In this document: positions 1 through 64,000 of the stretch, piece by piece
Layout of the letters: every line of letters begins with the position of its first letter
Numbering within the stretch: the first letter of the stretch is position 1
Source of the DNA: Clostridia bacterium
Lineage (GTDB): Bacteria > Bacillota > Clostridia > Christensenellales > CAG-138
Direction of reading: 5' to 3'
NCBI GenBank assembly: GCA_017614315.1
Contig: JAGACA010000020.1
Span: 10,195 to 74,194 of the forward strand
DNA: 64,000 bases
Program-made: the position numbers and the translations under genes
The notes under the pieces: model-generated
What the model was told of the DNA's origin: nothing
Databases searched by the model: none
What the model saw: the letters and a program-made list of their open reading frames with translations, nothing else

Positions 1-1
1 T

Positions 2-724
2 ACCTTCTATTTCCGTGCGCGCTTTGTCGTTACCGTGAGAGTGGATGGGACCCCGGACAAGTATTACTTCTCCGAGTGGTCGAACATCGCGAGCGTCGGC
101 AAGGACGCCGAGGTGATCGCTCCTCTTACGAAAGCCGATCTTCCCGCGCCGGTCATCACCGATCTTCGCATGACCGATAAGGAATTCAACGACAATCCCG
201 TCGTAGCCTTCACGCTCACCGTGCCCGACGAGCTCATGGAGAACGCCGCAAGGGTCGAGGCCATGGGCGGCAGCATAGTCATCGAGACCGAGGCGCGCGT
301 CAAGGGCGATACCGAATGGACGCTGATGGGCAATTCCGACTGGATCATAAAGGCAGGCGAGATGGAGTGCGCGCTCCTTCACCTTGCGAACGACGACCAC
401 CCGATTATTCCGAAGGACACCGTGATCGAGCTTCGCTGCCGCTACAGGTGCAGTCAGCCGGATATGGACGACATATTCTCCGATTATTCGAAGATAATCT
501 CCTTCGGCACGAACGACATTAACTCGGGCGATAATCCCGGCGGCGGCGTCATCGCGCCGGGCGGGGACGACGACAAGACCGAATGTCCCATCTGCCACTT
601 CTGCCCGCAGCCTCTCGGCCTGTGCATATTCATCTGGATCGCGATAATACTCGCTGTGATAATCATTATCGTCGTGATAATCGTCGTCGCGTCCAAGAAC
701 AAGAAGAAAAAGAAGAACAACTGA
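2..724 (+). CDS. C-terminal part of a membrane-anchored (possibly surface) protein; the 5' end lies outside the window
   Basis: The frame is open from base 2, with no stop upstream of the Met at 35. It ends with a CPICHFCP motif, a ~25-aa hydrophobic segment and a KNKKKKKNN tail. Confidence 0.6.
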   Translation, partial: TFYFRARFVVTVRVDGTPDKYYFSEWSNIASVGKDAEVIAPLTKADLPAPVITDLRMTDKEFNDNPVVAFTLTVPDELMENAARVEAMGGSIVIETEARVKGDTEWTLMGNSDWIIKAGEMECALLHLANDDHPIIPKDTVIELRCRYRCSQPDMDDIFSDYSKIISFGTNDINSGDNPGGGVIAPGGDDDKTECPICHFCPQPLGLCIFIWIAIILAVIIIIVVIIVVASKNKKKKKNN

Positions 725-834
725 TCATAACAGGAAAACGATCGGGCTCGGCAGCACGCCGGGCCCGATTCCGTTGAAGGCAGATACTTCATGCGCAAAG
801 CGCAATTCATACGCCCGCAGGGTGGATCTAACTG

Positions 835-862
835 AAAACCCCTCGCTGATGCGAGGGGTTTT
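835..862. terminator. Bidirectional rho-independent terminator
   Basis: AAAA-CCCCTCGC-tgat-GCGAGGGG-TTTTT: an 8-bp GC stem with A/T runs on both sides, between the + CDS and the end of the minus tRNA operon. Confidence 0.8.
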
Positions 863-937
863 TGGAGGCACCATCCAGAATCGAACTGGAGAATGGCGAT
901 TTTGCAGACCGCTGCCTTACCGCTTGGCTATGGTGCC
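863..937 (-). tRNA. tRNA-Cys (GCA)
   Basis: The reverse complement reads GGCACCATAGCCAAGCGGTAAGGCAGCGGTCTGCAAAATCGCC...GGTTCGATTCTGGATGGTGCCTCCA. It folds as a cloverleaf with anticodon loop CTGCAAA and an encoded CCA. Confidence 0.95.
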
Positions 938-1150
938 GGGATATTCGGTTGTGGGAGAACGGGCAGTCCACGGGGCGGACTAACCTCACTTCGTTCGGAC
1001 TGCCGCCCGTTCGTTTCCTTTTTGACCATCAGCCGGATGGTCAAAATTGCCTTCGGCAACCGGAATCGAACCTCGAACCCGCATAAAATGCGGGTCAATG
1101 GGCGCTGCCTCCGTCCATTTATTAAATCCCCTGATCGGGGATTTAATAAA
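938..1150 (-). other. Unassigned structured spacer inside the tRNA operon (hairpins plus a tRNA-like T-loop/anticodon-like arm)
   Basis: Minus-strand reading shows four elements. (1) A 14-bp AT-rich hairpin, TTTATTAAATCCCC-gatca-GGGGATTTAATAAA. (2) A 6-bp stem with the 7-nt loop ATTTTAT (U33/A37-like), followed by GGTTCGATTCC. (3) A hairpin TTGACCATC-cggct-GATGGTCAA. (4) A ~13-bp helix GAACGGGC(G)GCAGTCC...GGACTGCCCGTTC. I could not fold a complete cloverleaf. Confidence 0.3.
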
Positions 1151-1226
1151 TGGAGCGGGAAACGGGGCTCGAACCCGCCACCTCCGCCTTGGCAAGGCGG
1201 CGCTCTACCAAATGAGCTATTCCCGC
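1151..1226 (-). tRNA. tRNA-Gly (GCC)
   Basis: The reverse complement reads GCGGGAATAGCTCATTTGGTAGAGCGCCGCCTTGCCAAGGCGGAGGTGGCGGGTTCGAGCCCCGTTTCCCGCTCCA. The anticodon loop is TTGCCAA. Confidence 0.95.
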
Positions 1227-1230
1227 AGGT

Positions 1231-1306
1231 TGGTGCCTCAGAGTGGAGTTGAACCACCGACACGGGGATTTTCAGTCCCCTGCTCTACCTACTGAGCTAC
1301 CGAGGC
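1231..1306 (-). tRNA. tRNA-Phe (GAA)
   Basis: The reverse complement reads GCCTCGGTAGCTCAGTAGGTAGAGCAGGGGACTGAAAATCCCCGTGTCGGTGGTTCAACTCCACTCTGAGGCACCA. Confidence 0.95.
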
Positions 1307-1312
1307 ATATAT

Positions 1313-1389
1313 TGGCGACCCGAAGGGGGCTCGAACCCCTGACCTCCAGCGTGACAGGCTGGCATTCTAACCAACTGAACTACCGGGCC
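1313..1389 (-). tRNA. tRNA-Asp (GTC)
   Basis: The reverse complement reads GGCCCGGTAGTTCAGTTGGTTAGAATGCCAGCCTGTCACGCTGGAGGTCAGGGGTTCGAGCCCCCTTCGGGTCGCCA. Confidence 0.95.
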
Positions 1390-1392
1390 GAA

Positions 1393-1468
1393 TGGTGGAA
1401 ACAATAGGGCTCGAACCTATGACCCCCTGCTTGTAAGGCAGGTGCTCTCCCAGCTGAGCTATGCTTCC
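1393..1468 (-). tRNA. tRNA-Val (TAC)
   Basis: The reverse complement reads GGAAGCATAGCTCAGCTGGGAGAGCACCTGCCTTACAAGCAGGGGGTCATAGGTTCGAGCCCTATTGTTTCCACCA. Confidence 0.95.
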
Positions 1469-1488
1469 GTCTTATCGACAGCTTAGCT

Positions 1489-1517
1489 ATTCTACACGAA
1501 AGATATTCGGTTGTCAA
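1489..1517 (-). promoter_or_regulatory. Sigma-A-type promoter of the tRNA operon
   Basis: Minus strand: TTGACA (1512-1517), a 17-nt spacer, then TAGAAT (1489-1494), about 20 nt upstream of tRNA-Val. Confidence 0.7.
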
Positions 1518-1800
1518 GGGCTTCATGAAACTTTTTTAGACGAATTTGAATATATTGTGCCCCGGCCGTGCCCGCCGCCGGGCGGCGATCCCGACCGCGC
1601 CGCGGACGTCTGCCGACAGTAATACGAGCGGCGCGGAAATCATATCATATTACGGCGATCCCGGGTCGGGCGCCGGAAGACCGCGACGGCCGAATGAGGA
1701 AAAAGTTAATGAAAATATGGCAAAATCATGAACAAATCGGTCGTTTTCCCGGCGCGAAAAATACTTTTTTTCATAGAAAGCAAAATTTTTTGACAAGGGA

Positions 1801-1829
1801 TTGACAACTTACAGTGAATGCCGTATAAT
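1801..1829 (+). promoter_or_regulatory. Sigma-A-type promoter of the ABC transporter operon
   Basis: TTGACA (1801-1806), a 17-nt spacer, then TATAAT (1824-1829), 45 nt upstream of the ATG at 1874. Confidence 0.75.
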
Positions 1830-1873
1830 ATCCATGTGTGTTACTATACACAATTTCAAAGGAGGAAGAATCA

Positions 1874-4429
1874 ATGCACAACATGAAAAAGATCCTTGCT
1901 GGTTTGCTGGCTCTCGTCATGATTCTCGCGCTTGCTGCTTGCCAGAAGCCCGTCAATCCCGATAATCCTGTCGAGACCCAGAAACCCGCGGATACTCAGG
2001 CTCCCGTAAATCCGGGTGAGACTGAGGTCCCCGGCCCGCAGGTCGATGTTGTTACCGGCAACTTTACGTATAATACGTATTCTCCCAGCCTGGGCAACAA
2101 CTGGAACCCGCACACCTGGGAGACCAGCGCTGACGATGCGATCCTTGGTTACCTTTCCATGCCCTTCGTAACGATGCAGGCTGAGAACACCGAGGACGGC
2201 ATCTATCAGTGGGTTTATGAGATGGCGACCGAGATCAACGACGTCACCGCCACCCATCAGGCCGACCTGACCAAGTATGCGGTCAAGCTCCCCGAGGGCG
2301 CTGATCCCGCTACCGTTACGGAAGGCTATGTCTTCGAGCTCAAGCTCAACCCCGATGCTAAGTGGGAAGACGGCACCCCCATCAATGCTGACACCTATGT
2401 CGAGTCCATGATGAGGCTGCTCGATCCTACCATGAAGAACTACCGTTCCAACCTCTATTGGTCCGGTGAGTCCGCAGTCGCGGGCGGCGTTGCCTACTAC
2501 TATCAGGGCACCACTGCTAAGATCGAGAACGAGACTGGCGCTGGCTACGGCATGGCTGACCTCACCGCCGGTGAAGACGGTCAGTACTACACCCCCGAGG
2601 GATATCCCATGTTCTTCGCGGTCGACTTCCCGATTACCAACTGGCTCAGCGGCAACACCCTGAAGGACTACGTCGAATACTACGGCGATAAGTACTTCGC
2701 GCTTGACACCTGGGAGGCTCTGGTTGCTCTCGTGGACGAGGATGGTCTTGTACCCCTCACCGATGAGACCTACGCTCTCTACGCTCCTGTCACCACCGGC
2801 AACCCCGCTTGGGGCGAGACCGAGGATGACCTCTACGCCTACATGGTTTACAAAGTAGAGTATCCCGAGTGCAGCTATGACGACACCGTCGGTATGTACA
2901 AAGTCGATGACTACACCATCGTGTACGTCATGGAGAGCAAGATCGATTACTACTACGCTCTGACCTCCTTCACCTCCACCTGGCTGGTCTATGGCCCGCT
3001 CTACGATGCTGGTAAGGATGACAGCGGCGAGCTCGTAACCACCAACTACGGTACTTCCGTCGAAACCTCCATGTCCTATGGCCCCTACAAGCTCGAGTCT
3101 CTGCAGGACGGCAAACAGATGGTCTTCGTTCAGAACGAGAACTGGTACGGCTGGCAGAAGGACGAGAACGGCTTCCTCTATTCCATCACCCCCTACCTCG
3201 TAGACGGTGAGCAGAGGCAGCGTTATCAGACCACCAAGATCGTCATCGACGTCATGACGGACGATGCTGCGAAGCAGGCGTTCCTGAAGGGCGAGCTGAT
3301 CGAGTGGGCGCCCTCCTCCGAGGAGCTTCCGACCTACGCTATGTCCGATCAGCTCTACAAGGCTGACGAGACCTACACGATGTCCTTCTTCTTCTGCACC
3401 GGCCTTGAGCTCCTGCAGGAGATGGATAACTCCAAGGGCAACGTCAACTCGGTCGTTATGTCCAACATCAAGTTCCGCAAGGCCTTCTCGCTGGGCATCA
3501 ACAGGGCTGAGTGGGTAACCGCGACCGCGGGCTTCACCCCCAGCTTCGGTCTGATGAACAATCAGTACTACTACGACTTCTACAATGATCCCGAGTCCTC
3601 TTACCGCTCCTCCGAGCCCGCCATGCAGGCCATCTGTGATCTGTACGGCGTACAGTACGGCGAGGGCACCCCGTATGCGACTCTGAAGGACGCTTATAAG
3701 TCCATCAACGGCTACAACCTGACTGAGGCCAAAGCGCTCATGAAGGAAGCCTGCCAGGAGCTCGTTGCGGCCGGCCTCTACACCGAGGGCGCTGAGATCA
3801 AGATCCGTATCGGCTACAAGAAGGGCGCTCTTGACTCCTCCGATCTGAAGCAGGTCGAGCTGATGAACAAGTACATCAACGCGGCTGCCGAGGGTTCCGG
3901 CTTCGGCCCGATCACCCTTGAGGCGATCGGCAACGTCACCGACCGTTACGGCGATACCGCCAGGGGCGAGTTCGCTATCGGTTACGGTGCATGGGGCGGC
4001 GCTGCTCTGTATCCGTTCCGTAACTTCGAAGTCTACTGCAACACCGACAAGTACGCCATCCACGAGGCCGGCTGCTGGGATCCCGCTGCTGAGACCCTTA
4101 CCCTCACCGTTGATGGCGAAGAAGTCACCATGACTTGGAAGGATTGGTCGACCAGCATGATCGGTACCGGCAGGTATGCTACTGCTTCGAACGAGATCAA
4201 GCTGCAGATCACTGCTCAGATGGAGAAGCTCTATCTCGAGAAGTACTACCGTATCCCGCTCGCTACTTCCACCACCTGCACGCTCCTTGCGTTCAAGGCC
4301 AACTTCTATACGCCGGATTACAACCTGGCTTATGGTTGGGGCGGACTTGAGCTCATGAAGTACAACTACAACGATGAAGAGTGGATCGCGTTCGTCAACG
4401 AGCAGGGCGGCACGCTGAACTACGAATAA
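1874..4429 (+). CDS. ABC transporter substrate-binding lipoprotein (peptide/nickel family 5, OppA-like), unusually large at ~851 aa
   Basis: The RBS AAAGGAGGAAG precedes the ATG at 1874. There is a signal peptide with the lipobox LALAAC and a Pro/Thr/Gln-rich linker. The body resembles a family-5 SBP and the gene heads a permease/ATPase operon. Confidence 0.85.
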   Translation: MHNMKKILAGLLALVMILALAACQKPVNPDNPVETQKPADTQAPVNPGETEVPGPQVDVVTGNFTYNTYSPSLGNNWNPHTWETSADDAILGYLSMPFVTMQAENTEDGIYQWVYEMATEINDVTATHQADLTKYAVKLPEGADPATVTEGYVFELKLNPDAKWEDGTPINADTYVESMMRLLDPTMKNYRSNLYWSGESAVAGGVAYYYQGTTAKIENETGAGYGMADLTAGEDGQYYTPEGYPMFFAVDFPITNWLSGNTLKDYVEYYGDKYFALDTWEALVALVDEDGLVPLTDETYALYAPVTTGNPAWGETEDDLYAYMVYKVEYPECSYDDTVGMYKVDDYTIVYVMESKIDYYYALTSFTSTWLVYGPLYDAGKDDSGELVTTNYGTSVETSMSYGPYKLESLQDGKQMVFVQNENWYGWQKDENGFLYSITPYLVDGEQRQRYQTTKIVIDVMTDDAAKQAFLKGELIEWAPSSEELPTYAMSDQLYKADETYTMSFFFCTGLELLQEMDNSKGNVNSVVMSNIKFRKAFSLGINRAEWVTATAGFTPSFGLMNNQYYYDFYNDPESSYRSSEPAMQAICDLYGVQYGEGTPYATLKDAYKSINGYNLTEAKALMKEACQELVAAGLYTEGAEIKIRIGYKKGALDSSDLKQVELMNKYINAAAEGSGFGPITLEAIGNVTDRYGDTARGEFAIGYGAWGGAALYPFRNFEVYCNTDKYAIHEAGCWDPAAETLTLTVDGEEVTMTWKDWSTSMIGTGRYATASNEIKLQITAQMEKLYLEKYYRIPLATSTTCTLLAFKANFYTPDYNLAYGWGGLELMKYNYNDEEWIAFVNEQGGTLNYE

Positions 4430-4470
4430 TAAACGAGTCGTCCAAGACGGCCCCATAAGTGTAATCGCAC

Positions 4471-4498
4471 CGCAGGGGGAGGGGGCCCTCCCCCTGCG
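4471..4498 (+). other. Strong intercistronic GC hairpin after the SBP gene
   Basis: CGCAGGGGGAGGG-ggcc-CTCCCCCTGCG, with no T-tract. A second stem, CTCGAA...TTCGAG, lies about 40 nt downstream. Confidence 0.5.
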
Positions 4499-4617
4499 CT
4501 GCTTGCTTTAAGGGCCATATATCGGAACACTCTCTTCTCGAATCCGTGCCTTGCGGGTTCGAGAAAAGGTGTTCCGGGGGATGGGACACAAATTTTGGGG
4601 AAGGAGAGGAAAGAGCA

Positions 4618-5577
4618 GTGCTGAAATACGTAGTAAAACGACTCATACTGATGTTGTTTACGTTATTCATCATCGTCATGATAACCTTTATACTGGTTCA
4701 TATGCTGCCCCGTGAGATGCCCGTCGAGAAGAATCTGCAGGCGGTCATCGCACAGCGCTGGGAGGCGCTGGGCTACAATAAGCCGATTATGACCCAGTTC
4801 GGTATCTACCTAAAGAACATTTTTACCAAGTGGGACTTCGGTACCTCATGGTACATCGCTCCCCGTAAAGGAGCTTGGGAAGTTCTCGAAAGCGGCTTCC
4901 TCCCGACGCTGCTTGTCAACCTGTATTCAATGATCCTGGCGGTCCCGGTGGGCATCGCGCTCGGTGTTTACGCCGCTATCCGCAAAAACAAATGGGACGA
5001 TTCATTTATCAGCACGATAGTAATGGTGTTCATCTCCGTCCCGTCATACGTCTACGCTTTCCTGGTTCAATATACCCTGTACTTTAAGCTCGGGTGGCTG
5101 CCGCTTACGATGTATTCGTTGGCAGACGCGGGCGGCTCTTACTTTACGTGGAAGATGTTCGTAAGTATGATCCCCGCCATCCTCGCGCTGTCCTTCGGTT
5201 CGATCGCGGGTTATACGCGTTTCGTCCGTGCGGAGCTGACCGAGTCGCTGACCAGCGAGTACATGCTGCTTGCCCGCACCAAGGGCCTTACCCGTGCGGA
5301 AGCCACTGCCCGCCACGCTCTGAAGAACGCCATGGTCCCCGTTCTGCCGAACATACTGTCCGAGTTCGTCGGGCTGCTCTCCGGTTCGCTGATCATCGAG
5401 CAGATCTTCTCCATCCCCGGCGTCGGTCAGCTGTACATCAAATCGTTGAACTTATTCGACTACGACGTGTTTATGATAGACTGTGTATTCTATACGTTCG
5501 TTTATCTGCTCGCCGGTATCGTGCTGGATCTGAGCTACGGCTTCATCGATCCGCGTATCAGAATGGGGGAGAGATAA
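4618..5577 (+). CDS. ABC transporter permease (OppB/DppB-like)
   Basis: GTG start after GGGGAAGGAGAGG. The N-terminus VLKYVVKRLILML is typical of OppB-family permeases, and the EAA-like region LARTKGLTRAEATARHALKNA is present. Confidence 0.9.
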   Translation: MLKYVVKRLILMLFTLFIIVMITFILVHMLPREMPVEKNLQAVIAQRWEALGYNKPIMTQFGIYLKNIFTKWDFGTSWYIAPRKGAWEVLESGFLPTLLVNLYSMILAVPVGIALGVYAAIRKNKWDDSFISTIVMVFISVPSYVYAFLVQYTLYFKLGWLPLTMYSLADAGGSYFTWKMFVSMIPAILALSFGSIAGYTRFVRAELTESLTSEYMLLARTKGLTRAEATARHALKNAMVPVLPNILSEFVGLLSGSLIIEQIFSIPGVGQLYIKSLNLFDYDVFMIDCVFYTFVYLLAGIVLDLSYGFIDPRIRMGER

Positions 5578-5578
5578 G

Positions 5579-7147
5579 ATGGCAAACGATATTAAAACGA
5601 TCAGCCCCGAAAAGTTTGAGTTTGTCAACATGAACACGCGTCTCACCGACGTTAAGTTCGACGACAAGCCCATCGGATATTTCAAGGACGCGTGGATCCG
5701 CTTCCGCAAGAGTAAGGCCGCGGTCGTGGCGATGATCATCATCATCCTGATATTCCTGTTCTCGGTCACCGCGCCTCTCTTCACCAAGAATCCGTCCACG
5801 TTCATGGACACCTACTATGCCAAGAAGGGTCCGTACATAAAATCCCTTCGCAGCATAGGCATCGCCAACGGCGGCGTTAAGCGCGACTTCTCCGAGATCG
5901 GTCTTATCTCCAAGATCGCCATCGGCATGGGTGCGGAGGACTGGGAAGGCACCGGCAAGGTCACCCTCGAAGATGGCATGGCCAGCGAGTTCCAGCCCAT
6001 ACTCGAGGTCAGCGATCCCTATATCCAGATCGACTCGTCCAAGAAGGAAAAGACCTATTACCACGGCGTCATCGACGCTTATAACGAGGTCGGCTTCCTC
6101 TTCCTCAGCGTTGAGCAGGAAGAGCTGAAGAAGATGATCGCGTGGGAAGAGGAGTCGGGTCTCCACCTGCTCTATCCTCTCATCGAGGACAACAACTTCA
6201 CCCCCGATCCTCAGGATGCGAACTTCTGGTTCAAGTGCAAAAAGTACCAGCCGATCACCATCAACGAAAAGGGCAAGGCCAAGAACGTTGAGTATGCTCC
6301 CGGCATGGTGCTTGAGGACAACTACAAGCGCGACGAAGAAGGCAACGCCATCAAGTGGGAATACACCGGCGGCGGTTCCTTCGAGACCGCGCACATGAAG
6401 GTCCGCGTTCTCTACAAGAACTACTATATCTATAAGAACGGATTCGAGCCGCAGTACCTCTTCGGCACCGACAGCCAGGGCTATGACCTGATGCTGAGGC
6501 TTGCCGGCGGTCTCCGCCTGAGCTTACTGCTCGCTATCAGCGTTTCCGTCATCAACTTCTGCATCGGCGCGCTCTACGGCTCGACCGAAGGCTTCTACGG
6601 CGGTGCGGTCGACCTGCTCATGGAGCGTTTCTCCGATATCCTGAGCGGCGTCCCGTTCATCATCGTGGCAACGCTGTTCCAGATCCATCTGGCAACGAAG
6701 CTGGGCGCGGTACCGTGCTTGTTGTTCGCATACATACTGAACGGATGGATAAACATCGCGTACCGAGTCAGGACCCAGTTCTACCGCTTCAAGAAGCAGG
6801 AATTCGTTCTTGCCGCGAAGACCCTCGGTGCGCGCGATATGCGTCTTATCTGGAAGCACATCTTCCCGAACTCTCTGGGTACGATCGTTACGTCCACCGC
6901 GCTGATCATCCCGGGCGTCATATTCAGCGAGAGCATGCTGAGCTACCTCGGCATCGTCAAGCTGGGTTCCTCAAGGACCACCTCCCTCGGTACCTTGCTC
7001 TCCGACGCAAGCGCGATCTGGATGAACTATCCGCACCTGATGATCCTGCCGGCGTTGTTCATTTCGCTGCTGATGATCTCGTTCAACCTGTTCGGCAATG
7101 GCTTGAGAGACGCATTCAATCCGTCGCTGCGCAATGTGGAGGATTGA
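5579..7147 (+). CDS. ABC transporter permease (OppC/DppC-like) with a ~250-aa extracytoplasmic insertion after TM1
   Basis: The C-terminal 220 aa is OppC-like (AAKTLGARDMRLIWKHIFPN, and an ending resembling NLFGNGLRDAFNP). After the first TM helix there is a long non-hydrophobic segment. Confidence 0.85.
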   Translation: MANDIKTISPEKFEFVNMNTRLTDVKFDDKPIGYFKDAWIRFRKSKAAVVAMIIIILIFLFSVTAPLFTKNPSTFMDTYYAKKGPYIKSLRSIGIANGGVKRDFSEIGLISKIAIGMGAEDWEGTGKVTLEDGMASEFQPILEVSDPYIQIDSSKKEKTYYHGVIDAYNEVGFLFLSVEQEELKKMIAWEEESGLHLLYPLIEDNNFTPDPQDANFWFKCKKYQPITINEKGKAKNVEYAPGMVLEDNYKRDEEGNAIKWEYTGGGSFETAHMKVRVLYKNYYIYKNGFEPQYLFGTDSQGYDLMLRLAGGLRLSLLLAISVSVINFCIGALYGSTEGFYGGAVDLLMERFSDILSGVPFIIVATLFQIHLATKLGAVPCLLFAYILNGWINIAYRVRTQFYRFKKQEFVLAAKTLGARDMRLIWKHIFPNSLGTIVTSTALIIPGVIFSESMLSYLGIVKLGSSRTTSLGTLLSDASAIWMNYPHLMILPALFISLLMISFNLFGNGLRDAFNPSLRNVED

Positions 7148-7150
7148 TCT

Positions 7151-9307
7151 ATGGATAACATACTCGAAGTAAAAAACCTGAAAGTCTCTTTCCGCACAAC
7201 GGCCGGTACGCTGAAGGCTGTCCGCGACATCTCCCTCGATCTTAAGCGCGGCAAAACGCTCGCGATCGTCGGCGAGTCCGGCTCGGGCAAATCCGTTACG
7301 GCAAAGGCCATCCTCGGTATACTCGCAGGCAACACCATCATCGAAGGCGGCGAGATACTCTACGACGGCAAGGATCTTCTGAAGATCTCGGAAGAGGACT
7401 TCCACAACATCCGCGGCGACAAGATCTCCATGATCTTCCAGGATCCGCTTTCCTCTCTGGATCCTATCGTTAAGATCGGCCGTCAGATCACCGAGGCGAT
7501 GCTCCTCAAGAGCTCGACCAACCGCAGGGTGGCAAAGAAGGAATTCAACGCGCGTCTCGCCGCGCTGAAAAAGAACATGTACGCGGCGGTCGGTAAGGAG
7601 CACACGGGCGAGGTCGACGAGCAGCTCAAGACCTTCAAACGGTTCTGCATCGAGAGCAACCATCTTGAGAACTCGTACAACCTTGCGCACTCCAACGCGA
7701 CCGACCTGCACGGCTTAAGCGACAACTTCCTCTTCCTCGCGGAGAAGAATCAGCACATCGACGTCAGGAAGAACCTCTCCGATTTCAGGAAAAGGCTCGG
7801 GAAGATCGACGATCGTTTCCTGACGAAGGGCTACAAGGATCGCATGAACGCGATCTCCGAAGAGCTCTCGCGCGCCGCTGCCGGCTATAACAAGAAAGAA
7901 AACAAAACGGAAGCCTCTGTAGAGGCCGTCAAGAAGCTCGAAGAGCTCACGAAGGAGCTTATCGAGAGCAAACGCCCCGACTTCTTCAGCATCGGCTACT
8001 ACAAGCTCTTCGACCAGAGCGCCAACCTCGATCTTCCGACCGAGGAGCTGAACAATAAGGCTCAGGCCTTCATCGAGGAAAGGTTCCTCAAGAAGTTCGG
8101 CGACAGCGAAAAGGAGGCCGTCAAGTACTCCTTTGAGCGCGCGCTCAAAGAGAAAAAGGACGTCATTGAGAAGCTCAAGACCGCCCGCGAGTTCTTCTCC
8201 ACCGATTTCACCAAGCCCGAAGCGAAGAAGACCGCCAAGGCGCTCTACGCCGAGATCGACGAGTCGATCGACGAGCTCGAGTTCATCAAGGACAGCCGTG
8301 CGTATACCTTCGAATCCGCGCTGGACAACGCGATCAACCGCTACTTCTACTACCTTAAGCGCAACCCGAAGGAAGAAGCGCGTTTCGCGCGTCAGTCCGC
8401 AAAGCGCGAACGTCTCATCGCCCGCGGCAGGACGGTCACCTGGAAGGTCGTTCCGAAGGTGGTCTATCCCAAGGAAGAGCTCAGCGGCAACATCATTCAG
8501 ATCATCGACCGCATGTCCGAGCACTATGAGAACCAGATCGCTTCTTCGGGCGAGATCGACTTCGACAAGCGCACCAACGATCTGACCAACCACTTCAAGA
8601 AGACGGCTTCCGGCATCGTCTACCGCGTAACCAAGGGTATGGCGAAGGAGAAGGCCATCAAGCTGATGGATGAGGTCGGTATCCACGAGCCGCGTCTCCG
8701 TTACAACCAGTATCCGTTCGAGTTCTCCGGCGGTATGCGTCAGCGTATCGTTATCGCGATAGCGCTTGCGGCGAACCCCGACATACTGATCTGCGACGAG
8801 CCGACCACCGCTCTGGACGTTACGATACAGTCCCAGATACTCGAGCTCATCAACAAGCTCAAGGCAGAGCGCGGCCTGTCCATCATATTCATCACGCACG
8901 ACCTCGGCGTCGTTGCGAATATGGCGGACGATATCGCCGTTATGTACGCGGGCAAGATCGTCGAGTACGGCTCCGCGGACGAGATCTTCTACGATCCGCG
9001 TCATCCGTACACCTGGGCGCTCCTGTCCTCCATGCCCGACCTTGACACCAAGGAAAAGCTCGACGCGATCCCCGGCACCCCGCCGAACATGATCTATCCG
9101 CCCGAGGGCGACGCTTTCGCAGCTCGAAACAAGTACGCTATGAAGATCGACTTCGAGGAGCATCCGCCGTTCTTCCGCGTCACGGATACGCACTATGCGG
9201 CAACGTGGCTGCTGCATCCGGATGCACCCAAGGTCGAGATCCCGAAGGCGATTACCGATCGTATTCGCCGTATGACCGAAAGACTCGAGGGGGGTGAAAT
9301 CAAATGA
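7151..9307 (+). CDS. ABC transporter ATP-binding protein (OppD-like) split by a ~400-aa charged helical insertion
   Basis: Motifs present: Walker [10 protein letters not shown]-loop [14 protein letters not shown], then ~400 aa rich in K/E, then signature FSGGMRQR, Walker [13 protein letters not shown] and H-loop ITHDL. The oligopeptide C-terminal domain is also present. Confidence 0.85.
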
Positions 9308-10494
9308 CGGACAACAAAGGTGAAGTATTGCTTCGCGTAGAGAATCTCTGCCAGTATTTCGGACCCACCAAGGCTGTCGACGACGTTTCCTTCAACATCC
9401 ATAAGGGCGAAGTATTCGGTCTCGTCGGCGAGTCCGGCTGCGGCAAAACCACCACCGGCCGTTCGATCATCAAGATCTACAACATCACGTCCGGCAACAT
9501 CTACTTCAAGGGTCAGCGCATCTGCGCGGGCGTCCGCTCCTATCGCGAGGCCATCAAAGAGGCCCGCAAGGAGATGAAGACCTGCAAGGACGAGAATCGC
9601 CTTGAGGAGCTTAAGAAGATCATTGCCGACAACAACGCCGAGATCAAGAAGGCGCGCTTCGATCATAAGTATTCCGACAGGGAGTACGCCAAGCGTCTCG
9701 CTTGCGAAACGCGTGCGGATTACGAGGAAAAGATCAAGAACGCCTCCTCTCAGGAAGAGAAAAACAAGCTCGCCAAGGCGATGAAGACCGACCTCCGCGT
9801 CGCGAAGAAGACCAAGCTGATCACCAAGATCCAGATGATATTCCAGGATCCTATCGCTTCGCTCGACCCGCGCATGACGGTTCGTGAGATCATCTCCGAA
9901 GGTCTGGCGATCAGGGGCATCAAGGATAAGGAATACATCGACAACAAGGTGTTCGAGATGCTCGAGCTGGTCGGCCTCGTCCGCGAGCATGCGGGTCGTT
10001 ACCCGCATGAGTTCTCCGGCGGTCAGCGTCAGCGTATCGGTATCGCCCGCGCGATCATCATGGAGCCCGAGCTCCTTGTCGCAGACGAGCCTATCTCTGC
10101 GCTCGACGTTTCCATTCAGGCCCAGGTCATCAACCTCCTGAACGAGCTCCGCGAGCAGCTGGGTCTTACGATCCTGTTCATCGCGCATGACCTCTCTGTC
10201 GTCAAATACTTCTCCGATCGTATCGGCGTTATGTATTACGGCAACATGGTCGAGCTGGCCGAAACGGAAGAGCTGTTCGCGCATCCGATGCATCCGTATA
10301 CGCGTTCCCTGCTCTCCGCTATCCCGCTTCCCGATCCCCGTTCGGAAAAGAAGCGCACGCGTATCATCTACAATCCGTTAGCGGCGCACGACTATTCCAC
10401 GGATAAGCCGACGATGAGGGAGATCCTGCCCGGTCACTTCGTCCGCTGCAACGACGCAGAGGAAGCCAAGTACAAAGAGGAGTTCGGAATTTGA
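9304..10494 (+). CDS. ABC transporter ATP-binding protein (OppF-like) with a ~95-aa insertion before the Q-loop
   Basis: Motifs present: Walker [10 protein letters not shown], a K/E-rich insertion, [34 protein letters not shown] and IAHDL. Confidence 0.9.
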
Positions 10495-10910
10495 AAGAGA
10501 AAAAATCGGTCAAAAGCATTTTGATTCGATATGGCACATGCATCGCCGTCGGTCTGTCGATGATGCTTACCATTCTCTTGGTCAACAGCTATTTCAAAAC
10601 GGAGGATGCGCAGAACAAACTGCGCATCCTCTGTGATGCTTTCTGCGTTCCCGGCATGCTCCTCATTCTCTCCGCCGGTCTTGTGTTCGTCAGCAACGAG
10701 GGCGCCTTCAACGGCGTGCTCTTCGGGCTCAAAAGGACGAAGGATGTGCTCCTGCCCTTCCTGCCCTATCATCACATGAATTACAGGACTTTCGTGGAAA
10801 AACGCAAGGAGAAAAAGGTCAAGGGATACGGCTTTATCGCGATCAGCGGCGCTGCCTTCCTGACCGTCGGGATAATACTGCTGATAATATTCCAGGTCAA
10901 ATATCCGTAA
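10491..10910 (+). CDS. Small integral membrane protein (possibly DUF3899-like)
   Basis: The TTG start overlaps the upstream stop, and the RBS is AAAGAGGAG. There are three hydrophobic helices and a basic loop, VEKRKEKKVKG. The family name is from memory only. Confidence 0.55.
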   Translation: MKEKKSVKSILIRYGTCIAVGLSMMLTILLVNSYFKTEDAQNKLRILCDAFCVPGMLLILSAGLVFVSNEGAFNGVLFGLKRTKDVLLPFLPYHHMNYRTFVEKRKEKKVKGYGFIAISGAAFLTVGIILLIIFQVKYP

Positions 10911-10921
10911 TGCTTTTTTAT

Positions 10922-10945
10922 GAGGCCGCAAGGTCTCTTTTTTTT
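10922..10945 (+). terminator. Rho-independent terminator of the transporter operon
   Basis: GAGGCC-gcaa-GGTCTC followed by T8. Confidence 0.7.
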
Positions 10946-10954
10946 GAAAAAGAC

Positions 10955-10997
10955 GCAAAAAAACGCCGTCCGGGATCCCGGACGGCGCGGTGTTTTT
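10955..10997. terminator. Bidirectional terminator (transporter operon / dnaA)
   Basis: A7-CGCCGTCCGGG-at-CCCGGACGGCG-cggtgTTTTT. Confidence 0.75.
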
Positions 10998-11001
10998 CTT
11001 A

Positions 11002-12342
11002 TCACATCGGCGACAGGTCGTTCGTCAGTCTGTTCGTAATATCGTCGACCGCAGTGGCGATGTCCGCCCTTTCGGCGATCTCGCCCGTGACCTGGTCGCA
11101 GGAATACATAACGGTGGAGTAATGCTTGCCGCCGAACGCCTTACCGATATCGGGATACGAGGTGTTCGTGAGCGTGCGGCAGAGGTACATCGCGATCTGA
11201 CGGGGAGTGGCGATGCGCTTGTCCCTTCTTGTGGAGATGAGCTCTTCGACGCTGATCTCGAAATAATCGGCGGTCACACGCTTGATAAGCTCCGGAGTGA
11301 CCATATGCTTGCCCTCGGAGGACACGTAATCCTTGAGTATCGCCTCGACGAAGCTCTTGTCGATCATGGCCCGCTTCGAGAACTCGGCGTAGAGCATAAC
11401 GCGGTTATAACAGCTCTCGAGCTCGCGTACGTTCGCGTTGAACTGCTCCGCCATATAGAGCAGCGCGTCGTCGGTTATGTCGATGCCGTCGCGCTCGGCC
11501 TTGCTCTTCAATATGGCGACGCGGGTCTCGACCTCGGGCGGCTTGATGTCGGCGGTGATACCCCATACGAAGCGGCTCTTCAGGCGCTCCTGCAGGCTGG
11601 GCAGATCCTTCGGCGACTGGTCGGAGGTGATGACTATCTGCTTGTTCGCGCCGTAAAGAGCGTTAAAGGTGTTGAAGAACTCAAGCTCCGTCGCTTCCTT
11701 GCCGCCGATGAACTGGATGTCGTCGACGAGAAGGAGATCGAGGCTCCTGTACTTTTTCCTCAGCTCCTCGCGGGTGTCGTACTTGATCGCGGCGATGACG
11801 TCGTTGGTGAACTCCTCGCTCGAAACGCAGCAGATATTGAACTCGGGATGCAGTTCATGCACGTAATTGCCTATCGCGTGCAGAAGATGCGTCTTGCCGA
11901 GACCGGAACCGCCGTAAATGTAAAGGGGATTGTACGCGGAGGCGGGATTGTCTGCGACCGCGACGGCGGCTGCATGGGCAAAGCGGTTAGACTCGCCTGT
12001 AACGAAGGTGTCGAACGTGTATTTGGGCTGTACACCGAAAAAGAGCCCCTTCTCCGTGCTGTTCGAAACGGGCACGGAAACGACGGCTTCCGCCTCTTCC
12101 TTGATTATGAAATTGACCGAATAATTGGATCCGTTCGCGCGGTTCACGCAGTCCGTGATGGTGTTTGCATAGAACTGGCGAAGGCTCGTAAGGTACAGCT
12201 CGCTCTGCGCCATGAGTATGAGCGTGCTGCCCTCGATGGATATGGGCTTTATGTCCTTGATCCAAGTTTTATAACTTATAGGCGTCATTTCCGCTTCGAG
12301 CACTGGAAGCGCCTTTGACCATACTATTTGTGCCGAGACCAT
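11002..12342 (-). CDS. dnaA: Chromosomal replication initiator protein DnaA
   Basis: Starts MVSAQIVWSKALPVLE after a GGGGGA RBS. AAA+ Walker A GGSGLGKTHLLHAIGN is present. Domain IV reads RIATPRQIAMYLCRTLT...IGKAFGGKHYSTV. Confidence 0.93.
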   Translation of the reverse strand: MVSAQIVWSKALPVLEAEMTPISYKTWIKDIKPISIEGSTLILMAQSELYLTSLRQFYANTITDCVNRANGSNYSVNFIIKEEAEAVVSVPVSNSTEKGLFFGVQPKYTFDTFVTGESNRFAHAAAVAVADNPASAYNPLYIYGGSGLGKTHLLHAIGNYVHELHPEFNICCVSSEEFTNDVIAAIKYDTREELRKKYRSLDLLLVDDIQFIGGKEATELEFFNTFNALYGANKQIVITSDQSPKDLPSLQERLKSRFVWGITADIKPPEVETRVAILKSKAERDGIDITDDALLYMAEQFNANVRELESCYNRVMLYAEFSKRAMIDKSFVEAILKDYVSSEGKHMVTPELIKRVTADYFEISVEELISTRRDKRIATPRQIAMYLCRTLTNTSYPDIGKAFGGKHYSTVMYSCDQVTGEIAERADIATAVDDITNRLTNDLSPM

Positions 12343-12538
12343 TGTTTCCCCCAAACAAAAACCTAAAAAAACCGGGATAAAAAGGGAACAGAGGCGATGG
12401 GTCTGTCCCCGAAAGTATGATAGCAAATTTTCTCAATGATTACAAGTCAAAAAATGGCTCGCTTGTATGTGACGCATGCTTCGCGATACAAGATATTGTG
12501 GCATTCGCGAAACTGATAATAATATAATTTTTCACACG

Positions 12539-13345
12539 TTAAGAAACGGTATTACCTTTTTCGGCTTCATTCGACCTTTTGTTCGAAACGACCTTCGTAA
12601 CGATAAGTCCGGCGGCGGCGATGACGACGAGGCCGATGCTGATCCACTGCGAAGTGGAGAACGCGCCGAATATCCCGCGGATCTCATCCCCGCGCAGATA
12701 CTCGAGCAGGAAGCGCTCCACGCCGTATATGAAGAGGTAGACGAAAAGGGTGGTGAAGCCCTGACGCTTTTTCCTCGTAAACCAGAGGAGGAAGAGGAAA
12801 ACGATAAGGTTCGCGCCAGCCTCGATCAGCTGGGTGGGTATGACCTTCACGTTTTCCGCAAGCCCCGTGACGGCGCTCGGGAATCTCATGCCTATCCACG
12901 ACTCCGTGACCTTTCCGTAACAGCAGCCCGCGCAGAAGCAGCCCATGCGGCCTATGGCGTGCGCGAGGGGAAGCGTCGGCACGATCGGGTCGGAGTAAAG
13001 CACGATTTTCGCCTTCGCGAGAGCCGCGCCGACGAACGCGCCGATCACTCCGCCGATCAGCCCGCCGTAGAACACGAGCCCGCCCTGGAATATCCATATA
13101 AAGCCGTTCGCCTTGACCGCGGCGGTGATCTCATCCCAGCTGTAGGTCACGACCATGAACAGCACCTTTGCGCCGACGATGCCGAACACGACGGCTATAA
13201 GGGCGATGGTAAGGAGCTTTTCGCCGTCAAGCCCCCGCCTGCGGCACCTTAAAAACGAAAGTCCGACGGAAACGAGCAGGGCAGTCGCCATCAACAGCCC
13301 GTACATCGGTATATCTATCCCGAAAACGTGTAAGTATGGAAACAT
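12539..13345 (-). CDS. lgt: Prolipoprotein diacylglyceryl transferase
   Basis: Polytopic membrane protein carrying HAIGRMGCFCAGCCYG and IPTQLIEA motifs. The RBS is GGAGGA. Confidence 0.9.
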   Translation of the reverse strand: MFPYLHVFGIDIPMYGLLMATALLVSVGLSFLRCRRRGLDGEKLLTIALIAVVFGIVGAKVLFMVVTYSWDEITAAVKANGFIWIFQGGLVFYGGLIGGVIGAFVGAALAKAKIVLYSDPIVPTLPLAHAIGRMGCFCAGCCYGKVTESWIGMRFPSAVTGLAENVKVIPTQLIEAGANLIVFLFLLWFTRKKRQGFTTLFVYLFIYGVERFLLEYLRGDEIRGIFGAFSTSQWISIGLVVIAAAGLIVTKVVSNKRSNEAEKGNTVS

Positions 13346-13355
13346 TTTTCCTCCG

Positions 13356-14534
13356 TCAACCTGCGTAATTCACGAAATAATCCTGCACGAGGACGATGGG
13401 CGTGCCCTTGTCGCCCGAGCCCGAGGTCAGGTCGCAAAGCGAGCCGATCAGGTCGGTCAGCATGCGCGGCGTAGTGCCCTCGGAGAGCATGGAGCCCTTG
13501 AGATCCCTGTCCTTCTCGCGGATGCGTTCGCGGATCTTGTCTGCAAGCGCCTCGCCGGAAAGCCCGGCGTAGTCGTTGTCGGCAAGGAACTTGAGCTTCA
13601 GCTCGTTCGGAAGACCGCGAAGCCCGTCGGTATAGCCGGGGGAGACAACGGGATCCGCAAGCTCCCATATCTTTCCGACGGGATCCTTGAATGCGCCGTC
13701 GCCGTAGACCATGGCCTCGACGCGTACGCCGGTACGCTCGTAAACCAGCCCCTGTATGCCGTAAGCGACCTCCCTCGCGTTCCGGGGGAAGAGCTTCACG
13801 AGCTCCTCGGTCGCTTTGTTGGAGCCGAGCAGGCCGTAATCGGGGCAGCAGCCGGAGCCGTTGACCGACTCGTTCAGAATGTCGCAGAGCGTCAGCACGT
13901 TTTTGCCGCCGTGCTTTTTTATGCGGCTCTGCGTGCGCGTCCTCGTGTGGGTGTCGCAGCACAGAACGTCGCCCGTATGCTCAAGTATCACCTCGGGACG
14001 GTTGGAGAATATAATCTCCGCCTCCGCGCCCTCAGCCTCGATGAGCGTCTTATAAAAATCGATGTAGTCTACGCCGGTGAAGGGGTGACGGCACTCGCCG
14101 CCGCAAAGCGCGTAGAACTCTTCGGCGGTGATCACGTCCGCCCATGGATTCACGCCCTTATCCTCCAACACCTCGGGATCGACAAGGTGATTGCCGACCT
14201 CGTCTGAGGGGTAGGAGAGGAGCACGGTGACCTTTTTCGCGCCTCTCGCGATGCCCTTTAAGCAGATGGAGAAGCGGTTCCTCGAAAGTATGGGGAATAC
14301 GACGCCGATATGCGGGCCGAGCTTCGCCTTTACGTCGGCCGCGATATCGTCGACCCTTGCGTAATTCCCGTCGGCGCGCGCGACTACCGCCTCGGTAACG
14401 GCGATGACGTCGCGGTCGTGAAGCGTGAAGCCATCGTTCTTCGCAGCCTCGAGAACGGAATCGACGGTTATTCTAACGATGTCGTCGCCCTGACGGATGA
14501 TGGGCGCGCGGATGCCTCTTGATACGGTTGCCAT
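13356..14534 (-). CDS. CofE-like (F420-0:gamma-glutamyl ligase family) protein
   Basis: The N-terminus GIRAPIIRQGDDIVRITVDSVLEAA...DRDVIAVTEAVVARADG matches the CofE-fold pattern as I remember it. At 392 aa it is longer than archaeal CofE. Confidence 0.55.
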   Translation of the reverse strand: MATVSRGIRAPIIRQGDDIVRITVDSVLEAAKNDGFTLHDRDVIAVTEAVVARADGNYARVDDIAADVKAKLGPHIGVVFPILSRNRFSICLKGIARGAKKVTVLLSYPSDEVGNHLVDPEVLEDKGVNPWADVITAEEFYALCGGECRHPFTGVDYIDFYKTLIEAEGAEAEIIFSNRPEVILEHTGDVLCCDTHTRTRTQSRIKKHGGKNVLTLCDILNESVNGSGCCPDYGLLGSNKATEELVKLFPRNAREVAYGIQGLVYERTGVRVEAMVYGDGAFKDPVGKIWELADPVVSPGYTDGLRGLPNELKLKFLADNDYAGLSGEALADKIRERIREKDRDLKGSMLSEGTTPRMLTDLIGSLCDLTSGSGDKGTPIVLVQDYFVNYAG

Positions 14535-14715
14535 ATAACGTGTTCCCCCGTAAAAGATTAAGGAACGCCGGAGAACGGCGTCCCTTAAAAAATGATAACA
14601 TATTCCCGCACGATTGTAAACAGCGGATTTGTCGGAGCGGAATTATCCTTGCTTTTTTACACGAATAATGGTATAGTCTTCATGTACAGCATCCCCAATA
14701 CGAAAGGAGAAAACA

Positions 14716-15594
14716 ATGAGTCTGTTTGATAAGCTTTTGAAGGATACCGTCGGCAAGGCGGTCAAGGACGCCGCCCGCGAAGGCGCGCGCCAGGCCGTGC
14801 AGCCCGTCGTCAATCAGGCGGCCAACGCCGCCGCCAATGCCGCCGCGCAGGGCATCAATAACGCCACCGCCGAGCTGCGCCAGTCAGCCAACGAAGCCGC
14901 GGCGAGCCTCAACGAGGCGAACGAGGCCGCTTCGAAGGTCTCCAACGAGGATTGGCAGAAGGCGATGGGCTTCCTCGAGGGCATGGCCACCAGCGCCTCG
15001 AAGAACATGAAGACCTGTCCCAACTGCGGCGAGATGGCCAAGGCCGACGTCAAGTTCTGCCCCGCCTGCGGCGCGAAGCTCCCCGAAAAGACCGTTTTCG
15101 AGATGGCGACCTGCCCCAACTGCGGACATCAGAACGATATCGGCACGGCTTTCTGCGCCGAGTGCGGCACGAAGCTCCCCTCGAAGATCGCCGAGGAGGA
15201 GGCTGCGAAGGCTCGAGACGAGGCCGAGCTCGCAAAGTGGGACGACATACTGCCCCAGTACCCGAAGTGGTGCTTCGCCGGCAGCGATATCCAGCTTGAA
15301 GACAGGCGCGGCGACGGCGACATGCTCGCAATACTCTCCGTGGGGAACACGAACCGCGGCGAGCTCAACAAGTACTTCGCGCTCCTCAAGGAGAACGGAT
15401 TCAGGGCGCCCGACGGCTGGTCGAGCGACGAGACCGTGTTCAAGGTGATTGACGGCAACGCGTACTGCGTGAACCAGACCGACGCTTTCCAGGATCCCGA
15501 CTGCTTCTCGATCTATTTCGGCATCGACAACCGCCGCCTTCCCAGGAAGGAAGAGCCCAAAAAGAAGGGTCTCTTCGGCAATCTGTTCGGCTGA
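14716..15594 (+). CDS. Double zinc-ribbon protein with an Ala/Asn/Gln-rich N-terminus and an uncharacterised C-terminal domain
   Basis: The RBS is AAAGGAGAA. Two CPxCG...CPxCG ribbons are present: CPNCGEMAKADVKFCPACG and CPNCGHQNDIGTAFCAECG. Confidence 0.7.
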   Translation: MSLFDKLLKDTVGKAVKDAAREGARQAVQPVVNQAANAAANAAAQGINNATAELRQSANEAAASLNEANEAASKVSNEDWQKAMGFLEGMATSASKNMKTCPNCGEMAKADVKFCPACGAKLPEKTVFEMATCPNCGHQNDIGTAFCAECGTKLPSKIAEEEAAKARDEAELAKWDDILPQYPKWCFAGSDIQLEDRRGDGDMLAILSVGNTNRGELNKYFALLKENGFRAPDGWSSDETVFKVIDGNAYCVNQTDAFQDPDCFSIYFGIDNRRLPRKEEPKKKGLFGNLFG

Positions 15595-15597
15595 TAA

Positions 15598-15640
15598 CAA
15601 AAAAAGCTCCGCGGCGGATGAAATCCGCCGCGGTTTTTTC
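15598..15640. terminator. Bidirectional terminator
   Basis: A8-gct-CCGCGGCGGAT-gaa-ATCCGCCGCGG-T6, between convergent genes. Confidence 0.8.
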
Positions 15641-16205
15641 ATATTGGCTTTACCAAGATCGGTTTTCCGTCCGAAAACTCCACGGTGAAGCCGCGCTCCG
15701 GCTCGGGCGTGAACCCGTACCGCCCGTTCGAAACGGGAAAGTACGCCGCGAGCACGCCTCCGATAACGCCGCCGTGAGTGACCACGACGGCGTCCCTGCC
15801 CTCCGATATAACGGGGGCGAGGGCTTTAAGCGCGCGCTCCGTCACGATCACGCCGCTCTCGCCTCCGGGACAGACGTTTTTTTCGTTGTCGCCGCTGATC
15901 CATTCGATATAGGCGGGATCGTCCTTAAGCTCCTCATAGGAGCGCATCTCAAAATCGCCGAAATCGATCTCGCGCATGCCGGGAAGTATCCCGTGGGGGA
16001 TATCGCCGTATATCGCCTCGAAGGTCTGCTCCGTCCGGAGCATCCCGCTGGTGTAATACCTCTCCGCGGCGGGATACGCGCCGAGAGCGGCGCGTTTTTT
16101 AAGCCGCTCGGCGCTCTCCGGGAGAAGGGGCAGATCGGTGCTGCCGTAATACAGGCGTTCGAGATTGCCCCGCGTTATGCCGTGCCTTATCAGCGTAAGC
16201 TTCAT
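15639..16205 (-). CDS. cobC: Histidine-phosphatase family protein, probably alpha-ribazole-5'-phosphate phosphatase
   Basis: The N-terminal LIRHGIT(RG)N motif is present. It is the last gene of the cobT-U-S operon. Confidence 0.8.
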   Translation of the reverse strand: MKLTLIRHGITRGNLERLYYGSTDLPLLPESAERLKKRAALGAYPAAERYYTSGMLRTEQTFEAIYGDIPHGILPGMREIDFGDFEMRSYEELKDDPAYIEWISGDNEKNVCPGGESGVIVTERALKALAPVISEGRDAVVVTHGGVIGGVLAAYFPVSNGRYGFTPEPERGFTVEFSDGKPILVKPI

Positions 16206-16564
16206 TTAAGCTTCTCCTCGATGCCGCAGAACACCCTTGTCACGTGCTCCGCCTCCTTGGCGAGTATCGAAAGCGCGATGCCGTGACGCTCGCGCATGAC
16301 GCGCTCGTCGGGATCCATCGGGACTATGCCGCAGCCGATCTCGCGCGAGATGACCACGCTGTCCTTAATGAAGGGCATGAGCAGGCGGACGAGCTCCTGC
16401 GGATCCTCCCACTCGCGGGTCAGCGCCTCGAAGTGGGTATAGCATTTATACTCCCTGTCGGGGAACCCGTTCGCGAGATCGAATATCTCGTCCCTCTTGA
16501 ACCCGTATTTCTTTTTGACGCAGGTCAGCTTCCCCTGATACGCGCCGCCTATGACCAGATCCAT
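16202..16564 (-). CDS. Truncated CobU-like paralogue (degenerate P-loop)
   Basis: MDLVIGGAYQGKL replaces the GGxxSGKS P-loop. The C-terminal region VISREIGCGIVPMDPDERVMRERHG resembles the CobU C-terminal region. Confidence 0.55.
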   Translation of the reverse strand: MDLVIGGAYQGKLTCVKKKYGFKRDEIFDLANGFPDREYKCYTHFEALTREWEDPQELVRLLMPFIKDSVVISREIGCGIVPMDPDERVMRERHGIALSILAKEAEHVTRVFCGIEEKLK

Positions 16565-16566
16565 AA

Positions 16567-17322
16567 CTACCTCACAAACGATCTAATAAGAACAAGTACC
16601 GCAATGCCGATAAGCTCGCCTATCGACAGCGCATAGCCCGAAATATCGCCGCTCATGCCGCCGAGACGCTTTTTGGCGAAGAGCGCCGAAGCCCAATACG
16701 CTGCCGCGGCCGCCGCGGGCGCGAGTCCGTGAACGCCGTAAAGCGCCGCGGGAACGGCCAATGCCGCGGCAAGCATTATGAAAAGCGGGATCGCGAGCGT
16801 CTTTTTGCGCCCGCCCGAATACTGGCTCGTTTCTATGGGAGTAAGGAGTATGACCGCGATACCCGCGCACGCCCTCACGGCGACCGGGATGAGCGCAAGG
16901 GGGACAAGATCGGCAGCGGAATACTCCCACGAGAAGAACAGGCTGAACATTGCGAGGATAAGAAACAGAGCCGACAGCACGGCAAACGCGCCGGCGTGCG
17001 GATCCTTCAGTATCTTCTGCCGTCCCTCAAGGTCGCGGCTCGAAAGCACGGCGTCCGATACGTCCATGAAGCCGTCGAGATGTATGAAGCCCGTAACGAG
17101 CGCGGGGACAGCGGTCAGGACGAGCGCTCGGACAGCCGCGTGGCAGGGAAACAGCGATAAAAGGTATGCGGAAAGCGCCCACAGCCCGCCGACTATCGCG
17201 CCGACGAGCGGAAGGCAGACGAGCATACGATACCTCGCCGCCTCGTCCCATTTGGGAAAGGGGCAGGGTATCGCGAGGAACATCCCCCAAGCCATGAAAA
17301 ACGCGCAGGACCAAAGCCTCAT
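16567..17322 (-). CDS. cobS: Adenosylcobinamide-GDP ribazoletransferase (cobalamin synthase)
   Basis: Polytopic membrane protein with HLDGFMDVSDA, in an operon with cobU and cobT. Confidence 0.9.
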   Translation of the reverse strand: MRLWSCAFFMAWGMFLAIPCPFPKWDEAARYRMLVCLPLVGAIVGGLWALSAYLLSLFPCHAAVRALVLTAVPALVTGFIHLDGFMDVSDAVLSSRDLEGRQKILKDPHAGAFAVLSALFLILAMFSLFFSWEYSAADLVPLALIPVAVRACAGIAVILLTPIETSQYSGGRKKTLAIPLFIMLAAALAVPAALYGVHGLAPAAAAAAYWASALFAKKRLGGMSGDISGYALSIGELIGIAVLVLIRSFVR

Positions 17323-17861
17323 ATCTTATCTCCGATCGGGGGAAGCTCCCCCTTATAAACCTTGGGCACGCTGCAGACGACCTCGCACACGGCGTCGAAG
17401 CCCTCGGCAAGCGAGTTCAGAACGAACGCGAGCCCCCGACGGTATTCCTCGGTCAGCCCGCAGTGCTCGGTTCCGTCGCGGAAAAGCTCGTCCGCGACGC
17501 AGACGAAGTTCGATACGCTCCCGCTCAGCGACATGAGCTCCGAAAGCGTATGCCGCGCGGAATCGGCCGCGGGAGGATCCCCGAACATCTCGTTCGCGAG
17601 GAGCGCGGTCACGCTGTCGAAAAGGACGGTCCCCGAGGGATCGAGCTTTTCCTCGGACACGTTCCGGGCGCGCTCCACGGTCGTGAAGCCCCAGCCATCG
17701 CGATCCTTGACGTGCTTTCGTATGCGCTCCCTGTCCTCGTCGTCAACGGGATCCATGGCGGCATAATAATACATAGGCGCAGTACCGTGAAGGCTCCTTG
17801 CAAGCCTCTGCGCCAGCATGCTCTTTCCGCTCTTTGAACCTCCGACCAGCAGTATCTTCAT
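17319..17861 (-). CDS. cobU: Adenosylcobinamide kinase / adenosylcobinamide-phosphate guanylyltransferase
   Basis: MKILLVGGSKSGKS P-loop, 180 aa, with start and stop overlapping neighbouring genes. Confidence 0.88.
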   Translation of the reverse strand: MKILLVGGSKSGKSMLAQRLARSLHGTAPMYYYAAMDPVDDEDRERIRKHVKDRDGWGFTTVERARNVSEEKLDPSGTVLFDSVTALLANEMFGDPPAADSARHTLSELMSLSGSVSNFVCVADELFRDGTEHCGLTEEYRRGLAFVLNSLAEGFDAVCEVVCSVPKVYKGELPPIGDKI

Positions 17862-18958
17862 TTTTTGTAATCAAAATCCTTTACTCCGCTCAGCTTTTCA
17901 AGGTATCCGTCGTCGATATCCGCCTCGGAAAAGGCGGCCATGCCGTTCATAACGGCGCATGCGCCGCGCATTATCTGAAAGGCGAGCGGACAGCCGCTGC
18001 CCTCGCCCAGCCGCATGTTCAGCATGAGCATGGGATCGAGCCCCAGCTCCTTTTGTGCGACGAGATAGCCCGGCTCCTCGGAAACGTGCGACAGGAATAT
18101 GTGATCCCTGACGCAGGGGCAGAGCCTCGCCGCCGCGAGCGCCGCGGTCACGGAGATCAGCCCGTCCGCCACGGCAGGTATGCGGTAATACGCAGCGCCG
18201 AGATATGCCCCGGTCATGGCGGCGATGTCGAGCCCGCCAACCGCGGCGATAACGCCGACGGGATCCGACGGATCCGGCGCGTTCAGCCTTATCGCGGAGG
18301 CGACGACCTCGCGCTTATGGGAAAGCGCCTCGTCGGAAAGCCCGCTTCCGCGGCCGGTCACCTTAGCGGGATCCGCGCCGGTCAGCACGGAGAGCACGGC
18401 GGCGGAGGTGGTTGTATTGCCTATCCCCATCTCGCCTATGCCGATGATATCGTATCCGTCCGCCTTCGCGTCTTTTGCCGCCTCAAAGCCGACGGAGACA
18501 GCCTTCAAAGCTTCCTCCCGCGACATGGCGGGGCCTCTTAAAATGCTGTCCGTGCCGAAGCGCACCTTGCGGGGGATGATGCCAGGGTATCCCGCGTCGG
18601 CGTTGATGCCCACGTCGTAGACGCGGACGTCGTCGCCGAAGAATTCCGCCAGCGCGCTCATCCCGGTCTTCCTTCGGGTCATGTTCACGGACTGTTTCAG
18701 CGTGACGGACTGGGGCGTGACCGCTACGCCGTCGGCCGCGACGCCGTTATCCGCCGAAAATACGGCGACGAGACGCTTCTCGAGGCTGTTTTCGACCCTG
18801 CCGGTCATACCGGCGAGGCGAACCGAAATATCCTCGAGCCTCCCAAGGCTTCTCGGAGGCTTGGCAAGGCTCACCTGCCGCTTTTGAGCCGCGGAAACGG
18901 CGGCTTCGTCGGCCGGCTTTATCGCGCTTATTATGTCTTTAAGCTCCCGATCGGTCAA
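17858..18958 (-). CDS. cobT: Nicotinate-nucleotide--dimethylbenzimidazole phosphoribosyltransferase
   Basis: GIGEMGIGNTTTSAAV motif, 366 aa. Confidence 0.92.
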   Translation of the reverse strand: MTDRELKDIISAIKPADEAAVSAAQKRQVSLAKPPRSLGRLEDISVRLAGMTGRVENSLEKRLVAVFSADNGVAADGVAVTPQSVTLKQSVNMTRRKTGMSALAEFFGDDVRVYDVGINADAGYPGIIPRKVRFGTDSILRGPAMSREEALKAVSVGFEAAKDAKADGYDIIGIGEMGIGNTTTSAAVLSVLTGADPAKVTGRGSGLSDEALSHKREVVASAIRLNAPDPSDPVGVIAAVGGLDIAAMTGAYLGAAYYRIPAVADGLISVTAALAAARLCPCVRDHIFLSHVSEEPGYLVAQKELGLDPMLMLNMRLGEGSGCPLAFQIMRGACAVMNGMAAFSEADIDDGYLEKLSGVKDFDYKK

Positions 18959-19006
18959 TGGTTTTCCCCTCCGCGATCATTGCCAGAGATCTGTATGTCA
19001 CATTTA

Positions 19007-19035
19007 ATAATACCATAAGAAACAGGGCTTTTCAA
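19007..19035 (-). promoter_or_regulatory. Candidate promoter of the cobT operon
   Basis: Minus strand: TTGAAA (19030-19035), a 17-nt spacer, then TATTAT (19007-19012). Confidence 0.5.
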
Positions 19036-19100
19036 GCAGTCAAAACTGTGTTAAGATAATGAAGGAAAAAGACAAGCTTTCCTTTTTGACGGGAGGACGT

Positions 19101-22100
19101 ATGAGCGCACGGCTTGAGTTCATAATCGGCAGAGCGGGCTCCGGAAAGACGGAGGAGCTCTATTCCCGCATCGCCGCGGTCAAGGCTTCGGGCGACGGCG
19201 CGGAATGCTTCGTGATAGTGCCGGAGCAGGCCACCTTCGAGACCGAAAAGGGACTTTCGGAGCGTCTCTCGGGCGGGCTTTTCGGCTGCACCGTGACATC
19301 ATGGAAGGACATCGCCAGAAGGACGCTCGACAGCGTCGGCGAAAAGAGAGCGTTCCTCTCGCCGGAGGGCAGGATAATGCTCGTAAGAAGGGCTGTCGAC
19401 AAGGTCGCTAAGGATCTCACCGTGTTCAAGAGGTCGGCCGAGCACAGGGGCTTCCCCGTCGAGTGCGACACGCTGATAGCGAAGTTCAAAAGATGCTCCT
19501 TCACGGCGGACGACGTGTCCAAGGCCGCGGAGAGCTTTTACGACGAGGAGCCCATAAAGGCGAAGCTCAAGGATATCGCCCTCATATTCGGCGAGCTCGA
19601 AGCAAGGCTCGCGGACAGATATCTGGACGCGGAGGACATGATGCGCGAGCTCGTCAAAAGGATGGGCGAAAGCCCCCTTAAGGGCGCGCATATATTCATC
19701 GACGGCGGCGATACAATGCATGAATACGTGTATCCCGTTTTCCGCGCGCTCCTCGAAAACGCAGCGAGCGTCGCCGCCGCGATGACGCTGGACGTTTCCT
19801 CCCGCGACAGGGAGCTTTTCGGGGAGGACGCGTTCATATTCGGAAAGCTTAAGGCAATCGCGGAGGAGACGGGAGCCGAATACGCGGTCACGGAGCTTAC
19901 CGAAAGGAAGCGTCCGGGCACGGAGGCCGTCGTGCATCTCGAGCGCGAGCTCTTTGTTCCGAACCCGACGCCTTTTGACAACATGCCCGAGGGCCTCTCG
20001 GTCTATACCGCTCCGGGCAGGCTCGACGAGGTCGCCGAGGCCGCGGAGCGCATGATCGCCGCCTCGAAAAGGATGAACTTCGGCGACATGGCTGTCATCG
20101 TCAGCGACATGGCGGGCTACGCGCCTATCATTCAAAGGGTATTCACGACATACGGCATTCCGTATTTCGCAGACGTTTCAAGGCGTCTCGTCACGCACCC
20201 TGCGGCGAGGCTGATACTCTCCGCGCTCTCGGCCGCCGAAAGCGGGTTCGAGAGCGGGAACGTCATCGAAACGGTAAAGACGGGCTATTTCGATATCACG
20301 CCGGACGAGGCGGAGCTGTTTGAAAACTGTCTCCTGAAGACCGGCATTTCCGGCAAAAGGCTGACCGAGCCTTTCGAGGACGAGGAGGCGGAGCTCGAGG
20401 ACGTAAGGCGGAGGATAATGACCCCCCTTACGGCGTTCAAGGACGCGCTTGCCGATAAGAACTGCGAGTCCCGCACGCGCGCGATCTGCTCGCTCATAGA
20501 CGCGCTCGGCGTCTGCGAAAAACAGAAGGAGCTCTGCTTAAAGCTCCATTCGGAGGGACGTTTCCGCGAGGAGAACGAGAACGCGCAGGTCGTCAACACG
20601 ATTCTCGAGGTGCTCGACCAGCTCTACGTCATAATGGGCGGCGAGACGGTCGGCATGAAGCGGTTCATAAACGTCGTGCGCGAAGGCTTCGAGGCCTACG
20701 GCGTCGGCATGATACCGTCGACCGTCGATCAGGCGCTCATCGGCAGCTACGACAGGACGCGCAGCCGCGAGGTGAAGCTCCTGATCGTGCTTGGCATGAA
20801 CGACGGCCTTTTCCCGAAGCCCAGAAAGGACGAGGGCGTCATCGACGACGGCGACCTGAAGCTTCTGAAGGCGAAGGGTTTCGAGCTGTGGAAGAGCTCC
20901 GAAAGGCTCGCAGCAGGCGACGCGGCGGCCATATATCAGGCGCTCTCGAAGGCGACGGAGGAGATCGTTTTCTCATACCCCGTCAATATCACCGGCGCGG
21001 GCAGGATGGACAAGCCCGCCGCGCCGTGCAGGATACTTTCGTCGATCATGAAGGCGTTCCCGCTCATTCCGGTCGTGAACGGCGTGTTCATAAACAGAAC
21101 GGGCTCGAACGAGGAGCTCGCGTTCCTCGGTCTTGCCGGGAAGCTCCGTGCGTCGTCCGATTCCGGCGTCCCGGATCCCGAGGCGGAGGAGCTCGTTTCG
21201 TGGTTCAACGGCCGCAGGGAATTCAGACCGATGCTCGACGCGATCACCGACGGGCTTTTGAAAAGGAACGGAGCCGCGCCGCTCGGACGCGAGCTCGCGT
21301 CGAGGCTTTACGGCAGGCTCATGTACGGCTCGTCGTCGAGGCTCGAGGCGTTCAACGGCTGTCCGTTCAGGCATTTCATGCAGTACGGACTTTCGGCGAA
21401 GGAACGCGAAGAGCGCGCGGAAAAGACGACCGATCTCGGCCTGTTCTATCACGAAACGCTCGAAACGTACGTAAGATACGTAATGGACCGCGGCCTCGAC
21501 TGGAAGGAGCTCGACGACGAAAAGGTCTTCGAGATATTGAGGGAGATCGTTCCGCCGCTGATCTATAAAAAGGGCGGGCATCTCCTCCTCGACACCGCAC
21601 GTCAGCGAGCGAAGATCAAGGACGTGGTCGAGACGGTCAAATACACCTGCCTAGCAGTCACCCGCCAGATACAGAGCGGAAGCTTCCGCCCCGACGGGTG
21701 CGAGGTCAGCTTCGGCAGAAAGGACTCGGTCTATCCGCCTCTCCGCATAGAGGCCGGCGGCGCAGCGTTCTTCATTAGCGGCGTTATCGACCGCGTCGAC
21801 AGGTCGGGAGACATGAGCCGCATAATCGACTACAAATCCTACGCAAAGGATTTCGAGTATTCCGCGCTGAAAAACGGGCTCCAGCTCCAGCTCCCGCTCT
21901 ACGCCGCGGCGATAGACTCGGCAGAAACGGTCGGCATGTACTATATGCCCATAAAGGATATTCTCCCCGAGCTGGACGAATCGGGCGAGATACGGAAGGA
22001 GCTCACTGACGAGCTCATGAAGGAATTCATGCTGAAGGGCATAATGCTGAACGAGGCGGAGGTCATCGCCGCCACGGAGGATCTGGGCGTCAGTCCGACG

Positions 22101-22400
22101 GTATTCGGCATGAAGGCGGGTAAGGACGGCTCGGTCACGGGGACGGGGCTCGTTTCGGCGGATGAATTCGCCTATGCAGTGGATTATGCAAAGCGAAAAG
22201 CCGCGGAAACGCTCTCGAACATACTCGACGGCGACATCTCCATCAGCCCCGCGAGGTTAAGATCGCACGGCAAAGCGTATCTTCACTGCGGCCTCTGTCC
22301 GTATTCCGACGTGTGCCTCTACGACCCGGAGCTCGATCCGAACGGCGTCAGGGAGATATACCCCATGAAGGCGGAGGACTTCTTTAATGGCGAAAACTAA
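19101..22400 (+). CDS. addB: ATP-dependent helicase/nuclease subunit B (AddB/RexB)
   Basis: The RBS GGGAGGA precedes MSARLEFIIGRAGSGKT. The C-terminal nuclease/Fe-S region has CPFRHF...CGLCPYSDVC. About 1100 aa. Confidence 0.9.
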   Translation: MSARLEFIIGRAGSGKTEELYSRIAAVKASGDGAECFVIVPEQATFETEKGLSERLSGGLFGCTVTSWKDIARRTLDSVGEKRAFLSPEGRIMLVRRAVDKVAKDLTVFKRSAEHRGFPVECDTLIAKFKRCSFTADDVSKAAESFYDEEPIKAKLKDIALIFGELEARLADRYLDAEDMMRELVKRMGESPLKGAHIFIDGGDTMHEYVYPVFRALLENAASVAAAMTLDVSSRDRELFGEDAFIFGKLKAIAEETGAEYAVTELTERKRPGTEAVVHLERELFVPNPTPFDNMPEGLSVYTAPGRLDEVAEAAERMIAASKRMNFGDMAVIVSDMAGYAPIIQRVFTTYGIPYFADVSRRLVTHPAARLILSALSAAESGFESGNVIETVKTGYFDITPDEAELFENCLLKTGISGKRLTEPFEDEEAELEDVRRRIMTPLTAFKDALADKNCESRTRAICSLIDALGVCEKQKELCLKLHSEGRFREENENAQVVNTILEVLDQLYVIMGGETVGMKRFINVVREGFEAYGVGMIPSTVDQALIGSYDRTRSREVKLLIVLGMNDGLFPKPRKDEGVIDDGDLKLLKAKGFELWKSSERLAAGDAAAIYQALSKATEEIVFSYPVNITGAGRMDKPAAPCRILSSIMKAFPLIPVVNGVFINRTGSNEELAFLGLAGKLRASSDSGVPDPEAEELVSWFNGRREFRPMLDAITDGLLKRNGAAPLGRELASRLYGRLMYGSSSRLEAFNGCPFRHFMQYGLSAKEREERAEKTTDLGLFYHETLETYVRYVMDRGLDWKELDDEKVFEILREIVPPLIYKKGGHLLLDTARQRAKIKDVVETVKYTCLAVTRQIQSGSFRPDGCEVSFGRKDSVYPPLRIEAGGAAFFISGVIDRVDRSGDMSRIIDYKSYAKDFEYSALKNGLQLQLPLYAAAIDSAETVGMYYMPIKDILPELDESGEIRKELTDELMKEFMLKGIMLNEAEVIAATEDLGVSPTVFGMKAGKDGSVTGTGLVSADEFAYAVDYAKRKAAETLSNILDGDISISPARLRSHGKAYLHCGLCPYSDVCLYDPELDPNGVREIYPMKAEDFFNGEN

Positions 22401-22971
22401 GCCCGGAAAAGATTCTATGGACGACGAAAAACTCAAATGGGACGCCCTTGACGAAAGGGAGCTTCTTAAGACCCGCGTGTTCAGGGTGCTTTCGCGGCGC
22501 GAGAGGGCGGGGGATATCGAGGGCGACTATATCGCGCTCGACGCTCCCGACTGCGTGGTCGTTATTCCCGAATACAGGGGCAATTTCGTGCTCGTAAGGC
22601 AGTGGCGGCACGGCGCGGGCAGGCTCACGACGGAGTTCCCGGGCGGCGTCGTCGACCGCGGCGAGGATCCGCGCGAGGCGGCTCTCCGCGAGCTTCGCGA
22701 GGAGACGGGCTATCGGGCCGGCAGCATGGAACTGCTCGGCGTATGCAGCCCCAATCCCGCGCTTTTCAACAGCAGGTTCTACTGCTTCCTCGCGCGGGAG
22801 CTCGAGCCCGCAGGGAAGCTCGAGCCCGATCCGGACGAGCTTTTGAACGTGTTCCTCCGCCCGATAGACGAGGCGATCGCCGATTTCGGCGGCGAGGACG
22901 AGACACACGCGTTCATGGGCGCGGCGCTCGCGTTCTATTTAAGAGCAAAAATGTATCCCGAGCTCACTTGA
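22387..22971 (+). CDS. Nudix hydrolase (ADP-ribose pyrophosphatase-like)
   Basis: Nudix box GGVVDRGEDPREAALRELREETGY. The start overlaps the addB stop by 14 nt. Confidence 0.85.
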   Translation: MAKTKPGKDSMDDEKLKWDALDERELLKTRVFRVLSRRERAGDIEGDYIALDAPDCVVVIPEYRGNFVLVRQWRHGAGRLTTEFPGGVVDRGEDPREAALRELREETGYRAGSMELLGVCSPNPALFNSRFYCFLARELEPAGKLEPDPDELLNVFLRPIDEAIADFGGEDETHAFMGAALAFYLRAKMYPELT

Positions 22972-22996
22972 CATATCGGCGTTTTTGAGGTAAAAT
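22968..22996 (+). promoter_or_regulatory. Promoter of the pheST leader
   Basis: TTGACA (22968-22973), a 17-nt spacer, then TAAAAT (22991-22996). Confidence 0.7.
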
Positions 22997-23002
22997 ACGA
23001 AT

Positions 23003-23252
23003 TCGTACAGGCAATGACGGGGAAAAGCCGAGCAAGCTTTGAAAGAGAGACGCGCGCTGCGCTGAAAGCGCGTTAAAGCGGGCAAAGCATAAAGTTCGCC
23101 CCCGAGCCCCGACGGTGAAGTCGTTCCGATGCGTAGCCGCCGGCGGGTGCGCCCGTTAAAGCGCGCGATGAGGCGCGGGATCTCCCCGCGTGAAATTGGG
23201 TGGTACCACGGCTGTATGCCGTCCCATGGGGACGCATGCGGCTTTTGTTTTT
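23003..23252 (+). promoter_or_regulatory. T-box leader (Phe specifier UUC) with terminator
   Basis: An AGAGA motif sits near 23044. The candidate specifier is AAAG-TTC-G at 23095-23097. The conserved T-box sequence AATTGGGTGGTACCACGG lies at about 23193-23212. A terminator stem CGTCCC-atg-GGGACG is followed by CTTTTGTTTTT, ending at 23252. Confidence 0.88.
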
Positions 23253-23277
23253 GAATCAACGAAAGGAGTTTTGATAA

Positions 23278-24306
23278 ATGTTTGAAGAGCTGCTTAAGAT
23301 ACGCGAGGCGGCTTTGACGGAGCTGGAGGCGATCAAGAACGCCGACGAGCTCAACGAGCTTTCGACGCAGGTGCTCGGCAGGGGCGGCAAGCTTACCGCC
23401 ATACTCCGCACCATGGGCAAGCTCTCCCAGGAGGAGAGGGCCGCTCTCGGACAGAAGGCGAACGCCGTTAAGCAGGAGCTTATCGAAAAGTTCGAGGAGC
23501 GCAAAGCCGCGCTCAGCGAGCTTGCCGAAAGGCTCAGGATCGAGCGCGAGGAGATCGACGTTACCCTCCCCGGCACGCGCAGAGCAGTCCCCATGGGCGC
23601 GCTCAACCCGCTCACGCTCGTCTACCGCGAGATCCGCGACGCACTGATCGGCCTCGGCTTCACCACCTTCGAGGGTCCCGAGATCGAGTACGACGAGTAT
23701 AACTTCACGCTCCTTAACCTCCCGCCGAATCATCCGGCAAGGGATATGCAGGACACCTTCTACGTCAACGACAAGGTGCTTCTGAGGACGCATACCTCCC
23801 CGTGTGAGGCAAGGGCATTGAAGACGCTCGATCTGCCTTTCAGACTCGTCATACCGGGGCGCTGCTTCCGCGTGGACGAGCCCGACGCGAGCCACAGCCC
23901 CGTATTCATGCAGATGGAGGGTCTCGTGGTCGACAGGAACGTTTCCATAGCCGACCTGAAGGGCACGATCGACTCCTTCGTAAAGGCCGTATTCGGCGAG
24001 AACGTCGAGTCGAGGCTCCGTCCCAGCTATTTCCCGTTCACGGAGCCGTCGGCGGAGGTAGACATCTCCTGCACCATCTGCGGCGGCAATGGCTGTTCCT
24101 CCTGTAAGGGCACAGGCTGGATGGAGATAATGGGCTGCGGCATCACCAACCCGCACGAGATCGAGAACTGCGGCAAATCTCCCGACGAGTGGCGCGCGTT
24201 CGCGTGGGGCGTCGGCGTCGACCGCGTCGCATGCCTTAAATACGGCATCAGCGACATCCGCCTCATCTACGAAGGCGACGGCCGATTCCTCAGTCAGTTC
24301 AAGTAA
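23278..24306 (+). CDS. pheS: Phenylalanine--tRNA ligase alpha subunit
   Basis: 342 aa with class II motifs (FRVDEPDASHSPVFMQMEG and AWGVGVDR), downstream of the Phe T-box. Confidence 0.95.
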   Translation: MFEELLKIREAALTELEAIKNADELNELSTQVLGRGGKLTAILRTMGKLSQEERAALGQKANAVKQELIEKFEERKAALSELAERLRIEREEIDVTLPGTRRAVPMGALNPLTLVYREIRDALIGLGFTTFEGPEIEYDEYNFTLLNLPPNHPARDMQDTFYVNDKVLLRTHTSPCEARALKTLDLPFRLVIPGRCFRVDEPDASHSPVFMQMEGLVVDRNVSIADLKGTIDSFVKAVFGENVESRLRPSYFPFTEPSAEVDISCTICGGNGCSSCKGTGWMEIMGCGITNPHEIENCGKSPDEWRAFAWGVGVDRVACLKYGISDIRLIYEGDGRFLSQFK

Positions 24307-24321
24307 GAGAGGTATCCGATC

Positions 24322-26736
24322 ATGAAACTGCCCCTTAAATGGTTAAAAGAATACGTCCCCTTTAATACCACGCCCAAAGATTTTGCCGAGAGGATGCTCC
24401 TGCGCGGCTTTGAGGTCGCGGATATCATACCCGAGATGGGCGAGGTCGACGGAGTTTACGTCTGCGAGATACTGGCGATAGAGCCCCATCCCAACGCCGA
24501 CAAGCTCCGCGTCTGTACGGTCGACGCGGGCCGCGAGGCGCCTTATCAGATCGTCACCAACGCCACGAACGTCAAGGTCGGCGATCAGGTGCCCGTCGCG
24601 CTCGACGGCGCGAAGCTCACCGGCAATTTCGAGATACACCCGACCAAGATGCGCGGAGTCGATTCCGCGGGCATGTTCTGCGGGAACGAGGAGCTCGGCA
24701 TAACGAACGCCGAGTATCCCGGCTGCGAGAACGGCGGCGTCATGGTGTTCCTCGAAAAGCACCCGAACGGTCAGCGCATACAGGAGGCGCTCGATCTCGA
24801 CGACTGCATTTTCGAGATAGAGCTCACCCCCAACCGTCCCGACTGCCAGTCGATAATCGGCATCTGCCGCGAGGCCGCCGCCGCGCTCGGCGAAAAGTTC
24901 ATTGAGCCCGTACCGAAGATAGTCGAGGGCTCAGGCGACTGCCGAAGGATCGCTTCCGTCACGGTCGAGAATCCCTATCTCTGCCCCAGATACACCGCAA
25001 GGGTCGTGACAGATCTCGTCATCGAGCCGTCGCCCGTCTGGATGCAGAGGAAGCTTAAGCAGGTGGGCATGCGTCCCATCAACAACATAGTCGACATCAC
25101 GAACCTCGTGCTGGTCGAGTACGGCCATCCCATGCACGCGTTCGATCTCGCCTGCGTCAAGGACAGCCATATCGTCGTAAGGAACGCCAAGGAGAACGAG
25201 AGCGTGTTCACCCTCGACGGCAAGGAGAGGATAATGAGCTCCGATATGCTCCTCATCGCCGATCCCGAAAAAGGCGTAGGCGTCGCGGGCGTTATGGGCG
25301 GCCTCAACAGCGAGATCACCGAAAACACCAAGGCGACCCTCTTCGAAAGCGCCGTGTTCCGTCCCGAGAACATCCGCTCCACCGCAAGGAAGCTGCACCA
25401 CGTCACCGATTCCGCGGCAAGGTTCATCAAGGGCGTCGAGCCCGTCAACGCGAAGCTCGCTCTTGACCGCGCGATAGAGCTCGTCGAGGAGCTGCACGCG
25501 GGCAAGGTCATGGGCGGCATGATCGACGTCTGCGCCGCCGACCTCGGAACGAAGCGCGTCTCCGCGTCCGTCGCCCACGTCAACGAGATACTGAACACCG
25601 ACCTTCCGGCGGACGAAATGGTTCGTCTGCTCGGCTCGATCAACATTCACGCCGAGGCGAAGGACGGCAGGCTCGACGTCACCGTCCCGCATTTCCGCAC
25701 GGATATAGAGGACGGCATCGAGACCGACTGGGACATCGCCGAGGAGATCGGAAGGCTTTACGGCTACGGCAATATCGCTCCGACGCTCATGCGCGGCGAC
25801 ACGTTCAGGGGACGCATCGGGCTTCCCTTCAAGGACGAGGACGTGATCAAGGACACCATGGCGGCGCTCGGCTGCCTTGAGCTTTACAATTACAACTTCA
25901 TCTCCCCGAAGGAGCTCGACGATCTCATGCTCGGCGAAAACGACGAGCGCAGGCTCGCCGTCAAGCTCCTGAACCCGTTCGGCGAGGATCAGAGCTTAAT
26001 GCGCACCGAGCTCGCGGGCGGGCTCATGCGCGCCGCGGCGCTCAACCTTAACCGCAAGACCGGCTTCGGCCGCTTCTTCGAGGTGGGCAACGTTCATTTC
26101 AATAGGGGTGACCTCCCCGAGGAAAGGAAGCTCCTCGGCGTCATCCATTTCGGGCAGGACGAGGATTTCTTCACGCTCAAGGGCACGCTCGAAGCGCTCT
26201 TCGACAAGATCGGCGTGACGAACGTCCGCTTCGAAAAGGGCGGATCGAACCACCTCCATCCCACGAGGAAGGCGGAGATATTTGCCGACGGCGAAAAGCT
26301 GGGCGAGATCGGCGCAGTCCATCCCAAGACGCTCCGCGCGTTCGGCATCTCGCAGGACGCGTACATCTCCGAGCTCGATTTCGCGGCGATAAGGAGGCAT
26401 ATGATCAGGGTCAGGAAGTATAAGCCCCTGCCCAAGCATCCCGCCGTGCAGCGCGACCTCGCGCTGATAGTCGACGATAAGACCGAGGCGCAGGAGGTCA
26501 TCGACGTTATCGCCGCCGCGAAGGCGCACGTCAAGGTCGAGAACATCCGCGTGTTCGACGTCTACCGTCCGAAGCTCCCCGGCGATAAGGGGATCCCCGA
26601 GGGCAAAAAGTCCATGGCGTTCACGTTCACGCTCCGCGCCGACGACCATACCCTCACGGACGATGAGATCGGTCAGGCGGTCAACGCGATACTCAAGAGC
26701 CTTAAGTTCCGTCTGAACGCCGAACTGAGGGCGTAA
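24322..26736 (+). CDS. pheT: Phenylalanine--tRNA ligase beta subunit
   Basis: 804 aa. Starts MKLPLKWLKEYV, with a tRNA-binding domain and B3/4, B5 and FDX-ACB-like regions. Confidence 0.95.
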   Translation: MKLPLKWLKEYVPFNTTPKDFAERMLLRGFEVADIIPEMGEVDGVYVCEILAIEPHPNADKLRVCTVDAGREAPYQIVTNATNVKVGDQVPVALDGAKLTGNFEIHPTKMRGVDSAGMFCGNEELGITNAEYPGCENGGVMVFLEKHPNGQRIQEALDLDDCIFEIELTPNRPDCQSIIGICREAAAALGEKFIEPVPKIVEGSGDCRRIASVTVENPYLCPRYTARVVTDLVIEPSPVWMQRKLKQVGMRPINNIVDITNLVLVEYGHPMHAFDLACVKDSHIVVRNAKENESVFTLDGKERIMSSDMLLIADPEKGVGVAGVMGGLNSEITENTKATLFESAVFRPENIRSTARKLHHVTDSAARFIKGVEPVNAKLALDRAIELVEELHAGKVMGGMIDVCAADLGTKRVSASVAHVNEILNTDLPADEMVRLLGSINIHAEAKDGRLDVTVPHFRTDIEDGIETDWDIAEEIGRLYGYGNIAPTLMRGDTFRGRIGLPFKDEDVIKDTMAALGCLELYNYNFISPKELDDLMLGENDERRLAVKLLNPFGEDQSLMRTELAGGLMRAAALNLNRKTGFGRFFEVGNVHFNRGDLPEERKLLGVIHFGQDEDFFTLKGTLEALFDKIGVTNVRFEKGGSNHLHPTRKAEIFADGEKLGEIGAVHPKTLRAFGISQDAYISELDFAAIRRHMIRVRKYKPLPKHPAVQRDLALIVDDKTEAQEVIDVIAAAKAHVKVENIRVFDVYRPKLPGDKGIPEGKKSMAFTFTLRADDHTLTDDEIGQAVNAILKSLKFRLNAELRA

Positions 26737-26750
26737 AGGACAAAAACAAA

Positions 26751-26809
26751 AGAAGGCAGGTCAGGGCGCATCTCCTTAAGTGAAAGCACCCTTCTCCTGC
26801 CTTCTTTTT
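26751..26809. terminator. Bidirectional terminator (pheT / prfB)
   Basis: A 10-bp stem, AGAAGGCAGG...CCTGCCTTCT, with T/A runs on both sides. Confidence 0.6.
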
Positions 26810-26819
26810 ATATCGCGGA

Positions 26820-27915
26820 TCACATCTTGATAAGGTACTGGTGAATGAATTCGTCGATCTCGCCGTCCATGACCGCCTGGATATTGCCCGTCTCGCAGCC
26901 GGTGCGGTGATCCTTGACCATCGTATAGGGCTGGAACACGTACGAGCGGATCTGGCTGCCCCATTCGATCTTCTTCAGCTCGCCCTTTATGTCGGCCATC
27001 TTCTCCATGCGCTCACGCTCCTTGATCTCAAGGAGCTTGCCCTTTAATATGCGCATGGCGACTTCCTTGTTCTGCAGCTGGCTCCTCTCGTTCTGGCACT
27101 GCACGACGATGCCCGTCGCGAAATGCGTTATGCGGATGGCGGAGGAGACCTTGTTGACGTTCTGGCCGCCCGCGCCGCCGGAGCGGTACGTGTCGATCCT
27201 TATATCCTCGGGCTTGATCTCGATGGAATTGTCGTCCTCGGTCAGTATGGGAGTGACGTCGAGCGAAGCGAAGCTCGTATGCCTCCTGCCGGAGGAGTCG
27301 AACGGGCTTATGCGGACGAGCCTGTGCACGCCCTTCTCGGCCTTAAGGTAGCCGTAAGCGTTCTCGCCCTGCACCTCGAAGGTGACGGACTTGATGCCCG
27401 CCTCTTCGCCGTCCAGAAGGTCGAGCTCCTTTACGGTAAAGCCCGAACGCTCACAGTAGCGGACGTACATGCGGTAGAGCATGCTGACCCAGTCCTGCGC
27501 CTCGGTGCCGCCGGCTCCCGCGTGGAGCGAAAGCACCGCGTTGTATGCGTCGTACGGTCCGGTCAGAAGCGCGGCAAGATGGAAATCCTCGACGGCCTTT
27601 TGAAGCTTTTCAAAGGATTCGGGCACCTCGTTCGCAAGATCCTCGTCCTCTGCGCCCATGTCCATGAGCACCTCGAAGTCCTCGCACATGGACTCGAGCT
27701 TTGAGTATTTGTCGAGCTTGCCCGAAATGGACTTCATGCGCTGGTTGACCTTGTTCGCGTTCTCGACGTCGTCCCAAAAGCCGTCCCTGCCCATCTCGTC
27801 CTCTAACTTTTTCTTTTCCTCCGCAAGCTCGGCGACCTTAAAGGGATTCACCCGCCTGCTTGAGGGCAGCGATCACCGCCGTAAGCTGCTGGCGGTACTC
27901 ATCCATGATGATCAT
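26820..27915 (-). CDS. prfB: Peptide chain release factor 2, requiring a programmed +1 frameshift: complement(join(27841..27915, 26820..27839))
   Basis: Frame 0 reads MIIMDEYRQQLTAVIAALKQAGESL and then TAA (27838-27840). The +1 frame continues KVAELAEEKKK and carries the SPF and GGQ motifs. The shift site is CTT TAA G. Confidence 0.9.
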
Positions 27916-28004
27916 TCGATTGCTTCCTTTCATTATTAAGTGGGAGTGAGGAGTCAGGAGTGAGGACCGGCGAACGACCCGCCAACTCCTAACTCATGAT
28001 TATT

Positions 28005-29705
28005 TTACATTCTCTCCGGCGCTTCGATACCGAGGAGGTAAAGCCCGGTCTTTATCGCGATACGCGCGGCGTCAGTCACGGCAAGGCGCGCGGAGCGTAC
28101 GCTCTCATCCTCGTCCATGATGCGGTTCTCGAAATAGAACTTGTTGAACGAGGAGCAGATCTCGATCACGTTCCTCGCGATGAGATACGGCTCGTACTTC
28201 TCGGCCGCGGACTCGACGGCGGAGGGCAGAGCGTCGATCGCCTTCACGAGGTTTGCGGTGCTCTCGTTGTCGAGGCTCTTCCAGTCGGCCTTTTTGATAT
28301 CGTATGCCCCGGCCTTCCTCAAAACGGAGCAGCAGCGCGTATGCGTGTACTGCGCGTAGGGAGCGGTCTCGCCCTCGAAGTTAAGCGCCTTTTCCCAGCT
28401 GAACGTGAAATCCTTTATGCGGCTCGAATACAGCGGGCCCCATATGACCGCGCCGACGCCGATCTGGCGCGCGACCTCGTCCATATTCTCGAGGTCGGGG
28501 CTCTTTTCGGTCATTATGGCCTTGGTCTTCTCGATGGCCTTCAAAAGCACGTCTTCAAGATAGATCGCGTTGCCCTTCCTCGTGGAGAAGGTGCCTTCGG
28601 GCATGGAGATCATGCCGAAGTTGACGTGCACGCAGTCCTTCGCCCAGTCGTAACCCATGAGCTCGAGCGTTTTGAACACCTGCCTGAAATGCAGGTTCTG
28701 CTGATAAGCGACGACGTACAGGTTCTTATAGAAATCGTAAGTGTTCTTTCTATAGATCGCGGCGGTGATGTCGCGCGTCGGGTATATCGTGCCGCCGTTC
28801 GATTTGAGTATCAGGCAGGGCGGCATCCCGTATGCGGAAAGATCGACGATCGTCATGCCGTTGTCGACGGTCGTCACGCCCTTTTCCTTAAGCTCCTCGA
28901 TGACCGCGGGCATCTTATCCTCATAGAACGCTTCGCCGTTATAGCTGTCGAACTCCACGCCGAGAAGATCGTACGTGCGCTGCGCCTCTTTTAGGGTCAT
29001 CTCCTTGAACCAATCGTAGAGCGCCCAGTTTTCGGGATCGTGAAGCTCGATGGAGCGGAACGCGGCTCTGGCCTCATCCTCCAGCTCGGGGTGAGCCTCC
29101 GCCTCCTGATGGAACCTGACGTAAAGATCGACGAGCTCGCGCATGGGGCTCCGGGAGTTTTCGATCTTTTCGCGGTCGCCCCACTTCTTATAAGCGACGA
29201 GCATCTTGCCGAACTGCGTGCCCCAGTCGCCGAGGTGGTTGATCCTGACGGGATTGAAGCCGAGATGCTTGTAGATCCTCGAAAGCGAGTGTCCGAGCAC
29301 GGTCGTGGTGATATGATGCACGCCGAAGGGCTTGCAGATATTTATCGAAGAGAAATCGATGCAGACGTTCCTGCCCGCGCCCTCGTCCGAGCAGCCGTAG
29401 CTCTCGCCCTCGTTGATCACGCGGAGTATGACCTTTTCGGCCTCGTCCTTCCTGTCAAGGAAGAAATTGAGATAGCCGCCCGACGGCTCCGCCTTTATAA
29501 TGCCGCCGAAGCCCGAAAACGCCGCCGAAAGCTCCGCCGCGATGACGGGGGGAGCCTTTCTTAAGCTCTTTGCGAGCTTGAAGCATGGAAGCGCGATATC
29601 GCCCTTATCGGGGGAGGGCGGGACCTCGAACCACGAGGCGACGTCCGCGGCCGGTACGGACGCGAATGCTTCGACCTTTTCGGCGATCGCTTGCTTGATA
29701 TCCAT
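28005..29705 (-). CDS. argS: Arginine--tRNA ligase
   Basis: 566 aa. Contains the FSTRKG (KMSKS-equivalent) motif and ends ...GIEAPERM, as is typical of ArgRS. Confidence 0.92.
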   Translation of the reverse strand: MDIKQAIAEKVEAFASVPAADVASWFEVPPSPDKGDIALPCFKLAKSLRKAPPVIAAELSAAFSGFGGIIKAEPSGGYLNFFLDRKDEAEKVILRVINEGESYGCSDEGAGRNVCIDFSSINICKPFGVHHITTTVLGHSLSRIYKHLGFNPVRINHLGDWGTQFGKMLVAYKKWGDREKIENSRSPMRELVDLYVRFHQEAEAHPELEDEARAAFRSIELHDPENWALYDWFKEMTLKEAQRTYDLLGVEFDSYNGEAFYEDKMPAVIEELKEKGVTTVDNGMTIVDLSAYGMPPCLILKSNGGTIYPTRDITAAIYRKNTYDFYKNLYVVAYQQNLHFRQVFKTLELMGYDWAKDCVHVNFGMISMPEGTFSTRKGNAIYLEDVLLKAIEKTKAIMTEKSPDLENMDEVARQIGVGAVIWGPLYSSRIKDFTFSWEKALNFEGETAPYAQYTHTRCCSVLRKAGAYDIKKADWKSLDNESTANLVKAIDALPSAVESAAEKYEPYLIARNVIEICSSFNKFYFENRIMDEDESVRSARLAVTDAARIAIKTGLYLLGIEAPERM

Positions 29706-29775
29706 CGTTAAAAATCTCCTTAAACAGGGCGTTATTTCAAATCATACCGAAACAGTATAACACATTTTTTATCTG

Positions 29776-29804
29776 TTGCCAATAGCGAATTCGTGTGTTA
29801 TAAT
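29776..29804 (+). promoter_or_regulatory. Promoter of the sortase gene (likely leaderless mRNA)
   Basis: TTGCCA, a 17-nt spacer, then TATAAT ending at 29804. The ATG at 29813 has no RBS and lies 9 nt after the -10 element. Confidence 0.6.
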
Positions 29805-29812
29805 AACCGGGT

Positions 29813-30574
29813 ATGGAAAAAAACGATCGAAAAGAGAGAAGAAAAAAGAGAAGACGCAGGAACCGGATATTCAATATTTGTCTCTACGTCCTGTCCGCAT
29901 GCCTGATCCTTTTCGGCGTTTATATCATTCTCCGCGAATTCACGTGGGTATTCAATCATAGCTCCGCGGAGGCTCCCGACGCGACGTTCCCGCCCATCAC
30001 GACCGAAGCGGCATACACCGCAGCACCCGATCAGACCGAAAAGGCGACGCACGCTCCCGGCACGACGGAACCTCCCGACCCCGGGCCGACGCCGAGGCCT
30101 GAGCCCGGCAAAAAGCCCGTCAGCATCTCGTTCGTGGACTATGACGTAAACGTCGCCATCGTTCCCATCGGCGTCGACGACGAGGGCAATATGCACGACG
30201 TCCCGTCGGCGGAGATAGCGGGCTGGCTCGAGACCGGCGCGTGTCCCAATCAGGAGGGCAACTGCATCATCGGCGGGCATATCCGCTATCACGGCAAACT
30301 CGGCCTGTTCTCGGTGCTTCGCGACAAGCTCAAGCCCGGCGACAGGGTCATCGTCAAGATGGAGGACGGCTCGTACGCGTTCTACACCGTCTTGTCGGTG
30401 AACGAGTACCCGTATGACGACATCCCGTCGTCCGTGATGTCGCAGACCGGCGAAAAGCGGCTCACCCTCATCACCTGCAAGGGCGATTACGATTATCTCA
30501 TCCACACGTCAAGGACGAGGGTCGTTGTAGTATGCCGTCCCGTAACAGCTTCGGATCAGACGGCAGTCGATTGA
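29813..30574 (+). CDS. Sortase-family transpeptidase with an N-terminal membrane anchor
   Basis: A basic N-terminus plus a TM helix, a Pro/Thr linker, a conserved His (IIGGHIRYH) and the catalytic TLITC motif. Confidence 0.8.
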   Translation: MEKNDRKERRKKRRRRNRIFNICLYVLSACLILFGVYIILREFTWVFNHSSAEAPDATFPPITTEAAYTAAPDQTEKATHAPGTTEPPDPGPTPRPEPGKKPVSISFVDYDVNVAIVPIGVDDEGNMHDVPSAEIAGWLETGACPNQEGNCIIGGHIRYHGKLGLFSVLRDKLKPGDRVIVKMEDGSYAFYTVLSVNEYPYDDIPSSVMSQTGEKRLTLITCKGDYDYLIHTSRTRVVVVCRPVTASDQTAVD

Positions 30575-30601
30575 TCTATTACCAAAAATAAGGAGGTTAT
30601 T

Positions 30602-31348
30602 ATGTCAGGACATTCCAAATGGGCAAATATTAAGAATAAAAAAGAAAAGACCGATAACGCCCGCGGCAAGATATTCACCAAGATCGGGCGCGAGATCGCG
30701 ATAGCCGTCAAGGAGGGCGGCGGAGATCCCGCCAACAACTCCAAGCTCCGCGACGTCATAGCGAAGGCCAAGGCGGCGAATATGCCCAACGACAATATTT
30801 CCCGCTCCATCAAAAAGGCCGTCGGCGAGGGCGCGGGCGTCAATTACGAAGAGGGCACCTACGAGGGCTACGGTCCCGCCGGAATCGCTCTCATAGTCGA
30901 GGTCGTCACCGACAACCGCAACCGCACCGCCGCCGAGCTCAGGCATATCTTCGATAAATACGGCAACGGCATGGGCAACACCGGCTGCGTTTCCTATATG
31001 TTCGACAAGAAGGGCGTCATTATCATCGAGCGCACGAGCGAGACCGACGAGGACGAGCTCATGATGAGCGCGCTCGACGCCGGCGCGGAGGATTTCGTCG
31101 CGCAGGACGACTGCTTCGAGGTCTACACCGCTCCGAATGACTACTTCGCCGTCCGCGATGCTCTCGAGGGCATGGGTCTCAACATCCTCTCCGGCGAGGT
31201 TGCCATGATCCCGCAGACCACTGTCGACGTCACCGATCCCGAACAGGTCGCGAAGGTCGAGCGCCTCCTCGATATGTTCGACGATGACGACGACGTCCAG
31301 AACGTCTACCACAACGCCGTCCTTCCCGAAGAGGAAGACGAGGACTGA
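30602..31348 (+). CDS. YebC/PmpR-family DNA-binding regulator
   Basis: Starts MSGHSKWANIKNKKEKTDNARGKIFTKIGREI. Confidence 0.93.
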   Translation: MSGHSKWANIKNKKEKTDNARGKIFTKIGREIAIAVKEGGGDPANNSKLRDVIAKAKAANMPNDNISRSIKKAVGEGAGVNYEEGTYEGYGPAGIALIVEVVTDNRNRTAAELRHIFDKYGNGMGNTGCVSYMFDKKGVIIIERTSETDEDELMMSALDAGAEDFVAQDDCFEVYTAPNDYFAVRDALEGMGLNILSGEVAMIPQTTVDVTDPEQVAKVERLLDMFDDDDDVQNVYHNAVLPEEEDED

Positions 31349-31362
31349 TCAAAAGAAATATT

Positions 31363-31389
31363 AAAAGGGATCCCAAGGATCCCTTTTTA
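31363..31389. terminator. Bidirectional terminator
   Basis: AAAAGGGATCC-caa-GGATCCCTTTTT. Confidence 0.8.
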
Positions 31390-31398
31390 TAATTCGTT

Positions 31399-32217
31399 TC
31401 AATAGCTTATAGGCACCTTCAGCAGCATGTCGAATATGGGCTCGAGCGCCTCCTTGTCGCCGCTCGTCAAAAACACGGTGCGCGGGGCGGGGGAGACCGC
31501 GGGATCGGCCGAAAGCCCCTCCGATTCGAGCACGCGCTTCAGCTGGCGCGCGGTGCCGGCATTGCCGTCGAAAAGGCGGTGCTCGCCCTTAAAATGCATG
31601 GATGCGTAGCGCGATATCGCCGGCGCGATGAACGGGAAATGTGTGCAGCCGAGCACTATGCCGTCGATCACTGCGCCTTCAAGGAACCCGAGCCTTTCCG
31701 AGAGTATGTCGTCGAACGCGGTCTCGCCGATCTCGCCCTTCTCGATGCGGTCGACGATGCCGGGACAGCCGACATTGATTATCCTCGAAGGGTCGGGCAT
31801 GCGCGCCTGCAGCGCGCGGTACCTGGAAAGCCTCGTTGTCGCGAGCGTCGCGAGCATCAGCACCTTGCCGCCGCCGGGAAGCCTGCACGCGGGCTTTATG
31901 GCAGGCTCAACGCTGACGACGGGCACGCTCAGCCGTTCGCGCAGTACGTTTATCGCCGCGCTCGTCGCCGTATTGCAGGCGACGACCAGCGTCTTTACGC
32001 CTCGGTCGACGAGGCTTTCGGCGGCGTTCTCCGCAAGACAGAGTATCTCCTCCTCGCTCCTGTCGCCGTAGGGGGCGTTTTTGTTATCGCCGAAATAGAT
32101 GAAGCGCTCCGAAGGAAGCTCGATGAGGGCGTTCCTCAAAAAGCTCACGCCGCCGAAGCCGGAGTCGAAGACCCCGACGGGACGCGGATCGTATTCGGTT
32201 TTGATTCCCTTGCTCAT
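31399..32217 (-). CDS. murI: Glutamate racemase
   Basis: Motifs GVFDSGFGG, VVACNTATS and LGCTHFPF. The start overlaps the citXG stop. Confidence 0.93.
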   Translation of the reverse strand: MSKGIKTEYDPRPVGVFDSGFGGVSFLRNALIELPSERFIYFGDNKNAPYGDRSEEEILCLAENAAESLVDRGVKTLVVACNTATSAAINVLRERLSVPVVSVEPAIKPACRLPGGGKVLMLATLATTRLSRYRALQARMPDPSRIINVGCPGIVDRIEKGEIGETAFDDILSERLGFLEGAVIDGIVLGCTHFPFIAPAISRYASMHFKGEHRLFDGNAGTARQLKRVLESEGLSADPAVSPAPRTVFLTSGDKEALEPIFDMLLKVPISY

Positions 32218-33737
32218 TCTTCCTTTATGTCGACCGGGCGTTTCAGCCTGTCGGCGAACTCGTTCAGCTTATCAAGGAATATCGCGGCGGCGAGCATATC
32301 CGCGGCGCCTCCGCAGTTGATATTTTTCTCAATAAGCTCGCGGTCGAACGAAACGACCTCGGGGAGCCGCTTCGAAAGCGGCATGGCGGCTATCTCCGCC
32401 GCGCGGCGGCGGACGAATTCCGCGCCCTCCGCGCCGGCTCGTGAGTAAGCATTGGTGTCGTAAAGCTCCGCCATTATGCCGATCAGCGAAAGCGCATAGC
32501 TGTCGTTGTCGTCAAAGCCCATCAGCTTGAACCCGAGTATCCTGCGGTAAGCGTTCACCGCGGCGGGGAAGCCGGCGCGCGCCTCAGCATCCGCGCCGAA
32601 AACCGGCATGTTTTCACCGAACTTTTCGCGTGCGTCCGCGCCGTGGGTGCCGCGGCCGGGCGCGGAGCGGACGTTCGCCATGCGTTTCGCTTCCGCGATT
32701 ATGTCGAGCGGCTGGCAGCTTTTGCCTTCTGCGGCGAGCTTTGCGAACGCCGAAACCAAAAGTCCCAGACAGAATATCGCACCCTTGTGGGTGTTGACGC
32801 CGCCCGTCACTTTCTTCATGCGCGTCTCCGCTTCGACGCCGAGCAGAGTAAGCTTCGTCATAAGGCTCGCACCGTGCTCGAGCGTGCAGGTTTCGTGAGA
32901 GGGGCAGTCGGCACAGTCGATATTCTCGTCGACGGAGCAGCCCTCGCCGTGCCCGGAGCCCGGCGTTTCGGTATCGGCAGCATTGTACGCCATCAGATAG
33001 TAGTATGGGCGAAGCGCGTCAGCGCTCCTTACGAACATGGCAAGATCCATATCCGCGTTCGCGCCGTTGTTGTTACGGTCGACGAGCCCCGCCTTCGGGG
33101 TGGTCATGACCTCGGAAACAAGGGCGGAATACGCCGCCATGCCCGCCGCATAGGCTATCGCCTCGCGGAGCAGAGCGGCGGTCTTTTCCTCAAGCTCCTC
33201 AACGGAATGCGTCCTGCTCCGGGCGCACTCGGCGGCGGGACGGGAGCAGATCAGACAGCGCCTTTGCGAAGGACGGGCAAGCTTTACGCCGTCCGTTCCG
33301 ATGACGTCGATGTCATAGAGCCTCGAAAAGCTCATCGCGTCCTCGACCTTAACGGCGACCGCCTTTATGAGCTTCGCGTTCAGCCCGCGGAACTGAAAAA
33401 GCGCCTCGCAGCCGGTCTTTTTTATAATGTATTCCTCGTGTACGAGCGAGGCGTTGAACCTGACGAGCGCGTTTTTAAGCTCGCTCACGCCCACGTTGAA
33501 ACAGACCTCGACGGCCTTTTTATACTTGACCGGCCCGGCGATGTTCATCGTAAACGATATCACGGGCAGAGCGTTTTCCCTTATAAGCTCCGCCTGCCTT
33601 TCGGCGCGCCTTTCGCGGCAGGCCGCCATCTCCTCAACGGAGACGGGTGAGGACTCTATCTCCTCCGCGCCGTGCTGATGCGAACAGCCGTGCGCGCATA
33701 CTGCGCAGAGCTTGTCGCTGCATTTTATCTCTTCCAT
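32214..33737 (-). CDS. citXG: Fused CitX-CitG (holo-ACP synthase / triphosphoribosyl-dephospho-CoA synthase)
   Basis: The N-terminal half is CitX-like (ISFTMNIAGPVK). The C-terminal half is CitG-like (KAGLVDRNNNGANADMD). The gene lies in the citrate-lyase cluster. Confidence 0.8.
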   Translation of the reverse strand: MEEIKCSDKLCAVCAHGCSHQHGAEEIESSPVSVEEMAACRERRAERQAELIRENALPVISFTMNIAGPVKYKKAVEVCFNVGVSELKNALVRFNASLVHEEYIIKKTGCEALFQFRGLNAKLIKAVAVKVEDAMSFSRLYDIDVIGTDGVKLARPSQRRCLICSRPAAECARSRTHSVEELEEKTAALLREAIAYAAGMAAYSALVSEVMTTPKAGLVDRNNNGANADMDLAMFVRSADALRPYYYLMAYNAADTETPGSGHGEGCSVDENIDCADCPSHETCTLEHGASLMTKLTLLGVEAETRMKKVTGGVNTHKGAIFCLGLLVSAFAKLAAEGKSCQPLDIIAEAKRMANVRSAPGRGTHGADAREKFGENMPVFGADAEARAGFPAAVNAYRRILGFKLMGFDDNDSYALSLIGIMAELYDTNAYSRAGAEGAEFVRRRAAEIAAMPLSKRLPEVVSFDRELIEKNINCGGAADMLAAAIFLDKLNEFADRLKRPVDIKEE

Positions 33738-33740
33738 CCG

Positions 33741-35402
33741 TTATTCTCCGACGGAGCCGAGCCTGAGCTCGGTGCCGTTCTTCAAAAGCACTACTGTGAA
33801 TCCGTCGCCGGCAGCGACCGCGAGCACATCCTGAAGGCCGCTCACTCCGCATTCGCCGTTGTCGTTCGATCCGCAGGCGACGAGCTTGCCGTCGCGGGTA
33901 AGGCCAACCGTGTGATAGCTCCCGGCGAATATCTTTTCGATGTTCGACCAGCCGGAGACCTTCGTCTGCCCCTTGGAATTGCTTCCCACGGCGGTGACGG
34001 TGCCGTTATTGTGAAGGAACACGCAGTGGTCGAGACCGGCGGCGATGGCCTTTACGCCCGAAAGCCTGCTCACGCTGAGCTGACCTGACGAGTTGTCGCC
34101 GCAGGCGACAACAGTGCCGTCCGCCCTGAGACCGACGGTGAAGTTGCCGAAGGCGGCGATCGCCGTAATGTTCGTCCAGCTCCTTACGCCGGAGACCTGT
34201 CCGAACTCGTCGTTTCCGCAGGCGACGACCGTGCCGTCTGACTTCAGCCCGACGGAATGCGATTTGCCCGCCGCGATCTCGGTAATGCTCCTCCAGCCGT
34301 CGACGGCCGACGCGCCGGATTCGCCGCTGCCGGCGAAGAACACGCGCCCGTCGCTCTTTAAGCCGAGTATGAACCCGTCGCCTCCGACGGCGATCCTCGT
34401 GATGTTCGTCCAGTCGGGGGAGGCAAGACCGCCCCAGTCCCCGCAGAGCGTGACGCTGCCGTCGGGGGTGAGTACGGCATAAACGCCCGCCGCGCCGGCG
34501 GCGTAGCAGTTATCGAAAGCGTCGTTCAGCTTGGTCAGGTAATCGGAAGCGTCCAGATACCCGTCGGCGGCGGTGAAATACGAAAGCGCGAGCGTCCAGC
34601 TCTTGGCGTTGTAAGCGCGAACGCCGTTATCGTAGGCTTCCTTCTTTGCCGCCAGCTGCTCGGAAACGGTGCTGACGCGGGCGAAGCAGAGCTCTGCGAC
34701 GTCATATCTGCCCTCGCTCTCGGCGCGCAAGCCGGCTTCTTCCCAAGCGGCGTCGACAGAATCGAGCGCCGCTTCCTTATCGGGAGCGAACGAGACCGAC
34801 TTCGAGAAGCACAGGGCCGCGCTGTCGAAATCGTAGCCGATCATAAGGAATCTGCCGCGGTCGAGCCAGATACGGGATATCTCGGCATATGAGCCCGAGC
34901 TGCAGAGCTTGAAGGTCTTTTCGGCGGAATCGAAATCCCCCGCGACGAGGAACCTCTGCGCGGAGCCGATCCTTACGGGATCGAGGAGGGACGCATAGCG
35001 GGAATTGTACGAAATGCAGGAGAAGCAGTTTTCACCCTCGATGCGCTGATCCGAAGCGTAAGCCGCGACGCCCTTTTCATAATATGCGGCGTCGATCTTC
35101 TCATAGACCGAGGAGTCGGCGTTCGCCCTTAAGTAATAAGCGCGCGCCTGGGCGAGCTCGCCCTTTTCCACGCTCGCGTCGCCGGCGTTCAGCCATGCGT
35201 TCTTCGCCTGCTCGGGGTATTTCTCAAGCGACTCGAAAGCGAGCGCCGCAAGCACGTATTCGCCGCTGTTATAAAGCTTAACGGCCTTGCGGTAATCCTG
35301 CGCGGGCTTTATCACGCCGGGATAGAGCCATACGGCGAACAGCAGCGCGGTAAGCGCCAGCAGTATCACGGCGGCTGCCAATATGACGTAAGATCTCTTC
35401 AT
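33741..35402 (-). CDS. Membrane-anchored protein with a helical-repeat region and RCC1-like beta-propeller repeats
   Basis: There is an N-terminal TM helix. The C-terminal ~270 aa consists of ~50-aa repeats of the form (I/V)AAG..H(S/T)VGL..DGTVVACG.N..GQ. Confidence 0.75.
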   Translation of the reverse strand: MKRSYVILAAAVILLALTALLFAVWLYPGVIKPAQDYRKAVKLYNSGEYVLAALAFESLEKYPEQAKNAWLNAGDASVEKGELAQARAYYLRANADSSVYEKIDAAYYEKGVAAYASDQRIEGENCFSCISYNSRYASLLDPVRIGSAQRFLVAGDFDSAEKTFKLCSSGSYAEISRIWLDRGRFLMIGYDFDSAALCFSKSVSFAPDKEAALDSVDAAWEEAGLRAESEGRYDVAELCFARVSTVSEQLAAKKEAYDNGVRAYNAKSWTLALSYFTAADGYLDASDYLTKLNDAFDNCYAAGAAGVYAVLTPDGSVTLCGDWGGLASPDWTNITRIAVGGDGFILGLKSDGRVFFAGSGESGASAVDGWRSITEIAAGKSHSVGLKSDGTVVACGNDEFGQVSGVRSWTNITAIAAFGNFTVGLRADGTVVACGDNSSGQLSVSRLSGVKAIAAGLDHCVFLHNNGTVTAVGSNSKGQTKVSGWSNIEKIFAGSYHTVGLTRDGKLVACGSNDNGECGVSGLQDVLAVAAGDGFTVVLLKNGTELRLGSVGE

Positions 35403-35405
35403 TTC

Positions 35406-36398
35406 TTATCGATCGATGCCTTTCAAAGAATTCTTCTCAAGCAGATACCTGAGAGTGCCGTCGGGCACGAGCTCCTTAAGGGAGGAGAGCTCGCCCCTGT
35501 CGAGAGCTTCGCGGACGCTGCTCGCGCTTATACCGCGGAACCTTTCTATCTCAACGACCTCCACGCCGCAGCGGGGGAGGAGCTTTTTCATTGCTTCGTT
35601 ATACGCGTTCGTGACGGGCGAATACGGCTCCGTGCCCACGAACCTCTTCGTGATGTTCAGCTTCGGCGCGATCCTCTCGCCGAAAAGCGCCGCGTCGAGG
35701 GAAGCGTAAACGCTCTCCGCGTCCGTGCCGTCTTTAAGGAAATAGGTGGGGAAGGTCGCGAAGCTTATCATGTAATCGCCGCTCGGCATAACGTGCACGT
35801 TCTTGATATCCTCCGTGCCCTTTTTGACGAGAGCGAGCCTGTCCTCGAACGGGAAGCGCGACCTGTCCTCGCTCACGACGAAGACGTACAGGTGATCGAC
35901 CGCCTTCGCCGCGGTCTCGATCAGATACCTGTGCCCCAGCGTAAAGGGATTGCAGTTCATTACCGCAGCGCCGACCGTGCCCTCGAATTTTTCGATCGAG
36001 CCGAGCCAGCGGTCGAGACCCGCGCGGGCGTTCTCCATAAAGCAGACGTCGCGCGTGGCGGCAAGCGTGTAAAAGCCTATCCCGCGGAAGAGCATCTCGT
36101 TCGAAGCCTTCGTGAACAGAAAGAGCTTCGTTATCCCGCGCATCATCGCCTCCGAGACGAGCTCGGAAACGACGGTAAGCGCCGCGCCCTCGCCCTGCAG
36201 ACGGGGATCGACGGCGATGAATTTCAAAACCTTCCCGCAAAGACTGCCATTCGCGAGTATCTCGCCGCAGTCGGAAACGAGCTGCACGGTATAGTCCGCG
36301 CCGCCCTCGTATCTGAGACCCATTTTATTAAGGAAGGCCTCTGTTTTTTCAAGGCGTGCGCCCGAAAGCTCAACGCCGCGGGAAACGAAATGATCCAT
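35406..36398 (-). CDS. citC: [Citrate (pro-3S)-lyase] ligase
   Basis: The nucleotidyltransferase motif NCNPFTLGHRYLIE is present, and the N-terminal domain is GNAT-like. Confidence 0.88.
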   Translation of the reverse strand: MDHFVSRGVELSGARLEKTEAFLNKMGLRYEGGADYTVQLVSDCGEILANGSLCGKVLKFIAVDPRLQGEGAALTVVSELVSEAMMRGITKLFLFTKASNEMLFRGIGFYTLAATRDVCFMENARAGLDRWLGSIEKFEGTVGAAVMNCNPFTLGHRYLIETAAKAVDHLYVFVVSEDRSRFPFEDRLALVKKGTEDIKNVHVMPSGDYMISFATFPTYFLKDGTDAESVYASLDAALFGERIAPKLNITKRFVGTEPYSPVTNAYNEAMKKLLPRCGVEVVEIERFRGISASSVREALDRGELSSLKELVPDGTLRYLLEKNSLKGIDR

Positions 36399-36469
36399 TT
36401 GAAGTTCCGTTCAATAATACGCGCCGGAAGACGGACGCCCGTCCTCCGGCACGTCAAAGGTTATTCGGT

Positions 36470-38011
36470 TCAGTCCGCAACCTGTCTGATGACGTCGATA
36501 ACGGAATTGTCCCTGTACATCAGCACGCCGACGATCCTGTCGGTGTACTTGATGGGCTCGGGAGTGCCCGCGATCCTCTCAGCGCGGTCGCGGAGCTTCT
36601 CTATGGTGGTCAAGGGGAGACCCGCCTCGACGAACTTCTCATAAAGCTCGGGACGGGCGGGATTGACCGCGATGCCCTGATCGGTGACGACGACGTCCAC
36701 GGTCTTGCCCGGGGTGCAGATGGTGTTGACCTTGCTGCAGACGGTCGGTATGCGTCCGCGGAGCAGCGGGCATACGACTATCGTCATGCTCGCGCCGGCG
36801 GCCGTGTCGGGATGTCCGCCGACCGCGCCCCTGATGACGCCGTCCGAGCCGGTCATTACGTTGACGTTGAACTCGGTGTCGACCTCAAGCGCGGAGAGTA
36901 TGACGAAGTCGAGCTGATTGACCGCAGCGCCCTTGTTGACATAGCTCGCGTAGTACGAAGCGTCGATCTGCTCGTGGAAGCGGTTGTTCTTGACGGAGTT
37001 CGCCGCGATGAGGTCGAAGCTCTGAACGTCGAGTATCTTCTTGACGAGCCCCTCCTCGTGCATCTGCACGATCTGGCCGGTGATGCCGCCCAAAGCGAAA
37101 CGGCACTTGATGTCCTGCTCGAGCATGTACTCCCTGAGGTACCTCGCGACGGCAAGAGAAGCGCCGCCGGAGCCCATCTGCATGGAGAAGTTGTTCTTGA
37201 AATAGCCGGAAGCCACGATCGCCTTCGTCGCGTACTGGGCGATAAGGAGCTCCTTCGGGTTCTTGGTGAAGCGGGTCGCGCCGCTCATTATGCCGTTGGG
37301 ATCGCCGATATTGTCGACCTTGACCACGTAATCCACCTGGCTTTCGGGGATGCCGAAGGGGGTGTTGGGGAAGGAGACGAGGTGATCGGTGATTATTATG
37401 CACTTGTCGGCATAGAGCGCGTCGAGCTTGGCATAGCCGAGGGAGCCGCAGCAAGAGCCTTCCTCACTGTCGCGGTTATAGCCGTTGGCGTTGCCGTAGG
37501 GATCACAGGACGGAGCGCCGAGGAAGGCGACGTCGATATGCAGCTCGCCGGTCTCGATGGCCGCCGCCCTTCCGCCGTGGGAGCGGAAGATGACGGGGAA
37601 GTCCATCAGTCCGTGGGAAACGGCGTCGCCCAGCTTGCCGCGCAGGCCGCTGGTTTCGATGTGCTTGATGACGCCGTTCTTGATGTGGTCGATAAGCGGC
37701 CAATGGCAGTCGGTAAGGGAGCTCGCCGCAAGGGTAAGACCCTTTATGCCCATCTTCGCGATGACGTCCATGACCATGTTGACGACATAGTCGCCGTTCC
37801 TGAAATGATGGTGGAAGGAGATCGTCATGCCGTCCTTTAGGCCGACGCGCCTTATCGCCTCTTCGAGGCTCGGGAGCACCTTCTTCGAGTGCTGCTGACG
37901 CTCGTCGAAGCTGATGGGATCCTTCTGCCAGAGGTTCTTTTCGTCATATACGCCGTGACAGGCGGAGACCTCGTTTATATGGGGAATGGAATTATAGTCG
38001 AACTCGCTCAT
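36470..38011 (-). CDS. citF: Citrate lyase alpha subunit (citrate CoA-transferase)
   Basis: 513 aa in the citDEF order; the CitF family assignment rests on overall similarity. Confidence 0.9.
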   Translation of the reverse strand: MSEFDYNSIPHINEVSACHGVYDEKNLWQKDPISFDERQQHSKKVLPSLEEAIRRVGLKDGMTISFHHHFRNGDYVVNMVMDVIAKMGIKGLTLAASSLTDCHWPLIDHIKNGVIKHIETSGLRGKLGDAVSHGLMDFPVIFRSHGGRAAAIETGELHIDVAFLGAPSCDPYGNANGYNRDSEEGSCCGSLGYAKLDALYADKCIIITDHLVSFPNTPFGIPESQVDYVVKVDNIGDPNGIMSGATRFTKNPKELLIAQYATKAIVASGYFKNNFSMQMGSGGASLAVARYLREYMLEQDIKCRFALGGITGQIVQMHEEGLVKKILDVQSFDLIAANSVKNNRFHEQIDASYYASYVNKGAAVNQLDFVILSALEVDTEFNVNVMTGSDGVIRGAVGGHPDTAAGASMTIVVCPLLRGRIPTVCSKVNTICTPGKTVDVVVTDQGIAVNPARPELYEKFVEAGLPLTTIEKLRDRAERIAGTPEPIKYTDRIVGVLMYRDNSVIDVIRQVAD

Positions 38012-38012
38012 C

Positions 38013-38903
38013 TTAAATATCCTCCACGGTCATCGTCTTTGCGCGCTCAGCCATCTCAAGCAGGTACTGAGCCCTCGCAACGACGGGCTTGTCGATCATC
38101 TTGCCCTTGAGGGAAGCTACGCCGGAACCCCTCGCGTTCGCCTCGGCGATGGCGTCCATGATGGCGTGCGCCTTGGCGAGATCCTTTTCGGACGGGGTGA
38201 AAACGGCGTGCAGAGGCGCGATCTGGCGGGGATTGATGACGGATTTGCCGTCAAAGCCCATTTTCCGGATCATGGTCGCCTCGGCGATGAAGCCTTCCTC
38301 GTTGTTGACGTCGGAATAGACCGTGTCGAGGGCCATTATGCCCGCCGCCTTGGCGGCGTTCACGATCATGCCGCGGGCGAACATGAGCTCGATGCCCTCG
38401 GGGCTCCTCGTGGTCTTAAGGTCGGTGACGTAGTCCTCAGCGCCGAGGGCGATACCGATCAGGCGCTTCGACGCAAAGGCGATCTCCCTCGCGTTCAGAA
38501 CGCCGTTCGCGCTCTCGATGGCGGCCATCATGCCGGTGGAGCCGACGGGGATGCCGGCTTCGCGCTCGATCCTCTCGATCTCGCGCTCGCACTCGACGAC
38601 GTCCTTCGCGCTGTCGGTCTTCGGCAGCCTTATAACGTCGGGACGGGCACGGACGATCGCCTCGAGGTCGGCTACGCCGAGACCGGAGGAGAGATCGTTT
38701 ATTCGGACGACGAGCTCCTTGGAGCCGTAATGAAGCTTCGTAAGAGCCTTATAGACCAGGAACCTCGCCGCGTCCTTTTCGGTTATCGCGACGGAGTCCT
38801 CAAGGTCGAACATGATCGAGTCGGAGCCGTAAATGTGGGCGTCCCTGATCATACCGGGGTTATTGCCCGGCACAAAAAGCATACTTCTTCTTAATCTGCT
38901 CAT
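38013..38903 (-). CDS. citE: Citrate lyase beta subunit (citryl-CoA lyase)
   Basis: Starts RRSMLFVPGNNPGMI; HpcH/CitE fold. Confidence 0.9.
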   Translation of the reverse strand: MSRLRRSMLFVPGNNPGMIRDAHIYGSDSIMFDLEDSVAITEKDAARFLVYKALTKLHYGSKELVVRINDLSSGLGVADLEAIVRARPDVIRLPKTDSAKDVVECEREIERIEREAGIPVGSTGMMAAIESANGVLNAREIAFASKRLIGIALGAEDYVTDLKTTRSPEGIELMFARGMIVNAAKAAGIMALDTVYSDVNNEEGFIAEATMIRKMGFDGKSVINPRQIAPLHAVFTPSEKDLAKAHAIMDAIAEANARGSGVASLKGKMIDKPVVARAQYLLEMAERAKTMTVEDI

Positions 38904-39202
38904 TTTACCTTGACCTCGCTCCAGACGTATTCCGTGCTCTCGGCGGAACGGTATGCCGCGGCGAGCGTCCTTGCCGCGACGGTGCAGTCCAAAGCGCCCT
39001 TGTCGACGGCGTTGACGTAAGCCTTCGTAACGCCGAGCTCCTCAAGGGTCTCGCGGATGACCTTTTCGATCTGTTTTCCGTACTGCTGCATGACGGCGCT
39101 CTCAAGCGTAAGCTCGATGCCTTCCGTCTCCTTCGGCTCGATCCTGACGATAATATCGCTGGATTCCATCGTTCCGGCTACGCCGGGTCTCTTGATTTCC
39201 AT
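38900..39202 (-). CDS. citD: Citrate lyase acyl carrier protein (gamma subunit)
   Basis: 100 aa with AGTMESSDIIV, which contains the prosthetic-group Ser. Confidence 0.9.
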   Translation of the reverse strand: MEIKRPGVAGTMESSDIIVRIEPKETEGIELTLESAVMQQYGKQIEKVIRETLEELGVTKAYVNAVDKGALDCTVAARTLAAAYRSAESTEYVWSEVKVK

Positions 39203-39280
39203 TACGAAATTGACCTCCCGTTAAGTATGCTTTATTCTGCGCTTACGGGCGCATTGTCCCGTACGCACGATCCACTCTAT

Positions 39281-39309
39281 ATGATACCGATTTTTTAACT
39301 GTTTTTCAA
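39281..39309 (-). promoter_or_regulatory. Promoter of the citrate-lyase operon
   Basis: Minus strand: TTGAAA (39304-39309), a 17-nt spacer, then TATCAT (39281-39286). Confidence 0.6.
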
Positions 39310-39388
39310 GACCATTCTGTATCTTTTTTTGCGTTTTGCCGCCGAAAACAAAAAGAACGTCATTTTTGTTTCACGACACATAATCCGA

Positions 39389-39416
39389 TTGACAAGATAC
39401 GAAAGAAGCGTATAAT
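39389..39416 (+). promoter_or_regulatory. Promoter of the ribozyme-nagB operon
   Basis: TTGACA (39389-39394), a 16-nt spacer, then TATAAT (39411-39416). Confidence 0.7.
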
Positions 39417-39459
39417 ATAATTTTAGTAAAACCGCGTCTTTCCTTGAGGTGGGCGGGAC

Positions 39460-39612
39460 GCGGTCAGCGCCGGGCCCTTACAAAACGGGTGACGAGGACG
39501 GCAGTCATCGAAAGATTCGGCGGATGCTGCCGCGGCGACCGTTCGGCGTGCCGTGAGCGGAAGAGCAAAAAGCGTAATGAAAAGCGTAACAGAGGCTTCC
39601 GCACAGCCGGAC
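39460..39612 (+). ncRNA. glmS ribozyme (GlcN6P-activated self-cleaving RNA)
   Basis: Elements seen: A|GCGCC at 39466-39471; GACGAGG at 39491-39497; helix CGGCAG/CTGCCG enclosing TCATCGAAAGATTCGGCGGATG; and a distal helix GCGGAAG/CTTCCGC (39557-63 / 39596-602). Order and spacing match the Bacillus and Thermoanaerobacter glmS ribozymes as I recall them. Confidence 0.85.
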
Positions 39613-39636
39613 ATTTTCGTATAAGGAGAGATAAAA

Positions 39637-40428
39637 ATGCGCGTTATTATTCAGGACAATTACGATAAGATGAGCCTTTGGGCGGCGCACTATATCGCCG
39701 CGAAGATCAACGCTCACAAGGAAAACCGCCCCTTCGTCCTCGGGCTCCCGACGGGCTCCAGCCCCATCGGCGTCTACCGCGAGCTCGCCCGCATGAACAA
39801 GGCCGGCGAGGTATCGTTCAAAAACGTCGTCACATTCAATATGGACGAATATCTCGGTCTTCCTCACGAGCACGATCAGAGCTATTGGTACTTCATGCAC
39901 GATAACTTCTTCGACCATCTTGTCGATATGAAGCCCGAAAATATCAATATTCTCAACGGCATGACCGACGATCCCGAGGGCGAATGCGCCCGCTATGAGG
40001 AAAAGATCGCCTCTTACGGCGGTATCGACCTCTTTATGGGCGGCATCGGCGTCGACGGGCATCTTGCGTTCAACGAGCCGTACACCTCCCTTTCTTCGAG
40101 GACGGGCGTACGCGATCTCACCACCGATACCCGCATAGTCAATTCCCGCTTCTTCGGCAACGATCCCGAGAAGGTGCCCTCGAAGGCGCTCTCCGTCGGT
40201 ATCGGCACGGTCACCGACTCGAAGGAAGTCCTCGTTCTCATCAGCGGTCACAACAAGGCGCGCGCGCTTGCCGCGACCGTAGAAGGCGGCGTCAGCCAGA
40301 AATGGACCTGCTCCGCGCTCCAGATGCACAACGCGGCGATAATCGCCTGCGACGAGGCCGCCTGCGGCGAGCTTACCGTCGATACGTACAAGTACTTCCT
40401 CGACATCGAAAGGAACGAGAGGCTGTAA
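39637..40428 (+). CDS. nagB: Glucosamine-6-phosphate deaminase/isomerase (long, E. coli-type)
   Basis: 263 aa with [16 protein letters not shown] and [13 protein letters not shown] motifs. Confidence 0.92.
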
Positions 40429-40429
40429 T

Positions 40430-41089
40430 ATGTATAAGATAACTGACCTTTTCGACCTTGACCACACCCTGGCCAAGGACTACCTTTCGCAGTTCACATA
40501 TCCATGGGAGGCGCTGAAGGGCATAAAGGAGTTCATACTCGCTCTCGGCCCCGCTCTCGGCGATGATTACGAAGAGATATCGGAGCACGTCTGGGTGCAC
40601 AAGACCGCCAAGGTCTTTCCCTCGGCGTATCTCGGCGCGCCCTGCATAATCGGCCCGGAGACCGAGGTCAGACACTGCGCGTTCATAAGGGGCTCCGCGC
40701 TCGTCGGCGCGAACTGCGTCGTCGGCAACTCCGTCGAGCTCAAGAATGCCATACTCTTCGATCACGTGCAGACCCCGCATTACAATTACGTGGGCGACTC
40801 GATACTCGGCTATTACAGCCACATGGGCGCTGGCTCCATCACGTCGAACGTCAAGTCCGACAAGAAGCTCGTCGTCGTGCATAACGGCACCGAGGAGATC
40901 GAGACCGGCATCAAAAAGTTCGGCGCGATGCTCGGCGATCACGTCGAGGTCGGCTGCAACGCCGTCTGCAATCCAGGCACGGTCATCGGCAGAAACTCCA
41001 GCGTATATCCCACCTCCTGCGTCCGCGGCGTCGTTCCCGAAAACAGCATCTGGCGCGACAACGGGGAGATCAGGCATAAGAATCAGTAA
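40430..41089 (+). CDS. Left-handed beta-helix (hexapeptide) acyltransferase resembling the GlmU C-terminal domain
   Basis: Hexapeptide repeats run through aa 70-210 (for example VGANCVVGNSVELKNAILFDHV and VEVGCNAVCNPGTVIG). There is no nucleotidyltransferase domain. Confidence 0.65.
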   Translation: MYKITDLFDLDHTLAKDYLSQFTYPWEALKGIKEFILALGPALGDDYEEISEHVWVHKTAKVFPSAYLGAPCIIGPETEVRHCAFIRGSALVGANCVVGNSVELKNAILFDHVQTPHYNYVGDSILGYYSHMGAGSITSNVKSDKKLVVVHNGTEEIETGIKKFGAMLGDHVEVGCNAVCNPGTVIGRNSSVYPTSCVRGVVPENSIWRDNGEIRHKNQ

Positions 41090-41110
41090 CTCTCGAAAGG
41101 CACAAAATCT

Positions 41111-42457
41111 ATGGGCAAATATTTCGGTACAGACGGCTTCCGCGGCGAAGCCAACAAGGGCCTTGACTACGAGCACGCGGTCAAGATTGGCCGCTATCTC
41201 GGCTGGTACTACGGCGCGAGGCTCGGCAAAAAGGCAAAGGTCGTCATCGGCAAGGACACGAGGCGTTCCAGCTATATGTTCGAGTACGCTCTCTGCGCGG
41301 GCCTCATGGCCTCCGGCGCGGACGCGTACATAATGCACGTCACCACCACTCCGTCGGTCAGCTATATCGCCCGCACGGACGATTTCGACTGCGGGATAAT
41401 GATCTCCGCCTCCCACAACCCGTTTTATGACAACGGCATAAAGCTTCTCAACTCCCACGGCGAGAAGATGGACGAGGAGACCATACTCAAGGTCGAGGAC
41501 TACATCGACGGCATAGGCGAGATACCCCTTGCCGAGCGTGAGAACATAGGCCGCACGGTCGACTACGTGGCGGGCAGGAACCGCTATATAGGCTATCTCA
41601 TATCCATGTCGAAGTACAGCTTCAAGGGCATCAAGGTCGGTCTCGACTGCGCGAACGGCGCATCGTGGATGATCGCGAAGGGCGTATTCGACGCTCTCGG
41701 CGCGAAGACCTACGTCATCAACGACGAGCCCGACGGCACCAACATCAACACGAACTGCGGCTCCACCCATATCGAGGGCTTAAGGAAGTTCGTCGTGGAG
41801 AAGGGTCTCGACGTCGGCTTTGCGTATGACGGCGACGCCGACCGCTGCCTCTGCGTGGACGAGAACGGCAACGTCGTCACCGGCGACCACATACTCTACA
41901 TCTACGGCCTTTACATGAAGGAGCGCGGCAAGCTCCTCAACAACAAGGTCGTCACGACCGTGATGAGCAACTTCGGGCTCTACAAGGCGCTCGACGCCGT
42001 CGGCATCGAATACGAAAAGACCAAGGTCGGCGACAAGTACGTTTATGAGAACATGGTCAAAAACGGCCACCGCATCGGCGGCGAGCAGTCCGGCCATATC
42101 ATATTCACCAAGTACGCCACCACCGGCGACGGCATACTCACGAGCATCAAGATGATGGAAGTCATGATCGCGAAGGAGAAACCCATGAGCGAGCTCGCAA
42201 AGCCCGTCGTGTTTTATCCGCAGGTGCTCAAGAACGTCAGGGTAAAGTCCAAGCCCGACGCGCAGAACGATCCCGACGTGCAGGCGGCGGTAAAGAAGGT
42301 CGCGGACGAGCTGGGCGACGCCGGCCGCATACTCGTCAGGGAATCCGGCACCGAACCCGTGATCCGCGTCATGGTCGAGGCCGACTCGAAGGAGATCTGC
42401 GAAAAATACGTCGATTCCGTCATCGACGTGATCCGCGCAAAGGGACATATCGAATAA
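41111..42457 (+). CDS. glmM: Phosphoglucosamine mutase
   Basis: Starts MGKYFGTDGFRG. The active-site motif ISASHNP is present. 448 aa. Confidence 0.94.
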   Translation: MGKYFGTDGFRGEANKGLDYEHAVKIGRYLGWYYGARLGKKAKVVIGKDTRRSSYMFEYALCAGLMASGADAYIMHVTTTPSVSYIARTDDFDCGIMISASHNPFYDNGIKLLNSHGEKMDEETILKVEDYIDGIGEIPLAERENIGRTVDYVAGRNRYIGYLISMSKYSFKGIKVGLDCANGASWMIAKGVFDALGAKTYVINDEPDGTNINTNCGSTHIEGLRKFVVEKGLDVGFAYDGDADRCLCVDENGNVVTGDHILYIYGLYMKERGKLLNNKVVTTVMSNFGLYKALDAVGIEYEKTKVGDKYVYENMVKNGHRIGGEQSGHIIFTKYATTGDGILTSIKMMEVMIAKEKPMSELAKPVVFYPQVLKNVRVKSKPDAQNDPDVQAAVKKVADELGDAGRILVRESGTEPVIRVMVEADSKEICEKYVDSVIDVIRAKGHIE

Positions 42458-42468
42458 GAAACCGTATC

Positions 42469-42498
42469 AAAAAAAGGAGGGGCTTGCCCCTCCTTTTT
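42469..42498. terminator. Bidirectional terminator
   Basis: A7-GGAGGGGC-ttgc-CCCTCC-TTTTT. Confidence 0.8.
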
Positions 42499-42509
42499 AA
42501 CTATGCACA

Positions 42510-42827
42510 TTATTCTTCCGGCTCTTCCCGATTCTGCTTCGCAAGCTCCGAAATGCGGGGGAAGTTCTGAATGACGTAATCGTATCCGCCGCGGCCGTGG
42601 GTCTTAAGGCAGTTCGAGCAGTCCTTTATGCCGCTTTCGAGATAACGGAATTTGCCGCCGCACTTGTCGCCGAGGGCGTAGAGCGGGCAGTAGCAGAACA
42701 GACAGTTGAAGAAATCGGGATCCGCCCCCTTGTGGCAGGGGAAGTATTCGCAGTCCGTGTTCTGATAATAGCGGCAGGAGTTTTTCTCCTTGGTGTCGAG
42801 CATTTTTTTCGCTTCCTTAAGATCCAT
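42510..42827 (-). CDS. Cysteine-rich small domain protein
   Basis: 105 aa containing CRYYQNTDCEYFPCH...CLFCYCPLY...CGG...CSNC. Confidence 0.7.
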   Translation of the reverse strand: MDLKEAKKMLDTKEKNSCRYYQNTDCEYFPCHKGADPDFFNCLFCYCPLYALGDKCGGKFRYLESGIKDCSNCLKTHGRGGYDYVIQNFPRISELAKQNREEPEE

Positions 42828-42839
42828 GATATCACCCCT

Positions 42840-43745
42840 TCATAAGTTGTCGATGTACTTGGCCGCGGCCAGCCCCGCGCCCGCGCCGTCCGACGCGGCG
42901 GTCGTGAGCTGACGCACGGTCTTTTTGCGGCAGTCGCCCGCGACGAAAACGCCGGGAGTTTTCACGGTTAAGCTTTCGTCCGCGTTCACGAAGCCGTATT
43001 CGTCAAGGTCGAGGACGTCTTTGAACGCGTCGTTCTGCGGTATGTGCCCGAGCGCCACGAAGAGCCCCGCGACGGCGGCGTCCATGCCCTCGCCGCCCTG
43101 CGTGTCCTTAAGGTGCAAAAGCTTTCCGCCTTCAATGTTCTCCATCGAATCGACGATCTTGTTCTCGAGCCTTTCGATCTTCTCGTTCGCAAGGAGCCTG
43201 TCCATGACCGCCTTCTCCGCGCGGTAGCCCGTGCGGCGGTGGATGAGATACACCTTTTCGCAGATATCCGCGAGGTAGAGTGCGTCCGAAACGGCGGTGT
43301 TGCCCCCGCCCACGACGGCGACGGTCTTTCCCTTATAGAACATTCCGTCGCAGACCGCGCAGTAGGAAACGCCCTCGCCCTCGAACGCGGCCGCGGCCTC
43401 GAGCCTCCTGTGCTTCAAGCCCGTCGCGATCACGACCGCCTTCGCGGTGTGCTCTGAATAATTCCCGGTCAGCCTGAAGCCTTCGGCCGTTTTTTCGATC
43501 TTCACGATCTCGTCGACCTCAAGGTTCACGCCGAGATCGAGCGCCTGGCTGAAGATATTGTCCGCAAGGTCGAGACCGGATATCTCCTTGAAGCCCGGAT
43601 AGTTCTCGACGCGCGGCGAAAGCGTGATCTGCCCGCCGACGGATTCCTTCTCTATCATGACGACGCTCTTTCCGGCTCTTAATGCGTAGATCGCCGCGGT
43701 CATGCCCGCGATCCCCGCGCCGACTATCGCAATATCACAGTTCAT
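42840..43745 (-). CDS. trxB: Thioredoxin-disulfide reductase-like flavoprotein
   Basis: FAD motif IVGAGIAGMTAA, redox-active CAVC, and NADPH motif VVGGGNTA. Confidence 0.85.
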   Translation of the reverse strand: MNCDIAIVGAGIAGMTAAIYALRAGKSVVMIEKESVGGQITLSPRVENYPGFKEISGLDLADNIFSQALDLGVNLEVDEIVKIEKTAEGFRLTGNYSEHTAKAVVIATGLKHRRLEAAAAFEGEGVSYCAVCDGMFYKGKTVAVVGGGNTAVSDALYLADICEKVYLIHRRTGYRAEKAVMDRLLANEKIERLENKIVDSMENIEGGKLLHLKDTQGGEGMDAAVAGLFVALGHIPQNDAFKDVLDLDEYGFVNADESLTVKTPGVFVAGDCRKKTVRQLTTAASDGAGAGLAAAKYIDNL

Positions 43746-43807
43746 ATCGTTTTCCTTTCGGGTTTTATTATCTCTATTATATCATGTTTTGCCCGCTCCG
43801 CAAGGAC

Positions 43808-43840
43808 TAAAACGGATCCGGCATACCGCCGGATCCGTTC
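43808..43840 (-). terminator. clpB terminator
   Basis: Minus strand: AACGGATCCGGC-ggtat-GCCGGATCCGTTTT. Confidence 0.8.
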
Positions 43841-43885
43841 GCTGCATTCAGCTTGTCATGAGCCGGAGCTGCAAACTTCTAACTC

Positions 43886-46468
43886 CTAACTGACTTTCAG
43901 TCCCGTTTCGTCGGCGTCGACGGTGAGCGTCGAGTACGGCGCGGGATCGTCTGCGAGGATCTTCCTCGCGAGCAGCGTCTCGACATTCTGGCCGATGAAG
44001 CGCTTTAATGGTCTCGCGCCGAACTGCGCGTCGGAGCCGTTCCTCACGATGTACCCGAGCGCCGCCTCGGTGATGTCGAGGTTCAGCGTGCGCTCGCGCA
44101 TACGGTCGGCGAGGCGCCTTATCATTATGCGGACGATGTTTGCCATATCCTCGGCGGAAAGCGGCTTGAACATGACGATCTCGTCAAGACGGTTGATGAA
44201 CTCGGGACGGAAATGCGAGCGGAGGAGCCTCGTGACGTTTGCCTTCGTCTCCTCGGAGATCCTGCCGTCGTCGCCCATGTCCTCGAGCAGGAGCTCGCTT
44301 CCCAAGTTGCTCGTCATGATAATTATCGTGTTCTTGAAGTCGACCGTGCGTCCCTGACCGTCGGTCGCCCGGCCGTCGTCCAGCACCTGCAGGAGCACGT
44401 TCAGAACGTCGGGGTGCGCCTTTTCGATCTCGTCGAAGAGCACGACGGCATAGGGCTTTCTCCTGACTGCCTCGGTCAGCTGACCGCCCTCGTCGTAGCC
44501 GACGTAGCCCGGAGGCGCGCCTAAAAGACGGGACACCGAGTACTTCTCCATGTACTCCGACATATCGATCCTGACGATGCTCTTCTCGTCGTCGAAAAGC
44601 GCCTCGGCGAGAGCCTTGGCAAGCTCCGTCTTGCCCACGCCGGTGGGGCCCAGGAACAGGAACGAGCCGACCGGCCTGTTCGGATCCTGTATGCCCGCGC
44701 GCGAGCGCAGTATCGCGTCGGCGACTGCCTCGACCGCCTCGTTCTGCCCGACCACGCGCTCGTGGAGCTTGTCGTCGAGCTTCAACAGCTTCTCACGCTC
44801 CGATTCCATCAGCTTACTTACGGGTATTCCCGTCCACCTTGCGACGATCCTTGCGATCTCGTCCTCGGTGACGCGGTCGCGGAGGAGCGTATTATCGCGG
44901 CCGGAGAGCTCCTTTTCCTTCTCCTCAAGCTCTTTCTTGAGCTTCGGGAGCTCGCCGTAGCGGATCTCCGCCACGCGGTTCAGGTCGTAATCGTTCTCGG
45001 CCTTCTGCATCCTCGCGTTTGCCGCCTCGATATCGCCGCGAAGCTTCTGCACGGCTTCGATGGACTTTTTCTCGTCGTCGAACTTCGCCTTCATCTCGTT
45101 GAAACGGTCGCGCTCTTCGGCAAGCTCCTTCCGGAGCGTCTCGAGCCTCTCCTCCGATATGCGGTCGGTCTCCTTTTTGAGGGCTGTCTCCTCGATCTCG
45201 AGCTGCATTATCTTCCTGCGGCAGTCGTCGAGCTCCGACGGCATGGAGTTGATCTCGGTCTTAATAAGAGCGCAGGCCTCGTCCACAAGGTCTATCGCCT
45301 TGTCGGGGAGGAAACGGTCGGATATGTAACGGTTCGACAGCTCCGCCGCGGCGATCAAGGCGTTATCGTTTATCTTGACGCCGTGGAACACCTCGTAGCG
45401 TTCCTTCAATCCGCGGAGGATCGATACGGTGTCCGCGACGCTCGGCTCGTCGACCATGACCGGCTGAAAACGCCTCTCCAAAGCCGCGTCCTTCTCGATG
45501 TACTTTCTGTATTCGTCAAGCGTCGTGGCGCCTATGCAGTGCAGCTCGCCCCTTGCCAGCATCGGCTTCAGGAGGTTGCCTGCGTCCATCGCGCCGTCCG
45601 TCTTGCCCGCGCCGACAATGGTGTGCAGCTCGTCGATAAAGAGGATTATACGCCCGTCCGAGTTCTTGATCTCGGAGAGCACGGCCTTGAGCCTCTCCTC
45701 GAATTCGCCGCGGTATTTGGCGCCCGCGACGAGAGCGCCCATGTCGAGCGAGAACACGCTCCTGTCCTTAAGGTTCTCGGGTACGTCGCCGCGGACTATT
45801 CGGAGCGCGAGCCCCTCGGCGATCGCCGTCTTGCCGACGCCCGGTTCGCCGATAAGGCAGGGATTGTTCTTGGTCTTTCGGGATAGGATCCTTATCACGT
45901 TTCGTATCTCGTCGTCGCGCCCGATGACGGGATCGAGCTTCTGCTCCCTCGCGAGAGCTACGAGATCCTGCCCGTATTTTTTCAGCACGTCGTAAGTCCC
46001 CTCGGGATCGTCGGTCGTGATCGGACGGTCGCCGCGGATCTCCTTGAGCACCGCCTTGAAGCCCGCCTCGGTTATGCCGAACTTTTTGAGTATCGGCTTC
46101 ATCGTCTGGTCGGCCTTATCGATGACGCCGAGGAACAGATGCTCGACGCTGGTGTATTCGTCCTTCATCCTGCCGGCGATCGCCTCCGCCGCTTCGAGCG
46201 CCGCGGAGAGCTGCGGCGACGCGTAACCCTCGTTCGAGCCGCCCTGCATCCTCGCAAGGCCGTCCATGGCGAAGCCGAGATCGGCCGCAAGGGAAGCGGG
46301 ATCCGCGCCGAGCTTTTTCAAAAGCGCGGGGATCAGCCCGTCCTCCTGCGTGACGAGCGCGGACGCAAGATGCGCCTGCTCTACGGTAGTATTGTTCCTC
46401 GAAGCGGCAAGGCTCTGCGCCTTCTGTAAAGCTTCGATGCTCTTCTGCGTAAGTTTGTTCATGTTCAT
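43886..46468 (-). CDS. clpB: ATP-dependent chaperone ClpB
   Basis: 860 aa with two AAA+ modules (GEPGVGKT and GPTGVGKT) and a coiled-coil middle domain. Confidence 0.95.
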
Positions 46469-46490
46469 AATATCACCTCTGTTTCGGACG

Positions 46491-47138
46491 TCAAATCAGG
46501 ACGTCGTTGTTCCCGACGTACGCCGCCATATGCGCTTCGGCGGCGGCGGCCGCGTCCGCGGGATCGTTCACCCGGTCGAAGAACGCCTTCATCGCGCCGT
46601 CAAGCGCGTTTATATACGCTGCGATGGCCGAACCGTCGACCGAATCGAGTATGCGCCCGTCTTTCTTCATGTGCGGGACGAGCTTTCTCGTCAGCCTGTT
46701 CGGCTCGAAAGTGAGATCCGTCCTGCCTATGTATGCCTCCTCGAGCTTATCCCAAAGGCGGAAGAACTGCAGCATCAGAAGTGTCAGTCCGTCCGAACGG
46801 CTCCTCACCTGGGCGCGGAGCTCGCCGATCGACGCGCCGTCCCGCCCGAGCGCGACCGTGTACTTCACGGTGGGATTGTACTTGTAAGAAAGCGCGGAGC
46901 GCAGACGGTAGGTCGAATCGTTCGATTCGGAAAGCATGGGGAGAAGGGTGTCGCGCAGATCCTCCTCCATGCGGCGGAATATGTCGCGCATTTTAAGCTC
47001 GTCCGTGGAGTACCCGACCTCGCGCGCCAGCAGGCGGTTTATAAGCGCGCTGCGGCTCTGCCCCTCGGCGTACGCCATTCGGTCTATAAGTCTTATCACC
47101 TCGTCGTCAAGCACGAGGGAGTATATGCTTTTTCCCAT
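46491..47138 (-). CDS. Ribbon-helix-helix (CopG-like) domain protein, co-oriented 22 nt upstream of clpB
   Basis: The RBS AAAGGAG precedes MGKSIYSLVLDDEVIRLIDRMAYAEGQSRSALINRLL. About 170 aa of unknown function follow. Confidence 0.65.
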   Translation of the reverse strand: MGKSIYSLVLDDEVIRLIDRMAYAEGQSRSALINRLLAREVGYSTDELKMRDIFRRMEEDLRDTLLPMLSESNDSTYRLRSALSYKYNPTVKYTVALGRDGASIGELRAQVRSRSDGLTLLMLQFFRLWDKLEEAYIGRTDLTFEPNRLTRKLVPHMKKDGRILDSVDGSAIAAYINALDGAMKAFFDRVNDPADAAAAAEAHMAAYVGNNDVLI

Positions 47139-47175
47139 ATAAACAACTCCTTTCGCGGACTCTTTTCTCGATAAT

Positions 47176-47203
47176 ATTATACCACCTCCAAAATAATTTG
47201 CAA
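47176..47203 (-). promoter_or_regulatory. Promoter of the RHH-clpB unit
   Basis: Minus strand: TTGCAA (47198-47203), a 16-nt spacer, then TATAAT (47176-47181). Confidence 0.6.
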
Positions 47204-47236
47204 TACCAATTAATAATATATTATGCACAAATTATT

Positions 47237-47266
47237 GAAAAAGGAGAACCGTGCGGTCCTCCCTTT
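47237..47266 (-). terminator. Terminator of the 91-aa gene
   Basis: Minus strand: GGAGGACCG-ca-CGGTTCTCC-TTTTT. Confidence 0.65.
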
Positions 47267-47269
47267 ATA

Positions 47270-47545
47270 TTACTCCGCGAGCTCGCGGTCGATACCCTCG
47301 AATACCACGCGCAGTATCCCGTTGTCGGCGGAGGATTCGCGTTCGGCGGCCTTCGAAATGAGATCGAACGTCAGCTTCACGGCGGACAGGCGGTCGGCGG
47401 GCTTGACGCTTCCGTCCGAGAGTATCTCTTCAAGCGCGTCGAGCGCCGCCTTCGACAGCCTGTTTACCCGCGCCTTTTTAATGGTCGTTCCCGCGTGTTT
47501 AGCTTGAACGCGGGGTATATTGCGATCGTTGTACGCACCGATCAT
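47270..47545 (-). CDS. Hypothetical 91-aa protein (possibly phage-derived)
   Basis: It has its own strong promoter (TTGATT, 17-nt spacer, TATAAT at 47580-47608) and the RBS AAAGGAG. I recognise no domain. Confidence 0.6.
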   Translation of the reverse strand: MIGAYNDRNIPRVQAKHAGTTIKKARVNRLSKAALDALEEILSDGSVKPADRLSAVKLTFDLISKAAERESSADNGILRVVFEGIDRELAE

Positions 47546-47735
47546 CTCCTTTCTTTTGCGGGGTCTCGCCCCTATTAATATTATAGCACATTAGTTCGAT
47601 AAAATCAACGGAAGAGCCGCCGCTTACTACATAATGACGTAGGCGATCCCCACATAAGGCACGTTTTCGGTACCGAAAACCGACTTTTATCACAAAAAAC
47701 CTTAAGCAGAAAAAGTACAAATGTTCTAAAAACTA

Positions 47736-47764
47736 TTGAACGGGAGACCTATATCCGATACAAT
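47736..47764 (+). promoter_or_regulatory. Promoter of the phage-like four-gene unit
   Basis: TTGAAC (47736-41), a 17-nt spacer, then TACAAT (47759-64). Confidence 0.6.
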
Positions 47765-47832
47765 GGAATTGCGGGATAAAAACCTGCCCACAAAAAATCA
47801 TATAAGTCAACGCTTATCAAACGGAGGTAAAG

Positions 47833-48054
47833 ATGGAAAACAAAGATCTTGACCTCACCGAGACGGTCCTGGCGGGTTCGCCCGCCGACCGCCCCTGGGA
47901 GGGCTGCCTTAACTCGGTGACGTACCGCGTGCCGAGGGGCGTAAAGGTTATGCTTCCCGCGTTTCTTTCGGAATACATCAAAAGGACGGAAGAGGAACGG
48001 GCAAGCGCCGAGGAGACGGCGAGACGGCTGTCGGGATCGGCATTTAAGCTGTAA
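47833..48054 (+). CDS. Hypothetical 73-aa protein
   Basis: RBS ACGGAGGT; first gene of a tightly packed unit. Confidence 0.55.
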   Translation: MENKDLDLTETVLAGSPADRPWEGCLNSVTYRVPRGVKVMLPAFLSEYIKRTEEERASAEETARRLSGSAFKL

Positions 48055-48082
48055 AACATTATTATGTAGGAGGAACATCCAA

Positions 48083-48619
48083 ATGACACTCAACGACATT
48101 CTGGTTTCCGCGCTTGCTCAGCTCGACCGCGGGAACGATCCCATGACCATGGACGCGTTCCGAAAGAGGCTCACGGACTATGCCAACGACGCGCAGTCGG
48201 ATCTCGCGAGGGCGCTTTGCCTCACGAAGACCGAGACCGCGCACCCGTCGGGCGGCATTGTCGACCTTGCAGACCTCACCCGCGACTGCTTAAAGATAGT
48301 CCGCGTGGAGCAGCTCGGCCATCCCGTAAAGTTCAAGTCCGCCGACACCGGCACAATCGCCCTGCCGTACAACGAAACCGCGACGGTCACATACCGCTGC
48401 GAGCCGAAAAGGCTCGAACAGCCCTCGGACGTGAGTGAGCTCCCGGAGCACGCGCACGGGCTCATCGTCACGTACGTCGTCGGGCGCGAGCGCATGGCGG
48501 GCGACGTCGGCACACAGAGGGGCGCGAACATTTATCTTTCCATGTACGAGGCGGCGAAGTCGAAGCTTCGCCCGCACGTGGGCGAGCCCGCCGCGTACGA
48601 GATCGTGAACCGCTGGTGA
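48083..48619 (+). CDS. Possible podovirus head-to-tail adaptor (P22 gp4-like)
   Basis: RBS AGGAGGAA, 178 aa. The N-terminus LNDILVSALAQLDRG resembles the gp4 N-terminus as I remember it, and the size matches (166 aa). Confidence 0.35.
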   Translation: MTLNDILVSALAQLDRGNDPMTMDAFRKRLTDYANDAQSDLARALCLTKTETAHPSGGIVDLADLTRDCLKIVRVEQLGHPVKFKSADTGTIALPYNETATVTYRCEPKRLEQPSDVSELPEHAHGLIVTYVVGRERMAGDVGTQRGANIYLSMYEAAKSKLRPHVGEPAAYEIVNRW

Positions 48620-48630
48620 CGGAGGGAGAT

Positions 48631-50064
48631 ATGGCAGGCTTCACTTACAGGATCGACCGCTTCATTGGGCTCGATCAGTCGAGGGACGAGAGCCTCGTTT
48701 CGCCGTCTTACTCGCCCGACGCGATGAACATGGATACGTCGGATGGAGGGCTCATGGTCACGAAGGGGTTTTCGAAATACCTTCCGAAGGCGATCCCGTC
48801 TGCGGGTGCCGGCGAGGTCAACAGGATACTGTTTTATAAAAACGCGTCGGGAAGCATCCCCGTCGCGGTGACGGACGGAGGGATATTTACTTATAACGGT
48901 GCGAACGAGACCTGGAACCTCGCATACGAATACGAGGAGGCGCGCGTTTCGGCATGCGTGACGGCGATAATGACGCGCATCGGCATGACCGATACGCTCC
49001 TCATCGCGGACGGGCGCGGGCGGATACTCAAATTCGACGGCTCGTCCTTCACGGCATTCGGCTCGGCTGAGGGCTGTTCGGATATCGCCGTCAATTTCCT
49101 CGCCATGTTCCGCAGCCGTCTGTTTTCGGCGGGGGACGCGGAGCATCCCGACAGGCTTTATTACTCGAAGCTGCCGGGAGGGGACAGGAGCATAGAGGAC
49201 TGGGGGCCGGACGCGGATTCGACCGCGGTCGAGGGCGGACACATCGAGATCGGCGCGGCGGGCGGCGACCCGATAACGGCGCTCGCGGCGATGAGCAATC
49301 AGCTCCTCATATTCAAAAAGAACTCGATCTGGCGTCTCATCGGCGACCGCCCGGGGAATTACACCGTCGAGCTCATAAGCCGCGACTCATATCCCGTTTA
49401 CGGGCTCGCGGCGGCGGTATACCGCGACGTCATCTATTACGTGACCAAGGAGGGGCTTTGCTCCTTCAACGGCGCAGACGCTTCGCCCCTTCCCGACGCG
49501 AGGATGATTAAGGGCGTTATGGCGTCGGCAGACACGTCGGGAACGCGCCTCGCGGTCGTCGGAGACAGGCTCTATTTCACTGTAAAGGTCGGCCTTTTCA
49601 CACGGCTCATCGAGTACGACACAGCGCTCCGCAGGTACATGCAGTACAGCGGCTTTTTCGCCCGCGACATAGTGAACGACGACGGCGCGCTGATCATCGC
49701 GGATTCGACCCGATACCTCGAAAAATGGGGCGTCGGCGACGACTTCGACGGCCGTGCGATCACCGCGTACTGGACAACGCCCTACACCGACCTCGGAGAC
49801 AAGGCGGCGATAAAGACGCTCCGCGCGCTGTACCTTCGCGGAAAGTCGTACGCCAACGGCAGGGTGGTAGTCGAAACGGATGTGGGCTTCACGAACGAGT
49901 CGACGAGCATACTGCTTCCCGAAAGCGTATCCGAGGTCGCCGAGGTGAAGCTCAAAAACGAGGGCCGCGTGTTCAGACTGAAGCTCGCGAACGACCTCGG
50001 CGGACGCTTCGCGCTCACCGGCGGCGCCGAGCTCGAGATGAGCGTAAGGAAAAGAGCGGAATGA
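48631..50064 (+). CDS. Possible podovirus tail hub/nozzle protein (P22 gp10-like)
   Basis: The RBS GGAGGGA precedes MAGFTYRIDRF, giving 477 aa (gp10 is 472 aa). It is beta-rich, and the C-terminus RVFRLKLANDLGGRFALTGGAELEMS resembles the gp10 C-terminal pattern. The assignment is from memory. Confidence 0.35.
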   Translation: MAGFTYRIDRFIGLDQSRDESLVSPSYSPDAMNMDTSDGGLMVTKGFSKYLPKAIPSAGAGEVNRILFYKNASGSIPVAVTDGGIFTYNGANETWNLAYEYEEARVSACVTAIMTRIGMTDTLLIADGRGRILKFDGSSFTAFGSAEGCSDIAVNFLAMFRSRLFSAGDAEHPDRLYYSKLPGGDRSIEDWGPDADSTAVEGGHIEIGAAGGDPITALAAMSNQLLIFKKNSIWRLIGDRPGNYTVELISRDSYPVYGLAAAVYRDVIYYVTKEGLCSFNGADASPLPDARMIKGVMASADTSGTRLAVVGDRLYFTVKVGLFTRLIEYDTALRRYMQYSGFFARDIVNDDGALIIADSTRYLEKWGVGDDFDGRAITAYWTTPYTDLGDKAAIKTLRALYLRGKSYANGRVVVETDVGFTNESTSILLPESVSEVAEVKLKNEGRVFRLKLANDLGGRFALTGGAELEMSVRKRAE

Positions 50065-50083
50065 CGGGGAAGGAGGATAAAGC

Positions 50084-50272
50084 ATGGACATGCGCGCGCT
50101 GTACCCCATAAGCCTCCCGACGGAGAGGCTCGAGGGCGAGGACAAAAGGACGCATTACGACGTGATAAAGAAGAACGAAAGCTGCCTGAACATGAACTTT
50201 TCGCTCCTTGCCGAAAAGATCTATGAGCTCGAGATAAGGCTCAAGCTGCTCGAATCCGCCGACGACGAATAA
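50084..50272 (+). CDS. Hypothetical 62-aa protein with a coiled-coil tail
   Basis: Strong RBS GGGGAAGGAGGA. Confidence 0.55.
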
Positions 50273-50342
50273 CGCGGCTCCTTCCTTTACTTATCCCGCG
50301 AACCGCGGTATAATGTATAATGTAAAAAAGGAGGGGAGCAGG

Positions 50343-51383
50343 ATGCCATTTATAATCGAACGCAACGACATAACCCGCATGAGGGTCGACGCTGTTGTCA
50401 ACGCGGCGAACAATACGCTTTTGGGAGGAGGCGGCGTCGACGGCGCCATCCACCGCGCGGCGGGACGGGGGCTCCTTGAGGAATGCAGGAAGCTCAACGG
50501 CTGCAGGACCGGCGAGGCGAAGGCCACCGGCGGATACATGCTCCCGGCGAAATATGTGATCCACACCGTCGGTCCCATCTGGCGCGGCGGCGGGCACGGC
50601 GAGGAGGCGCTCCTTCGCTCGTGCTATATGAACTCGCTCGCCGTCGCCGACGGGCTCGGGTGCGAAAGCGTCGCCTTCCCGCTCATTTCGGCGGGCGTCT
50701 ACGGCTATCCCAAGCGCGAGGCCGTCCGCGTGGCGTCGGAGTGCATAGAGGCATTTCTCGCATCGCACGAAATGACAGTCTATCTCGTCATTTTCGACAG
50801 AACTTCCTTCGAGATTTCCTCTGAACTCAGGGGCGAGATAGAGGAATACATCGACGAGGCTTACGTTTCCGAGCACGAGGACTCCGAAAGAACGTATCGG
50901 AACCGTATGGCGGCGGCGAAGCTCACTCTCAAAAAGGCCGATTCTGCGTCAAAGAAAGAAAAACGTGAAGGCGCGGGAGCTTTTGCCGCGGAATGCGTTT
51001 TATACGACGCGTGCGAGGCGCCTGCCGTCGGGCCGTTCGACCTCGACGAGAGCTTTTCCGAGACCCTTTTTAGGCGCATAGACGAAAGCGGTATGACCGA
51101 CGTCGAATGCTATAAGAGGGCGAACGTCGACCGCAAGCTGTTTTCGAAGATAAAAAGCGATAAAAACTACCGCCCGTCCAAGCCCACCGCGATCGCTTTC
51201 GCGATAGCCCTGCGCCTCGACATGGACGGCGCGAGCGATCTAATAAAACGGGCGGGGTACGCCTTCTCGCGCTCGATCAAGTTCGACGTCATAATCGAGT
51301 ACTTCATCACGCACGGCATTTACGATATTTATAAGATCAACGAAGCGCTCTTCGCGTTCGATCAAACGCTGCTCGGGCAGTGA
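50343..51383 (+). CDS. MacroD-type macro domain protein with a C-terminal XRE-like HTH domain
   Basis: The RBS AAAGGAGGGGAG precedes [41 protein letters not shown]...[12 protein letters not shown]. The C-terminus includes [18 protein letters not shown]. Confidence 0.8.
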
Positions 51384-51398
51384 ATAAACCATACCGTT

Positions 51399-51430
51399 CG
51401 GGGACGGCACACATGCTGCCGCCCCGTTTT
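51399..51430 (+). terminator. Terminator after the macro-domain gene
   Basis: CGGGGACGGCA-cacatgc-TGCCGCCCCG-TTTT. Confidence 0.75.
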
Positions 51431-51521
51431 CATATAATGCATGAAAACTTTTCGGATAAGCGATACATTTTTCTCCTCTGCGCACTCTATATAAGTGAAC
51501 GGCCGTTCAAAAGGAGCAGCA

Positions 51522-52034
51522 ATGAAGGAAATAACCGATTATTTCAATACCGTGTACGATGCGACTTTCCGCGAGCTCACCCGCCTTTCGCTTCTTAAGG
51601 CGCCCGAGGATGACGCGCGCGATCTTTTGCAGAACGCCTACGCGAAGTTTTTCGATCTTATCCGCCGCCGCGGAAAGGACGCGGTGCGTGATCCGAAGGC
51701 GTATCTTACGACGGTTTTGAAACACGAGATCGCGCATTTCCACCGCTCGCGGGCAAGGATCAGCCTTATCCCGCTCGAAGCGGCGGAAAACGAGCCGGCG
51801 GACGAGAACGTCGAGGAGCTCGGCGTTTCCGACGCCGCGTCGGAGGAGATCATTTCCCTTCTCAAGACGGAGCCGGAGCTAACGAGGCGGATATTCATAC
51901 TGTGCTACGGATACGGCATGAAGCTCGGCGAGATCGCAGAGGAAATGGGCGTTACCGAAGCCGCGGTAAGATCGAGACTCGCCCGCGCCAGAAAACGGAT
52001 CAGAGAGCAGATCAAAGAGGAGAATGAAAAATGA
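51522..52034 (+). CDS. ECF-type RNA polymerase sigma-70 family factor
   Basis: A region 2 segment (DLLQNAYAKFF) and a region 4 HTH (KLGEIAEEMGVTEAAVRSRLARARKRI). Confidence 0.85.
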   Translation: MKEITDYFNTVYDATFRELTRLSLLKAPEDDARDLLQNAYAKFFDLIRRRGKDAVRDPKAYLTTVLKHEIAHFHRSRARISLIPLEAAENEPADENVEELGVSDAASEEIISLLKTEPELTRRIFILCYGYGMKLGEIAEEMGVTEAAVRSRLARARKRIREQIKEENEK

Positions 52035-53626
52035 ACGAAAAAAACGAGCAGCTCATGGAATATGCCGAAAATGAGCTTATGAACAAGGAAGGCATAAGGA
52101 AAAAGGTGCTTACGGGGCTCCCGCGCCGCTCCGCCTTCAAATGGCAGAAGGCGCTCCTGCCGATCGCCGCGTGCTTCGCGGCGGCCGTGATAACGGTATT
52201 CGCTATCCCCAAGGCGAGGGCGGAGGTGCTCTCGTGGTTTAAGACGAACTCGCTCGATGAATACCTGAGACGGGGCGAAGGCAGACGTACGCCGATAGAG
52301 TCGCTCGACGAGATGATCGTCAAGCCGGGAGATAAGGACGCGTGGGGTAACGAGATAGGCTCGGTGACGGATAACCGCGTGACCTTCGCCGCGGATGAGC
52401 CCGTTTGGCAGGAGATAAAGGACGATTTTTCCATAGAGCTCGGCGAAACGCTCGTCGACGGCGAAAAGATGTACCTTGCGTTAAGGCTCGGAGGGCTTGC
52501 CGCGCTGCCGGAGCTCGACGCGGCGACCGGCGGGAACGCGACGCGCATACCGGTCCCGCAGGATCAGGTCGCGAAGCTCTTTGAGGACGGCAAAACGCCC
52601 GAGATATTCTTAAACGGGAGCGCAAGGCTCTGGGAGCCCGCCAAAAGCGGAGTCTGGCTCGTCCTCGACGACGGGACGGAGCTCGAATTTTACGACCTCG
52701 GCTCGATCATGTACGATCCGGCGATCGAAGAGCATTTAAGGCTCATCGCTTCCGAGTTCAGACATGACGATTGGATGATCGACGAGGAAGAGTGCGCCGA
52801 GATCAGCAGGCGGAACAAAGCCGCTCTCAAGGGTTGCGCTCTTGTCGGCACGGTCAAATTCGACCTTGCTTCCCTGCGCCTGGTCGACTACGGGTTTGCG
52901 GATCCAATGGAATTCCTTTCGCGCTATGCCGATGAAAACGGTATCCTCAGGGCAAAAGCGGTCTATCGCTCAAGGAGCTTGGCTGCGAACGGATATATAA
53001 CGAAGCTCGAGGCCGAGCTCGGCACGGCGTGCTTCGACGTCGCCGCTTTCCAAAGGATCGAAAAGCTCGGCGTCAAGGCGGAGCCCGCGGAGCTTTCCTC
53101 CGGGACGGCGATACTGTCCTATGCCGAATGGGTCGAGGCGAACGGCAGGCGCAATTACAACGTGACGAATCTCGAGGCGGAGCTTTCCGGCGTAAGGTTC
53201 GAAGCACTCGACGGAGCGTACATGAACGGTATAGGACTTATGAACGTCCGCGTCAGGGTAACCTTCCCCGACGCGTGGTCGCCCGAACAGTGCGCGGCTT
53301 TCTCACAGTGCGTGGGATTCTATGCGGAGGCCGACGGCCCCCGGTTCGAACCCTCGTATTTCGAAAGGGAGAAGATCGGCGAGAGAGAGTATTTATTCAC
53401 CTTCGCATGCATCAATTTCCCCTATTCCATGTATGACAGAGCCGAAGGGATAGACAAGGTCAGGATCGTTCCGGTTCTCCGGCACGTTGAAACGATGTGC
53501 TTGTCAAACGGCGAAAAACGCGCCGTGCCGCTGAACAAGACCGTCGCAAAGCCCGACGGGGGCTGGTTCGAGGACGGCGAAAAGACGGAACTCACGGACG
53601 GCGCCCTCACGTTCGTTAAGAAATGA
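52031..53626 (+). CDS. Putative anti-sigma factor / membrane protein with a large extracytoplasmic domain
   Basis: The start overlaps the sigma gene stop. There is a short cytoplasmic N-terminus, one TM helix (ALLPIAACFAAAVITVFAI) and a ~460-aa C-terminal domain. Confidence 0.6.
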   Translation: MNEKNEQLMEYAENELMNKEGIRKKVLTGLPRRSAFKWQKALLPIAACFAAAVITVFAIPKARAEVLSWFKTNSLDEYLRRGEGRRTPIESLDEMIVKPGDKDAWGNEIGSVTDNRVTFAADEPVWQEIKDDFSIELGETLVDGEKMYLALRLGGLAALPELDAATGGNATRIPVPQDQVAKLFEDGKTPEIFLNGSARLWEPAKSGVWLVLDDGTELEFYDLGSIMYDPAIEEHLRLIASEFRHDDWMIDEEECAEISRRNKAALKGCALVGTVKFDLASLRLVDYGFADPMEFLSRYADENGILRAKAVYRSRSLAANGYITKLEAELGTACFDVAAFQRIEKLGVKAEPAELSSGTAILSYAEWVEANGRRNYNVTNLEAELSGVRFEALDGAYMNGIGLMNVRVRVTFPDAWSPEQCAAFSQCVGFYAEADGPRFEPSYFEREKIGEREYLFTFACINFPYSMYDRAEGIDKVRIVPVLRHVETMCLSNGEKRAVPLNKTVAKPDGGWFEDGEKTELTDGALTFVKK

Positions 53627-53649
53627 TACCCGATATCCCTTGAATACAG

Positions 53650-53679
53650 CGCCGCAGCAAGTCTGCGGCGTCTCTTTTT
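53650..53679 (+). terminator. Terminator
   Basis: CGCCGCAG-caagt-CTGCGGCG-tctcTTTTT. Confidence 0.75.
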
Positions 53680-53899
53680 CACATTCCGAAATATACAATA
53701 AAATGTATCATTTGCTTATAGAATAATTTATTAACTTATGTTATACTATACTTTGGCTGATGATAGCCTAACATATCCATATTGCACCGTTCAGGAGGCC
53801 CCCACCGGGGAAAATACGGCGCGGCGGGGTATTTAGGCCGTCGGAAGGCCGTATGCACACATAATAATTCCGCTGATATGCGGTATAAGGAGGACTGTC

Positions 53900-54394
53900 A
53901 TGGCAAAACAAATCACGGCAATTCCCTTTAAGGGCACTCCTGAGCAGGAAAAGCAGCTCAAGGAATTCATCGCCACTTGGAAGGGTAAGGACGGCGCGAC
54001 TATGCCCGTTCTTCAAAAGGCTCAGGAGATCTACGGGTATCTGCCCATAGAGGTCCAGAAGATGGTCGCCGACGGACTCGGACGTTCCCTCGAGGAAGTC
54101 TACGGCGTTTCCACCTTCTACTCCATGTTCAACCTCGAGCCCAGAGGCGAACATCTCATCAGGGTATGTCTCGGCACCGCCTGCTACGTCAAGGGTTCCC
54201 AGAACATTCTGGATGAGCTCTCCCGCGTGCTCAACGTCGAGCCCGGCCACACCACCTCGGACGGCAAGTTCACCCTCGAGGCGACCCGCTGTCTCGGCTG
54301 CTGCGGCTTAGCTCCCGTTATGACCGTTGACGGCGAGGTTTTCGGGCGTCTCGTTCCCGCCGACGTTCGCGACATCGTTGCGAAGTACATGTAA
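53900..54394 (+). CDS. hydC: NuoE-like [2Fe-2S] subunit of bifurcating hydrogenase (HydC)
   Basis: Contains CLGTACYVKG...CLGCCGLAPVM, in a thioredoxin-like ferredoxin fold. Confidence 0.88.
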   Translation: MAKQITAIPFKGTPEQEKQLKEFIATWKGKDGATMPVLQKAQEIYGYLPIEVQKMVADGLGRSLEEVYGVSTFYSMFNLEPRGEHLIRVCLGTACYVKGSQNILDELSRVLNVEPGHTTSDGKFTLEATRCLGCCGLAPVMTVDGEVFGRLVPADVRDIVAKYM

Positions 54395-54433
54395 TAAGGA
54401 ACGAAACCGTTTTTCGAAGGAGGATCGACCCAA

Positions 54434-54808
54434 ATGAAGATCAGCCGCGTGGCCGAGATACTTGAGGCCAAGGTGCTTACAGGCGGGGATTTGCTCGACT
54501 GCGAGGTCAATTCCGCCTGCGGGAGCGACATGATGAGCGACGTGCTTGCCTACGTCAAGGATCAGGGCATATTGCTTACGGGGCTCATGAATGTCCAGGT
54601 TATAAGGACGCTGCTCATGATGGACATGAACTGCGTTGTTTTCGTGCGAGGCAAGGTGCCGGCAGCCGGCATTGTCGATTTTGCCGAGGAAAACGGAGTT
54701 GCTGTGCTTCAGACTGACCTTCCCATGTTCGAGTCCTGCGGAAGGCTTTACGCCGCGGGGCTGGGACGCGCGGATCTTGAGAGCGGTCCCGAAAGAGAAG
54801 AGGTGTAG
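54434..54808 (+). CDS. DRTGG domain protein
   Basis: 124 aa containing SDMMSDVLAY...ILLTGL...VFVRGK, which fits the DRTGG-type pattern. Confidence 0.6.
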   Translation: MKISRVAEILEAKVLTGGDLLDCEVNSACGSDMMSDVLAYVKDQGILLTGLMNVQVIRTLLMMDMNCVVFVRGKVPAAGIVDFAEENGVAVLQTDLPMFESCGRLYAAGLGRADLESGPEREEV

Positions 54809-54811
54809 CGC

Positions 54812-55246
54812 ATGAGCGATACTCTGCACTACCATTTCGACGTCGACGGCGCGAGCTTCGCGAACGCCGGACGAGCCTCCGTCGAGACGAAAAAGCTGCT
54901 CCGTCAGCTCGGCGTCGCGCCGAACGTGATAAGGAGCATCTCCGTCGCGATGTACGAGGGTGAGATCAACATGGTCATCCACGCTCACGGGGGCGACGCC
55001 GACGTCTACATCACCGAGGATACGATAATAATCATTCTCAAGGACGAGGGACCGGGTATCCGCAACGTTGAGGAAGCCATGAAGGAGGGGTTCTCGACCG
55101 CTCCCGAAAACATACGCGCGCTGGGTTTCGGCGCCGGCATGGGGCTCCCGAACATGAAAAGGTATTCGGACGAAATGCACATCGATACCAAGGTCGGCGT
55201 CGGTACGACCATCGAGCTTTGGTATCACCTTAACAAACAGCAGTAA
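54812..55246 (+). CDS. GHKL ATPase (SpoIIAB-like anti-sigma/serine kinase fold)
   Basis: 144 aa containing DEGPGI...GFGAGMGLPNM, which are the G1/G2 boxes. Confidence 0.7.
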   Translation: MSDTLHYHFDVDGASFANAGRASVETKKLLRQLGVAPNVIRSISVAMYEGEINMVIHAHGGDADVYITEDTIIIILKDEGPGIRNVEEAMKEGFSTAPENIRALGFGAGMGLPNMKRYSDEMHIDTKVGVGTTIELWYHLNKQQ

Positions 55247-55268
55247 TCGGTAAGACCGGAGGGATCAA

Positions 55269-56534
55269 ATGGCTAAGTATACGCACTCTGTTTCGATCGA
55301 TCCAGAGAAATGCACGGGCTGTACCACCTGCCTGAGGAGATGCCCCGTTGAGGCTATCCGCATCAGGGACAACAAGGCGGTCATCAACCCCAACTCCTGC
55401 ATCGACTGCGGCGAGTGCATCAGGGTGTGCAAGCATTCCGCGAAGCACGCTTCGTACGATCAGCTTTCCGATCTCGATTTTACCAAGTATCTGATCGCGC
55501 TGCCCGCGCCGAGCCTGTTCGGGCAGTTCAACCACATGAACGAAGCGGATCACGTCATCCAGGGGCTCCTCGACATGGGCTTCAAGGACGTCTATGAGGT
55601 CGCAAAGGCGGCGGAATACGTCACCGATCTCACGAGGCTCTACATGAACCGACCCGACGTAGTGCTCCCTGCGATAAGCTCCGCATGTCCCGCAGTCGTA
55701 AGGCTTATAAAGCTCCGCTATCCCACGCTCTGCGATCAGCTCGTGCCCGTTTTGACGCCCTATGAGCTTGCCGGCAAGCTGGCAAAGGAAAGGGCCGCGA
55801 AGGAGCATCCCGAGCTCGATCCCGACGACATCAAGACGGTCTTCATATCCCCCTGTCCCGCAAAGGTCAGCTGGGCGAAGAGCGTCATGGAGGGACAGAA
55901 GGTCTACGTCGATCTCGTCACCAGCATGAACGACGTATACATGGAGCTGCTCTCGAAGATGAAGCCTGAAGCCGAACCCTCTCCCGAGGCCGCGTCCGAA
56001 GCCGGCGTCGTCGGAATCGGATGGGCAATGACGAGCGGCGAGGCGGCCAGCCTCATGAACGACGAGTATCTTTCGGCGGACGGGATAGACAACGTTATCA
56101 AGGTCCTCGACGACCTTGAGAGCGGCATAGTGGGACAGATCAAATTCGTCGAGCTCAACGCCTGCAGCCCCGGCTGCGTCGGCGGCGTGCTCGCGCCCAC
56201 GAACGGTTATGTGGCAAGGGTCAGACTGCACAATCTGCGCAAGACCGGCGGCATGGTCGTGAAGCCCAACGACGTCTCGGACATCGGCGATTTCTCCTCC
56301 GGAGATATCCCCGACGAGTACACCGAGGCAGAGGCCTTCACCTATATGCCCGACGGATCGCCCAATATGCTGTCCATGATGCTCGCTATGAAAAAGGCCG
56401 AAGCGCTTGCCGAAAAGCTCCCCAAAAAGGACTGCGGCGCCTGCGGCTCGCCCACATGCAGGGCATTCGCTCTGGACGTCGTCCACGGCGAAGCGAAGCT
56501 CGAGGACTGCAAGATCAGGACGGAAATGGAATAA
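55269..56534 (+). CDS. [FeFe]-hydrogenase-like protein (putative sensory/non-catalytic, HydS-like) with N-terminal 2x[4Fe-4S] and a C-terminal Cys motif
   Basis: The N-terminus is CTGCTTCLRRCP...CIDCGECIRVC. The H-cluster-motif analogues are SSACPAVV, ISPCPAKVSWAK and ELNACSPGCVGG. The C-terminus is CGACGSPTCRAF. Confidence 0.65.
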   Translation: MAKYTHSVSIDPEKCTGCTTCLRRCPVEAIRIRDNKAVINPNSCIDCGECIRVCKHSAKHASYDQLSDLDFTKYLIALPAPSLFGQFNHMNEADHVIQGLLDMGFKDVYEVAKAAEYVTDLTRLYMNRPDVVLPAISSACPAVVRLIKLRYPTLCDQLVPVLTPYELAGKLAKERAAKEHPELDPDDIKTVFISPCPAKVSWAKSVMEGQKVYVDLVTSMNDVYMELLSKMKPEAEPSPEAASEAGVVGIGWAMTSGEAASLMNDEYLSADGIDNVIKVLDDLESGIVGQIKFVELNACSPGCVGGVLAPTNGYVARVRLHNLRKTGGMVVKPNDVSDIGDFSSGDIPDEYTEAEAFTYMPDGSPNMLSMMLAMKKAEALAEKLPKKDCGACGSPTCRAFALDVVHGEAKLEDCKIRTEME

Positions 56535-56594
56535 GAAGGACGTTTTTCCCTTTATCCGACCGCTCCTCAAAAGGAGCAAAAAGGAAGGAACAGC

Positions 56595-56945
56595 ATGCTT
56601 ACGGTAGAAATGCTCGCAAAGGAGCTTGACCTCGAAACGATAGAGCTTCCCGACGGCAGCCGCGAGATCGAAGGCGGCTACGCGGGCGACCTGTTGAGTT
56701 GGGTCATGGGCAGGGCGCAGCCCGGGGATGCATGGGTGACCATCATGTCTAACATGAATGTTTCCGCGGTGGCGCAGCTCACCGACGTTGCCTGCGTGAT
56801 ATTCGCAGAAGGCGTCGTGCCCGACAAAGAGGCCGTTCAGAAGGCCGAGCTTCACGGCATCAATCTGCTCGGGAGCCGCAAGGGAATGTTCGAGCTGAGC
56901 CACGAGATAAGCTTAAAGCTCGAAGAACACCGGGACGCGAACTGA
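56595..56945 (+). CDS. DRTGG domain protein (second copy)
   Basis: 116 aa containing GDLLSWVMG...VIFAEG, paralogous in pattern to 54434-54808. Confidence 0.6.
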   Translation: MLTVEMLAKELDLETIELPDGSREIEGGYAGDLLSWVMGRAQPGDAWVTIMSNMNVSAVAQLTDVACVIFAEGVVPDKEAVQKAELHGINLLGSRKGMFELSHEISLKLEEHRDAN

Positions 56946-56959
56946 CGGGAGGCAAATCG

Positions 56960-57679
56960 ATGGCGCTGTTCACCTACGATCTGCACGTCCACTCGTGCCT
57001 GTCGCCCTGCGGCGACGACGAGATGACTCCGTGCAATATTGCGGGTATGGCGCTCATCGCCGGCGTAAAGATCGTCGCCCTCACCGATCACAACTCCTGC
57101 AAAAACTGCGTCGATTTCTTTCATGCCTGCGAGGAATACGGGGTAACGCCCGTCGCGGGATGCGAGCTGACGACGTCGGAAGAGATCCACATGGTATGCC
57201 TGTTTGAAGGCCTGAAACAGGCATTGGAATTCGACGAGGCTCTGCAGCCTTATAGGATGCAGATCCCGAACCGCGTGGAGATATTCGGCAATCAGTTCAT
57301 CATGAAAGAGGACGACGAGATAATCGGGCAGGATCCGTGGTTCCTTCCCGCCGCGACGAGCCTCTCCTTACAGGAGGCCGCCGGGATGGTAAGGAGCATG
57401 GGCGGGATAGCGTATCCCGCGCATATCGACAGGGAGTCGAACGGCATGCTGGCGATACTCGGCATGTTCCCTGACGAGCCCGTATTCGACCTCTGCGAGG
57501 TCAGGGACAAGGAGAACGCCGAGAAGCTCGCGGGCGGAAGGAAGGTAGTCGTATCTTCCGACGCTCACAGGCTTGAGGACTTCGGCGAGAAGCTCAATCA
57601 TATCGAGCTTCCCTGCTCGGAGGACGACGGTCCGGAGGTCATCCGCCGCGAACTGTTCAGAAAGCTTTCCGGCAAGTAA
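56960..57679 (+). CDS. PHP-domain phosphoesterase
   Basis: Contains YDLHVHSCLSPCGD...ALTDHNS...AHIDRES, the PHP metal-binding His/Asp motifs. Confidence 0.75.
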   Translation: MALFTYDLHVHSCLSPCGDDEMTPCNIAGMALIAGVKIVALTDHNSCKNCVDFFHACEEYGVTPVAGCELTTSEEIHMVCLFEGLKQALEFDEALQPYRMQIPNRVEIFGNQFIMKEDDEIIGQDPWFLPAATSLSLQEAAGMVRSMGGIAYPAHIDRESNGMLAILGMFPDEPVFDLCEVRDKENAEKLAGGRKVVVSSDAHRLEDFGEKLNHIELPCSEDDGPEVIRRELFRKLSGK

Positions 57680-57695
57680 CGGGAAAGGGCGCAAA

Positions 57696-58262
57696 ATGAA
57701 GGAACTCTCGCTCAACATACTCGACATCGCACAGAACTCGATCCACGCCGACGCGAGCCTCGTCCGGATACTTCTCGACGAGACCGACGAGAGCCTCGAG
57801 CTTTCGATAATCGACGACGGCAAGGGCATGAGCGAGGAGTTCGTTTCGCGCGTGACCGATCCGTTCTCCACCACCCGCACGACCCGCAAGGTCGGCATGG
57901 GGCTGCCGCTTCTTAAACTGGCGGCGGAGCAGACGGGCGGACACATGACGATCTCTTCCCGCGAAAGGGCGGTATATCCCGACGATCACGGGACCGTCGT
58001 TACGGCCTTCTTCTACAAGAACCATCTTGATTTTACCCCGCTGGGGGACGTCGTCTCCACGGTGGTGTCGCTCGTTCAGGGAAGCCCCGACGTGGATTTC
58101 CTGTTCAGACACACCTTCCCCAATCATACGGTCGAGCTCGACACCCGCGAGATACGCGAGGTGCTGGGGGAGGAGGTACCTCTTTCAAGCCCGGACGTGC
58201 TCGTGTGGATCCGCGAAACGCTGACCGAGCAGTACGAGGGAACGGCCGGAGAGGACGAATGA
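57696..58262 (+). CDS. GHKL ATPase-domain protein (second copy)
   Basis: Starts at the ATG at 57696, internal to the track ORF. Contains NSIHA...IIDDGKGM...KVGMGLPLL. Confidence 0.7.
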   Translation: MKELSLNILDIAQNSIHADASLVRILLDETDESLELSIIDDGKGMSEEFVSRVTDPFSTTRTTRKVGMGLPLLKLAAEQTGGHMTISSRERAVYPDDHGTVVTAFFYKNHLDFTPLGDVVSTVVSLVQGSPDVDFLFRHTFPNHTVELDTREIREVLGEEVPLSSPDVLVWIRETLTEQYEGTAGEDE

Positions 58263-58322
58263 CTTTCGCTGAACCGCTTAAGCGGTATAATTAAAAATGA
58301 TAACCGAAAGGAAATATGTTGT

Positions 58323-58691
58323 ATGAAATCTTTGGAAGAACTCAAACAGATTCGTGAAAAGATGCAGAACAAGGTCATCCTTCGCGAAGGCAGCGCCGAG
58401 AAGCGCATCGTAGTCGGCATGGCGACCTGCGGTATCGCCGCCGGCGCCCGTCCCGTTCTCAACACCTTCGTTGAGGAGATCGCCAAGCGCAATCTCACCG
58501 GCACCGTCGAGGTCGGCCAGACCGGCTGCATCGGCATGTGCCGTTTCGAGCCGATCGTCGAGGTCTTCGAGGGCGACAAGCGCGTGACCTACATCTACGT
58601 CAACCCCGACAAGGCGAGGGAGATCGTCGAGAAGCACATCGTCGGCGGCGAGCCCATCGTCGAATACACCATCGGCGCTGCAGAAAAATAA
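58323..58691 (+). CDS. Small thioredoxin-like [2Fe-2S] ferredoxin (HydD-like)
   Basis: 122 aa containing VGMATCGIAAGA...GCIGMCRFEP. Confidence 0.8.
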   Translation: MKSLEELKQIREKMQNKVILREGSAEKRIVVGMATCGIAAGARPVLNTFVEEIAKRNLTGTVEVGQTGCIGMCRFEPIVEVFEGDKRVTYIYVNPDKAREIVEKHIVGGEPIVEYTIGAAEK

Positions 58692-58707
58692 TCGGAGGGT
58701 TATATAA

Positions 58708-60501
58708 ATGATTCGTTCACATGTTTTGATTTGCGGCGGTACCGGCTGCACCAGCGGCGGTTCCCAGGCGATTGCCGACAACCTTAAGGTCGAGCTCGAG
58801 AGGCTTGGTCTTCAGGACGAGATCCAGGTCATCCGCACCGGCTGCTTCGGCCTCTGCGCGATGGGTCCCATCATGATCGTCTATCCCGAAGGCACCTATT
58901 ACAGCCGTGTCAAGCCCGAGGACGTCAAGGAGATCGCCGAGGAGCATTTCCTCAAGGGTCGTATCGTAGAGCGTCTCGTCCATAAGGAAGAGGCCGGTCA
59001 GAAGCTCGAGGACGTTCCCGCTCTCGGCGAGACCAACTTCTACAAGACCCAGATGCGCGTCGCGCTCAGGAACTGCGGCGTCATCAATCCCGAGAACATC
59101 GAAGAGTACATCGCCATGGACGGCTATGCCGCTCTCGGCAAGGTGCTCACCGAGATGACCCCCGCCGAGGTCATCGACGTAATGAAGAAGTCCGGCCTCC
59201 GCGGCCGCGGCGGCGCAGGCTTCCCCACCGGCATGAAGTGGCAGTTCGCTGCCGCCAACCAGGCCGATCAGAAGTACGTCGTCTGCAACGCGGACGAGGG
59301 CGACCCCGGCGCATTCATGGACCGTTCCGTCCTTGAGGGCGACCCGCACGCCGTTCTCGAGGCCATGGCCATAGCCGGCTATGCCATCGGCGCTTCCAAG
59401 GGCTTCATCTACGTCCGCGCCGAGTACCCCATCGCGGTCGAACGTCTCCAGATCGCCATCAACCAGGCTCGTGAATACGGCCTCCTGGGCGAGGACATCT
59501 TCGGCACCGGCTTCAACTTCGACATCGAGATCCGTCTCGGCGCAGGCGCCTTCGTCTGCGGCGAAGAGACCGCGCTTCTGACCTCTATCGAGGGCAACCG
59601 CGGCGAGCCGCGCAACAAGCCCCCGTTCCCCGCTAACAAGGGTCTGTTCGGCAAGCCCACCATCATCAACAACGTTGAGACGCTGGCCAATATCCCCCAG
59701 ATCATCATCAAGGGCGCCGACTGGTTCGCTTCCATGGGCACCGAGGATTCCAAGGGCACCAAGGTCTTCGCTCTCGGCGGAGCCATCAACAACACCGGCC
59801 TCGTTGAGATCCCCCTCGGCACGACCCTCCGCCACATCATCTATGATATCGGCGGCGGCATCCCCAAGGGCAGGAAGTTCAAGGCCGTCCAGACCGGCGG
59901 TCCTTCCGGCGGCTGTATCCCCGCTCAGTTCCTTGACACCCCGATCGATTACGCCAACCTTACCCGCATCGGCGCTATGATGGGTTCCGGCGGTATGATC
60001 GTCACCGACGATTCCACCTGCATGGTCGATTTCGCAAGGTTCTTCCTCGACTTCACCGTTGACGAGTCCTGCGGTAAGTGCACCCCCTGCCGTATCGGCA
60101 CCAGGCGCCTTCTCGAGCTCCTCAACAAGATCACCGACGGCCGCGGCGAACCCGAAGACCTCGACAAGCTCGAAGAGCTCTGCTACTACATCAAGGCGAA
60201 CGCGCTGTGCGCTCTCGGTCAGACCGCTCCCAACCCCGTACTCTCCACGCTGAAGTATTTCCGCGACGAGTATGAGGCTCACGTTTATGAGAAGCGCTGC
60301 CCGGCCGGCGTCTGCAAGAACCTCATGCATTATGAGATCCAGCCCGATGTCTGCCGCGGCTGTACCGCCTGCGCACGCAAGTGCCCGGTCGGCGCTATCA
60401 GCGGCACGGTCAAGCAGCCCCATCACATCGATGTCAATAAGTGCATCAAGTGCGGCGCCTGCATCGAGACCTGTAAGTTCAACGCCATCGTCAAGAAATA
60501 A
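58708..60501 (+). CDS. hydB: NuoF-like flavoprotein subunit of bifurcating hydrogenase (HydB)
   Basis: Features present: an N-terminal 2Fe-2S domain; the GLRGRGGAGFPTGMKW FMN/NAD site; ESCGKCTPCR; and a C-terminal 2x[4Fe-4S]. Confidence 0.92.
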   Translation: MIRSHVLICGGTGCTSGGSQAIADNLKVELERLGLQDEIQVIRTGCFGLCAMGPIMIVYPEGTYYSRVKPEDVKEIAEEHFLKGRIVERLVHKEEAGQKLEDVPALGETNFYKTQMRVALRNCGVINPENIEEYIAMDGYAALGKVLTEMTPAEVIDVMKKSGLRGRGGAGFPTGMKWQFAAANQADQKYVVCNADEGDPGAFMDRSVLEGDPHAVLEAMAIAGYAIGASKGFIYVRAEYPIAVERLQIAINQAREYGLLGEDIFGTGFNFDIEIRLGAGAFVCGEETALLTSIEGNRGEPRNKPPFPANKGLFGKPTIINNVETLANIPQIIIKGADWFASMGTEDSKGTKVFALGGAINNTGLVEIPLGTTLRHIIYDIGGGIPKGRKFKAVQTGGPSGGCIPAQFLDTPIDYANLTRIGAMMGSGGMIVTDDSTCMVDFARFFLDFTVDESCGKCTPCRIGTRRLLELLNKITDGRGEPEDLDKLEELCYYIKANALCALGQTAPNPVLSTLKYFRDEYEAHVYEKRCPAGVCKNLMHYEIQPDVCRGCTACARKCPVGAISGTVKQPHHIDVNKCIKCGACIETCKFNAIVKK

Positions 60502-60513
60502 GGAGACAGCACT

Positions 60514-62262
60514 ATGGAAATGATCAACATGACAATCAACGGTCAGGCCGTCCAGGTTCCTGCCAACTATACCATCCTGCAGGCTGCCGAATCCGTCGGC
60601 ATCCGCATCCCCACCCTTTGCTACCTTAAGGACGTCAACGCCATCGGCGCCTGCCGCATGTGCGTGGTCGAGGTCGAAAAGGCAAGGTCCAACCCGGTCG
60701 CATGTCTCCAGCAGGTCGCCGAGGGCATGGTCGTAAGGACCAACACCCCGGCTCTCCGCAAGGCCCGCAAGACCACCCTCGAGCTCATGCTCTCCAACCA
60801 CCGCATGGACTGCCTCGGCTGCTCCAGGAGCACCAACTGCGAACTGCAGACCCTCGCTCAGGAATACGGCTGCGACAACCACAGGTTCGAGTTCGGCGAG
60901 CCCATGAAGCCAGACATCGACGATTCCGCCATCCACCTCGTGCGCGATAACTCCAAGTGCATACTCTGCCGCCGCTGCGTCGCAGTCTGCAAGCACAACC
61001 AGCACTGCTCCGTTATCGGCCCGAACCAGCGCGGCTTTAAGACCCACATCGCTTCCGCGTTTGAGATGGATCTCGACGAGACCGCGTGCGTCAACTGCGG
61101 TCAGTGTATCGCGGTCTGCCCGACCGGCGCTCTCACCGAAAGGGACGATACCAAGAAGGTCTGGGAAGCTCTCGCCGATCCGACCAAGCACGTCGTCGTC
61201 GGCCCCGCTCCCTCCGTCCGCGTACAGCTGGGCGAGGAGTTCGGCATGCCCATCGGCTCCAACGTCGAGGGCAAGATGATTGCGGCTCTCCGCCGTCTCG
61301 GCTTTGACCGCGTATTCGACGTCGACAACGCCGCCGACGTCACCATCATGGAGGAAGGCACCGAGTTCATCCACCGCGTAAAGAACGGCGGCAAGCTCCC
61401 GCTCATCACCTCCTGCTCCCCCGGCTGGATCAAGTTCTGCGAGACCTATTATCCCGATTTCCTCGAGAACCTGTCCTCCTGCCGCAGCCCCCAGGGCATG
61501 TTCGGCGCTCTCGTAAAGACCTATTACGCCGAGAAGGCCGGCATCGACCCGAAGGACATCGTGGTGGTATCCATCATGCCCTGCACCGCGAAGAAGTTCG
61601 AAGCTTCCCGCGACGAGCTGCAGACCAACGGCTTAAGGACCATCGACGTATCCCTCACCACCCGTGAGCTCGCGAAGATGATCCGCGAAGCCGGTCTCAA
61701 GTTCACCGAGCTTCCCGACGAGATCTGCGATCCGTTCCTCGGCATGGCTTCCGGCGCGGCGCACATCTTCGGCGCGACCGGCGGCGTTATGGAGGCCGCT
61801 CTCCGTACCGTCTACGAAGTACTCGAAGGCAAGCCGCTTGAGAACCTCGACATCCACTCCGTCCGCGGCACCGAGGCCATCAAGGAGGCCACCGTTCACG
61901 TTGCGGGCATGGACGTCAACGTTGCCGTCACCAGCGGCCTCGAGAACGCGTCCAAGCTCCTCGACATGGTCCGTTCCGGCGAGAAGAATTATCACTTCAT
62001 CGAGGTAATGGCCTGCCCCGGCGGATGTGTCAACGGCGGCGGTCAGCCCCACCAGCCCGGCTACGTCAGGAACTTCACCGATCTGCGCGCCGACCGCGCC
62101 GCGGGTCTGTACGGCGAGGACGCCGCTATGAGCCTGAGGAAGTCCCACGAGAATCCCGAGGTCAAGCAGCTCTACGCCGAGTATCTTGAGGCTCCCGGTT
62201 CCCACAAGGCTCACGAACTGCTCCACACCCACTATATCGCTCGCCCCATGTACCGCGACTGA
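60514..62262 (+). CDS. hydA: [FeFe]-hydrogenase catalytic subunit (HydA, trimeric/bifurcating type)
   Basis: The N-terminus has a 2Fe-2S domain plus further FeS clusters. The H-cluster motifs are TSCSPGW, MPCTAKKFE and EVMACPGGCVNGGGQP. Confidence 0.93.
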   Translation: MEMINMTINGQAVQVPANYTILQAAESVGIRIPTLCYLKDVNAIGACRMCVVEVEKARSNPVACLQQVAEGMVVRTNTPALRKARKTTLELMLSNHRMDCLGCSRSTNCELQTLAQEYGCDNHRFEFGEPMKPDIDDSAIHLVRDNSKCILCRRCVAVCKHNQHCSVIGPNQRGFKTHIASAFEMDLDETACVNCGQCIAVCPTGALTERDDTKKVWEALADPTKHVVVGPAPSVRVQLGEEFGMPIGSNVEGKMIAALRRLGFDRVFDVDNAADVTIMEEGTEFIHRVKNGGKLPLITSCSPGWIKFCETYYPDFLENLSSCRSPQGMFGALVKTYYAEKAGIDPKDIVVVSIMPCTAKKFEASRDELQTNGLRTIDVSLTTRELAKMIREAGLKFTELPDEICDPFLGMASGAAHIFGATGGVMEAALRTVYEVLEGKPLENLDIHSVRGTEAIKEATVHVAGMDVNVAVTSGLENASKLLDMVRSGEKNYHFIEVMACPGGCVNGGGQPHQPGYVRNFTDLRADRAAGLYGEDAAMSLRKSHENPEVKQLYAEYLEAPGSHKAHELLHTHYIARPMYRD

Positions 62263-62270
62263 TATGACCG

Positions 62271-62311
62271 AAAAAAGGGTACGGCTCCATAAGGGCCGTA
62301 CCCTTGTTTTT
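62271..62311 (+). terminator. Hydrogenase operon terminator
   Basis: A6-GGGTACGGC-tccataag-GGCCGTACCC-TTGTTTTT. Confidence 0.8.
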
Positions 62312-62349
62312 GGCGGATCCAAATATATTATCGCATTTCAAAAAAACCC

Positions 62350-62378
62350 TTGCAATCGGCAGACCTTTAATGTATAAT
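62350..62378 (+). promoter_or_regulatory. tRNA-Ser promoter
   Basis: TTGCAA (62350-55), a 17-nt spacer, then TATAAT (62373-78). Confidence 0.7.
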
Positions 62379-62416
62379 AGCTTTCGCTGTTGAAGCGAAA
62401 AACCGAATACTTTCAC

Positions 62417-62509
62417 GGAGGAGTCGCCTAGTTTGGTCGAGGGCGCACGATTGGAAATCGTGTAACGGTCATAAGCCGTTCGAGAGTTCGAATCTCTCCT
62501 CCTCCGCCA
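62417..62509 (+). tRNA. tRNA-Ser (GGA)
   Basis: GGAGGAGTCGCCTAGTTTGGTCGAGGGCGCACGATTGGAAATCGTGTAACGGTCATAAGCCGTTCGAGAGTTCGAATCTCTCCTCCTCCGCCA. It has a long variable arm and an encoded CCA. Confidence 0.95.
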
Positions 62510-62510
62510 A

Positions 62511-62546
62511 ACTCAAATACCGCCCATACGGGCGGTATTTGAGTTT
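62511..62546 (+). terminator. tRNA-Ser terminator hairpin
   Basis: ACTCAAATACCGCCC-atac-GGGCGGTATTTGAGT-TT, a 15-bp stem. Confidence 0.7.
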
Positions 62547-62681
62547 GGCAGTATGTATCGAAGAGATTCGAAGGGCGGAACAGCGAAGCATCCTGTGGAT
62601 GGTTCGCCCGCCCCGTGTTTTGGTCCCTGCACTTTTTGCGCAGTTCGGAGAACAAGCAAAAATGTGCGATAGGGTCAAAAC

Positions 62682-62702
62682 CGAATCTCTCCTCCTCCGC
62701 CA
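62682..62702 (+). repeat. 21-nt exact direct repeat of the tRNA-Ser 3' end (att-like)
   Basis: CGAATCTCTCCTCCTCCGCCA occurs at 62489-62509 (within the tRNA) and again at 62682-62702. A 16-bp-stem hairpin follows at 62704-62742. Confidence 0.85.
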
Positions 62703-62768
62703 TGCAAAAGACCTCTTTTGTCTACCAAAAGAGGTCTTTTGCAACTAAGTGTTCTGGCAAGCCGGAAC

Positions 62769-62920
62769 GTGAAGCAAGGCTCCGCCTTGTGAAGCGCGCT
62801 TCACGCGTGAAGTGTGCCTTCGGCACGATTGCGGAACACTTAACTTCACTTGCCGCGAAGCGGCAAACTTCACTACGCCGAAAGGCGTAACTTCACTTGC
62901 CCTCAAGGGCAAACTTCACT
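62769..62920. repeat. Array of CTTCAC/GTGAAG motifs interleaved with short sequence-variable GC hairpins
   Basis: AACTTCACT occurs at 62842, 62866, 62889 and 62912, a period of 23-24 nt. The copies are separated by TGCCGC-gaa-GCGGCA, ACGCC-gaaa-GGCGT and TGCCC-tcaa-GGGCA. The left half carries the inverted motif GTGAAG at 62769, 62789 and 62807, plus CTTCAC at 62799, with hairpins CAAGGC-tcc-GCCTTG and GTGCC-ttc-GGCAC. Confidence 0.8.
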
Positions 62921-62994
62921 CTTGAATCATTCGCACTTTTCGAGTAAAATGAAAAAAGAAAAGAGATTGACAAATCGGGATTTGGCGGCGAAAA

Positions 62995-63756
62995 ATGGAT
63001 AAAGCAGTTACAAGGATGATAAAAGAAATAGCTTCAATACTGGAGGGACAAATATACGGCACATGGCTGTACGGAAGCGCGGTATTTGATGATTTCCGAC
63101 CGGGATGGAGCGATATTGATTTCGTTGTGCTGGTCAATGAACCTATCTCTGAGAAACAGGCAGAAAGACTGCTCATGTTGCGGCAGAATATGCTCAAAAA
63201 AGAGCCCGACAACATGTATTACCGCTCTTTTGAGGGTGTTATTGCCAACGTAAATGAGTACCGCAGCCAAGCGTTTCAAAGGCTGGTCTATTGGGGAACA
63301 AGCGGTCAACGTATAACTGACCGTTATACACCCGACCCGTTTTCTTTGTTTGAACTGGCAAAGTATGGGAAACGGGTATACGGCGACAAAGAGTGGATCC
63401 TTTCCGCTCCGGACAACGAAGAACTGGTAGCAGCTGTGCGCGAGCATTATGATTGTATTCGTAAATATGCCGTAGAGACAGATGAAAGCATTTATTCGTG
63501 CGGATGGCTACTGGATATTGCAAGGTGTATTTACACCTTGAGAAATGGCGATGTCATTTCCAAAACACAGGCAGGTCTTTGGGCTATTGGGGAGCATCTT
63601 TTTTCAGATGAAGCTCCGCTGCGGAAAACGATCGAAATCCGGAAAAGCCCTCTTCTATACAAAAACAGGGAAGAAATCCGGCAGTGGCTGAAAGGATTGG
63701 GGCCGGTCGTACAGAGTTACGCGGATGTGTTGGAGCAGGAACTGATAAATGTATAA
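62995..63756 (+). CDS. AadA-like nucleotidyltransferase (NTase domain plus DUF4111-like C-terminal domain); substrate unknown
   Basis: WLYGSAVFDDFRPGWSDIDFVVLV is the NTase GS...D(I)D motif. The C-terminal half follows the pattern of the aminoglycoside adenylyltransferase family. GC is low and the RBS is weak. Confidence 0.6.
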   Translation: MDKAVTRMIKEIASILEGQIYGTWLYGSAVFDDFRPGWSDIDFVVLVNEPISEKQAERLLMLRQNMLKKEPDNMYYRSFEGVIANVNEYRSQAFQRLVYWGTSGQRITDRYTPDPFSLFELAKYGKRVYGDKEWILSAPDNEELVAAVREHYDCIRKYAVETDESIYSCGWLLDIARCIYTLRNGDVISKTQAGLWAIGEHLFSDEAPLRKTIEIRKSPLLYKNREEIRQWLKGLGPVVQSYADVLEQELINV

Positions 63757-63836
63757 ATTCCGGTTTGGCGAGGCGGCAAGAGGCGTTACGTTTGTACCTT
63801 CTTACCTTGATTTCGGTACTTTTATACGCTTTTATA

Positions 63837-63879
63837 CAAAAAAGAACAGGCAGGTGCTTGCACCCGCCTGTTCTTTTTT
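63837..63879. terminator. Bidirectional terminator
   Basis: A6-GAACAGGCAGGTG-cttg-CACCCGCCTGTTC-T6. Confidence 0.75.
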
Positions 63880-64000
63880 GGCGCGCCCTCTTAGTCTGTA
63901 TTCGAACCTTTGAGTTTCCGCGCCGGAGGCGTGGAAACTCGAGTTTCACGCAATCCTATAAAGTCCCCGCTTTCTCATAGTCGGGCGTGAAACAATGTTA

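Follow-up and report, generated by a model that had tools for sequence, protein, structure and literature searches.

A conserved glmS ribozyme precedes a nagB-hex-glmM cluster in rumen and gut Clostridia and may gate an ammonia-dependent route to glucosamine-6-phosphate

Introduction

The glmS ribozyme is the textbook metabolite-dependent ribozyme, and to our knowledge it has been described as a regulator of glmS only. In the stretch of DNA analyzed here (the window; 64,000 of the 64,234 bases of metagenome scaffold ERZ28653833 scaffold_129), it is instead placed on nagB, whose product catalyzes the opposite reaction to GlmS. For characterized NagB enzymes, both equilibrium and kinetics favor deamination. 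What, then, does a ribozyme of this class control at such a locus, and in which direction does the NagB behind it run? Reviews place the class in glmS leaders, a hallmark that the window copy lacks, its first gene being nagB. Our literature search found no paper on a glmS ribozyme before nagB, hex (a stand-alone acetyltransferase gene), or glmM, although an earlier mention elsewhere is possible. The original prediction, made from the window sequence, was of an operon under glucosamine-6-phosphate (GlcN6P) feedback in which NagB may run anabolically, providing a GlmS-independent entry into UDP-GlcNAc synthesis. We compared the window with 80 related species-level loci, 76 of which had enough upstream sequence to be evaluated for the ribozyme.

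Results

The + strand segment at 39455-39612 matches the glmS ribozyme family (RF00234) with 60 bits against an Rfam gathering threshold of 37 (E = 2.6e-11 over the whole 64-kb window). The core elements that the original prediction had listed upstream of nagB are all present and in the right order. On the + strand, the cleavage site (A/GCGCC, 39466-39471, with a predicted cut between A39466 and G39467) is followed by a 4-bp P1 (39474-39477/39487-39490) and by two core segments read from the sequence, GACGAGG (39491-39497) and AUCGA...UCGGCGGAUG (39507-39527). The other helices, P2 (CGGCAG/CTGCCG), P2a, P3, P4 (GCGGAAG/CTTCCGC), and P4.1 (GCGU/GCGU), lie within the same 39455-39612 span. With the canonical glmS ribozyme of Bacillus subtilis and other Firmicutes, the window copy shares its covariance-model family, core, cleavage site, helices, and a 5' leader position just before the first start codon, and presumably also GlcN6P-triggered cleavage followed by decay from a 5'-OH end. 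It differs in its short P1, in a leader with a tight hairpin that presents a Shine-Dalgarno (SD)-like motif, and in having nagB, a stand-alone acetyltransferase gene, and glmM downstream instead of glmS.

Orthologs of this ribozyme in relatives score 63-71 bits against RF00234. Among 58 of them, 49 columns are invariant, including AGCGCC, GACGAGG, and the TCGA...TCGG.GG core, and 13 of the 27 RNAalifold pairs show double compensatory changes, located in P1, P4, P4.1, and the P3.1 pseudoknot. Covariation in P2 was checked separately from the RNAalifold consensus, which mis-drew P2 and P2a because of pseudoknots; P2 pairs at 6/6 positions in 57 of the 58 orthologs, with eight arm combinations. 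Canonical operons in which glmS is followed by a Hex homolog do exist (in L153, the homolog lies 3' of glmS in a ribozyme-glmS operon), and in L031 and L032 glmS stands directly 5' of the ribozyme, as might be expected if the ribozyme were an inactive relic left by the loss or movement of glmS from a former ribozyme-glmS operon. However, a relic would have decayed, and these core nucleotides are invariant in 58 species with near-saturated synonymous sites, while P1, P2, P4, P4.1, and P3.1 have been maintained by compensatory changes. We therefore regard a relic as extremely improbable. By identity, conservation, covariation, and position, 39455-39612 is a genuine glmS ribozyme, and it likely cleaves in a GlcN6P-dependent manner.

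Profile searches agree with the original prediction on the genes downstream, which were said to encode a 263-aa NagB, an acyltransferase lacking the uridylyltransferase half, and GlmM. The first, nagB (39637-40428, + strand), encodes a glucosamine-6-phosphate deaminase/isomerase of 263 aa (TIGR00502, 375 bits vs. a cut-off of 237). It is of the long, Escherichia coli-like (hexameric) type, 57% identical to E. coli NagB, and its closest solved relatives are hexameric NagBs. All 81 sequences retain the catalytic residues D72, D141, H143, E148, R172, and K208. At the E. coli positions that we take to be GlcNAc6P allosteric-site residues (S151, S152, R158, K160, and T161), Gly stands where E. coli has Arg158, Arg stands for K160, and Thr stands for S151 in 81/81 sequences. 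T161 is replaced by Asp or Asn in 76/81, and S152 is kept in 81/81; the two solved hexameric NagBs 7lqm and 7lqn retain R-I-K-T at the 158-161 positions. Judged by these replacements, the GlcNAc6P allosteric site of the E. coli type appears to be altered in the NagB of this clade.

The second gene, hex (40430-41089, + strand), encodes a stand-alone left-handed beta-helix acetyltransferase of 219 aa without a nucleotidyltransferase domain. It is related by homology to the C-terminal domain of archaeal-type GlmU, the GlcN-1-P N-acetyltransferase, and has Hexapep/LbH Pfam matches; its matches to TIGR03992 and TIGR01173 are confined to profile positions 213-393 and 301-433, respectively. Equivalents of E. 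coli GlmU R333, E349, K351, H363, Y366, N386, and K392 are kept in 53/53 Hex orthologs, and the equivalent of N377 is His in all 53; these E. coli residues presumably serve GlcN-1-P binding or acetyl-transfer catalysis. The best solved match is the C-terminal domain of Sulfolobus tokodaii ST0452 (2ggo/5z09, E = 2e-22), an archaeal-type GlmU whose acetyltransferase domain has the same left-handed beta-helix. This resemblance suggests that the substrate of Hex is GlcN-1-P. Public annotation calls Hex a "UDP-N-acetylglucosamine pyrophosphorylase," a misnomer for this 219-aa protein, which cannot be a pyrophosphorylase because it has no nucleotidyltransferase domain. The third gene, glmM (41111-42457, + strand), encodes a phosphoglucosamine mutase (GlcN6P to GlcN-1-P) of 448 aa (TIGR01455, 543 bits vs. 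a cut-off of 448) with four PGM/PMM domains and the active-site (phosphoserine) motif SASHNP in its translation.

Ribozyme and nagB occur together in a large clade of Clostridia from the rumen and gut. The ribozyme was found in 57 of the 76 evaluable species, every time before the first gene of the nagB/hex/glmM cluster, and the gene orders behind it include nagB-hex-glmM, hex-nagB-glmM, hex-glmM-nagB, and glmM-nagB. It stands before nagB alone in seven species. The UDP-GlcNAc-binding regulator YvcK/GlmR is encoded inside the operon in L068 and L036, with the order nagB-yvcK in L036. In 19/76 evaluable loci, the same highly conserved nagB occurs without the ribozyme, indicating that ribozyme control is not essential to the role of NagB. 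A search of seven ribozyme-less loci for divergent ribozymes found none, and no other riboswitch was found near nagB.

This distribution bears on which gene the ribozyme serves. Both glmM and hex are unambiguously biosynthetic and are present in most ribozyme-bearing loci, which would fit a scheme in which they are the true targets and nagB is a passenger that equilibrates fructose-6-phosphate (Fru6P) and GlcN6P without net synthesis. In Faecalibacterium prausnitzii, glmM is preceded by an HDV-like ribozyme for which metabolite-dependent control has been proposed (PMC6765202), and this points the same way. That system resembles ours in that a self-cleaving RNA leads a non-glmS hexosamine gene in a member of the gut Clostridia, but it involves another ribozyme class, another first gene, and no nagB. 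Against nagB as a passenger, the ribozyme precedes nagB alone in the seven species noted above and nagB-yvcK in L036, conservation among the three cluster proteins is highest for NagB, and an equilibrating deaminase repressed by its own substrate would create a positive, destabilizing GlcN6P feedback. We consider a passenger role for nagB improbable.

Across the same genome pairs, NagB is 91-95% identical vs. 55-78% for GlmS, while the third codon positions of nagB are 45-60% identical between genomes. Recent horizontal transfer was rejected as the main cause of the 90-96% NagB identity, given these third positions and a nagB GC3 that follows the host genome. Only L001 is syntenic with the window, so an older transfer of nagB within the clade is possible.

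The promoter that had been claimed upstream of nagB is present as a sigma-70-type promoter at 39389-39416 on the + strand (-35 TTGACA, 39389-39394; 16-nt spacer; -10 TATAAT, 39411-39416). It scores 12/12 against the sigma-70 consensus, and the transcript is predicted to start at ~39423. Promoter-like sites number 6 in the region vs. 1.6 expected. In the window and 13 related loci alike, a 12/12 TTGACA-N16/17-TATAAT lies 50-67 nt 5' of the cleavage site.

Downstream of the promoter, a leader hairpin (39431-39464, + strand; MFE -20.8 kcal/mol for the window leader) ends 2 bases before the cleavage site and carries an SD-like GAGGTG (39446-39451) in its loop. GGAGG occurs in 49/58 orthologous leaders (shuffled: mean 4.8, max 11), ~20 nt (sd 2.4) 5' of the cleavage site and mostly unpaired, and the stem arms, whose 5' member occurs in 49 distinct versions, pair at 6.5/8 positions vs. 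5.0/8 in cross-locus controls. We propose that this hairpin may act as a 5' stabilizer resembling the STAB-SD, which would be removed on command by self-cleavage because the SD-like element lies 5' of the cleavage site. STAB-SD elements are 5' mRNA stabilizers of Bacillus (Agaisse and Lereclus 1996, as cited in PMC3997798). They share with our leader an untranslated SD-like sequence near the mRNA 5' end and occur in organisms with 5' to 3' decay; the leader element here differs in lying 5' of a ribozyme cleavage site. A single leader would thereby combine a stabilizer with ribozyme cleavage, and an SD-like element in this position may be an overlooked part of mRNA-decay control in the ribozyme class.

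Two other roles for the SD-like motif were rejected. As the start signal of a small upstream ORF, it is followed by a start codon 4-10 nt downstream in only 12/49 leaders (ATG in 3), and as an anti-anti-SD, it has a downstream CCTCC in only 1/58. Canonical glmS leaders, too, show enrichment of an SD-like element 5' of the cut.

The leader could instead be read in the opposite sense. NagB is annotated and characterized as a deaminase everywhere, and removal of a conserved structured leader 5' of the cleavage site could in principle activate the mRNA; NagB would then be catabolic, the leader inhibitory, and GlcN6P the inducer of its own degradation. However, cleavage destabilizes the downstream mRNA in characterized cases (PMC3997798). 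The leader also has no complementarity to the nagB ribosome-binding site (AAGGAGAG, 39623-39630, + strand), which begins 11 nt past the end of the Rfam match and ends 6 nt before the nagB ATG, and a CCTCC partner is absent. Moreover, the co-transcribed genes are biosynthetic (glmM, the GlmU-like acetyltransferase, and sometimes yvcK), and a context of nagA, transporter, and NagR-type genes is absent: tblastn with E. coli NagA, NagE, and NagC as queries found no NagA or NagE homologs within 10 kb in the window and the 80 loci, and it yielded one ROK-family match, on the opposite strand in L035. A catabolic NagB induced in this way therefore seems to us improbable as well.

As originally predicted, the window holds no glmS, since searches found neither an MCGI N-terminus nor a TRWATHG motif; it holds no glmU either. 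Nor was glmS seen within 10 kb of the cluster in 73/80 related loci, and in genomes with both proteins, NagB is under much stronger constraint than GlmS. These observations would suit an organism devoid of glmS, with the ribozyme-gated NagB as its sole entry into UDP-GlcNAc synthesis and Hex replacing the GlmU acetyltransferase. However, an intact glmS (613-622 aa) lies within 10 kb of the cluster in 7/80 related species, the cultured isolate YRB3002 has a canonical full-length glmU, acetyltransferase domain intact, 1.5 kb 3' of the cluster, and absence over 10 kb or 64 kb says little for a megabase genome. A sole-entry route is thus unlikely in our judgment. Neither the predicted GlmS independence nor a role for Hex as substitute for an absent GlmU is supported by these relatives. 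With GlmS and an entire GlmU available in relatives, there is no obvious need for the NagB route, and Hex seems superfluous; unlike bifunctional GlmU, Hex is a stand-alone protein of 219 aa, and at least one relative encodes both Hex and a complete GlmU. No ribozyme was found before glmS in the seven loci that carry it (Rfam gathering threshold; nhmmer --max, E <= 10; core-motif search). A more accurate description is that the NagB route, rather than glmS, is what the ribozyme controls.

Discussion

We favor, with a probability of roughly 0.6, a reading in which a functional GlcN6P-dependent ribozyme heads a strongly promoted nagB-hex-glmM operon and NagB is anabolic, coexisting with GlmS. This retains the feedback-controlled, anabolic operon of the original prediction and sets aside its GlmS independence. 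What speaks for it is comparative: a genuine ribozyme conserved in 57 species that keeps its 5' position through permutations of gene order, the seven loci with nagB alone, the biosynthetic partners, and the lack of a catabolic neighbor.

Under this preferred reading, low GlcN6P would leave the leader intact, capped by a 5' hairpin showing the SD-like sequence, and the operon would be expressed. NagB would aminate Fru6P with free ammonium to give GlcN6P, GlmM would convert GlcN6P to GlcN-1-P, and Hex would convert GlcN-1-P to GlcNAc-1-P for UDP-GlcNAc synthesis. As GlcN6P rises, the ribozyme would cut between A39466 and G39467, so that the protective leader is lost and a 5'-OH is left. RNase J-type decay would then attack this end and turn the operon off, at the time when mass action would otherwise make the reversible NagB destroy GlcN6P. 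In at least part of the clade, the NagB route and an ordinary, ribozyme-less GlmS would run side by side, with NagB offering an ammonia-dependent route that fits the ammonia-rich rumen and does not necessarily replace GlmS. Repression through decay is likely by analogy with the glmS ribozyme, where cleavage leaves a 5'-OH and RNase J1 degrades the product, destabilizing the mRNA (PMC3997798). The glmS ribozyme also integrates activating and inhibiting hexose metabolites (PMC5473149). Counting against this reading are the deamination-favoring equilibrium and kinetics of characterized NagB enzymes, the GlmS and GlmU of relatives, the loci with nagB but no ribozyme, and the counterintuitive repression of glmM at a time of plentiful substrate.

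The aminating direction that we propose for NagB (Fru6P + NH4+ to GlcN6P) has a counterpart in E. coli, where overexpressed NagB suppresses a glmS defect in vivo (Vogler et al. 1989, as cited in PMC11822699). There, as would be the case here, NagB-I working in reverse supplies GlcN6P for the cell wall. By contrast, the E. coli case is an artificial suppressor whose enzyme is catabolic, GlcNAc6P-activated, and part of the nag regulon, whereas the present arrangement is natural, conserved, operonic with glmM, and, as proposed, feedback-repressed by GlcN6P. A bolder version, which we hold tentatively at a little under even odds, is that an ammonia-dependent, non-allosteric NagB in reverse is the main GlcN6P route in the clade. 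The ribozyme would have been re-targeted from glmS, GlmS would be a faster-evolving, ribozyme-free backup, and the detachable 5' stabilizer would sharpen the switch.

If NagB is anabolic in this clade, cell-wall amino-sugar synthesis would have an ammonia-dependent entry that is natural and widespread. Such a route would spare glutamine's ATP, comparable to GDH vs. GS-GOGAT, in a habitat that is rich in ammonia and matters to agriculture. It would also suggest that a riboswitch can move between non-homologous enzymes making the same metabolite, and it offers a reason why a reversible enzyme should be gated by what it makes. The presence of nagB in genomes of this clade should likely not count as evidence of amino-sugar catabolism, and antibiotics that target the glmS ribozyme would strike another node in these organisms. 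In a sample of 80 ribozyme cores from metagenomes, the gene behind the ribozyme is glmS or what remains of it in 72 cases, and the nagB/hex/glmM cluster follows in 6.

A glmS-class ribozyme at the head of a nagB operon

Searching the whole window against Rfam returned a glmS ribozyme (RF00234) at 39455-39612, scoring 60 bits vs. a gathering score of 37 (E = 2.6e-11). This supports the original prediction that such a ribozyme drives nagB. Every element the prediction had named was found in its place when we read the forward strand: a promoter (-35 TTGACA at 39389-39394 and -10 TATAAT at 39411-39416, with a 16-nt spacer and 12/12 positions in a consensus scan), the cleavage-site motif A|GCGCC (39466-39471), the core motif GACGAGG (39491-39497), the nagB start ATG (39637), and, between 39389 and 39637, the helices P2 (CGGCAG/CTGCCG) and P4 (GCGGAAG/CTTCCGC). 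The nagB ribosome-binding site, AAGGAGAG, lies at 39623-39630 (+).

Family profiles likewise agreed with the predicted gene identities. The first gene is nagB (39637-40428; TIGR00502, 375 bits vs. a cut-off of 237) and the last is glmM (41111-42457; TIGR01455, 543 bits vs. 448). Between them lies hex (40430-41089), whose 219-aa hexapeptide-repeat product matches GlmU-type proteins over their C-terminal acetyltransferase half only. A convergent gene borders the operon at its end, 42457. We have high confidence that this RNA genuinely belongs to the glmS class of ribozymes and controls the operon. As had been claimed, no glmS was found in the 64-kb window, nor was a glmU; the metagenome scaffold, from ruminant gut, is 64,234 bases long, and the window covers 64,000 of them.

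Long open reading frames antisense to nagB, hex, and glmM (e.g., 465 aa at 40373-41770 (-)) had a GC3 of ~0.5 vs. ~0.8 in the sense genes and are by-products of high GC, not genes. A citrate lyase set (citD, citE, citF, the ligase citC, and citXG; 35406-39202 (-)) is divergent from the ribozyme operon and is kept near it only in L001, one of the related loci. Elsewhere, a five-tRNA gene cluster sits at the left end of the window (866-1468 (-)) and a long-arm tRNA near the right end (62417-62506 (+)). The region 48083-50064 matched no families except for a weak phage adaptor-like Pfam hit (SU10_adaptor) and may be a prophage remnant.

Conservation across the clade

With one genome taken per species, NagB had at least 542 matches, and the best 80 of these (loci L001-L080) were all 90-96% identical to the window protein. 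Their hosts are Clostridia of the rumen and gut, for the most part uncultured, and include the isolate Ruminococcaceae bacterium YRB3002 (L024). When a profile built from the ribozyme was run on the 80 loci, 57 contained the RNA, and 4 others had upstream sequence too short for a call. Despite varying gene order, the ribozyme lay directly 5′ of the first cluster gene in every locus that carried it. It was followed by nagB-hex-glmM in 24 loci, by the same order with glmS downstream in 2, and by the same order with a second glmM-like match downstream in 1. The order hex-nagB-glmM occurred in 12 loci and, with glmS just upstream of the ribozyme, in 3 more. The remainder had nagB alone (7 loci), hex-glmM-nagB (3), nagB-hex at a contig end (3), glmM-nagB (1), or nagB-glmM (1).

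The relatives' ribozymes were confirmed as members of the Rfam family at 63-71 bits. An alignment of 58 copies contained 49 invariant columns, including the catalytic core, and double compensatory changes in 13 predicted pairs of P1, P4, P4.1, and the P3.1 pseudoknot. P2 paired at 6/6 positions in 57 of 58 sequences, through 8 different arm combinations. The RNA structure is therefore under selection, and these same features rule out a relic ribozyme. The ribozyme-cluster arrangement is selected for and extends across the clade.

The proteins are also strongly constrained. Between the same genome pairs, identity was 91-95% for NagB, 86-92% for GlmM, and 86-93% for Hex, compared to 55-78% for GlmS. 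Recent transfer could lie behind the high NagB identity but is the poorer explanation: third codon positions of nagB in more distant relatives were only 45-60% identical to the window copy vs. 93-95% at first and second positions, nagB GC3 tracked each host genome, and only L001 had flanking genes in common with the window. The simplest reading of these patterns is very strong purifying selection, as in highly expressed core enzymes.

In contrast to the original prediction, independence from GlmS is not a property of the clade: a full-length glmS lies no more than 10 kb from the cluster in 7 of the 80 loci, and the isolate YRB3002 has a canonical bifunctional glmU. The seven glmS products are 613-622 aa long, begin with MCGIVG, and end in KSVTVE (TIGR01135 at 759 bits in L034). 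The glmU lies 1.5 kb downstream of the YRB3002 operon (NF010934, 579 bits vs. a cut-off of 450), and its product retains intact acetyltransferase residues. Among these seven loci, the ribozyme precedes hex or nagB in five and glmS in none. In L031 and L032, glmS is directly upstream of the ribozyme, yet has none of its own; L004 (8067-12834) and L034 (8087-10927), at 62% GC, have the order glmS-nagB-hex(-glmM) without any ribozyme. With relaxed search settings, the 600 nt 5′ of each of the seven glmS genes yielded no ribozyme remnant. GlmS is thus present in the clade, but glmS is not the target of the ribozyme.

An exception among glmS ribozymes

To place this arrangement among other glmS ribozymes, we scanned public metagenome contigs for an exact pattern of the ribozyme core, a scan not conditioned on nagB. 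Among the 80 readable loci, the first downstream gene was glmS in 71 and a nagB or hex cluster in 6, all of the latter with the clade's NagB (87-92% identical); downstream sequence was too short in 2. In the remaining locus (L133, 1860-2406, a human-gut contig), the ribozyme is followed only by a truncated, fused glmS N-terminus (…MCGIVGYNG…), which points to a pseudogene or else a chimeric assembly. The association of the ribozyme with glmS is overwhelming, and the rumen and gut clade is the exception. Reviews place this ribozyme class in glmS leaders, and our literature text searches found no report of it with nagB, a deaminase, or glmM, with a passing mention possible in McCown et al. 2011 and 2012. 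In this large clade, most of it uncultured, a known ribozyme class has been re-targeted to an enzyme that acts at the same metabolic node but is not homologous to GlmS.

Direction of NagB

The clade's NagB belongs to the long form typified by E. coli NagB (57% identity), and its closest solved relatives are hexameric deaminases. Catalytic residues were all present in 81/81 sequences. At three positions the sequences depart from the E. coli enzyme: all 81 have Gly for Arg158 and Arg for Lys160, and 76 have Asp or Asn for Thr161. We take these three residues to be part of the GlcNAc6P allosteric site, and their replacement suggests that activation by GlcNAc6P has been lost or altered. The window contains no homologue of NagA or of a GlcNAc transporter, and none of the 80 loci has one closer to nagB than 10 kb.

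In this ribozyme class, GlcN6P-dependent cleavage is established to leave a 5′-OH product that RNase J1 degrades, and activating GlcN6P is balanced against inhibitory hexose metabolites (PMC3997798, PMC5473149). We infer ligand-dependent cleavage here as well, as we do the direction of NagB and the substrate of Hex. When GlcN6P is low, the mRNA would remain intact and NagB, GlmM, and Hex would be produced; when it is high, cleavage and mRNA decay would switch the operon off. The NagB reaction runs both ways, so the enzyme would also be withdrawn at the very point where mass action would turn it to consuming GlcN6P. A catabolic NagB would be present when its substrate is scarce and absent when it is abundant, which would be perverse, so NagB is probably anabolic, and a shut-off triggered by GlcN6P would then be ordinary end-product feedback. 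Supply of GlcN6P by the reverse reaction is feasible in vivo, as E. coli NagB suppresses a glmS defect when overexpressed (PMC11822699).

Overall, we have moderate confidence, at a probability of roughly 60%, that NagB runs anabolically. The rumen is ammonia-rich, and an ammonia-using NagB route there would spare glutamine. Hence, of the proposed GlmS-independent, ribozyme-gated, anabolic route, the gating holds and the anabolic direction is probable by feedback logic, whereas independence from GlmS is not supported.

A leader hairpin upstream of the cleavage site

Leaders of the rumen clade contain a hairpin (39431-39464 (+) in the window) that has a Shine-Dalgarno-like loop and ends 2 bases before the cleavage site. 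Across orthologous leaders from L001-L075, GGAGG occurred in 49 of 58, vs. 4.8 expected, with the cleavage site 20 ± 2.4 nt further downstream. The stem covaries, with a leader's own arms pairing at 6.5/8 positions vs. 5.0/8 in cross-locus controls. Shine-Dalgarno-like motifs were also enriched, less tightly, in the canonical glmS leaders of the metagenome scan (L085-L164; GGAGG in 16/70 vs. 3.4 expected). We found no conserved start codon after the motif in the clade leaders and no complementary CCTCC downstream. The hairpin may be a detachable STAB-SD-type 5′ mRNA stabiliser that ribozyme cleavage removes.

Hex and its operon partners

Among solved structures, Hex best matches the C-terminal domain of Sulfolobus tokodaii ST0452, a GlcN-1-P/GalN-1-P acetyltransferase domain. 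All 53 Hex orthologues retain residues equivalent to R333, E349, K351, H363, Y366, N386, and K392 of E. coli GlmU. The family is very large in gut metagenomes, and its metagenome members fall into at least 8000 clusters when grouped at 90% identity. Public records name Hex “UDP-N-acetylglucosamine pyrophosphorylase” (P0024, P0048, P0060, P0111, P0117), which is a mis-annotation because the protein has no nucleotidyltransferase domain.

On a metagenome contig of 27% GC (L153, 2301-4851), a canonical ribozyme-glmS operon is directly followed by a gene for a 213-aa Hex homologue (47% identity). This ties the Hex family to UDP-GlcNAc synthesis and links stand-alone acetyltransferases with glmS operons outside the rumen clade. 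The layout also suggests that nagB replaced glmS at the head of a ribozyme-glmS-hex-type operon. Two ribozyme-controlled operons in the clade include a homologue of YvcK/GlmR, a UDP-GlcNAc-binding regulator reported as a proposed GlmS stimulator in Bacillus subtilis: nagB-yvcK-hex-glmM in L068 (homologue at 10795-11757) and nagB-yvcK in L036 (homologue at 5794-6738). Its target there may be NagB or some other step.

Follow-up and report, generated by a model that had tools for sequence, protein, structure and literature searches.

A diverged Gut-1 element in a Clostridia bacterium and the association of its family with genes for four-helix-bundle proteins

The Gut-1 RNA motif, described by Weinberg et al. 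in 2010 (PMC2864571), is the Rfam family RF01706 and its function is unexplained. Rfam has listed it since 2010, as an orphan known from metagenomes alone. The 'four helix bundle' proteins of TIGR02436/PF05635, also called the 23S rRNA intervening sequence protein family, are abundant and Avd-like, and their function is known only within the diversity-generating retroelements, to whose Avd protein PF05635 is homologous (PMC10053308). Our literature searches found no functional study of Gut-1/RF01706, TIGR02436 or PF05635. The genes of this protein family are called IVP genes here.

The window is the whole 64-kb stretch of Clostridia DNA analysed here. A sequence-only reading had noticed in it an array of a 9-mer with hairpin spacers and recognised no named repeat family, yet the array is Rfam Gut-1. 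The right arm (62838-62921) matches the full-length model on the - strand with 44.7 bits and E = 6e-7, and the left arm with its hp0-proximal flank (62742-62818) on the + strand with 31.5 bits and E = 1.3e-3. Both arms cover the model positions 1-77, which comprise three hairpins and four UGAAAU-like linkers.

Both scores lie below the Gut-1 gathering score of 50 bits, but homologues with the same GUGAAGU linker pass it (L079 with 57.4, L051 with 54.2, L036 with 52.0 and 51.0, L060 with 50.6). Hence the GUGAAGU class falls inside Gut-1, and the model scores identify the window element as a diverged copy. The flanks in the original Gut-1 alignment also show an inverted partner array and an upstream hairpin, once directly after a tRNA.

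The element consists of hp0, a left arm of GTGAAGT linkers and hairpins, the complementary segments a and a', and an inverted right arm of ACTTCAC linkers and hairpins (Table 1). It spans about 62703-62920 (~220 nt), and the nucleotidyltransferase gene is a neighbour outside it. A promoter search of the element found no internal promoter. Its hp0 is of the bidirectional terminator type.

Table 1. Parts of the element and its flanking features in the window
Feature	Position	Strand	Basis and remarks
tRNA-Ser(GGA)	62417..62509	+	ARAGORN; Rfam tRNA 54.4 bits; upstream transcription unit, same orientation as the element
Exact 21-nt copy of the tRNA-Ser 3' end (CGAATCTCTCCTCCTCCGCCA)	62682..62702	+	Repeat search; comparison with L073, L085 and L106
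hp0, perfect 18-bp hairpin	62703..62743	+	Inverted-repeat search; A-tract, T-tract, TCTAC loop; abuts the element
a, degenerate first linker (TAAGT) and 5' strand of hairpin 1	62746..62756	+	Complementary to a'
Left arm	62751..62826	+	Hairpin 1 62751-62768, GTGAAG 62769, hairpin 2 62775-62789, GTGAAG 62789, hairpin 3 62795-62807, GTGAAGT 62807, hairpin 4 62814-62826
a' (CGGAACACTTA), centre sequence	62832..62842	+	Pairs with a, encloses the left arm, competes with hairpin 1
Right arm, four AACTTCACT copies	62842..62920	+	Hairpins 5-7: 62850-62866 (GAA), 62874-62889 (GAAA), 62897-62912 (TCAA)
Promoter-like site TTGAAT-17-TAAAAT	62922..62950	+	Outside the array; -35 hexamer directly after the last linker
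Nucleotidyltransferase, 253 aa	62995..63756	+	Distant AadA/ANT-like, far below NCBIfam cut-offs

The 9-mer AACTTCACT occurs exactly at 62842, 62866, 62889 and 62912, a period of 23-24 nt, and nowhere else on either strand of the 64 kb, where ~0.5 exact copies are expected for any given 9-mer. Its spacers are the perfect hairpins TGCCGC-gaa-GCGGCA, ACGCC-gaaa-GGCGT and TGCCC-tcaa-GGGCA, and every spacer of the whole array is a different hairpin. These copies and hairpins, and the three GTGAAG of the left half (62769, 62789 and 62807), had all been read correctly.

The left half had also been said to mirror the right one. This holds for the three GTGAAG and the hairpins CAAGGC-tcc-GCCTTG and GTGCC-ttc-GGCAC, but the GTGAAGCGCGCTTCAC 'palindrome' is linker 2 plus hairpin 3 and no separate feature, and the extent was drawn too short. 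The GTTCTGG-caag-CCGGAAC hairpin (62751-62768) and the perfect 18-bp hairpin (62703-62743) are part of the element as well. Hairpin 3 of the relatives is (T/C)GCGC-TTC-GCGCG, and one base change in the window copy has cost it the innermost pair.

Beyond the local hairpins, CTAAGTGTTC(T)G (62746-62756) and CGGAACACTTA (62832-62842) are complementary sequences. The long-range helix that they can form, a:a', has 11 bp and encloses the left arm. On either strand, the 184-nt region out-folds 200/200 dinucleotide shuffles (z = -5.2 and -4.1).

A pattern search gave 120 loci, and the true ones are nearly all from Oscillospiraceae, Acutalibacteraceae or Clostridia gut MAGs of human or animal origin. 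The search of public genomes that the sequence-only reading had proposed did yield homologous arrays, 113 in number, with a usual form of 3 + 4 linkers in 164-177 nt. Another of its proposals, a covariation test of the hairpins, gave a strong signal in every hairpin.

Among the closest relatives of the window, 93% of the cells are paired and 20 of the 42 pairs have compensatory changes. This pairing level is reached by 0/500 shuffles, and slid controls give 29-48%. The same covariation appears in 66 distinct homologues, with each hairpin 85-100% paired and 3-4 pair types per stem level, and the pairing is destroyed when the stem partners are swapped between loci. The a:a' helix covaries across the family too (99% of cells paired, 2 compensatory pairs). 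These data support that the spacers are selected for pairing, not sequence, as had been supposed.

The linkers behave oppositely to the spacers in that all 7-9 copies within a locus are identical, and the motif changes together between lineages, being GTGAAGT, GTGAAAT(A/C), GTGATAT, ATGAATT, GTGATGT or CGATATA. In this pattern the constant 9-mer behaves like a repeated recognition motif, much as the sequence-only reading had it. In every case the left linkers are complementary to the right ones. The position-specific linker variants give conflicting pairing registers, the same order in the ATGAATT class and a nested one in L069, where heterogeneous linkers show near-perfect nested complementarity.

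The hairpin loops follow a rule of their own. When the arms are read on the strand with the ACTTCAC linker, 108/183 triloops are C(GNA)G and 75/122 tetraloops are GNNA, and on the opposite reading none are. The loop polarity is thus equal in both arms when each is read on its own ACTTCAC strand. DNA mini-hairpins of extraordinary stability follow the C(GNA)G and GNNA rules; their RNA versions are far weaker, with a Tm of 39 C vs 76 C (PMC13037366; PMC3201870). As RNA at 37 C, hairpin 2 is predicted to be folded in only 41% of the copies, and many 3-4-bp stems are predicted unstable.

Other measures said little about the strand or the molecule. Nearest-neighbour folding as RNA vs DNA showed no asymmetry of either and was uninformative; the parameter sets evidently lack GNA bonuses. 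Stem G-T vs A-C counts on the plus strand were 41 vs 27 overall, 33 vs 15 in the right arm and 8 vs 12 in the left arm, too weak for a strand assignment. Kissing between left-arm UNC and right-arm GNA loops was considered as well, and their locus-level complementarity was not beyond that of shuffles.

One reading takes the array as a neutral, decaying intergenic repeat, functionless at the window locus, with palindromes kept perfect by template-switch (quasi-palindrome) correction. The window copy does score below the family threshold with a broken pair in hairpin 3, sits between a terminator and a promoter, and has degenerate copies for company (window ~763-862 on the minus strand; L001 13390-13520, of the GTGATAT type). 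However, the architecture, the linker identity, a:a' and the loop polarity are conserved in > 100 species-level genomes, and template switching explains neither the constant linkers nor the GNA bias with C-G closure. We hold this reading for quite improbable.

The genomic position points to the upstream side. Across the family the element points the same way as the upstream gene in 75 vs 17 cases and as the tRNA in 16/16, whereas the downstream gene shows no bias (45 vs 43). Of 69 surrounding gene pairs, 30 are convergent and 6 divergent. The element thus goes with the upstream gene or tRNA, not with the downstream gene. Replication does not set this orientation, for local GC skew agrees in only 54 vs 39 cases, weaker than the gene orientation. 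A functional link to the upstream gene was likewise rejected, since 71 upstream proteins are spread over 90 Pfam families, and only the RumA-like methyltransferases recur.

A strong hairpin abuts 91/100 homologues, with a T-tract in just 21; a terminator with T-tract precedes the window array and the arrays next to tRNAs. The elements lie immediately after hairpins or terminators and tRNA genes, and the join is always (N)AA|CTAAGT. In the window, the 21-nt tRNA-Ser end, the hairpin and the array together align co-linearly with tRNA-Ser trailers in other species (L073, L085, L106). The 21-nt copy is the displaced original 3' end of tRNA-Ser. The window copy stands at the ancestral tRNA-Ser trailer position, behind a terminator and before the promoter of an unrelated gene.

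The nucleotidyltransferase gene is found in identical form with an array after tRNA-Ser, after tRNA-Gln or after another gene, and also array-less. At the array-less locus L006, homology to the window begins at the promoter TTGAAT-17-TAAAAT. The gene row beside the window array is strain-variable and cassette-like. A 55-nt 'GTACYTTT' cassette-end module is confined to the window's own lineage and hence is no general part of the element.

According to the sequence-only reading, a Rep protein or integrase encoded in an adjacent island might use the array as iterons or arm-type sites, or the array might be a 5' leader of the nucleotidyltransferase gene. The adjoining tRNA with its 21-nt duplicated 3' end and the strain-variable, cassette-like gene row would suit an island. 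However, no integrase or Rep gene, which was to be looked for just beyond 64000, was found within 10 kb downstream in the co-linear L001, from which the window diverges after about 63838. Moreover, the spacers covary as hairpins, which iteron spacers do not, most homologues lie among housekeeping genes, and blastn found no match to the element in plasmid or phage collections. As to the leader, a sigma-70-like promoter intervenes, the identical gene occurs array-less, and the downstream orientation is unbiased.

Hence the window array does not regulate the nucleotidyltransferase nor mark a Rep/integrase system, and these two readings together are the least credible of those weighed here.

The family has another regular neighbour. 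A repeat array is present in 47/65 windows upstream of IVP genes (72%) vs 10/285 control windows (3.5%). In the fetched loci, 12/15 IVP genes start 16-40 nt past the last linker. A full arm pair lies upstream in 16/16 contexts of one IVP clade and in 5/5 of a second, each clade with its specific linker, and the arms flank the IVP ORF in 11-12/63 loci. Three configurations thus exist, L-IVP-R, L-R-IVP and orphan L-R. Lineages devoid of hairpins still have the short repeat, and what constantly accompanies IVP is therefore this repeat and not the hairpin.

The same RumA locus bears either of two combinations, the GTGAAGT array and one IVP clade, or the ATGAATT array and the second clade. In the order RumA-array-IVP the array is intercistronic, without a promoter, and between array and IVP gene there is a ribosome-binding site only, the distance being too short for a promoter. 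On a conspecific contig with an identical nucleotidyltransferase (L004), the same array type is followed by an IVP gene. By association, arrays of the Gut-1 design thus appear as inverted-repeat arms of IVP-gene modules. That arrays with lineage-specific linkers accompany IVP genes is new here.

The window copy itself is orphaned: it has both arms, but tblastn found no IVP gene in the 64 kb. About 89% of the GTGAAGT-type arrays are likewise without an adjacent IVP gene. The contigs with an IVP gene are mostly < 3 kb.

Our best explanation is that the repeated linker is a docking motif for the IVP protein on single-stranded nucleic acid and the hairpins are spacers, and we would give it a little less than an even chance. 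The constant 7-9-mer would be recognised by an oligomeric four-helix-bundle protein and read most likely on the transcript. The hairpins would be sequence-free spacers that keep successive motifs at fixed pitch, and the complementary left and right linkers would offer an alternative self-paired state. Among the three readings offered before, a single-stranded motif presented between hairpins to a protein comes closest to this.

Several observations favour the docking. Both arms match the full Gut-1 model, with same-linker homologues above the gathering score. Identical linkers within a locus that differ between lineages suggest a common reader. The array-IVP adjacency, the clade-specific linkers, the exchange at the RumA locus and L004 all suggest the IVP protein as that reader. 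A docking at the transcript level is consistent with the sole ribosome-binding site before IVP and with the co-orientation of the element with upstream genes and tRNAs. Avd binds nucleic acid.

There are difficulties as well. The IVP link is a genomic association, and adjacency alone would make array and IVP types travel together; most GTGAAGT-type arrays have no neighbouring IVP, as given above. The T-tract terminator ahead of the window array and the tRNA-adjacent arrays may leave little plus-strand RNA to cover the array there. A single plus-strand RNA leaves the minus-strand constraint on the left-arm loops unexplained, and the linker variants stand in conflicting pairing registers (ATGAATT class vs L069). 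Moreover, a pentameric state of the four-helix-bundle protein is suggested solely by the five chains in PDB 2RLD and by Avd. At the window copy, any effect would need the protein supplied in trans, and this copy may be largely a relic.

The array may instead act as a purely structural RNA at 3' ends and between cistrons, a module for processing, stability or insulation. In mRNA and tRNA trailers it would correspond to the stems that RNase III processes in 23S rRNA intervening sequences. Left linkers would pair with right linkers, the compound fold would be cut or would block exonucleases, and the IVP gene, riding on host transcripts, would need the processing. The 3'-end location in the orientation of the upstream gene, with convergent pairs common and divergent ones rare, and the promoterless RumA-array-IVP order agree with this. 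So do the arms that bracket the IVP ORF in 11-12 loci, just as the inverted repeats of rRNA intervening sequences flank the ORF, the always complementary linkers with the nested L069, and the good folding of the region.

However, pairing alone needs no identity or joint change of 7-9 linkers, and 7-bp helices broken up by hairpins are poorly suited to RNase III. The two arms mirror each other's loop polarity on opposite strands, 21% of the copies, including the window, lie behind a T-tract terminator, and many of the 3-4-bp stems are predicted unstable as RNA, with hairpin 2 folding in 41%. Altogether we consider such a role unlikely.

At the DNA level, the arms may be the terminal inverted repeats of a small selfish or mobile module, whose full form carries the IVP gene and whose miniature without the gene is the Gut-1 pair. 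They would be ssDNA mini-hairpin arrays or multi-site ends, comparable to multi-site transposon ends or opposite-strand ssDNA initiation signals. Read from outside inward, both arms are the same unit including the loop polarity, as in true terminal inverted repeats, and the loops obey the DNA mini-hairpin rules. The three configurations all exist, the identical nucleotidyltransferase gene occurs in varied contexts with or without the array, the module types are exchanged at the RumA locus, and the junction is constant after hairpins or terminators and tRNA genes. The short IVP contigs are as expected at repeats.

Against this, no transposase, recombinase or HUH gene lies nearby, and the 117-aa helical bundle has, to our knowledge, no catalytic activity. 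Target-site duplication was not seen at the junctions examined. The copy number is low: the 64 kb contain one complete copy plus a relic, and contigs of 100-390 kb show single pattern hits, counts that are lower bounds of a non-exhaustive pattern search. Orthologous positions conserved across species with compensatory evolution indicate long residence and selection. The element is absent from plasmid, phage and IMG/VR collections; an IMG/VR scan for three spaced ACTTCACT copies gave 18 matches, all plain tandem repeats without hairpins. The orientation tracks local GC skew weakly. We rate a DNA-level module as rather improbable.

Returning to the docking, a broader proposal can be drawn from the same comparisons, and we offer it tentatively, with a probability that stays clearly on the lower side of even. 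The Gut-1-type arrays and the TIGR02436 proteins would form an unrecognised two-part system, in which an oligomeric Avd-like protein reads a lineage-specific 7-9-mer displayed between mini-hairpins or, in other phyla, as plain tandem repeats. With or without its gene, the module would have spread through gut Clostridia and Bacteroidetes-like lineages by settling at the 3' ends of tRNA and housekeeping genes, and the orphan pairs would be miniature derivatives.

If true, this would give a function to both the orphan Gut-1 RNA and the '23S rRNA intervening sequence protein' family. Two unknowns become one testable pair, with a mirror-image Gut-1 unit, genome-resolved hosts (> 100 Oscillospirales MAGs) and IVP as the cis partner. 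The linker changes with the IVP protein clade, and the array is a regular cis partner of the four-helix-bundle gene. The practical message for the window is modest, as its array is a known kind of element.

Several known systems bear partial likeness to this element. CRISPR arrays have repeats of at least 23 nt, non-palindromic spacers of about 26-72 nt and cas genes, whereas the repeats here are 7-9 nt, the spacers are palindromes of 14-15 nt and no cas genes are in the neighbourhood. Integron attC sites carry R''/L''...L'/R' with RYYYAAC and GTTRRRY cores, beside an IntI gene; such cores are absent by inspection and no integrase was found. Inspection also rejected a resemblance to parS. Iterons and integrase arm sites were dismissed on the lack of a Rep/integrase gene within 10 kb in L001 and on spacers that covary rather than being unconstrained.

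With the neighbouring gene being AadA-like, a mimic of the 16S rRNA decoding site was considered, as GUGAAGU occurs in 16S rRNA helix 44. It was rejected because other lineages use GUGAAAU, GUGAUAU or AUGAAUU, and hardly any copy lies beside a gene of this kind.

The REP/BIME, BOX and MITE repeats are similarly intergenic, located at gene 3' ends and rarely between divergent genes, rich in hairpins and inverted. However, high copies of near-identical units were found neither in the 64-kb window nor, as a lower bound, in the 100-390 kb contigs. The hairpin sequences differ within the element and covary between species, so its conserved part is the linker and not the palindrome. As to RAYT or transposase, no transposase-like Pfam is among the flanking genes.

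DNA mini-hairpins d(GCGNAGC)/d(GCGNNAGC) are found at the ssDNA initiation sites of phages G4, St-1 and alpha3, at RSF1010 ssiA/ssiB and at N4 early promoters (PMC13037366). The array loops are of the same kind, C(GNA)G and C(GNNA)G closed by C-G, GATA, GACA and GTTA among them; GCGAAGC itself is in the window at 62855-62861, and the two arms present such loops on opposite strands. The array, in contrast, is chromosomal, gene-oriented and linked to a helical-bundle gene, without a primase, a Rep gene or a replication or priming context.

The oligomeric ring protein TRAP reads spaced short RNA repeats on the trp leader. By functional analogy, the identical short motifs at regular spacing here may likewise face an oligomeric partner. 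The spacers, however, are hairpins of 11-17 nt and an inverted complementary arm is present.

In the 23S rRNA intervening sequences, the ORF is bracketed by inverted repeats. The IVP gene of the Gut-1-type arrays belongs to the same S23p/IVP family (PF05635/TIGR02436) and lies between two arms in 11-12/63 loci. The differences are that the element is outside rRNA and its arms are arrays of short repeats with or without mini-hairpins; compared with the Avd retroelements, no reverse transcriptase is nearby. The window has the inverted short-repeat arms of an IVP module and no IVP gene beside or between them.

The closest of all is Gut-1 itself, with three short covarying hairpins between four constant 7-mers in gut Clostridia, and its hairpins 1 and 2 resemble those of the window even in sequence. 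The window class differs by its linker, GUGAAGU instead of GUGAAAU or GUGAUAU. Moreover, Rfam models a single arm as an sRNA with unpaired linkers, whereas the real unit is hp0, the left arm, a:a' and the right arm together.

The sequence-only reading recognised no named repeat family in the array, but an Rfam scan with a relaxed threshold matched Gut-1 (RF01706) twice in the window, over the whole model each time. The gathering score of 50 was reached by neither arm: the right one scored 44.7 bits on the minus strand (E = 6e-7), the left one 31.5 bits on the plus strand (E = 1.3e-3). Several homologues of the same class exceed this threshold (50.6–57.4 bits), so the GUGAAGU class belongs within Gut-1, with the window copy as one of its diverged members. 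This assignment, with the architecture revised as below, is well supported.

Gut-1 was first described by Weinberg et al. 2010 as a probable non-coding RNA of human-gut metagenomes only, with 43 sequences and nothing known on function (PMC2864571), and our literature search found no later work on it. The flanks in the Weinberg Stockholm file reveal parts absent from the Rfam model. The modelled arm, with GUGAUAU or GUGAAAU linkers between its hairpins, nearly always has a hairpin before it and an inverted arm with AUAUCAC or AUUUCAC linkers after it. One example lies directly 3′ of a tRNA.

In the window, the four copies of AACTTCACT stand at 62842, 62866, 62889 and 62912 as first read, with no other exact copy on either strand, and the three spacers of this right half are perfect mini-hairpins. 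GTGAAG likewise occurs three times in the left half (62769, 62789 and 62807) with hairpins between the copies. The array placed at 62769–62920 is real, but the element is longer, taking in two further hairpins upstream (table). The supposed GTGAAGCGCGCTTCAC palindrome is present but is no separate feature, being linker 2 plus hairpin 3, and the innermost pair of hairpin 3 is disrupted by a single base change. The 184-nt region folds better than 200 of 200 shuffles on both strands.

Features of the window element and its surroundings (window coordinates unless a homologous locus, L, is named)
Feature	Position	Remark
hp0, hairpin of 18 perfect base pairs bearing an A-tract and a T-tract	62703–62743	abuts the element
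a, CTAAGTGTTC(T)G	62746–62756	complementary to a′, CGGAACACTTA (62832–62842)
Additional hairpin	62751–62768	part of the element
Promoter-like site	62922–62950	precedes the nucleotidyltransferase gene
AadA-like nucleotidyltransferase, 253 aa	62995–63756	downstream of the promoter-like site
~55-nt module	63779–63838; L001 10785–10844, 11447–11505, 13348–13404; L004 985–1043, 2188–2246, 3067–3126	

The search for such arrays in public genomes, proposed with the first reading, was made as a pattern scan with one genome per species, and about 113 true homologues are among the at least 120 matches listed. Nearly all of the true homologues among the matches listed come from uncultured Oscillospiraceae, Acutalibacteraceae and Clostridia MAGs of human and animal guts. 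The parts typically follow one another as hp0 – AAC-TAAGT – hairpin 1 – GTGAAGT – hairpin 2 – GTGAAGT – hairpin 3 – GTGAAGT – hairpin 4 – a′ on the left, continued from a′ as ACTTCACT – hairpin 5 – ACTTCACT – hairpin 6 – ACTTCACT – hairpin 7 – ACTTCAC on the right. The usual form among the matches listed has 3 + 4 linkers in 164–177 nt. Elements are sparse: contigs of 100–390 kb give single pattern matches, and the window holds one complete copy.

Each hairpin is 85–100% Watson–Crick or G–U paired at each stem level, with three or four pair types (66 distinct elements). When the 3′ halves are exchanged between loci, stems of at least 4 bp drop from 47–97% to 12–63%. Aligning the window with the ten relatives closest to it gave 93% of the cells paired and compensatory changes in 20 of 42 pairs, which 0 of 500 shuffles reached, and slid partners give 29–48%. 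This covariation bears out the initial suggestion that the hairpins are under selection for structure.

The long-range a:a′ helix spans 11 bp and is 99% paired; close relatives show two compensatory positions in it, and the family-wide covariants are TTGCC/GGCAA, GTTCC/GGAAC, TCGCC/GGCGA, GCGCC/GGCGC and TTACC/GGTAA. Since it takes the 5′ strand of hairpin 1, the two are mutually alternative. Loop–loop kissing between the arms was unsupported on test. In the ATGAATT class (L097 1–1162; L163–L167), the second linkers form a conserved, deviant and complementary pair (left ATGATTT or GTGATTT, right AAATCAT) whose order is shared by the two arms, whereas the heterogeneous linkers of L069 pair best when nested.

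Among the matches listed, tRNA genes lie at most 400 nt upstream of 16 elements, all 16 co-oriented, and downstream of none. In 11 of these the tRNA 3′ end is 42–47 nt ahead with hp0 alone intervening. The matches listed also show upstream ORFs co-oriented in 75 versus 17 cases and downstream ones in 45 versus 43, with 30 convergent and 6 divergent gene pairs of 69. Element orientation agrees with the local GC skew only 54 versus 39. The upstream genes are unrelated housekeeping ones (90 Pfam families, 71 proteins), the recurring one being a RumA-like methyltransferase at one conserved orthologous locus. Of 100 elements, 91 have a strong hairpin as hp0, but a T-tract accompanies it in no more than 21, among them the tRNA-adjacent copies and the window's.

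The arrays are tightly linked to a four-helix-bundle gene (IVP, TIGR02436/PF05635). Of 15 such genes in the fetched loci, 12 begin 16–40 nt past the last linker, with the ribosome-binding site alone between. For two near relatives of the L036 protein, a complete GTGAAGT-type pair stands upstream in 16 of 16 contexts, usually in the order RumA, ~205–220 nt, IVP. A second clade (~50% identical) shows the same architecture with ATGAATT/AATTCAT linkers, sometimes at the same RumA locus.

Eighty diverse metagenome IVP loci (40–87% identity) have arrays with lineage-specific linkers: GTGAAAT(A/C) as in canonical Gut-1, GTGATAT, which includes Weinberg's tRNA locus, CGATATA, GTGATGT, ATGAAG and others. 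Five or more occurrences of a 6-mer, counted together with its reverse complement, are present in 47 of 65 IVP-upstream windows versus 10 of 285 control windows of the same loci. Where both flanks are available (n = 63), both arms are upstream in 40, the ORF is flanked by arms in 11–12, and 6 have an array in one orientation only. Hairpin-less lineages retain plain tandem 7–8-mers ahead of the ORF and inverted copies after it, so the short repeat rather than the hairpin is the gene's constant companion.

In Bacteroidetes-like loci (L231, L236, L240, L241, L245, L248 and L249), the IVP gene stands as an insertion some tens of nt past housekeeping genes, with tandem 7–8-mers upstream and inverted copies downstream, without hairpins. 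From their C-terminal peptides, we take the upstream genes to resemble GyrB, ArgC and HutI. For each of the two IVP clades, homologues at 82–100% identity number in the thousands, mostly on contigs under 3 kb, and contigs with the window's hydrogenase gene likewise stop just past tRNA-Ser; assemblies seem to break at such arrays.

PF05635 is the family of 23S rRNA intervening-sequence ORFs, and Avd is a homologue of it (PMC10053308). In a large CRISPR-discovery screen (PMC10910872), '23S rRNA IVP' is named among the domains tied to CRISPR-like repeat arrays, though solely in a figure legend. Among solved structures, sequence comparison brought up a single relative, the uncharacterised protein 2RLD, which has five chains, and our literature search found no functional study of PF05635/TIGR02436 proteins.

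We infer that the linker would be a docking motif on single-stranded nucleic acid for an oligomeric helical-bundle protein, with the hairpins as spacers between motifs. This is the most economical explanation of three facts: the linkers are identical within a locus and change jointly from lineage to lineage, the four-helix-bundle genes to which the arrays are tightly linked shift in clade along with the linker, and the short repeat persists without hairpins. The transcript would be the likeliest substrate because the IVP genes lack their own promoters and the element follows an upstream transcription unit.

A DNA-level component and a mobile-module history are serious rivals to docking on a transcript, favoured by mirrored DNA-type loops and by copies behind terminators, the window's included. 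We read the loops on the strand where the linker reads ACTTCAC, plus for the right arm and minus for the left. Triloops make up 183 of 322 loops, with C(GNA)G in 108 of the 183 among the matches listed, and 75 of 122 tetraloops are GNNA but only 39 GNRA, with GATA, GACA, GTCA and GTTA common. The opposite-strand reading gives no C(GNA)G or GNNA loops. These types fit the rules for extraordinarily stable DNA mini-hairpins, which require a C–G closing pair; d(GCGNAGC) and d(GCGNNAGC) melt at ~70–76 °C and r(GCGAAAGC) at only 39 °C (PMC13037366; PMC3201870). GCGAAGC is present in the window at 62855–62861. Since the polarity is mirrored between strands, the two arms are genuine inverted copies of a single type of unit, which is not explained by a single plus-strand RNA. 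Folding energies from RNA and DNA parameters gave no discrimination.

At the window locus, the tRNA-Ser 3′ end has an exact 21-nt duplication (62489–62509 and 62682–62702). From the second copy through hp0 to the pair, the sequence is co-linear with other species (L073, L085 and L106), where it corresponds to the 3′ end of tRNA-Ser and its trailer, so the pair is at an ancestral trailer position, displaced by a 193-bp insertion (62510–62702) that rebuilt the tRNA end. Between the copies lie a terminator hairpin (62506–62549) and ~130 nt. The 193 bp look like the remnant of a tRNA-3′-end integrator that rebuilt the end and displaced the original end and trailer. No IVP gene was found across the 64-kb window, and its copy, an orphan, may be functionally silent.

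The identical nucleotidyltransferase is found behind tRNA-Ser, tRNA-Gln or the 3′ module of another gene, and also with no array at all, and homology of the window to the array-less copy starts at the promoter. Some contigs have Gut-1 pairs on both sides of the gene and an IVP gene after the second pair. The protein is 100% identical in at least four genomic contexts (L004–L008 versus the window), and the adjacent stems still differ by compensatory changes, which suggests that the unit recently moved between loci or strains.

In the window's lineage, the strain-variable genes after tRNA-Ser (nucleotidyltransferase, GNAT, GGDEF protein and others) each end in a conserved ~55-nt module of two direct repeats of roughly GGTGTACYTTTNNGCGYTCTT, ending ...ACA. 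Next come a terminator hairpin, its loop being TGTCTRCC, and a promoter. The window and the co-linear contig L001 diverge exactly after this module. The row looks like cassettes sharing a 3′ recombination or processing site, and no recombinase for it was seen. Nor was an integrase or Rep gene found in the 10 kb downstream within L001, from which the window departs after ~63838.

Directly after tRNA-Cys and its terminator, the minus strand of the window at ~763–862 has what resembles a decayed left arm of Gut-1, GTTAGAT-hairpin-ATGAATT-hairpin-ATGAAGT, which the Rfam model scores at only 18 bits (E = 0.5), and L041, L062 and L139 have full elements at the same position. The nested palindrome GAGTTTCC-GCGCC-gga-GGCGT-GGAAACTC at 63895–64000, then GAGTTTCAC ... 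GTGAAAC, cut by the window end, may be the beginning of a further repeat element, built on another motif. L001 has a second pair (13390–13520) of the GTGATAT type with a decayed right arm after the GGDEF gene, so a single genome can carry two linker classes, one degenerate. A glmS ribozyme/riboswitch lies at 39455–39612 (Rfam 60 bits versus a gathering score of 37).

In summary, the window finding adds a new linker variant to a family that is known but unexplained. To judge from the searchable literature, three things appear to be new: the architecture of mirrored pairs, the loop rule of DNA mini-hairpins and the TIGR02436 association. Together they open both orphans, Gut-1 and the protein family, to experiment.
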